In this document: positions 1 to 64,000 of the stretch, one piece after another
Layout: each line of letters begins with the position of its first letter
Numbering within the stretch: position 1 is the first letter of the stretch
Origin: Macrostomum lignano
Lineage: Eukaryota
Direction of reading: 5' to 3'
NCBI GenBank assembly: GCA_002269645.1
Contig: NIVC01000958.1
Location: 278,067 to 342,066, forward strand
Length of the DNA stretch: 64,000 nucleotides
Position numbers and translations under genes: made by a program
The notes under the pieces: model-generated
The model's database searches: none
The model's input: only the letters and a program-made list of their open reading frames with translations
Told to the model about the DNA's origin: nothing

Positions 1-119
1 GAGATAGCCAAGATGCGAACAGACTGGAATGCTAATGTAGCGACCTGAGTTCGAATCTTAGTAGTGCAAAAAGATTTTTTTTATTAAAACACCTTAAAAA
101 CACAACAAAACTGCTAAAC

Positions 120-2085
120 ATCAAAGAAGCGCAATGTCAAACATAGAAGAGCCAACATATCGAACATAAAAGAGTTACCATGTCAAACATTTAAGAGCTA
201 CCATGTCAAACATTTAAGAGCCACCATGTCAAACATAAAAGACCCACCATGTCAAACATAAAAGAGCCACCATGTCAAACATAAAAGAGCCACCATTTCG
301 AACATTAAAGAGCCACCATTTCGAACATTAAAGAGCCACCATTTTGAACATTAAAGAGCCGCCATGTCAAACATTAAAGAGCCACCATGTCAAACATAAA
401 AGAGCCACCATTTCGAACATTAAAGAGCCACCATGTCAAACATTTAAGAGCCACCATGTCAAACATTAAAGAGCCACCATTTCGAACATTAAAGAGCCAC
501 TATTTTGAACATTAAAGAGCCACCATTTTGAACATTAAAGAGCCACCATGTCAAACATTTAGGAGCCACCATGTCAAACATTAAAGAGCCACCATGTCGA
601 ACATAAAAGAGCCACCATGTTAAACATTAAAGGGCCACCATGTCAAACATAGAAGAGCCACCATGTCAGATATTACCAGTAAAAGGAGCCACCATGTCGA
701 ACACTAAAAAGCCACCATGTCAAACATATATGTGACTTTATGTAAAACATTAAAGAGCCACCATTTCGAACATTGAAGAGCCAGCATGTCGAACATTAAA
801 TAGCCAGCATGTCGAACATTAAAGAGCCACCATGTCGAACATTAAAGAGCCACCATGTAAAACATTAAAGAGCCACATTGTCAAACATAAAAGAGCCTTT
901 ATATCGTACATTAAAGAGCCACCATGTCGAACATTAAAGAGCCACCATGTCAAACATTTAAGAGCCACCATGTCAAACATTAAAGAGCCGCCATGTCAAA
1001 ACAAAAAAGTGCCATCATGTCAAACCTAAAAAAGCCACCATGTCAAACATTACAGAGCCATTATGTCAAACCTAAAAGAGCCACAATGTCGAACATTAAA
1101 AAGCCACCATGTCTAACAGTAAAGAGCCACCATGTCGAACAATTAGGAGCCACGTCAAACATTAAAGAGCCACCATGTCCAACATTAAAGAGCCACCATG
1201 TCAAACATTAAAGAGCCACTTTGTCCAACATTAAAGAGCCACCATGTAAAACATAAAAGAGCCAACATGTCAGACATTAAAAAGCCACCGTATCAAACAT
1301 AAAAGAGTTACCATCTAGAACAAAAAGATCCATCATGTCGAACATTAAAGAGCCACCATGTCAAACATTAAAGAGCCACCATGTCAAACATAAAAGAGCC
1401 AACATGTCAGACATAAAAGAGCCACCATGTCAGATATTAAAAAGCCACCGTATCAAACATAAAAGAGTTACCATGTAGAACAAAAAAGATCCACCATGTC
1501 GAACATAAAGAGCCACTATGTCAAACATTTAGGAGCCACCATGTCAAACATATATGTGACTTTATGTCAAACAATAAAGAGCCACCATTTCGTACATTAA
1601 AGAGCCACCATGTCGAACATTAAAGAACCACCATGTAGAATTTTAAAGAGCCACCATTTCGAACATTAAAGAGCCACCATGTCAAACATTTAGAAGCCAC
1701 CATGTCAAAGATTTAAGAGCCACCATGTCAAACATAAAAGAGCCACCATGTTAAACATTAAAGAGCCACCATGTCAAACATAGAAGAGCCACCATGTCAT
1801 AATAAAGAGAGCCACCATGTCGAACATAAAAGAGCCACCATGTCGAACATTAAAGATCCACCATGTCAAACATATATGTGACTTTATGTCAAACAATAAA
1901 GAGCCACCATTTCAAACATTAAAGAGCCACCATTTCGTACATTAAAGAGCCACCATGTCAAACATTAAAGGGCCACCATGTAGAACAGTAAAGAGCCACC
2001 ATGTCAAAAATAGAAGAGCCACCATGTCAAACATTAAAGAGCCACTATGTCGAACAGTAAAGAGCCACCAAGTCAAACATAGGAG
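120..2085 (+). repeat. 23-bp minisatellite (AACATTAAAGAGCCACCATGTC[A/G]) inside Helitron A
   Basis: Degenerate tandem copies, directly visible. Confidence 0.97.
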
Positions 2086-2179
2086 ACGCAATTTCAAATG
2101 TAAAAAGAAGCGTCATGCCAATCACAAAGGAGCCATTATAAAGCTAAGGAAATTGTTGCACTTGCTACTTATTGTCCGG

Positions 2180-2440
2180 TGGATGCTTGCTATTTAAGGA
2201 TCAATACTTGCTATCAATTGGTTGCTTGCTATCTGGGGTGCTTGCTATCTGGGGGTGCTTGCTATCTGGGGGTGCTTGCTAACTGGGGGTGCCTGCTATC
2301 TGGGGGTGCTTGCTATCTGGTGGTGCTTGCTATCTGGGGGGTGCTTGCTATCTGGGGGTGCTTGCTAACTGGGGGTGCCTGCTATCTGGGGGGGTGCTTG
2401 CTATCTGGAGGTGCTTGCTATCTGGGGGGATGCTTGCTGT
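2180..2440 (+). repeat. 16-18-bp minisatellite (TGCTTGCTATCTGGGGG) inside Helitron A 3' end
   Basis: Tandem copies visible; homologous to 16490-16750. Confidence 0.95.
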
Positions 2441-3867
2441 CTTAGGATGTTTTCTTTTTGCATTGCACTTTATCTGAACAGTTTTTCTATTGACTATGTG
2501 AAGGCTTTGTTTGACCATCTTATTGATACTTGCAGAGAACAGAGATTCTATCCAGATGTCCCCCATCGGGGGGCGAAGATTGCTAGTCCTATATACTAAA
2601 AATGAGTTGTCTGTATGTGGGTAGGTATGCGATAGATTTCAGAAAAAATGGCTCAACCGATTTTCTTCAAACTTGCACCATTCGATCAGAAATTTTCCTG
2701 GGACGGTACATGCATCTTGGCTAAGAAATTGCTCAATTTTAAAGGGATTAAATATTCGAAAAACATGCTTTTTTGCAAAGGTCAAGCAGCTCTTTCGACC
2801 TGAAATGCATTGTAAAAATGCTAGAGAAAAAACTGACTGACTGAATTCTGATTGTGATAAAGATTGCATAACAGCTGAATTGTACCTCCGCCTTGAATTG
2901 CGTCACAGTGTTGAAAACACTGTGTAGAAGCATATTACGAGACTTGATTTAGACTGCGTAACCATACTGACCGATTGAAAAATTGATTATGTCATAACTG
3001 CTTCGTGCTCATCTTATAGTGTAATTTTTGTTAAACATAAAAGAAGCGTCAAGAAAAACCTAAAAAATGCTAGCGTCTAGGCTTACTAATTCAAAACCAC
3101 AAGTGTCATAAAAATCGTAAAAGAAGTGTCATTTTAAGCATGAAAAGTTCCTGTAAAGCATAGAAGAAGCGCGAATATTCAAATAACACACATGCCTTTC
3201 TGAAAGGGTCAAGCAGAACTTCCTACTGTGAGCCATTCTGATTGGAATTAAACTTTGCAGCGCCCAGTAAAGTAGTATTTTTTGTCGCCAGGCTAGAGAA
3301 CTATAAATGTAGACTGCGAGAAAAGATTGTACATTATAAAATCTTCCCGTGCACAATTGACAAACTAACTTTAAATGCTGGAGAGAGGGAGAGTGAGAGA
3401 GTGAAATACATGCACATATATACAGTATCTAATTGATTCACAATATACGAACCATGTTTGAGACTGACCCTCCAAAATGTAATAAAACCGTCTGATTATA
3501 AAAAAGTCCAAAAGTGCCACAGAGATAGATGTACATTGGCTACTGAGGCTTGCGCCTCCTTCAGAAAATTTATCTGAATCCTTTCACATAGGAGAGTTAG
3601 AGTTAGGTGTTTGAGAGAGAGTATTGAATAATAAAAAGAGTCCTGACCAATTAGCAGGCGGGTATTGGAGAGAATTTAGGCTTGCTGTACACACTGACAG
3701 TCTAACAGTGTACAAATGGTGTCCAGCTTTTTGGGATTGGGTGGTTGCTGAGTTTAAAACGCGTGACATTATAGACTTCATACCTTTCTCTTTTCTCGCA
3801 CACAACCCCTACTATCCTTTCTTTTCATTATAACTCAAAATTCTTATCTTTCAATTTGAATTCCAAT

Positions 3868-6800
3868 ATGGCTCGACGTGGCACCAGCGCATTGAAGAAG
3901 AGCAGAGATGCCAAGAAGAAGCGTCAGCAAGAGAGTGCCGTTGAGCGAGAGGAGCGGCTGGCTGGACTGCGGCAGCAGAAAAATGAGCGAACGGCCATGG
4001 AGACTGACTCGCAGCGAGAAGAGCGGTTGGCTGGACTGCGGCAGCAGAAGGCTGAGCGAACGGCCATGGAGACTGACGCGCAGCGAGAAGAGCGGCTGGC
4101 TGGACACCGGCAGCAGGAGGCTGAGCGAAGGGCAACTGAAACCGACGCTCAGCGAGAAGAGCGCCTGACGAGACTCCGGCAGGAAAATGCTGAGCGAAGG
4201 GCAACGGAAACAGACGCTCAGCGAGAAGAGCGTAGATCTGGAGACAGAACTCGTGCGGAGAAGCGACGCGCTTCAGAAACCGAAGAGCAACGAAGAGCTC
4301 GAGTGGAAGCCGAGCAAATTCGCCGTCGAGGAGTGTCGGCTGGCAGGTAGGATGACATTTTAATTGGAGCTATATATTTTATAGCTATATAAAATCCAAG
4401 TGCCCTTTGTGCCTAATTCGGGGTATTTTCTATCTTAGCTGATGTTTTATTGGTACTTGGGCATATAATTAAAAACTGGAATCTGTTTCGTGCATTTTTT
4501 CTCATCTTTTCAAGTCGATTGCTTTCCAAGAGTTTTATTTAAGAGATCAGTATAGAATAGCATAAAATTTATTCGTCACTACTTTAATTACCGGCAAATG
4601 AAGTTGTGTATAATTTTTTTCCTATATTCCAGGTTTGATAGTAGTGAGTTGGCCACACCGTCTGTGGTACCTTTTGATGCGTTGCGCATAATTCGCATTC
4701 CTGGTGATGGGAACTGTTTTTTTTATGCAGTCTGTGATCAGTTGCAGGGCACTCCACTTGAGACCGATGCGGCATCTTTAAGACACGAGCTGACGAGCCG
4801 TGTAGTGCAGATTATGCCAGAATTGATTGAACAAGGCTTTGTTTTGCCAGAAAATGCTGATTTCATTGTTGATTCCTCTTTTTCTGAAGGCACATATGTG
4901 CCTGATGAAGTTGTTCCGCTTTTAAGCCGTTGTTTTAATGTTGATCTGGTGATTTATCAAGAAAACGGCACTGTACTGCAGTACTGTATGTCCCCTTTGC
5001 AGCCACCGATTGCAATCGTCCGAATTCTTTTGCGTCATGAGCATTATGAGTCATTGCGATTTGCTAATCCGATTCCAGTTTCTGAGCCCATTGTAGATGC
5101 AGAGGAGCCAAGATTAACTCAGCAGAGTGCAGGTCATTTTGGCGCAAGACCTGCTCAAGAGAGGTAGGTCATTGGTGTGACTGGTCATCATAATTTATTT
5201 GTCATCGAACTCAAGTTGTTTTATTCCAATAAATTTTTTTGTAAACTGAAAGATTAACTGGGAAAACTGTTTGCCATTAATCCTTCCTAATCCTAATCCT
5301 TCTAATCACAGGCCAGAACGGATTATCAGGCCTGAAGCGCCAGCCCATAACTGTGGCCCAATGGACAGAGCATGCGACCAATGCGGTGCATTACTTTGGT
5401 GCTCTGAGACGAGGAATTTCTGCTGCGCCAAAGGCAAGGTGAAGCTGCCCAGCCGCACCGTGCCTCAAGTGCTGGCAGATCTGTACCTGGGGCGGCACAG
5501 AATGAGTGCCGAGTTTCTGACCAACATTCGGAGTTACAACTCGGCGCTGCACCTGACATCGCTGGGTGCCAAACTGCGGTTGGTGCCAGGCTGGTGTCCC
5601 AGCTTCATCATCAGCGGCCAGTTGCATCACAACACGGCGCCGCTGTTTGCAGAGGATTCAGCTGAGCCCCATGGCTGGCAGGTGTATTTCAATGATCGCG
5701 AACTTGAAAGCCGCCAGAGTCTCAGCCAGAAGGTGAAGCCGGAGCTACTGGAGCTATTGCAGACGCTGCTTCACGAGTGCAACGGCTATGTCCGCAGCCT
5801 GAGGGCAGTCGCTCATCGAATCAGTCAAGATCCGGAGTTGGGAGATGCGCGAATCGTAATTCACCCTGACCGTCGACCATCTGGGGAACACATTCGGTAT
5901 GTCTGCAAGACATTCTAATAAGATATTTTGCGTAATAAATTATCCAATTATCCAATTTGTACAGACTCTGTATCCCACAAACTCCGTTCAAAATCAGGCG
6001 CTACAACTTGCCTACGGCGAACGAGGTCGGTATCCTAATTGTAGAGGACAATGAGAACACACCGGCCAGTCGGGACGTCGTGATTCAACTGCGTGGTGGC
6101 GGTTCCCAGAGAATCAGCGAGACACACCGCTCATATGACCCGCTGGAGTATGTGCTGCTGTTCCCGAATGGCGAAGATGGCTGGCACCCGGAGTTGCTGA
6201 TGAGTAATGGCAAGAAATTAACGCCCATGAAATACTATGCGAGCGAAATCATGGTGCGAGCGGGCCAGTTCAGTGTGCTGCACTATGGCCGAAGATTATT
6301 TCAGCAGTACTTGGTGGACATGTGTGCCAAGATTGAGGCAGAGAGGCTGCTGTATTTGCGGACCCATCAGCAGGACCTGCGCAGCGAGACATACAGCGGT
6401 CTGCGGGACGCTCTGTTTGCAGCTGATGGCAGGTCTACCGACAGAGATCCGAGTGACATAGGCAAGCCCGCGCATGTGCTTCTGTCTTCGAGCTTCGTTG
6501 GCGGGCCAAGGTACCTGATGGAGAGGCTACAGGACGCTATGACCTATGTTCACAAGTTCGGTAAGCCGGACCTGTTTGTCACCGCAACGTGCAATCCGAA
6601 ATGGCCGGAGATCAGCGCTCAGCTGCTGCCTGGACAGCGGGCAGAAGACCGGCCGGACATTGTTAGCCGAGTCTTTGAAATGAAGAGGAAAGCTCTTCTG
6701 GCCCAGTTGACCAAGCGCTATGGGAAAGAGGCCGCTCACGTTTGCTCACTGGAGTACCAGAAGCGTGGTGAGTAAAAATTCTGACTTGCAAGAATCAAAG

Positions 6801-9800
6801 TTTTAAGATTTATTAAAATTTAGATTTACAAAGGTTTTGTGATATTTTTTAATACTTTTTTGACGCTCCAGGTCTTCCCCATGTGCACTTTCTGCTGTGG
6901 CTCGTGAGCGGTCAGCGAGTGACTCCGGACCGATACGATGACATCGTGTCTGCCGAGATTCCGGACCCAGAGCAGCAGCCTGTGCTGTATGAGCTGGTGA
7001 AGACGCACATGATCCATGGCCCCTGCGGCAAGGAGAATCCGGCGTGTCCTTGCATGGAGAATGGCGAATGCAGCAAGGGCTTTCCGAAAGAGTTCCAGCA
7101 GGTGACGCTGACCAGCGATACTGGCTACCCACTGTACCGCAGACTATCGCCTGAGATGGGCGGATTTACAGTGGACAAACTGTTCAAAGGCCGGAGCATT
7201 CGCATGGACAACAGGGAAGTTCAAACGCTAATATATTGCTTAGTTGTGCATTGCAGCTTTTGTTTCTGAAAGTTAATGATATTATTTTTTCATTAAAACA
7301 GGTGGGTCGTTCCGTACAGCCCTGACCTGTTGCTCCAGTTTGCGTGCCACTTGAACGTCGAAGTTTGCGCCACTGTGAAGTCGGTCAAGTACGTGATCAA
7401 GTACCTGTTAAAGGGTGGCGACATGGCGACGCTCAAAGTCGATGCCAATAGGAATTCTACTGAACCGAGAGAGCAGGCAGTGGGTGACCAGCAGCCGACG
7501 CAAACGACAGGAAATAAGCCGCGTGATGAGATTAAGGAGTACCTGTCCGCGCGCTACATTGGTCCAATGGAAGCCGTGAATACCATCTTGGGCTTTGAAG
7601 TAATTCGCATTCTAATTATTATTGGCTCATTTTAACCAGAGCTGTGAAACCTCGTCATAGTATAAATTGAATTTCCATCGAAACTTAAAGGCTGTATATT
7701 TTCCTTCCACTTTCTGATCAGGTGCACAACAGGTTTCCGGCGGTCATCCGACTCTGCGTTCACAAGTCGGAAGAGCAGCTCGTGTATTTCAACGAGGGGA
7801 CCGCAAGAGCAAAAGCGAGAACGCCGAAGGATTCGACGTTGACGGCATTTTTCAAGCTGTGCCGTATTGACGAATTTGCTGGGTCCTTGCTCTACACGGA
7901 GGTGCCGTCCTACTTTGTGTGGCACTCCAGCGAAAGAGAGTGGCGGCGGGCCAAGCAGGGTGTGCGAGTCGATGGCCATCCGGGTGTAGTGCGGAACAAA
8001 AACGTTGCACGCATGTACACGGTGAGTCCAAGAGCAGGTGATTTATTTTATGTTCGAATGCTCCTTTTGAATGTTAGGGGACCGACTAGCTTCGAGGCGC
8101 TGCAGACCGTGGACGGCGTTGTGCATCCGAGCGCCAAGGCTGCTTGCATGGCCCTTGGCCTGCTGCAGCGAGATGATCACTGGCGGCGGTGTCTAGCTGA
8201 GGCCGTTCAGTCAAGAATGCCAAGAGCCCTGAGACATCTTCTGGCCGTAATTCTCATATGGGGTGAGCCTGAGGATGGCAGCGACCTCTGGTGCAGTTTT
8301 GCCGAGGATCTCAGCGAGGACCTGCGGTTCCACCACCGAGACTTGAGCACCGAGGAGATTACTGACCTGGCGCTGCGTGAGCTTCAGAGCATGCTGATCT
8401 CCATGGGCGGGAGAAGCCTGCCAGAGTACGGCCTGCCTGCGGCCTCCGTGACACCTCAAGATGGACCAATGCAGTTTGATACGGTTGAGCAAGCACTGAT
8501 TACTGAGGCGCGCTTACCAATGCTGACAGATGAGCAGAAAGCGGTGTACGAGTCCGTGACTCAGAATCTTGTGGACGGCACCAGCGGCTTGCACTTCCTG
8601 GACGCACCTGCTGGCACTGGCAAGACCTTCCTGCTAGAGGTTCTGCTAGCCTTCGTGCGCAGCCGGGGTGAAGTCGCCCTCGCCGTTGCGGCTTCTGGAA
8701 TCGCAGCGACTCTTTGGCCAGGTGGACAGACGGCGCATTCAACGTGAGTAATTTATTGTCAATATTTCAAAAAGCAGTTGTAAATATTTCGTGTGCTGTA
8801 AATATGTTAGGCATGGTGAAACTATTTGTCTATGCCAGGTTCAAGATACCAATTCGGGCGATCCGTTCGAGCAAAGACGTGTGCGCTGTTGGAGCGCAGT
8901 CCAAACAGGCCGCTGTATTTCGGACAGTGCGTCTAATTGTCTGGGACGAGATTTCTATGACAAACCGGAAGGATTTGGAGGCCGTCGACCGGTGCTTGCG
9001 AGACGTGCGGAAGCAGGACGTGCCATTCGGCGGAGTGGTTTTCGTTTGCGCTGGGGACTTTCGCCAGCTGCTGCCCGTTGTGGTGGATGGGACTCGAGCC
9101 AACAGCGTCATGGCGTGTGTCAGCAGATCCCCACTGTGGAAATTTTTCCGGCGGCATCGCCTTACAAGAAACATCCGATTGCTGAGCAGTTCCGATTCTG
9201 CAACGTATTTGAGATACACCGAGCTACTCAAGCAGGTAAGTTTGTTTTCATCAGTTTATTTATTGGAAGATTTAAGGATATTCGGTTTCTTTCGTGTTGA
9301 GAGCTCCATTTTAAAAATTGTGGCTTATTCAAGAATGCCTAGCTTAAAGTCTGTCTAGCGTTTTAAATATTTGACTTTTAACTCCCCCAGATCGGATCCG
9401 GAACAATTGAGCACCCTCTGGTAAATAAACCAGATAACACCACAAGATAATTTGCGAATCTTGTCAGATTCACTACCGATTTCCTTGTTTGAGTTGCGAA
9501 ACTGGTGAAACCACCAGATTCGTCACCAGGTAATTTTTTGTTTTCTTGTTTGACTGTTATCTGGTGAGTTATCTGAATTTCACCAGATAACATGGCCCGA
9601 ATCTTGCTTAGAAATCAGATTACATGACAAGATTCGCCACCAGATAATTTTTTGTTTTCTTGTTTGACTGTTATCTGGTGAGTTATCTGAATTTCACCAG
9701 ATAACATGGCCCGAATCTTGCTTAGAAATCAGATTACATGACAAGATTCGCCACCAGATAATTTTTTGTTTTCTTGTTTGACTGTTATCTGGTGAGTTAT

Positions 9801-12800
9801 CTGAATTTCACCAGATAACATGGCCCGAATCTTGCTTAGAAATCAGATTACATGACAAGATTTGCCACCAGATAATTTTTTGTTTTCTTGTTTGATTGAA
9901 TCTTGTTTGAATCGGAATTTCACAGGATAACATGGTGCGAATCTTGTTTGAAAATCAGATAACAGTACAAGATTCGCCATCAGGTAATTTTTTGTTTTCT
10001 TGGTTGATTGAATCTTGTTTGGATCGGAATTTCACAGGATAACATGGCGCAAATCTTGTTTGAAAGGCAGATAACAGTACAAGATTTAAATCAGGATAAC
10101 TGTGCATTATCTAGTCTGTAAGAAACCTGTGTGAATCTGAAATTTACCGGATAACAGGATGCAAATCTGGTTTGCAAACCAGATAATGGAAAAAGATTTC
10201 AATCAAGATGCCTTTGTGTTATCCGGTCTGTAAGAACCCGTTGTACTCGTACTTTTCACCCATAATTTTTTTCAGAATTTCGTGATCCAGGCCTAATTTA
10301 ATTGATTTCCAAGTGAAGGCCCGGATCAGCATTTTTAGCCTGGAATAGCCCCTTTTTTCCGGAAATGTGATCCTGCAAAAGTTCGGCAAAAAGGAAAGCT
10401 GTTCCGGCTGCATTTTCCGAAAATTTTCACCTTGAACACTGCTAAATTCTAATTGTAGACCCAAATTTCAGGTTTTCCAAATGAAAATGTTCTGGATGAG
10501 ATTTCAGGAGTTCAGTCGGAATTCCTCAGTGATCTAGACCAAGTGATTCGGCAAATCCACAGGGATCAGCTCCCATTGACTCGAATCTCGATGAAGTTAT
10601 GGATAAGACTGGACTTCGCGTCTGTTGTGGCTCAAGGCAGCTCATAAGCTGACCTGCGATGGATAATCAATCCTCGCTTCTGTTGTGGCTCAAGGCAGCT
10701 CATAAGCTGACCTGCGATGGATAATCAATCCTCGCTTCTGTTGGGACTCAAGGCAGCTAATAGCTGACCTGCGATGGATAATCAATCCTCGCTTCTGTTG
10801 TGGCTCAAGGCAGCTCATAAGCTGACCTGCGATGGATAATCAATCCTCGCTTCTGTTGGGACTCAAGGCAGCTAATAGCTGACCTGCGATGGATAATCAA
10901 TCCTCGCTTCTGTTGGGACTCAAGGCAGCTCATAAGCTGACCTGCGATGGATAATCAATCCTCGCTTCTGTTGTGGCTCAAGGCAGCTAATAGCTGACCT
11001 GCGATGGATAATCAATCCTCGCTTCTGTTGTGGCTCAAGGCAGCTGATATGCTGACCTGCGATGGATAATCAATCCTCGCTTCTGTTGGGACTCAAGGCA
11101 GCTGCTAAGCTGACCTGCGAGGGGTAAAGTGCCATATATCAGCAAACGCTAGCGCTCGTAATGTGAGGCCGTGCCCACCCTCCCTGCAGGTGATAGCTTT
11201 GTTGGCTCTCCGACAAACTATTGCATTCTTATTGTGCTGGAGAGGTTTGACTCCCAATGGCATGTAGTCTGTCGCGGTTACTTAGTGTATCAGATTACCC
11301 TATTATCTGGTGCAGCTGGGTGTCTAGATGGAGCTGTGGCATGGTTCCAAAAGCTCCTACTGGCCCAGTTCTAAGGTAGCCTTTTTTAAGACAGACGTTA
11401 TTCTAGCTCTTGCTAGAGCATGCTCCATTGGGTTGTCTAAAGCGTCTGCAGTGTTGGTGTATGGCCACCAGTGAGGGATAATTGAACCCCGCTTCAACCG
11501 ATGAATCAAAGTTGAGCAGTTGACTGAAAATGCTGACCTACGAGGGGTAATCAAACCTCGCGTCTGTTGTGGCTCAAGGCAGCTGCTAAGAGTAGTCACT
11601 TTTATTTGACTACGCGGGTCAATCTTTAATCCGAGGGGTAATAAAGCCTCGAAATTGCAAGGTGAATTGATCTGCTTTTCGGAGGCACTGTAGCGTCCGT
11701 AATGTGAGGCTGTGCCCATCCTCCGTACAGGTGACAATTGAAAAATTGTTGCGCCCTGTTTGTGTGCGAGAGGTTTGACTACCACTGGCATGCAGTCTGT
11801 CACAGCTGCTTAGTGTGTCAACGGGCTGAATGATTCTATCGTCTTATTTGACGCTTAGAAGCATGAGTCAGCCAACCATATTGTTTGGCACAGCTGGGTG
11901 TCTAGACGGAGACTGTGGCATGGTTCCAAATAGCTCTAACTGGCCCAGTATGCAAAGCAGCTTTCCTATTAAGATAGACGCTAATCCGATTTTTTTCGGT
12001 GCATGCTCCATTGGTTTGTCTAAGGCGTTTGCAGTTGCACCAGCCGTGAGCAGAACAAGTCAAGAGAGTAGTCGTTACAGACTACGAGTGTCGGTAATCT
12101 TGTCGAGATTTAATAAATCCTCGAACAAGTCAAGAGAGTAGTCGTTACAGACCATGAGTGTCGGCAATCTTGTCAGCCACTTTTTCCGGAGGGTGTCACT
12201 GCTTCGAACGACGCAGTTGATGACGCCGTTGGACGATCGTCCATCGCACTAGCGACATCTGCAACGCCAAGTCGGTTGGATATTACCGTTGGCACACGGG
12301 ATTGCGAAAACAATCAGGTAAGAGTTTCCAGCGTAGTCGGCATTTCGTGGACGCAACGAAGCCAGCGCCGCGCGAGCCGGCGCATCAGATGATACACCAT
12401 TCACTTTGTCTCCGGTCTACGAGCAGCCGATCAACGAAAGCCAGTTGATTCCGGACGACGACTATGCTACGAATGACAATTCTATCGACGTATGTTCTAT
12501 CACCTGTATGTACATTACTGTTTCTTTATAACTGTGTATATTTTGGAGAAACTGCCTTCCATCGCCATTTAATTTAACTTTAATATTGCAGAGTCGTTCC
12601 ATTGCGCCGGCATATAATGCAAGCCCCCGTCAGTGGTCTCATTAATCGCCTTCCACGCGCGCGACCCGATCTTTCAAACGTCTGGCTCACGCATCGACTG
12701 CCATCAGAGTCGCGTCCGAGTACAGCAGGTCCGACCTGCGACTCAGCACCAGCTCGCAGCAGATCACCAATTCAGTAGTATCAATTAGTATCCACAGTAT

Positions 12801-14481
12801 AAGTAGGTCTACTTATAACTGGACTGTCGAAACTCATACGTATGCCACGCTGTTCTCCAGAAGTTTTCGTTCCTGTTGAGCTTGTTCCTGTTCCTTGTTT
12901 AGTTTGTATAAGGCGCTCACAAAGTACAACCCGCTGTTAAATATAGAGAGGCTACTCATAAAATCTTGAATCACCAACTTCTTATACGCATCTTTACTGC
13001 GAAATTTGATGTCAATGCCTTCCGGCTTCTTTCACATGAATTACCCGACTGTTACCTGGTCAGCGAATCCTGTTTGCCAGACAGGATAACAAACAAGATA
13101 ACAAACAGGATAACACGATGTTTCCCTGCAGGATTCGCACGAATTATCCGGCTGTTACCTGGTCAGCGAATCCTGTTTGCCAGACAGGATAACAAACAAG
13201 ATAACAAACAGGATAACACGATGTTTCCCTGCAGGATTCGCATGAATTACCCGACTGTTACCTGGTCAGCGAATCCTGTTTGTCAGACAGGATAACAAAC
13301 AAGATAACAAACAGGATAACACGATGTTTCCCTGCAGGATTCGCACGAATTATCCGGCTGTTACCTGGTCAGCGAATCCTGTTTGCCAGACAGGATAACA
13401 AACAAGATAACAAACAGGATAACACGATGTTTCCCTGCAGGATTCGCATGAATTATCCGGCTGTTACCTGGTCAGCGAATCCTGTTTGCCAGACAGGATA
13501 ACAAACAAGATAACAAACAGGATAACACGATGTTTCCCTGCAGGATTCGCATGAATTACCCGACTGTTATCTGGTCAGCAAATCCTTTTTGAATCTTGTT
13601 TGAAACAAGGAAACGTAAGATTTCGTCACGCAAACAAGATTCATACAAGATAACATTTTGCATAACCGGAATAGGGCATGTTATCTTGTTTGAGCGAATG
13701 TTATCTTGTGGTGTTATCTGGTTTATTTACCAGAGGGCAGGATGCAGAGGAGAAAGTGTCTCTTCCTGCTGAGATCATCATTTCTGCGGAGGCGCCGCTC
13801 AATGATCTGATAAATTTTGTGTACCCATCGTTTGAGGCGTCAGTGGAGAGGGACGGCTACTTTGCAAGCCGAGCGATCCTGGCGCCGTACAATGACTCAG
13901 TGGATGCCATCAACGAGACGTGCCTGGGCATGTTTCCCGGCAGCCTGCGGGAGTACCGCTCAATAGACAGTGTGGCCGATGAGGATGCCGCTACGCACTT
14001 CCCGCCTGAGTTGCTCAACCAGCTGGATGCCCCGAACTTTCCGATTCACTTGCTGAGGCTAAAAGTGGGTATGCCAGTAGTTCTTCTCAGGAACATCAAC
14101 CCGCCACGATTGTGCAATGGTACGCGGCTCATCATACTCGCAATGGGCGAGAACGTGCTTAGATGCAAGATTGCCGCCGGCCAGTTCACGGGAGACGAGA
14201 TTCTTCTGCCGCGAATCCCGCTGATTCCTAGCAATGCGGACCTCCCCGTCAGTTTTAAGCGGCTGCAGTTCCCTGTGAAGCCGAGTTTCTGCCTGACGAT
14301 CCACAAGTCGCAGGGACAGTCTCTGGACACAGTTGGCATTGACCTGTCAGTCGGTTGCTTCACGCATGGCCAGCTGTACACGGCGCTGTCACGAGCAAAG
14401 AACGCGGCAAATGTTCGCGTCCGGATTCCGGGAACAAGGACCAGAAACGTTGTGTTTCCAGAAGTTCTCACTGAAGAGTAA
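3868..14481 (+). CDS. Helitron RepHel protein (STPR-like repeats, OTU protease, Zn finger, HUH Rep, Pif1-family helicase). Exons 3868-4346, 4633-5163, 5312-5896, 5998-6767, 6872-7214, 7302-7599, 7722-8743, 8839-9235, 9391-9413 joined to 13740-14481 once the nested element is removed
   Basis: Exon phases match at every junction and total 5190 nt (1729 aa + stop). Motifs: PGDGNCFFYAV and HEHY (OTU), CDQCGA..E..FCCAKGKV, PDLFVTATCNPKW, EYQKRG/LPHVHFL, KYVIKYLLKG, APAGTGKT, WDEISM, GDFRQLLPV, TIHKSQGQS, HGQLYTALSR. Intron 5 has a GG donor and the last exon is interrupted, so this copy may be disabled. Confidence 0.93.
9525..10090 (+). repeat. ~114-bp tandem subterminal repeat (left arm of nested transposon)
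   Basis: Period 114 (ATCTTGCTTA at 9601 and 9715); three near-identical copies then degenerate ones; rich in CAGATAAC/GTTATCTG. Confidence 0.9.
10615..11120 (+). repeat. 57-58-bp tandem repeat inside nested transposon
   Basis: About 9 copies of GCTTCTGTTG[TGG/GGA]CTCAAGGCAGCT..GCTGACCTGCGATGGATAATCAATCCTC. Confidence 0.95.
13039..13585 (+). repeat. 103-bp tandem subterminal repeat (right arm of nested transposon)
   Basis: CCTGGTCAGC at 13158, 13261, 13364; about 5 copies; rich in CAGGATAAC. Confidence 0.93.
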
Positions 14482-15614
14482 TTTATTTATCGCAAAAAAT
14501 GAGGGGTGAGCAATAATTTTCCTTATGCAAAAGGCTAGAAATTATATTCATTTATTTTTAAGGAAAAATAGAATAATTATTTCCCCATATCTCTTAAGTA
14601 ATAGCTCTCATTCTCTAAAGCAATAGCTGTCAATAGCTCTCATTCCTAAAAGAATCGCAGGAAACTTATTGCCCCAACCTCATTTCTAACGAAGCGTAGA
14701 TATTGCATGGCAGTGAGTACGAGCTAATAGCTGATGAACTTTATGTTGAAGCTCAATTAGGCTTATTTTATTCATTGTATTAATTTTTACAGTCAATTTG
14801 CACTTTACAGTTAATTTGTATTTTAAGGCAATTTCATATTAGCCGAAAGTAACTTTTGAAACAAACCTTCTTTTGCACTGCTTTTAATGAATTCAATCTT
14901 TGATGAGCAGTTAATTTTGTCTTTTATTTTTCACCTGAAATTTCATTATAATTCGTGTAAAAACTTTACTTATTTTATATCGCAAATTTATGCAAAAGAC
15001 GAAACAATTTTGTTTTTAGTTTTCCAAGGTTCGCAAAAACTTAACATCAGAGTGAATTTTAGTATATGGATTTTTACGCAAACTACGAGTGACAGTCTTT
15101 TTTTCAAAAATCAAAAATATCTCAAGTCACCTGTAACTGTAAGCTTATAAAAAACGATTTGCATCAACTTGCGACGTGGCCTTCGTCTTCCATATATTGA
15201 AAGTTGAATAATATACGAAACTCACAAGATGTCAATTTTAACTAAGGCGAAGGCCCTGAATGAAGCTTTTGTCTTACTTCATTTCTTAATCTTTGGCGAA
15301 ACAAATATGAATAGTCTGTGGCAAAGCGCAAAGGCTAAGGAAATAGAGCCGAACTGATTGTTTTGACTATGGATTTGAGGGCAGGAATGAGCGAATCCGA
15401 GGGCTGCGACTATAGACTAACGTAGAGTATTAAAGGAACTCATCTGGTCACATGCAGCCATTGCACACGCTATGTATACGTGACATATCGGTTGTACTTT
15501 TAATGCATTGTTCATAAGTTTCACTTTGTACTTTTCAAGTTTATTCGCGAAAAAATACAAAAAATTCTTGCGTTACAAACGTCAAAAACGTTTAACAAAA
15601 CGTTTAACAAACGT

Positions 15615-16385
15615 TAAAAATTAAAGAGCCACCATGTCTAACATTAAAGAGCCACCATGTCAAACATCAAAGAGCCACCATGCCAAACATTAAAGAGCCA
15701 CCATGTCAAACATAATAGGACCAACATGTCAAACATTAAAGAGCCACAATGTCAAGCATAAAAGGACCACCATATCGAACATTAAAGAGCCACCATGTCA
15801 AAAATAAAAAAGCCACCATGTAGAACATTAAAGAGCCATTATGTCAAACATAAAAGAGCCACCATGTCAAACATTAAAGAGCCACCATGTCAAACATAAA
15901 AGGACCAACATGTCAAACATTTAAGAGCCACCATGTGAAGCATAAAAGGACCACCATGTGTCGAGCATTAAAGAGCCACCATGTCTAACATTAAAGAGCC
16001 ACCATGTCTAACATTAAAGAGCCACCATGTCTAACATTAAAGAGCCACCATGTCTAACATTAAAGAGCCACCATGTCTAACATTAAAGAGCCATCATTAC
16101 ATTGAGGTGCCACCAGGTCAAACATTAAAGAGCCACCATGTCAATCATAAAAGAGCCACCATGTCCAACATATATGTGACTCCATGTCAAACATTAAATA
16201 GCCACCATGTCTAACATTAAAGAGCCACCATGTCGAACATTAAAGAGCCACCATGTCAAACATTAAAGAGCCACCATGTCGAACATTAAAGAGCCATCAT
16301 GTCAAACACTAAAGAGCCACTATGTCAAACATAAAAGAGCCACCATGTCAAACATAAAAGAGCCACCATGTCAAACATAAAAGAT
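15615..16385 (+). repeat. 23-bp minisatellite in Helitron B 3' region
   Basis: Same unit as 120-2085. Confidence 0.96.
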
Positions 16386-16489
16386 ACACAATTTCAAACG
16401 TAAAAGTAAGCGTCATGCCAATTTTAAAGGAGCCACTATAGAGCTAAGGAAATTGCAGCACTAGCTACTTATTGTCTGGTGGATGCTTA

Positions 16490-16750
16490 CTATTTGGGGA
16501 TGCTTGCTATCTGGGGGATGCTTGCAATCTGGGGGATGCTTGCTATCTGGGGGATGCTTGCTATCTGGGGGATGCTTGCTATCTGGGGGATGCTTGCTAT
16601 CTGGTGGATGCTTGCAATCTGGGGGATGCTTGCTATCTGGGGATGCTTGCTATCTGGGGGATGCTTGCTATCTGGGGGATGCTTGCTATCTGGGGGATGC
16701 TTGCTATCTGGGGGATGCTTGCAATCTGGGGGATGCTTGCTGTCTTGGGA
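16490..16750 (+). repeat. 18-bp minisatellite (TGCTTGCTATCTGGGGGA) in Helitron B 3' region
   Basis: Period 18 visible. Confidence 0.95.
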
Positions 16751-17289
16751 TGATTTCTTTTTGCATTACACTTTATTTGAGCAGTTTGTCTGTTGTCTTT
16801 GTGAAGGCTTTATTTGGCTGTCTTTTTGTTACTTGTAGAGAACAGAGATTCTATACAGATGTCCCCCAACGGGGGGCGAAGATTGCTAGTCTAGATAACT
16901 AACTGGAAGCGAAGGCTTTTTTGGGGGGCGGACACAACCGGGCCGAGTGGGAGCCTGCATGTTTTCTGGCTGCCTTATTCAACACAAATGTTTTCACTAA
17001 TAATTGGCTGCTGTTATTAAGAGTAATATTTAATTCTTTAAGTTTATTTTTTTAATTAACAAGTCAGTGCTTATTAAGAATCTCTAAAGGTATTTGTGAC
17101 ATATCTTAACAAAACTAATATTTTTGCAAAGCCGCAAAGTAAACACATAGGATCAGTAAAAAATCATAGTATGAACATAAATTAGCTGCTTAATCTAATC
17201 TATGAAGAAGATGCATCGCGGTACCATCGCCACTGCATCGCGGTACTTTCCGGCGATCGATTTCACCTGATGCATCGCGGTCAAACTCG

Positions 17290-17990
17290 ACGATTTCGTC
17301 GAGTCTCTTCCTGCCGACCGTCGAACGCGCCCAGCGCCAGCTGGACCAGCTTGTGAGCGTTGCTGCGAGCGTCGGCCTGGGGGTCAACACGCAGAAGACC
17401 GTCGTGCTTCGAATACCGAGACGCTGACAGGCAGGTGTCGAAGCTTCCGCACTGTCAGCAGTTCGTCTGCCTCGGCGGTCTGCAGACCATGGTGCTTGAT
17501 GTTCCAGAGGACCTAGCACGTCGCCGTGGACTTGCTTGGGTTGCCTTCCGTTTCGTGAGGGCTGTCCTGCAGTCCGAGGCCCTGCCTGACCGCCAGAGGG
17601 CGGCGTTGTTCAAGGCGGTGATCGAGACCGTCCTGTTGTACAACACCGAGACCTGGACACTGACGGATTCGCTCGAACAGCAGGTCAATGCGGCGCACGC
17701 TGGCCTGTCTTTAAGATCGGCTGCGAGCACGTCACCAATGCGGGCTCTATCGCCGCACTGGCCTGTCCCTTCCCAGCAAACTTTTGCGCCGTCCACGACT
17801 CCAGCTGGCAGGCCACATCATCCGAGCCGAGTCCTAAAGTCCACAGCCGGTGCAGGAAGTGCTGCTGCTGTCGCTGCAGGCACCCTACCGGCGGGGACAG
17901 GCGCGCAGTCTGTGTTTCGTCGACTTCTTGCCGGCTAATGCCGGCGCCCCGGACTCTGCCGGCGGTGCGGCCGGCGGTTCGCGCCCAGGC
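17290..17990 (+). mobile_element. 5'-truncated, frameshifted non-LTR retrotransposon (RTE-like) RT C-terminal fragment
   Basis: Translations ERAQRQLDQLVSVAASVGLGVNTQKTVVL and EDLARRRGLAWVAF...LFKAVIETVLLYNTETWTLTDSLEQQV resemble the RT GLxxNxxKT motif and downstream RTE region. Confidence 0.8.
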
Positions 17991-18130
17991 CCTGAAACGT
18001 GTGACGTTGTCCTTGTCTCTCATGACCATGACTCGCTGGAATGGCTGACAGCGCATTTTGTTGTTGTATGGAGGGCACACCGGCACACCATCATTCCTTA
18101 TTCAGAGTGTCGCTGTTTCTCCTGCGCTCA

Positions 18131-18379
18131 CTAAGAATCTTGTGACGTTGTGTGAAAATCGGTGGCAATAAAGTGCAACAGTTGAGATTCTGTCCTGGGT
18201 TGGTAGTTTACCCTTCGAATTCGTTGCGACCATTCTTCAAATAGTTGAAAATCATGCAAAGGAAACACATGAGAAAATATTTTGCTTTCTGCTCCTGAAG
18301 ATTGAACCGCTGGATTTTTATTTGTAGTTGCATATCCAGATCCAGACCTGTAGTTGTAAGCTGCGCATTTATAAACCAT
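18131..18379 (-). pseudogene. Degenerate THAP zinc-finger ORF
   Basis: MVYKCAAYNY...HVFP...EEW...IRR..YQP...SQLLHF...DF follows the THAP pattern, but the second and third Cys are lost. Confidence 0.65.
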
Positions 18380-19399
18380 TCTTTTTCTCTGACTATAGTC
18401 TCTGATATAGCATGTATCATATCGAATCTTTATAAATTTTTCATTTAGGGTGAAGTGGAGAAGGCATCCTCAAAAGCATGCGAGCAAATGTACACCCAAT
18501 GTGCATGCGTTCAGCTTTCAAGTGGGGGGGCCTGTTACCCCGTGTGCATCACAGACAAAAAAACAGCACTGATTTACCGGGGATCTTCCTTCCCCTCCGA
18601 AGGGTTTTTCTCCTGTCTAGGACAAAAAACTTCCAAGCCTTGTGAAGAGCCTGCCCACCTCAAACCTCGCTTAGTCAGTGGGACTGAGATAGGGAAAGGC
18701 AGGCCGTTTAAACAAGCTAAAATGACTCGGCCCGGTTGTGTCCGCTTTCGACCCACGAAAAAGTGAGCCTTCTCTTCCAGTTAGTTATCTAGAATTCTAT
18801 GGGTGGTTGAATTATAGGAGTGCAGGTGTATGCGTGCGCACAGTTGCCGCCCTGTACCATACTATTGTACGTAGCATGCGAGGAAAGAGAAGCAGAGGAC
18901 GCACGCTCGATCTGTATCGTGCATGCGCTTTCAGACCAAGCATGCACTGTTCATTATATGCCGCATAATGTCAGTGCTGTGCAAAAAGGGGACTTTAGTT
19001 TACCGAGAACTTGGAGTTCTTTATTTTTTGTTCTTTCTAAAGGTAGTGAAATAAAAAAATTACATGCATAAAGATCCCACAAATAGTTCGTAAATAATAA
19101 TAGCCTGCCGTTCAGCTCAAAGCAGTCAACTGCAGGGAATAAAATAAAAATTACAAGCATGTGACATTGGCTCTGGCGGATGTCCTTATTGTCGAAGTTA
19201 AGAGACTAAAATTTTCTTTATGGGTTCTATCGGGATTCACAAGGTTTTTCAAAATGTATTTATGATTTCTTCTTTTAGTTTACTTCAACAACGAGCAGTG
19301 CGAGCTAAAAGTACTGTGGTGCAGAAACAGCTTGAGTATTAGTTTCATAGCTCTCATTTAGTCTTTTTTGGTGGAAAACTTTAGCTAGAACTTTAGGAT

Positions 19400-19890
19400 A
19401 TGTTCCACATTATCTCGATTCTGCATTCCCCAGATTTTAGCTCGTACATTCCCCCAGATTTTACGTTCCCGCAGCTTTCACATTCCTAAGAGTTGCATTT
19501 CCCAGATTTCACATTTCCCAGATTTCACATTTCCCAGATTTCACTTTCCCCAACTTTTACATTCCACGAATTTTGCACCCCCCAGATTTCACATTCCCTA
19601 GATTTTGCTTTTCTCCATATTTCACATTCCTAAGATTTGCATTTCCCAGATTTCACATTCCCCAACTTTTACATTCCCCCAATTCTACATTTCCCAGATT
19701 TCACTTTCCCCAAATTTTACATTCCACGAATTTTGCACCCCCAGCTTTCACATTCCCCAGATTTTGCTCTTCTCCATGTTTCACATTCCCAGATTTTGCA
19801 TTCCTTCATATTTTACATTCCTAAGATTTCAAATTCCTAAGATTTTACATTCCACAGATCTTAGATTCCCCAAATTATACATTCCCAGAT
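19400..19890 (+). repeat. Degenerate ~16-bp minisatellite (TTTCACATTCCCCAGA)
   Basis: Related to 27660-28800; upstream flanks (18830-18960 vs 27385-27530) are also similar. Confidence 0.9.
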
Positions 19891-20121
19891 TTCCCGGCGT
19901 CGCAAGTAAACAACAAGGATACGCTGTCAGAGTCCTTTGACGGTAGCGGCACAAGTCGCAAAGGAAGGCCACGTCGCCGACCGAATCCGGGTCGCCAACG
20001 TCAGCCAGCAGGCTGGAGACAAGGCGCGAACCCGCGATACGTGGCCTGCCTGCTTGTGCCAGCTGGACGCCGCCCTCACTCCATGTACGCAGGCCAAACC
20101 CAGAGCTATTTTTAGCAACAC

Positions 20122-20426
20122 ATAATAATAATTGTATAATAATTGATTACACCTGCCCAATGGGCAGATGTGCAACCGACAGCTCAGCCGCAGCTATTGC
20201 GCGGCGCATCTGAAGGCTGCGTACGGCTGTTCAGTCCAAGGACTGGGGGGTCGCCACACACACCCTCAATTACCCCAGCTAATGCTGGTACCCATTTTAC
20301 AGCTGGGTAAACTGAAGCAACGCAGAGTTAAGTGTCTTGCTCAAGGACACAAATTGTTGCAGAGGGATCGGGAATCGAACCCCCGACCTTCAAGTCGTGA
20401 GTCCGACGCCCTAACCACTAGGCTAC
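20122..20426 (-). mobile_element. tRNA-derived CORE-like SINE, copy 1
   Basis: Minus-strand head GTAGCCTAGTGG...GGTTCGATTCC (A and B boxes); body GTGTCCTTGAGCAAGACACTTAAC...CAGTTTACCCAGCTGTAAAATGGG; (ATT)n-like tail. Confidence 0.88.
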
Positions 20427-20867
20427 AACCCCCTCGACGCCCTGCATGCAACACATGCATGTGTGTGACAGTGTGATTCGTAGAAGCGTGTATCGTATTT
20501 CTTTATTTTCATATGCACACCGTACTACTACTGTATTCTTTCATTTATTTTAACAATATTCGTACGTATTATTACCGCGCTATTTTTACTGTTAATTGCT
20601 TTGTTTTTGTAGCCTCGTATGTATTTATTCTATTATTTGTATTTCATTCATATTGTTATTATTTCTCGTAAAGTAGTTCTACCTATGTACATGTACTGAC
20701 GTATGTTATTCTTGCCTGATATATTTATCGATTAATTTGTACATGTACATTGCGCGCCGCCTGGGGGGTTTGTCTGTGTTTTGGATTGGGGGTTCGTTAT
20801 CTGTTGTTTGTTATCTGTTTACCTTACCAATTAAATATTCAGCTCAGCCGCCGCTCTCTCCGCTCGC

Positions 20868-23046
20868 TGGCGCCCCTTGGTGCTGGCGCCCCTTGGTGCT
20901 GGCGCCCCTTGTTGCTAAAGCCCCTTGGTGCTGGCGCCCCTTGGTGCTAAAGCCCCTTGGTGCTAAAGCCCCTTGGTGCTAAAGCCCCTTGGTGCTAAAG
21001 CCCCTTGGTGCTAAAGCCCCTTGGTGCTAAAGCCCCTTGGTGCTAAAGCCCCTTGGTGCTAAAGCCCCTTGGTGCTAAAGCCTCTTGGTGCTAAAGCCCC
21101 TTGGTGCTAAAGCCCCTTGGTGCTAAAGCCCCTTGGTGCTAAAGCCCCTTGGTGCTAAAGCCCCTTGGTGCTAAAGCCCCTTGGTGCTAAAGCCCCTTGG
21201 TGCTAAAGCCCCTTGGTGCTAAAGCCCCTTGGTGCTGGCGCCCTTGGTGCTGGCGCCCCTTGGTGCTGGCGCCCCTTGGTGCTGGCGCCCTTGGTGCTGG
21301 CGCCCCTTGGTGCTGGCGCCCCTTGGTGCTGGCGCCCCTTGGTGCTGGCGCCCCTTGGTGCTGGCGCCCCTTGGTGCTGGCGCCCCTTGGTGCTGGCGCC
21401 CCTTGGTGCTGGCGCCCCTTGGTGCTAAAGCCCCTTGGTGCTAAAGCCCCTTGGTGCTAAAGCCCCTTGGTGCTAAAGCCCCTTGGTGCTAAAGCCCCTT
21501 GGTGCTAAAGCCCCTTGGTGCTAAAGCCCCTTGGTGCTAAAGCCCCTTGGTGCTAAAGCCCCTTGGTGCTAAAGCCCCTTGGTGCTAAAGCCCCTTGGTG
21601 CTAAAGCCCCTTGGTGCTAAAGCCCCTTGGTGCTAAAGCCCCTTGGTGCTAAAGCCCCTTGGTGCTAAAGCCCCTTGGTGCTAAAGCCCCTTGGTGCTAA
21701 AGCCCCTTGGTGCTAAAGCCCCTTGGTGCTAAAGCCCCTTGGTGCTAAAGCCCCTTGGTGCTAAAGCCCCTTGGTGCTAAAGCCCCTTGGTGCTAAAGCC
21801 CCTTGGTGCTAAAGCCCCTTGGTGCTAAAGCCCCTTGGTGCTAAAGCCCCTTGGTGCTAAAGCCCCTTGGTGCTAAAGCCCCTTGGTGCTAAAGCCCCTT
21901 GGTGCTAAAGCCCCTTGGTGCTAAAGCCCCTTGGTGCTAAAGCCCCTTGGTGCTAAAGCCCCTTGGTGCTAAAGCCCCTTGGTGCTAAAGCCCCTTGGTG
22001 CTAAAGCCCCTTGGTGCTAAAGCCCCTTGGTGCTAAAGCCCCTTGGTGCTAAAGCCCCTTGGTGCTAAAGCCCCTTGGTGCTAAAGCCCCTTGGTGCTAA
22101 AGCCCCTTGGTGCTAAAGCCCCTTGGTGCTAAAGCCCCTTGGTGCTAAAGCCCCTTGGTGCTAAAGCCCCTTGGTGCTAAAGCCCCTTGGTGCTAAAGCC
22201 CCTTGGTGCTAAAGCCCCTTGGTGCTAAAGCCCCTTGGTGCTAAAGCCCCTTGGTGCTAAAGCCCCTTGGTGCTAAAGCCCCTTGGTGCTAAAGCCCCTT
22301 GGTGCTAAAGCCCCTTGGTGCTAAAGCCCCTTGGTGCTAAAGCCCCTTGGTGCTAAAGCCCCTTGGTGCTAAAGCCCCTTGGTGCTAAAGCCCCTTGGTG
22401 CTAAAGCCCCTTGGTGCTAAAGCCCCTTGGTGCTAAAGCCCCTTGGTGCTAAAGCCCCTTGGTGCTAAAGCCCCTTGGTGCTAAAGCCCCTTGGTGCTAA
22501 AGCCCCTTGGTGCTAAAGCCCCTTGGTGCTAAAGCCCCTTGGTGCTAAAGCCCCTTGGTGCTAAAGCCCCTTGGTGCTAAAGCCCCTTGGTGCTAAAGCC
22601 CCTTGGTGCTAAAGCCCCTTGGTGCTAAAGCCCCTTGGTGCTAAAGCCCCTTGGTGCTAAAGCCCCTTGGTGCTAAAGCCCCTTGGTGCTAAAGCCCCTT
22701 GGTGCTAAAGCCCCTTGGTGCTAAAGCCCCTTGGTGCTAAAGCCCCTTGGTGCTAAAGCCCCTTGGTGCTAAAGCCCCTTGGTGCTAAAGCCCCTTGGTG
22801 CTAAAGCCCCTTGGTGCTAAAGCCCCTTGGTGCTAAAGCCCCTTGGTGCTAAAGCCCCTTGGTGCTAAAGCCCCTTGGTGCTAAAGCCCCTTGGTGCTAA
22901 AGCCCCTTGGTGCTAAAGCCCCTTGGTGCTAAAGCCCCTTGGTGCTAAAGCCCCTTGGTGCTAAAGCCCCTTGGTGCTAAAGCCCCTTGGTGCTAAAGCC
23001 CCTTGGTGCTAAAGCCCCTTGGTGCTAAAGCCCCTTGGTGCTAAAG
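20868..23046 (+). repeat. 16-bp minisatellite with two variants (CCCCTTGGTGCTAAAG / CCCCTTGGTGCTGGCG)
   Basis: About 2.2 kb, nearly homogeneous, variants arranged in blocks. Confidence 0.99.
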
Positions 23047-24517
23047 TCTTGCTTGCTTCTCTTGCTGCTGACGCTTCATGGTGCTAAGCCCGTTGATCCT
23101 GGCGCCTGTCATTGCAGTCGCCCCTGAAAGACACAGCCCAATAAAAACCATAGCTGCTAACTTTGATATGATGAACTCTAAACCAGGTCCGGGAATTCTA
23201 GGACTTAACGACAATAAAATATTTCCGTCGAATTCTGACTCCCACTGGGTAGAGCGACAGCTACATGCCACTTGTACAAAGAAGTGAAGCGCAAACATGA
23301 ACTACATCTAGATTTAATTCTCTGTTGTCTATAGGCTAAAAAAGGTTTTAAAAAGGTTAAAGTCACATCATTTTAATAATCCCGTACAGAAATCCGACAC
23401 ACGGGACGCCGCTGGCAAATGCAGGTGCTTTTACAATGCATCGACGTTTAGCCAACGTCGTTATTCGCCATTGCAATGCACCCATTTGTCGGATTCTATG
23501 GGAACCGCTCGTTGCGGGACGATGTCTACGAAAGTCCACAGCTTTCCTTAAATTACTATTATAAACTACCCTTAGAAGAATGCAATTAACCATAAACAAT
23601 AGGACAATTATTATGTTGTAAATGCACTCGGTTATGACATTCTGAATTAGTAAAATGAATATTCTTGAAAGCAGCTCTTTGACTACCATAATCACCGATA
23701 ACTGAGATATTAGATTGTACAATTCTTGAAGTACTGCATTTCTGCAAGATTATTCAAGTGACAGGTTAATCAGTTTTGTTTATTATAGGCTCGTAAAGTT
23801 ATACTTAAGGACTGTAGTACAGTGGTCCTCAGTTACACTTTCATTGCAATCATAAATTTTGCAAAATGTTGAGGATACAATGGCTACGAGTAGATTAGTG
23901 CGTAACACTAGGAAGCACAATGAATCCCAAAAATGAAATGTACAGAAAGTTTACACATAAAACAACCTTTGCAATGCCCGATAGTTGCAGCGAGTTCCTT
24001 ATTTCTACAGCAGAGTGATTATTCTGTAAAAGTAACAGCATAAAGGAACAGTATAGTGACCAGTATATAACAGCATATTTCTCACTCTCCTCGTAATTCC
24101 GATGAAAAGTTTTAAAACAGCGCACTTTTATTCTTAGTAAAGCCGCTTAGGAGGCAATTAAAAATTGCAGTTTTTAGTATGTGTTAACTATTGCAATAGT
24201 TACCAGTTAACAACAGCAGCAAATCCCGAAATACGATGTTTTTTGGGTCTCCTGTTTCTTGCGGGGTTACTGGTTAATTCACAGTTCTGTGCGTTGATCA
24301 GTTAAAGATGATGGGATGGGAAAAAATGCGAGCTGGAAGGCCTTCTAGCTGTTTTACGTTACGTGTACGCTGTAGCCTTGGTCAGGTTGCCATGGAAAGA
24401 TGATGGGTCACTCCGTCTACATTAGGGCACTCAGCTAAAGCGCAGCCAGACCGCCCCCGTTACACCAGAGGTTTTTGAGAGTCGGGTTGGCAGACACCCT
24501 CAAACCCTCCTCTTTTT

Positions 24518-26757
24518 TCAACCTGGCTTGGCTTGGCATTGCCATCTTTTTATAGAAAATAGCTTCAAAGTAAGGATTTGTGCCAATAGAGTCGCAGCAA
24601 AAGCCCCAAGTAAAACCATAACCAGAACGCTTATTTTGCTTATAGGATTGGGGCCTGTTTGATCTTCTTCCGCAGCTGGCTGGGCAGCCGCAAGCATCCA
24701 GCTGAGCACAGGTTGGTTCGAGTTTCCGCATCTGTTTCTGGCTGCATCCGGGAAGCTGATCAGAGCCGGAAGCTGCTCACTGCAGTCCGTAAAGCTCACC
24801 AGCCCGAGTACCTCGCCATCAATGGTAAGATTGACAGCTCTGAGCAAACCGCATGAGACAGAGGAATTCGTAGTCTTAACAACATGGTTTCTGGAATTTA
24901 AATGTCAAGAGTTTTGAAAGTTTTAAACTATGATTTGACTAACGAGCACGGTTATCAACTTAGGATAAACTGCTATTCTCAAGTTAATAAACTCACAGCT
25001 TATTAGCATCCTCGAACTCAGCCATTTTGCAGCCAGCTTCTGCCCCGCAGTTCAGGTAGAAGACCTTCTTGGTCCTGTGCTCATAGAACAGTCCGATGCG
25101 AAGCCTCTGTGCGAGATTCAGCGGCTCCTTGATGCGGGTGCTCAGGCCGGAGCCGACGCGAGTTCGCTGGCCTGAAGCCGGTGTTCAAGGGGAGTGAAAT
25201 TGTGCGCATTTAAACTGTGCTGTCTATCTAAAACTTAGGTGCATTTTTGCATTTGTGTAAATATGTGCAAAAGACACCTCTTCACTCCAGCTTACTCTCT
25301 TTAACGAAGTTCTGCAGAGCCGCTGAGCTGCTGAAGCTGGCGAGCCTCATGACTCCGCTGTCAGCGCTCATCGCAGCCAGCTCAGCAGTCAGGTTCCTAC
25401 GAACCGATCCAGTGGTGTAGCAGTTGCTCTCAAAATTAGTCATGCTTCGGCCGCAGAATCCCGGCTCCATCAGTCGAATTTGTAGACCCAGGATATCCGC
25501 AGAGCTTTTCCGATTCAGTCGAAATGAGACCGTCAGGTAGCTCCTACAGTTTGATGTAAAGTATTGTTATTGGGTTTCAAGTAAGAAATTGATTTAATAA
25601 AGTTGAGTTTAGCATCAGCCCAGCTCTGTCGTACCCTTTCGTCAGTTGCAGCACGCGCAGCATCTCCAGCTCTACGGGCTTTGGCTCGCTTGTTGAAGGA
25701 GACGAGCAAGTCGCTGGAAAGTTTGTTTAGGATTCATATTTACAAGTTCTGAATGAAAGCTTTTGCTGGTTTTATTGAGTACCTGCTAGCAGTCAGCAGT
25801 ACGGCTCAAAAACCACTGACTGATTGTTCACGGTAATGGTTAGAACTAGAGGTCAAAACCAATATTACATGTATAATACCATGTTTAACTGTGCTCAAAT
25901 CTATGCTTACAGTCCGAAGCCTTCGAGTGCAGTTTGTATCGCATCGGTTGCTGCTGTGCGGCTGAATCCACTGATCTGGGCCACCTCTGCTGGCTTAGGT
26001 GCGCCTCCGTGTCAAAGCCAGTCAGAACCACAACGGAATTGTCAAGGTGGTCAGTCAGAATCTTCCATTTGCAGTTGAGGCCTTCCTCAGGCACAGGATC
26101 TCCGTAAGTTTTAGGAATGATTCGATCTTCAATAAACTCGAGTTTCAGGCTGAGCTGGAACTCATTGGTGTTGCCTCGCGGATAGCAGTACTCGTTGCCA
26201 GCGAGAACTCTGTGGAGAAGAATAATGGGATTAAGTCGATTGCAGATAAAAAAGTTGGCCCTCTTTAACATTTAACTTTGCTTTAGCAGTACTGGTTACC
26301 GGCCAGAGCTCTGTGGATAAGAAGAATAGGGAGGAGTAGATATTCTGTTGTAAATTGATAGTTAAAGCAATCGCAGATGCAGCCAAAGTTTGTGGGCTCT
26401 TTAAATTTATGGATTTAATTGAATTCTAATGGTCATTAGATCCATTAATACTAATGGCCATCAATTCATCAAATTTATTAACTTAACAGCATTATACTCG
26501 CAAGTACACCCCTCCTCCCCTAAGAACAGCCCACAAAGGCCAGCTTCAATTCTGTATTATGCCCGAAGCATGGCGATGGCGCTCCCAAGGGTGGCATCCA
26601 AAAGCATTCAACCCACCCCAAGCAAAAACCTAAATCCGCTAGAGAAGTCCCAGCTGCAGCAAGAAATTAAGAATTGCAGCACTCACAGTTGAAATGCAGC
26701 AGACAGCAGCAGAGTCGCCAGGCTTATGCCAATCGCTATCTGCAGATTCCGCCGCAT
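24518..26757 (-). CDS. Type I membrane protein: signal peptide, CUB-like and C-type-lectin-like regions, TM. Exons 26757-26687, 26209-25911, 25713-25635, 25543-25296, 25171-24997, 24839-24518 (397 aa)
   Basis: All GT-AG introns, phases consistent, total 1194 nt. N-terminus MRRNLQIAIGISLATLLLSAAFQLVLA; GLNCKWKIL..VVLTGFDTE (CUB-like); CGRSMTNFESNCY..RLASFSS..RIGL (CTLD-like); TM ISVLVMVLLGAFAATLLAQILTLKLF. Domain names are motif-level inferences. Confidence 0.75.
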
Positions 26758-27659
26758 GCCGCTCACTTCTAATGCCGTTAGGTAGACCTAAAACTGCCAA
26801 TGAGAAATTCGAAATTAAATCAAAATACTTTTTTGCGATCTAATAATGTCTGTTCTCGTACACGAATGTTGTGAAAAAATTACATGTCACTTGGTTTTTA
26901 CTTAACCTCAACCCTGCTTGCTACCCTGATACGGGTAGAGAAAGAGAAAGATTTTGTTTAAATTCTTAACTAATCATTTTTTGTCTCTCCGACTCTATCC
27001 TTCCTCAAACAAATGTGATTTTGCAAATATATAGCAGTCAATAATTTCGACATTAAGATATGCTTAAATTTATTGAAAACTACTCGACTAAAAATGTGCC
27101 CGAAACTCGACGTCCTGTTCATGTGTACTCACCAAGGGAAGTGGCAGAACTTCTTGCAGGATATTTTGAGAGGCTTATTACAGAACAATGATGAAAGAAG
27201 CGCCGTGGAAAACCCATGATTTTACAGGCGAAGCCGCGGTAACTCTGTGACAAATCCAAGTAAAACCCACGGCTTCTCCGCCGTGATTTTATTGCTAATG
27301 CAGTGAAGACGCGTATTCAAGTACAACTTTAGGGCAATTCCATGGCTTTTCCATGGAAATTCAGCAAGTAGAATTACGAGTATAGGTTGTGCGCTTCTAT
27401 GCCCGCCCAGTACAATATACCTTCTGTACGTAGCTATACAGTCAGAAAAAAGCAGAGGACGCACGCTTCTGTATCGTGCAAGCTAGTGCTTCCAAAGCAA
27501 GCATGCACTGTCCGCTGTACGTCACTTAGAAACTGTACGAAAAAGTCAGAGATAATAAGCTTTCTATATATTTCTTAAAGATGTGAACCAAAGAATATAC
27601 GGGCATACAGACTTCCTAGTTAATTAATAGTCTCCCGTATCTTTAGCTAGAATTTTGGG

Positions 27660-28800
27660 ATATGTTTCTAATTCCCCAGATTTCAATTCCTCAGAATTCA
27701 AATTTCTTACATTTCACATTCCTCACATTTCTCATTCCCCACATTTCACATTCCCCAGATTTCTCATTCCCCACATTTCACATTCCCCAGATTTTGCATT
27801 CCCCAGATTTTGGATTCCCCAGATTTTGCATTCCCCAGATTTCTCATTCCCCAGATTTCTCATTCCCCAGATTTTACATTCCCCAGATTTTACATTCCCC
27901 AGATTGTACGTTCCCCAGATTTTACATTCCCCAGATTTTACATTCCCCAGATTTTGCATTCCCCAGATTTTGCATTCCCCAGATTTTGCATTCCCCAGAT
28001 TTTGCATTCCCCAGATTTTGCATTCCCCAAATTTTTCATTCCCCAGATTTCACATTCCTCAGATTTCACATTCCCCAGATTTCACATTCCTCAGATTTCA
28101 CGTTCCCCAGATTTCTCATTCCCCAGATTTTGCATTCCCCAGATTTTGCATTCCCCAGATTTTTCATTCCCCAGATTTTGCATTTCCCAGATTTTGCATT
28201 CCCCAGATTTTGCATTCCCCAGATTTTGCATTCCCCAGATTTTGCATTCCCCAGATTTTGCATTCCCCAGATTTTTCATTCCCCAGATTTTTCATTCCCC
28301 AGATTTTTCATTCCCCAGATTTTACATTCCTCAGATTTTTCATTCCCCAGATTTTACATTCCTCAGATTTCACATTCCCCAGATTTTACATTCCTCAGAT
28401 TTCACATTCCCCAGATTTCACATTCCTCAGATTTCACGTTCCCCAGATTTCTCATTCCCCAGATTTCTCATTCCCCAGATTTCTCATTCCCCAGATTTCT
28501 CATTCCCCAGATTTTGCATTCCCCAGATTTTGCATTCCCCAGATTTTGCATTCCCCAGATTTCCCATTCCCCAGATTTCACATTCCTCAGATTTCACATT
28601 CCCCAGATTTCACATTCCCCAGATTTCACATTCCCCAGATTTCTCATTCCCCAGATTTCTCATTCCCCAGATTTCACATTCCCCAGATTTCACATTCCCC
28701 AGATTTCACATTCCCCAGATTTCTCATTCCTCAGATTTCTCATTCCCCAGATTTCACATTCCCCAGATTTCACATTCCCCAGATTTCAGATTCCCCAGAT
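27660..28800 (+). repeat. 16-bp minisatellite (TTT[CA/TG/CT]CATTCCCCAGA)
   Basis: About 1.1 kb of tandem copies. Confidence 0.98.
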
Positions 28801-29450
28801 TTAAAGCCCTTTGGTGCTGGCGCCCAAAGATAGCGTCCTTGAAGATTGCTCAAAGCACTTTTGAGCAATCTTTGGCGCGCGGAGCTACACGTGCTGGCCG
28901 TAAGATGATCCCCTGACCTGGCTTGTTAATGCACTCATCTTTGTTGCATTTAGCTACGTCAATTAAAAATCCCACCGTGCTGCAATCATGAAGGATAATT
29001 GCGTAGATTTTACTGAGTCATTAAAACTTGTTAATGTTTTTCTAGATTTTTTTTACTTTCTAGCACTACTGTACACAACCGTTCTACTAACAGTAGAAGA
29101 TTAAACAAAAATTTAAAGCCAAAAAGACACTTTGAGATTTACTATTGAGTAGTGCATGCAGCGCATGCAGTACCCACCGCCACACAACTAATATGTAGAA
29201 CAATACGTTTCAAAATATAATCTTTCATATTTTATAATCAGTAAAGGATCGTTCAATCCGTTTAAATTCAAAAGATTTTTTCAAAAAACACTGGGCAGCG
29301 AAACAACTTTGATAAAATATGAACAAACGAACACAAATTGCAGGTAGAATGGGAATGATTTCACTAGGAGGCTAAATTAATAGGTTAAAAGAGGAAGTCT
29401 CAATTCGATAAATGTGGAAATTTAATCGAAGGCCCTGTTTGGCTGTACAA

Positions 29451-29757
29451 TAATAATAGCAATTGATTTCACCTGCCCCAATTGGGCCAGATGTGCAACC
29501 GACAGCTCAGCCGCAGCTATTGCGCGGCGCGTCTGAAGGCTGCGTACGGCTGTTCAGTCCAAGGACTGGGGGGTCGCCACACACACCCTCAATTACCCCA
29601 GCTAATGCTGGCACCCATTTTACAGCTGGGTGAACTGAAGCAATGCAGAGTTAAGTGTCTTTGTGTCTTTATCAAGGACACAAATTGTTCCAGTGGGATC
29701 AGGAATCGAACCCCAGACCTTCAAGTCGTTGAGTCCGACGCTCTAACCACTAGGCTG
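29451..29757 (-). mobile_element. CORE-like SINE, copy 2, with probable TSD
   Basis: Same family as 20122-20426; GGCTGTACAA at 29441-29450 and 29753-29762. Confidence 0.88.
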
Positions 29758-29946
29758 TACAAACTTACAATAAAGATACAAAAGCTAATAAATATGTGAC
29801 TGGAAGTTGAATTACAGGTCGGCATAGTTGAACTTTTAATTAGAGAATTAGTCAATTGAGAGTCGAAGAGATGGGAAGAGCCTGACCAGATGATATGATA
29901 TGACATGATTCTATAATTTTTAAAAGGTCTTCAAAAAATTCCAATT

Positions 29947-32900
29947 TCAAATGTTACATGGCTGGCTTCTCAGATCGGTCTGCTCAAATTGGCTGTGCAT
30001 CAGCTCTTCATCAGCTCCTGTCTGGCCGCCATTGTACGGCACGAAGGTGCTCCCATCGCTTTCATAGTGCCCAACCGCCAGGGTGTACAGCCGCTCCTGC
30101 AGCAGAGGGCCTTCGCTGCCTTCGTCGGACTCTTCATCCGAGCTGGAAGATTCAACCGAGCTGACGGAGACCACGGCAACGAATCTGGGGACGCACTGCG
30201 GAGTTGGCGCGCGATGATAGATAGCTTGTAAAGATGGTTACGATGTTTGGGAGATTCTGATTGAAGGATGACCTCAGCGGGTAACCCCTTAAATACACCA
30301 CTTAAAGCTGTACTTGTAAGTCGCATTTAAGAGCCGCACTCAAACAGCAACAAGGGTGCAATGGCCTGGACTGTGGCTCCCTCTGCAGCCTAGGCCATGG
30401 GGTCTGATACCTCATCGACTGAACTGCGAGCACCCTGTTTGTTCTCCTCACTGATTTACTGCCCTCTGAACACTCCCTCTTTGCTATGCATGCACTGTCG
30501 TCTATCTGTTGCTGTGAGTAGCTTTCGAACCGCACAGCAGCATGCCTGAATAAATTGGGGCTCAGGACCACATAAATATAACGGAAATTTCGACCCCCAC
30601 AATCTGGACACTGTCTTACTTCTGTCTGCCACTCATGCAGGAGCCACGCTCCCAGTGCAAATGCTTCAAATACTACCTCGCAATCGGACTTCGCTCCATT
30701 CGAAGTCATCACAAAGGGCATAAAAGCGCCGTCAGCCAGCAGACAGTCGAAGCGCCGGACCTCGCCGGTCATCATCAGGTCCGTAGCCAAAAATGGCTGT
30801 TGGTGCACCCATTTCTCGACAGCGACTCTCTACATCCTTTTTATCCAATGCTCAGCTGCATCATCTTCTCTCCAGTACAATCCTTCAGAGTACCTGCCCA
30901 GTTACCATGCGGCCTGTCCCTCAACACCGCCTTCAACCACAGCCTGCAGCACTCTTGCAACATTCCCGAAGAAGCGGTCCCTTTTCATACAGTCGTTAGT
31001 CTTCTTCTCCTTCCAGGAAATGACCAGCATTCTTCTGTAGGTCTTCATCTCGAAAGCTCTCAGTTGCCTTTCAGCTTTCTTCTCTACTTTCCAGATCTCG
31101 CAGGCATGGAGAAGAGTTTCCATGACTACAGATCTCATCAGCAGCATTTTATTTTTAATGTGCTTGTTTTTTGTTCTCGAGATGTTGTCCAGTTTCGCCA
31201 GCGCACTTTTAGCTCTTCCACGCCGGTAGGATGCCTAGCGGAATGGGCGACGCTCGCCTCCCTGCTGCGTCTTTGGGCATACCCGGCCTTCTGCCTACCG
31301 GCCCTGCAGCTAAGCCGGTAGGCTGCCTCAATCGCCAGCACTGACTGGGCAGTGCGACTCGGCACGGAAGTTGTGGTCTGCCAGCCACTGCGCAACTGAT
31401 CGCTTTGCATGGAACAGGCAAGTGCTTGACTCACTCGTCGCCGACCTTGAAAGCAGCGCACAGCAAGCCAGCGTGCGCAGTTTTGAGTTGTTATTTGTGG
31501 AGCAGGAGAATTTCCCACAGGAAGTTTCGCCGCTGAGGTTTTCCAGCAGGGTTTTTCCAGTCGGAATTTCAAGTAAAATCCAATCTATTAGACAATACTA
31601 GACTAGATTAGAACTAGACTAGACTAGACTAGATTTCAAATCCGACTGGATTTGACTTAAAATTCCGACTGGAAAACCTCCGCGGGAAAAACTCGCAGCG
31701 AGGAAATCTCGGCTGGGAAAACTCGGCGGGGAAATCTCGGGGGGGGAATCTCGGGGGGGGGAATCTCGGCGGGGAAATCTCAGCTGGGAAATCTCGGGGG
31801 GAATCTCGGGGGGGGGGGAATCTCGGCGGGGAAATATCGGCGGGGGAATCTCGGGGGGGGGAATCTCGGGGGGGGAATCTCGGGGGGGGAATCTCGGGGG
31901 GGAATCTCGGCGGGGAAATATCGGCGGGGGAATCTCGGGGGGGGAATCTCGGCGGGAAATCTCAGCGGGGAAAACTCGGCGGGAAAGGCTCGGCGGGGAA
32001 ATCTCGGCGGGGAAATCTCGGCTGGGAAATCTCGGCTGGGAAATCTCGGCTGGGAAATCTCGGCTGGGAAATCTCGGCTGGGAAATCTCGGCGGGAAAGG
32101 CTCGGCGGGAAAGGCTCGGCGGGAAAGGCTCGGCGGGAAAGTCTTATAGTCCCGCTATTTGAGCAATCTGCTCGCTCTAAAAAAAGTTGCCTCTACGAAC
32201 CCATTCTCAAACGCTGCCTACCAATTAAAATGCTTTCACAGCATCCAATCTGTATTATTGCGTCTTAAACTTATTTGCTGAATTATTCAATATTTCGATC
32301 AATTGCAACTTGGCCGTGGCTTTCTCTATGCTTCTGTTTGAAACTCAGCATAGCCATATCGCTCAAAAGACTAGATCTCATTATTAATAACACATTCTCA
32401 TAGTTAAGCAAGAAAGCTACAGCAATAATACACACCTTCGAAGGCAGGTTGGCATATTGTACTCCGGTTTCAGAGCCGCTAATTTGAGGAGCAGGTCGAT
32501 CTGGTATCTCCTGCGGCTCGCGATTGGTTGGCGGTTTTCGTCTCCTAATCAACACTAGAGCAACGGTGACAGCCAGGGCTGAGGAGAGCAGAAAAACTCC
32601 AATGAAAATCCAGGCTAATCCGAAATCATCAGAAATGTTACCAGAAGATTCCGAGTCAACTTGAAAGTCTGTTTAGGATTGGTTTGGAAGAATCTGTATA
32701 GTTTCTAAGTGATAAATATCTGTGGAAATTTCGCTATCAGACATCCGCCTACAATTCAGCCAGCCTTATAATTAATTTGCATGTAAACCATAACCGATTT
32801 TCCCTAGCTAAACAGGACATCCGTTTCCAAGCGCTAAGTATGAATGACAGATTGTAATAATAGTAATAATAATTGATACACCTGCCCAATGGGCAGATGT

Positions 32901-35900
32901 GCAACCGACAGCTCAGCCGCAGCTATTGCTGGCTGCATCTGTACGGCTGTTCAGTCCAAGGACTGGAGGGGGGTCGCCACACACACCCTCAATTATCCCA
33001 GCTAATGCTGGCACCCATTTTACAGCTGGGTGAACTGAAGCGAGGCACAGTTAAGTGTCTTGCTCAATGACACAAATTGTTCTCGAGTATATCGAGAATC
33101 GAACCCCCGACCTTCAGTCCGACGCTCCAACCGCTAGGCTACAAACACTACTGACTCTAGGTAGACAAAATATGAGAATTGTATCCGTGGGGTCTCATCC
33201 ATCAAGAGTTTGTGCCACAGGAGTAAACTGCGAATCAGCAAACACTTTCATCGTGAAGTCCTCGAGAGGACGATGCTGAGGATGCGACGCTAACAGTGGG
33301 GCAACAATGCCCGGTTGCTGCATCGCGACAACGCACCAGCGCACAAAACAGTTTTGATATCTCTGGCTGAAGCAGGCTCTCAAAGGATCACGATCTGAAG
33401 ACCAGGAAGACTTAAAGAACGACGAGACAAGGGTCTTACAAGGCATCTCGATGGAGGGCTTCTACAAGTGCATCCAGCTATTGAGGCGCTGTGTTGAATG
33501 CAGGGGCAATTACTTTGAGGGCTGCAGTTGACTAATGATTAGATAACATTCAAGCATACATTTTTTAGTAACAACAATGGATACATAATATTTTGCCGTT
33601 AGAAAAATGAGTTACCCGTTTCGTTCGAAGTGCAGTTACGAAAGACCTGTTCGCTTGTTTGAAAAATCGTTGAGCCATTGAAGTCCTGCTGAGCAGTGCA
33701 GTTGATGAGAAAATTCGATTCGTTATTCAGCCATGCACATTCTGGTGGTGAAATGCTGCCGTTTGCCTGCCAGGTGTGGCTGTTTTGCATCCGCGTCAGT
33801 TCAACACTCTGGGAATGAGGACAGTTATTGAGATTTGACTTTGAATTTTGTTTTAACCTGATTTTTTAATGAATCATCCAATGAGTCAGTTTGGTCCGAA
33901 GCTGAGCCTTTGGTTCCGTTCCGGTGCTCAGGTTGACATTGAGTTCAAGATCCTCATGTCTCCTTATTATCCTACAGCTTACAGGGGCTGGCTAGGAAGC
34001 AGATGGGAAGGAGTTAATCACCTGGATTCTCTAGTCAATCACCTGGATTCCCTAGTCAATCACCTGGATTCTCTAGTCAATCACCTGGATTCTCTAGTCA
34101 AGTCAAGTCATCTAGTCAATCACCTAGATGATAGCAAAAGATCCATCTGCGCGCTAATGCCATGCGAACTTATTCGGCTATCTTTCGGGCTCGCATCAAG
34201 CACTCACAGAGGAATTTGCGATCTGGCATTTCACGGATGTCACCGGAGGCCGAGCGTCGGAGGCAGCCACAGCCAGGTGCAGTCGCGAGCTCTCAATGCT
34301 GCCATCTACCTGAATTCTTGCTGGGTCTGCAGTGAAATTGGAAATCGCATTCAAGCAAAGCGTTCACAGCTGACTCGCTTCATTTACTGTTCGGCACTCA
34401 CAGAAAATCGGCTGTCGCAGCTGCTCCAGACTCTCAGCCTCATCGTACACCACACCTGACTGGTTGACGCTGCAGCGAACGGACCAGTTCTGGTGAGCCA
34501 TCGACCTGCTCACCTGCAGCTGGTGAGCGCTGCTGAAGCTGCTCTGCTGCAATGCGAATGAGGGTGCAGATTGGGACAGGTGAGGCTCTGCACTTCTCTG
34601 AGCACTTTGGCCAATCTCAGTGCAAGCGTACTTGAACTCTGCGGAGCGGCACGGGTGAAGCGCCATCAGCCTGCAGCAGCCGGCAGCTGTGGCTCACGTT
34701 CCAGATGCTGCAGGCGCTGGAGGTCACTGCGATCTGGCGGGTTTGGCCCACCTCCCAGTAGGGACTCGAGCCCAGGTCTACAGCCGTCTGGCACGGCTCT
34801 GCAGTGCGAGCGAGTGGCCGGGTGAGGGGTGGCTGGGTGATGGGTGGCTGGGTGAGGGGTGATGGGAGAGGGGTGGCTGGGTGAGGGGTGGCCGGGTGAG
34901 GGGTGGCTGGGTGATGGGTGGCTGGGTGAGGGGTGGCTGGGTGATGGGTGGCTGGGTGATGGGTGGCTGGGTGAGGGCTGGCTAGGAGAGGGGTGGCTGG
35001 GTGAGGGGTGGCTGGGTGAGGGGTGGCTGGGTGAGGGGTGGCTGGGTGAGGGGTGGCTGGGTGAGGGGTGGCTGGGTGAGGGGTGGCTGGGTGAGGGGTG
35101 GCTGGGTGAGGGGTGGCTGGGTGAGGGGTGGCTGGGTGAGGGGTGGCTGGGTGAGGGGTGGCTGGGTGAGGGGTGGCTGGGTGAGGGGTGGCTGGGTGAG
35201 GGGTGGCTGGGTGAGGGGTGGCTGGGTGAGGGGTGGCTGGGTGAGGGGTGGCTGGGTGAGGGCTGGCTAGGAGAGGGGTGGCTGGGTGAGGGTGGCTGGG
35301 TGAGGGGTGGCTGGGTGAGGGGTGGCTGGGTGAGGGGTGGCTGGGTGATGGGTGGCTGGGTGAGGGGTGGCTGGGTGAGGGGTGGCTGGGTGAGGGGTGG
35401 CTGGGTGAGGGGTGGCTGGGTGAGGGGTGGCTGGGTGAGGGGTGATGGGAGAGGTAACACAGAATACTGAGATTTGGAAGTCTGAATTTAATTTGCGCAT
35501 TTCTCACCGCTAATCGTTACACCGTGATTTATCTCGTACTTCATAGCAACCAAGTTTTCATCCTCAGTCAGATTCACCCAGCACAGAATTTGACCTCCGT
35601 GCATTGAGAGCGATGCGTGAAAGCTGAACCTTGAGCGAACTGACAGCAGAACCCTGTTTTTATTGTCCTTCACTACAGACCGGTTCTGAAAGTTAAACGA
35701 CAGAATGAGGGGTACCTGCATTTTACGTGTGCTTTGTGTAAGGATAGGCCGCAGTGACGCGGAGGCGCGGTGACTGGGAACTTGGGGTTGTGGCGTGGTG
35801 GTCAGATTGTAGACCAACTCGTGCTGTCAGCGGTATCGCTCACTCAAAGACAGTGCACCTGTCCTCACCTGACTCTCAACTCTCAAAGGCTGCTCCGTCA

Positions 35901-63000: not shown

Positions 63001-64000
63001 GGCTCTGAGAGCCAGAGCCCCAAACAGACAGAGAAATCTGTTCGAGTTGTGTCTGTAGGTTAGGTGGACAGCTACTCCACAGCACTTCTAGCGATAATCT
63101 GAGCCAGGAGTCTCCGAGAGCCTCTCGTTACACATCCAGATGTTCTGCCTTGATGCTGGACTAGCTCACTTTCTAGAATCTGTTCTGATTGCATTCTAAC
63201 AAACTGAAGCATTTTCTGCACTAAACTTTCTCGGCGGCTCTGAGAGCCAGAGCCTAAACAGACAGAGAAATCTGTTTCGAGTTGTGTCTGTAGGTTAGGT
63301 GGATCAGCTACTTCACAGCACTTCTATGCGATAATCTGAGCCAGGAGTCTCCGAGAGCTCTCGTTACACATCCAGATGTTCTGCCTTGATGTTGGACTAG
63401 CTCACTTTCTAGGAATCTGTTCTGATTGCATTCTAACAAACTGAAGCATTTTCTGCACTAAACTTTCTCGGCGGCTCTGAGAGCCAGAGTCTAAACAGAC
63501 AGAGAAATCTGTTCGAGTTGTGTCTGTAGGTAGGTTAGGTGGACCAGCTACTCCACAGCACTTCTAGGCGATAATCTGAGCCAGGAGTCTCCGAGAGCCT
63601 CTCGTTACACATCCAGATGTTCTGCCTTGATGCTGGACTACTCACTTTCTAGGAATCTGTTCTGATTGCATTCTAACAAACTGAAGCATTTTCGGCACTA
63701 AACTTTCTCGGCGCTCTGAGAGCCAGAGTCTAAACAGACAGAGAATCTGTTCGAGTTGTGTCTGTAGGTTAGGTGGATCAGCTATCCACAGGCACTTCTA
63801 GGCGATAATCTGAGCAGAGTCTCCGAGAGCCTCTCGTTACACATCCAGATGTTCTGCCTTGATGTTGGCTAGCCTCACTTTCTAGGAATCTGTTCTGATT
63901 GCATTCTAACCAAACTGAAGCATTTTCCTGCACTAAACTTTCTCGCGGGCTCTGAGAGCCTGGCCTAAACAGACAGAGAAAATCTGTTCGAGTTGTGTCT
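54060..64000 (+). repeat. 237-238-bp satellite array (about 41 monomers), running off the window end
   Basis: AAACAGA anchor at 54434, 54672, 54909, 55147; monomers highly similar; ~70-bp subunits at the left edge and at ~55430 and ~56520. Confidence 0.99.

What the first reader, a model, noticed from the sequence alone, without database searches (positions are those of the whole stretch)
9391..13745. A 4.3-kb DNA transposon inside the helicase exon could be removed in frame as an intron (introner-like)
The left TIR supplies a donor (CTG|GTAAAT at 9421). The duplicated CA plus the host G makes a CAG acceptor at 13738-13740. Splicing 9420 to 13741 gives IEHPL-DAEE instead of IEQ-DAEE (+2 aa, frame kept). 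The TIR's own stronger-looking acceptor (TTTACCAG at 13733) would leave a 13-nt frameshifting footprint, so the outcome depends on acceptor choice. If the distal one is used, this is a parasite of a transposon that leaves its host transposase readable, and a route to new introns.
Basis: partly seen in the sequence, partly recalled or inferred. Interest (0 to 1): 0.75.

Follow-up and report, generated by a model that had tools for sequence, protein, structure and literature searches.

The report
Transposon nested in a flatworm Helitron
A 4.3-kb non-coding cut-and-paste transposon recently landed in the helicase exon of one copy of a young Helitron in the flatworm Macrostomum lignano; its ends do look like splice sites, but the sequence rules favour an out-of-frame product, so this is most likely an ordinary disruptive nested insertion.

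Summary
A 4,324-bp element (9414-13737) has perfect 37-bp inverted ends and a 2-bp CA duplication. It sits 23 nt into the last exon of a Helitron RepHel gene in Macrostomum lignano (GCA_002269645.1). Seven other genomic copies of this Helitron, about 99% identical, all have the empty site. So the insertion is private and recent.

The in-frame reading is poorly supported:
- **Acceptor choice.** The needed AG (13740) has two AGs 5 and 7 nt upstream and scores below all eight real acceptors of the gene. The end-encoded AG (13733) follows a 39-nt AG-free tract, like real acceptors (28-59 nt).
- **Frame.** Splicing between the two ends always leaves 13 nt, or 11 nt through a third AG at 13735. Both shift the frame in either orientation.
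- **Competing donors.** Stronger donors lie just inside the element.
- **Annotation.** A CDS (13678-14481) reads unspliced across all three candidate AGs.
- **Copy number.** No second copy was found, so exon or target bias is untestable here.

Spliced transposon ends (maize dSpm and Ds) and acceptors built from the target duplication (Micromonas introners) are already known. Interest is low to moderate.

The parts
2587..16889 (+). Host Helitron copy: 14,303 bp as it stands, 9,977 bp without the insert and one duplicated CA. It starts with 5' TC at 2587 and ends with a hairpin CCCCCAACGGGGGG plus CTAG at 16863-16889.
   Evidence: Four copies begin at the same TCCTATATAC. The 3' hairpin and CTAG were located. 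Copies are 98.9-99.6% identical over 5-7 kb.
3865..14481 (+). RepHel gene of the Helitron. Exons: 3865-4346, 4633-5163, 5312-5896, 5998-6767, 6872-7214, 7302-7599, 7722-8743, 8839-9235, and 9391-9413 joined to 13740-14481. About 1,729 aa are open once the introns and the insert are removed.
   Evidence: Conceptual translation has no internal stop. Pfam finds STPRs, Helitron_like_N, PIF1, Pif1_2B and UvrD_C_2. Annotated M. lignano proteins P0186 and P0182 match at about 99%.
9236..9390 (+). Intron 8 (155 nt, CAG|GTAAGT ... CCCCCAG|ATC). It lies immediately upstream of the interrupted exon.
   Evidence: The spliced product LLKQ|IGSG matches homologues.
9412..9413 (.). Left copy of the 2-bp target-site duplication (CA).
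   Evidence: Empty sites appear.
9414..13737 (.). Non-autonomous terminal-inverted-repeat DNA transposon, 4,324 bp.
   Evidence: Perfect inverted ends. Longest ORF is 148 aa. Its concatenated ORFs have no homologue in 5.8 billion proteins. It is absent from 7 paralogous sites.
9414..9450 (+). Left inverted end, CCCTCTGGTAAATAAACCAGATAACACCACAAGATAA. It holds the donor-like CTG|GTAAAT (GT at 9421-22), an AATAAA at 9424-29 and a local 6-bp hairpin.
9516..10236 (+). Left subterminal tandem arrays (114-bp and 112-bp units), rich in the motif C[AC][AG]GATAA. They contain stronger donor-like sites: CAG|GTAATT at 9530 and CTG|GTGAGT at 9564, 9678 and 9792.
10616..11127 (+). Internal 58-bp satellite, 8.9 copies.
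13031..13591 (+). Right subterminal array (103 bp x 5.4) with three motif copies per unit and acceptor-like TTTCCCTGCAG|G sites.
13701..13737 (+). Right inverted end. It carries the proximal acceptor-like TTTATTTACCAG| (AG at 13732-33) and a second AG at 13734-35.
13738..13740 (+). Right copy of the CA duplication plus the host G, forming the distal CAG that the in-frame reading needs.
13678..14481 (+). Chimeric ORF recorded as a called gene in this assembly (267 aa, P0001). Its ATG lies inside the element's right end, and it reads through the inverted end into the helicase C-terminus.

Best explanation
This is a recent, ordinary nested insertion.

**The element.** A non-autonomous cut-and-paste transposon has 37-bp inverted ends. 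It has about 0.7-0.8 kb of subterminal arrays at each end. These carry about 40 copies of the motif C[AC][AG]GATAA, presumably binding sites for a transposase supplied from elsewhere. It integrated at a CA dinucleotide 23 nt into the last exon of one copy of a young, multi-copy, transcribed Helitron of Macrostomum lignano, and duplicated the CA.

**Effect on the copy (shown).** The helicase frame is cut after ...GSGTIE. Read-through adds HPLVNKPDNTTR and then stops. This copy can no longer encode full-length RepHel.

**Inferred.**
- Other copies can supply RepHel, so the insertion costs the worm nothing and the Helitron family little.
- The CTG|GTAAAT and ATTTACCAG| splice-like signals are the two faces of one palindrome-forming CCAG/CTGG stretch of the end. 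They are most likely incidental.
- If the transcript is spliced at all, the expected junction is 9420 to 13734, the first AG after a 39-nt AG-free pyrimidine-rich tract. That leaves 13 nt and a frameshift, in competition with stronger donors inside the element and with read-through.
- The in-frame +6 nt isoform through 13740 would at best be minor.
For: - **Transposon hallmarks.** Inverted ends, duplication and empty site are confirmed.
- **Private to this copy.** All 7 other copies have the empty site, and copies are 98.9-99.6% identical.
- **Non-autonomous.** No long ORF and no homologue.
- **Motif enrichment.** The motif occurs 41 times in the element and once in the other 59.7 kb of the window.
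- **Read-through stop.** Shown.
- **Acceptor comparison.** All 8 real acceptors of the gene have 28-59 nt AG-free zones. AG 13733 has 39 nt, while 13740 has AGs 5 and 7 nt upstream.
- **Scores (my crude scale).** The distal acceptor scores 2.0, below all eight real ones (2.6-5.7). The proximal one scores 3.5. The end-encoded donor scores 7.1 bits and ranks 11th of 249 GTs in the element. Donors of 8.9-10.5 bits lie at 9530-9792.
- **Frame.** Splicing between the two ends leaves 13 or 11 nt in any orientation, by symmetry of the ends.
- **Annotation.** A CDS starts at 13678 and crosses all three AGs unspliced. The annotation was built from RNA-seq (PMC5730564).
- **Context.** The locus lies among satellites and tandem Helitron tails.
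Against: - No RNA reads were examined, so splicing outcomes are predictions.
- My scoring matrices are generic, not trained on M. lignano.
- Having both a decent donor and a decent acceptor inside one pair of ends is uncommon for random sequence (0.28%).
- The A of TTTAC at 13729 fits the branch-point consensus yUnAy (my reading of the sequence). If it were used, AG 13733 would be too close and a downstream AG would be favoured.
- The same Helitron family seems to have a GG-AG intron removed in annotated models. So the worm's splicing may be more permissive than the textbook rules I applied.
- The annotated CDS could arise from multi-mapped reads rather than from a true read-through transcript.
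Confidence: 0.75

Rival explanations
1. The element behaves as an introner-like intron. The donor in the left end pairs with the CAG made from the duplicated CA plus the host G. The element is removed with a +6 nt scar (Q becomes HPL), and the Helitron helicase stays functional.
For: - The arithmetic is exact.
- The scar falls in a non-conserved linker of 9-12 residues, at the edge of the PIF1 domain match.
- The donor at 7.1 bits is within the range of the gene's own donors, 4.5-12.7.
- The same trick, an element-borne donor plus an AG taken from the duplication, is described for Micromonas introner IE1 (PMC11282704).
- M. lignano introns average 1.1-1.4 kb, so a 4.3-kb intron is not outlandish (PMC5730564).
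- Joint donor and acceptor in one pair of ends is rare by chance.
Against: - The distal AG is third in a row and has the weakest context.
- The resulting linker of 13 residues exceeds the usual 9-12.
- Stronger internal donors compete, and an AATAAA overlaps the donor.
- The annotated CDS crosses the acceptors unspliced.
- Only one copy is known.
- The element is 4.3 kb, against the short MITE-like size of described introners.
- There is no selective reason to spare one of many dozens of redundant Helitron copies.
Confidence: 0.1
2. The splice signals in the ends are a family-level adaptation, as in maize dSpm and Ds or C. elegans Tc1. The element is routinely spliced from host transcripts between its two ends, in either orientation. 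This gives leaky rather than null alleles, even though the 13-nt scar is not frame-neutral.
For: - One 9-nt stretch gives a donor on one end and a pyrimidine tract plus CAG on the other. It works in both orientations, because the ends are perfect.
- The chance estimate is 0.28%.
- The proximal acceptor looks like the gene's real acceptors.
- Precedent, from my own knowledge: Menssen et al. 1990 EMBO J on splice sites at the En/Spm termini, Wessler's Ds work, and Rushforth and Anderson 1996 on Tc1.
Against: - A 13- or 11-nt scar still destroys coding exons, so the benefit would be confined to UTR insertions.
- CCAG/CTGG belongs to the repeated C[AC][AG]GATAA-type motif and to a local hairpin. 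That explains its presence without invoking splicing.
- There is a single copy and no RNA data.
- The chance test was post hoc.
Confidence: 0.12
3. Assembly artefact: a chimeric join placed unrelated repeat DNA inside the Helitron.
For: The assembly is repeat-rich and partly redundant (PMC5730564).
Against: The inserted block is bounded exactly by perfect 37-bp inverted repeats and a 2-bp duplication. Removing it restores, base for base, the sequence of five other copies. A misjoin would not do this.
Confidence: 0.02

Closest known systems
Defective Spm/En (dSpm/I) and Ds elements of maize spliced from host transcripts, for example a2-m1, bz-m13 and wx alleles (my own knowledge; CACTA architecture cited from PMC2613891)
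   Same: A non-autonomous inverted-end element with long subterminal arrays of a short binding motif, inserted in an exon. Donor- and acceptor-like sites lie in or next to its termini, so most of the element could be removed as a new intron, leaving a few extra nucleotides.
   Different: In maize the splicing was shown by cDNA analysis and partial gene function. Here nothing is shown at the RNA level. The duplication is 2 bp, not 3 or 8. The termini are CC...GG, not CACTA. The host is another transposon, not a cellular gene.
Introner elements, e.g. Micromonas pusilla IE1 (PMC11282704; PMC9860276)
   Same: An inverted-end, duplication-generating element that brings one splice site and could take the other AG from the duplication plus the flanking base.
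   Different: Introners are short, occur as hundreds to thousands of near-identical introns in genes, and are removed cleanly. This element is 4.3 kb, is known from one copy, has its donor 7 nt inside the end, and its natural acceptor gives a frameshift.
Nested transposon insertions (one transposon inside another)
   Same: An insertion into one redundant copy of another mobile element, in a satellite-rich region where it is neutral to the host.
   Different: Nothing essential. The only distinguishing point is the splice-like palindrome in the ends.
2-bp-duplication DNA transposon groups: CMC/CMCT (Mirage-like) and PHIS (ISL2EU-like) (PMC12730594)
   Same: The 2-bp duplication falls in the range reported for both groups. 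The subterminal repeat arrays resemble CACTA-type elements.
   Different: Most CMCT elements have 5'-CA...TG-3' termini, and this one has 5'-CC...GG-3'. No transposase is available to place it.

Membership tests
Class II non-autonomous terminal-inverted-repeat DNA transposon | Terminal inverted repeats | tested here: met
   37 of 37 nt complementary, at 9414-9450 and 13701-13737.
Class II non-autonomous terminal-inverted-repeat DNA transposon | Target-site duplication and a demonstrable empty site | tested here: met
   CA is duplicated. Seven paralogous Helitron copies have an uninterrupted site, and five are identical to the joined flanks.
Class II non-autonomous terminal-inverted-repeat DNA transposon | No transposase gene of its own | tested here: met
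   The longest ORF is 148 aa. A 1,052-aa concatenate of its ORFs found nothing at E<=0.01.
Class II non-autonomous terminal-inverted-repeat DNA transposon | More than one copy in the genome | tested here: inconclusive
   No copy in the rest of the window, in 142.5 kb of other M. lignano loci or in metagenome contigs. The full genome could not be searched.
Introner element | Many near-identical copies that are introns of unrelated genes | tested here: inconclusive
   Only one copy was seen. The genome-wide search is not possible with these tools.
Introner element | Splice sites at the element or duplication boundaries, so that removal is exact or frame-neutral | tested here: not met
   The end-encoded sites leave 13 or 11 nt. 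Only the disfavoured third AG gives +6 nt.
Introner element | Short, MITE-like size | tested here: not met
Introner element | Removal from RNA demonstrated | not testable with these tools
   No read-level RNA data. The only hint is an annotated CDS that crosses the candidate acceptors unspliced.
CMC/CMCT superfamily (CACTA, Mirage, Chapaev, Transib) | Duplication of 2-5 bp | tested here: met
   2 bp. The range is from PMC12730594.
CMC/CMCT superfamily (CACTA, Mirage, Chapaev, Transib) | 5'-CA...TG-3' termini (most members) | tested here: not met
   The termini are 5'-CCCTCTGG...CCAGAGGG-3'.
CMC/CMCT superfamily (CACTA, Mirage, Chapaev, Transib) | DDE transposase with C(2)C and H(3-4)H motifs | not testable with these tools
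   There is no transposase in this copy and no autonomous partner was found.
PHIS superfamily (ISL2EU-like) | 2-bp duplication | tested here: met
   2 bp. 0-, 2- or 3-bp duplications are reported for Harbinger relatives (PMC12730594).
PHIS superfamily (ISL2EU-like) | PHIS-type transposase | not testable with these tools
   No transposase is available.
Helitron (the host element) | 5' TC, 3' CTRR preceded by a hairpin, and a RepHel protein with HUH, Y and PIF1 helicase motifs | tested here: met
   TC at 2587. Hairpin plus CTAG at 16863-16889. Helitron_like_N plus PIF1. LPHVHFLLW and VKYVIKYL are present in the translation.

The most novel reading that the evidence does not exclude
The ends of this flatworm transposon family carry a symmetric splice cassette: CTG|GTAAAT on one end and ATTTACCAG| on the other. 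The cassette lets the element be spliced out in either orientation. At NA|G targets the duplication supplies a further AG that yields a +6 nt, frame-preserving scar. That would make it a large animal introner in the making, here caught inside another transposon's gene.
Probability: 0.07. Interest if true: 0.6.

Novelty: new member of a known kind. Interest (0 to 1): 0.25.

Why it matters
If the element were really spliced in frame, it would be a rare animal example of a transposon creating an intron at the moment of insertion. It would also be testable in a species with working transgenesis.

As the evidence stands, it documents three things:
- a very recent transposition of an apparently undescribed non-autonomous DNA transposon in M. 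lignano;
- a young, expressed Helitron family with at least eight near-identical genomic copies and more than 50 annotated proteins;
- a clean filled and empty site pair, useful for defining the element's ends and its 2-bp target duplication.

The conceptual point, that transposon ends can supply splice sites, is already established in maize, nematodes and introner-bearing protists.

Tried and rejected
1. **A second lesion in this copy.** I first took the GG at the start of intron 5 (7215-16, CAG|GGAAGT) for a private defect that would make 'leaves the transposase readable' moot. I rejected this because all seven other M. lignano copies carry the same GG, and annotated proteins splice that intron.
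2. **Other copies of the element.** All searches found nothing:
   - end probe in the window;
   - element against the window and loci L002-L008 by BLAST;
   - exact 25-mer of the end in metagenome contigs;
   - concatenated element ORFs against 5.8 billion proteins;
   - BLAST, fuzzy end probe and motif density in 142.5 kb of other M. lignano loci.
3. **RNA genes in the element.** Rfam gave only a sub-threshold mir-136-like hit (25.7 bits against a gathering score of 64, E = 0.09), which I discarded as chance.
4. **A hidden spliced protein.** I looked for a product containing IEHPLDAEE among annotated relatives. None of the retrieved members has it; all show IEQDAEE or IDQDAEE. Cluster listings are partial, though.
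5. **CMC membership.** Considered because of the 2-bp duplication and CACTA-like subterminal arrays. Not adopted, because the termini are not CA...TG and there is no transposase.
6. **A 3-bp duplication (GCA).** Considered and rejected, because it would make the two ends unequal by one base.
7. **Local RNA hairpins in the ends.** These are weak 6-bp stems and say little about splice-site use.


Full report
**Source and setting.** The window is part of contig NIVC01000958.1 of the Macrostomum lignano assembly GCA_002269645.1. The region is repeat-dense. It holds a dozen mini- and microsatellite arrays, and a 238-bp satellite fills 54180-64000. The first 2,586 bases are the tail of another Helitron copy.

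**The observation.**
- The two arms 9414-9450 and 13701-13737 are 37 nt long and perfectly complementary. A 28-nt probe from them hits nowhere else in the window.
- The block is flanked by CA on both sides: 9412-13 and 13738-39.
- Joining 9413 to 13740 restores an open helicase frame...LLKQIGSGTIEQDAEEKVSLPAEII....
- I fetched seven other genomic copies of the same Helitron from the same assembly (L009-L015). All are uninterrupted at this point. Five read ATCGGATCCGGAACAATTGAGCAGGATGCAG, exactly the joined flanks. Two have GACCAGGAT.
- A more distant relative from a Logan assembly is also continuous here, reading IGSGTLKQDAEEK.
- The insertion is therefore real and measures 4,324 bp plus a 2-bp target duplication. 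It is private to this copy. The copies are 98.9-99.6% identical and the ends are still perfect, so it is very recent.

**The inserted element.**
- It has no ORF longer than 148 aa. A 1,052-residue concatenate of its reading frames finds nothing among 5.8 billion proteins. Rfam finds nothing credible.
- Its architecture is that of a non-autonomous cut-and-paste transposon:
  - the 37-bp inverted ends;
  - a left subterminal region of 114- and 112-bp tandem units (9516-10236);
  - a right one of 103-bp units (13031-13591);
  - an internal 58-bp satellite (10616-11127).
- The short motif C[AC][AG]GATAA occurs 41 times in the element, and 40 of these lie within about 0.8 kb of an end. It occurs once in the remaining 59.7 kb of the window. 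This is the pattern expected of transposase- or accessory-protein-binding sites, as in CACTA elements (PMC2613891).
- A 2-bp duplication is reported for members of the CMC/CMCT and PHIS groups (PMC12730594). The termini here are CC...GG, not the CA...TG usual for CMCT, and there is no transposase. The superfamily stays open.

**The host.**
- The Helitron runs from a 5' TC at 2587, where four copies start at the same base, to a hairpin plus CTAG at 16863-16889.
- Its RepHel gene has nine exons. After conceptual removal of eight introns and the insert, it gives an open protein of about 1,729 residues. Pfam finds STPR repeats, Helitron_like_N, PIF1, Pif1_2B and UvrD_C_2 in it.
- The family is abundant and annotated. 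One 90% protein cluster has 52 members in M. lignano. The GenBank annotation was derived from RNA-seq with StringTie, TACO and TBONE, plus a de novo transcriptome (PMC5730564). So the family is transcribed.
- The insertion lies 23 nt downstream of intron 8 (9236-9390). In the protein it falls at the C-terminal edge of the PIF1 domain match.

**The splice arithmetic.**
- The donor-like CTG|GTAAAT has its GT at 9421-22.
- 9420 joined to 13741 replaces Q by HPL (+6 nt) and keeps the frame.
- 9420 joined to 13734 leaves 13 nt and stops after 22 codons.
- Two points were missed. There is a third AG at 13734-35, giving an 11-nt footprint that also shifts the frame. Skipping the 30-nt exon piece, by joining 9235 to 13741, would also be in frame at -24 nt.
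- The affected stretch is a non-conserved linker between the G-x-G motif and the [LIF]P motif. It is 9-12 residues in 66 of 69 homologues and 11 here. A 13-residue linker is just outside the usual range but plausibly tolerated.

**How likely is the in-frame route?** I compared the candidate sites with the gene's own introns.
- **AG-free zones.** All eight real acceptors are the first AG after an AG-free stretch of 28-59 nt. The end-encoded AG at 13733 follows 39 AG-free, pyrimidine-rich nt and looks just like them. The distal AG at 13740 has two AGs 5 and 7 nt upstream.
- **Acceptor scores.** On a crude acceptor score of my own, the distal site (2.0) falls below every real acceptor (2.6-5.7). 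The proximal one scores 3.5.
- **Donor scores.** With a generic donor matrix, the end-encoded donor scores 7.1 bits, inside the range of the gene's donors (4.5-12.7). It ranks 11th of 249 GTs in the element. Donors of 8.9-10.5 bits follow at 9530, 9564, 9678 and 9792.
- **Poly(A) signal.** An AATAAA overlaps the end-encoded donor.
- **Symmetry.** The ends are perfect, so the same sites exist in either orientation. Splicing between the two ends always leaves 7+4+2 = 13 nt. The ends are thus not arranged for frame-neutral removal. The +6 outcome depends on a host G that happens to follow the duplicated CA.
- **Annotation.** The annotation holds a 267-aa CDS starting at an ATG at 13678 inside the element and running through all three AGs. 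This suggests coverage across the border without splicing. Multi-mapped reads could produce such a model, so it is only a hint.

- One 9-nt stretch supplies both a usable donor and, on the other end, a pyrimidine tract plus CAG. When I used random window 60-mers as hypothetical ends, only 0.28% gave both at equal or better score.
- The idea of taking the acceptor AG from the duplication is exactly what is described for Micromonas introner IE1 (PMC11282704).
- A branch-point-like TTTAC at 13726-30 (my reading) would, if used, put AG 13733 too close and favour a downstream AG.
- This worm may splice permissively. Intron 5 of this Helitron begins GG in all eight copies, yet it is removed in several annotated proteins.
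- These points keep the hypothesis alive, but none is evidence that the junction exists.
- CCAG/CTGG is also part of the repeated binding-type motif and of a small hairpin within each end. That explains its presence without invoking splicing.

**Conclusion.**
- The most probable account is a plain, recent nested insertion. It knocks out the helicase of one redundant Helitron copy in a repeat-rich region, where it is neutral.
- Selection to keep that copy 'readable' has no obvious basis, because other copies can supply RepHel.
- If the pre-mRNA is spliced across the element, the predicted main product carries a 13-nt frameshifting scar. The in-frame isoform would be minor.
- It fails the tests for an introner that could be applied: size and clean or frame-neutral removal. 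The multi-copy and RNA tests could not be done.
- It works most like the maize dSpm and Ds cases, in which terminal splice sites let a transposon act as a new, imprecise intron (my own knowledge of Menssen et al. 1990 and Wessler's work). It is not shown to do so.
- I rate it a new member of a known kind, of low to moderate interest. A cheap decisive test is available: counting junction k-mers in public RNA-seq.

Noticed in passing
window 7215-7301 (intron 5 of the RepHel gene); also L009:11855, L010:13407, L011:9069, L012:9793, L013:1550, L014/L015:12904: Intron 5 begins GG, not GT (CAG|GGAAGT ... AAAACAG|G). No placement of the 87-nt gap gives canonical ends. All eight M. lignano copies share the GG. 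The related Helitron L002 has CAG|GTGAGT at the same position. Annotated proteins P0186, P0185 and P0121 have the intron removed (DNRWVVPY), while P0184 and P0191 retain it and stop (DNREVQTLIYCLVVHCSFCF*). This may be a genuinely spliced GG-AG intron in a recently amplified Helitron.
   Followed up: partly
window 8744-8838 (intron 7) versus L002:4097-4160: This 95-nt intron, splitting the codon after TAHS, is present in the window's family and at the same position in L008 with a different sequence. It is absent from the L002-L007 lineage, where QTAHSTFKIP is continuous. So related Helitron lineages differ in intron presence.
   Followed up: partly
window 1-2586 and 2560-2587: A Helitron 3' end (hairpin CCCCCATCGGGGGG plus CTAG at 2560-2586) abuts the 5' TC of the studied Helitron, with no base between them. 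Bases 1-2586 match the tail 15613-16889, including the 23-bp minisatellite, at 80-85%. This is a head-to-tail tandem arrangement, and L009 shows similar repeated tails.
   Followed up: partly
window 13678-14481: A chimeric ORF recorded as a gene for this assembly. Its start codon and first 20 residues (MLSCLSECYLVVLSGLFTRG) come from the transposon's right end and are fused in frame to the last 247 residues of the helicase.
   Followed up: partly
window 9424-9429: A canonical AATAAA lies inside the left inverted end, overlapping the donor-like GTAAAT. It is one of only three AATAAA on the + strand of the element, and could cause premature polyadenylation of read-in transcripts.
   Followed up: no
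window 12160-12600: The inner part of the element has exon-like pieces with strong splice signals: CAG|GTAAGA at 12318 (11.1 bits) and an acceptor-like ...TATTGCAG|AGTCG around 12591. They have no detectable homologue. They could be remains of a captured or transposase-related gene.
   Followed up: no
window 54180-64000; 51493-52980; 20872-23046; 41799-43848: The right half of the window is mostly satellites: a 238-bp satellite of about 40 units at 98% identity running to the window's end, (AGAC)n of 1.5 kb, a 16-bp repeat x136, and a 14-bp repeat x145 with a 479-bp higher-order period.
   Followed up: no
window 8720-8735; 7430-7440: This copy has private amino-acid changes relative to the other annotated copies. 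Examples are GIAATLWPGG against GIAATLLPGG in the helicase, VVVDGTRAN against VVVHGTRAN, and MATLKVD against MATFKVD. Otherwise it is open throughout.
   Followed up: no
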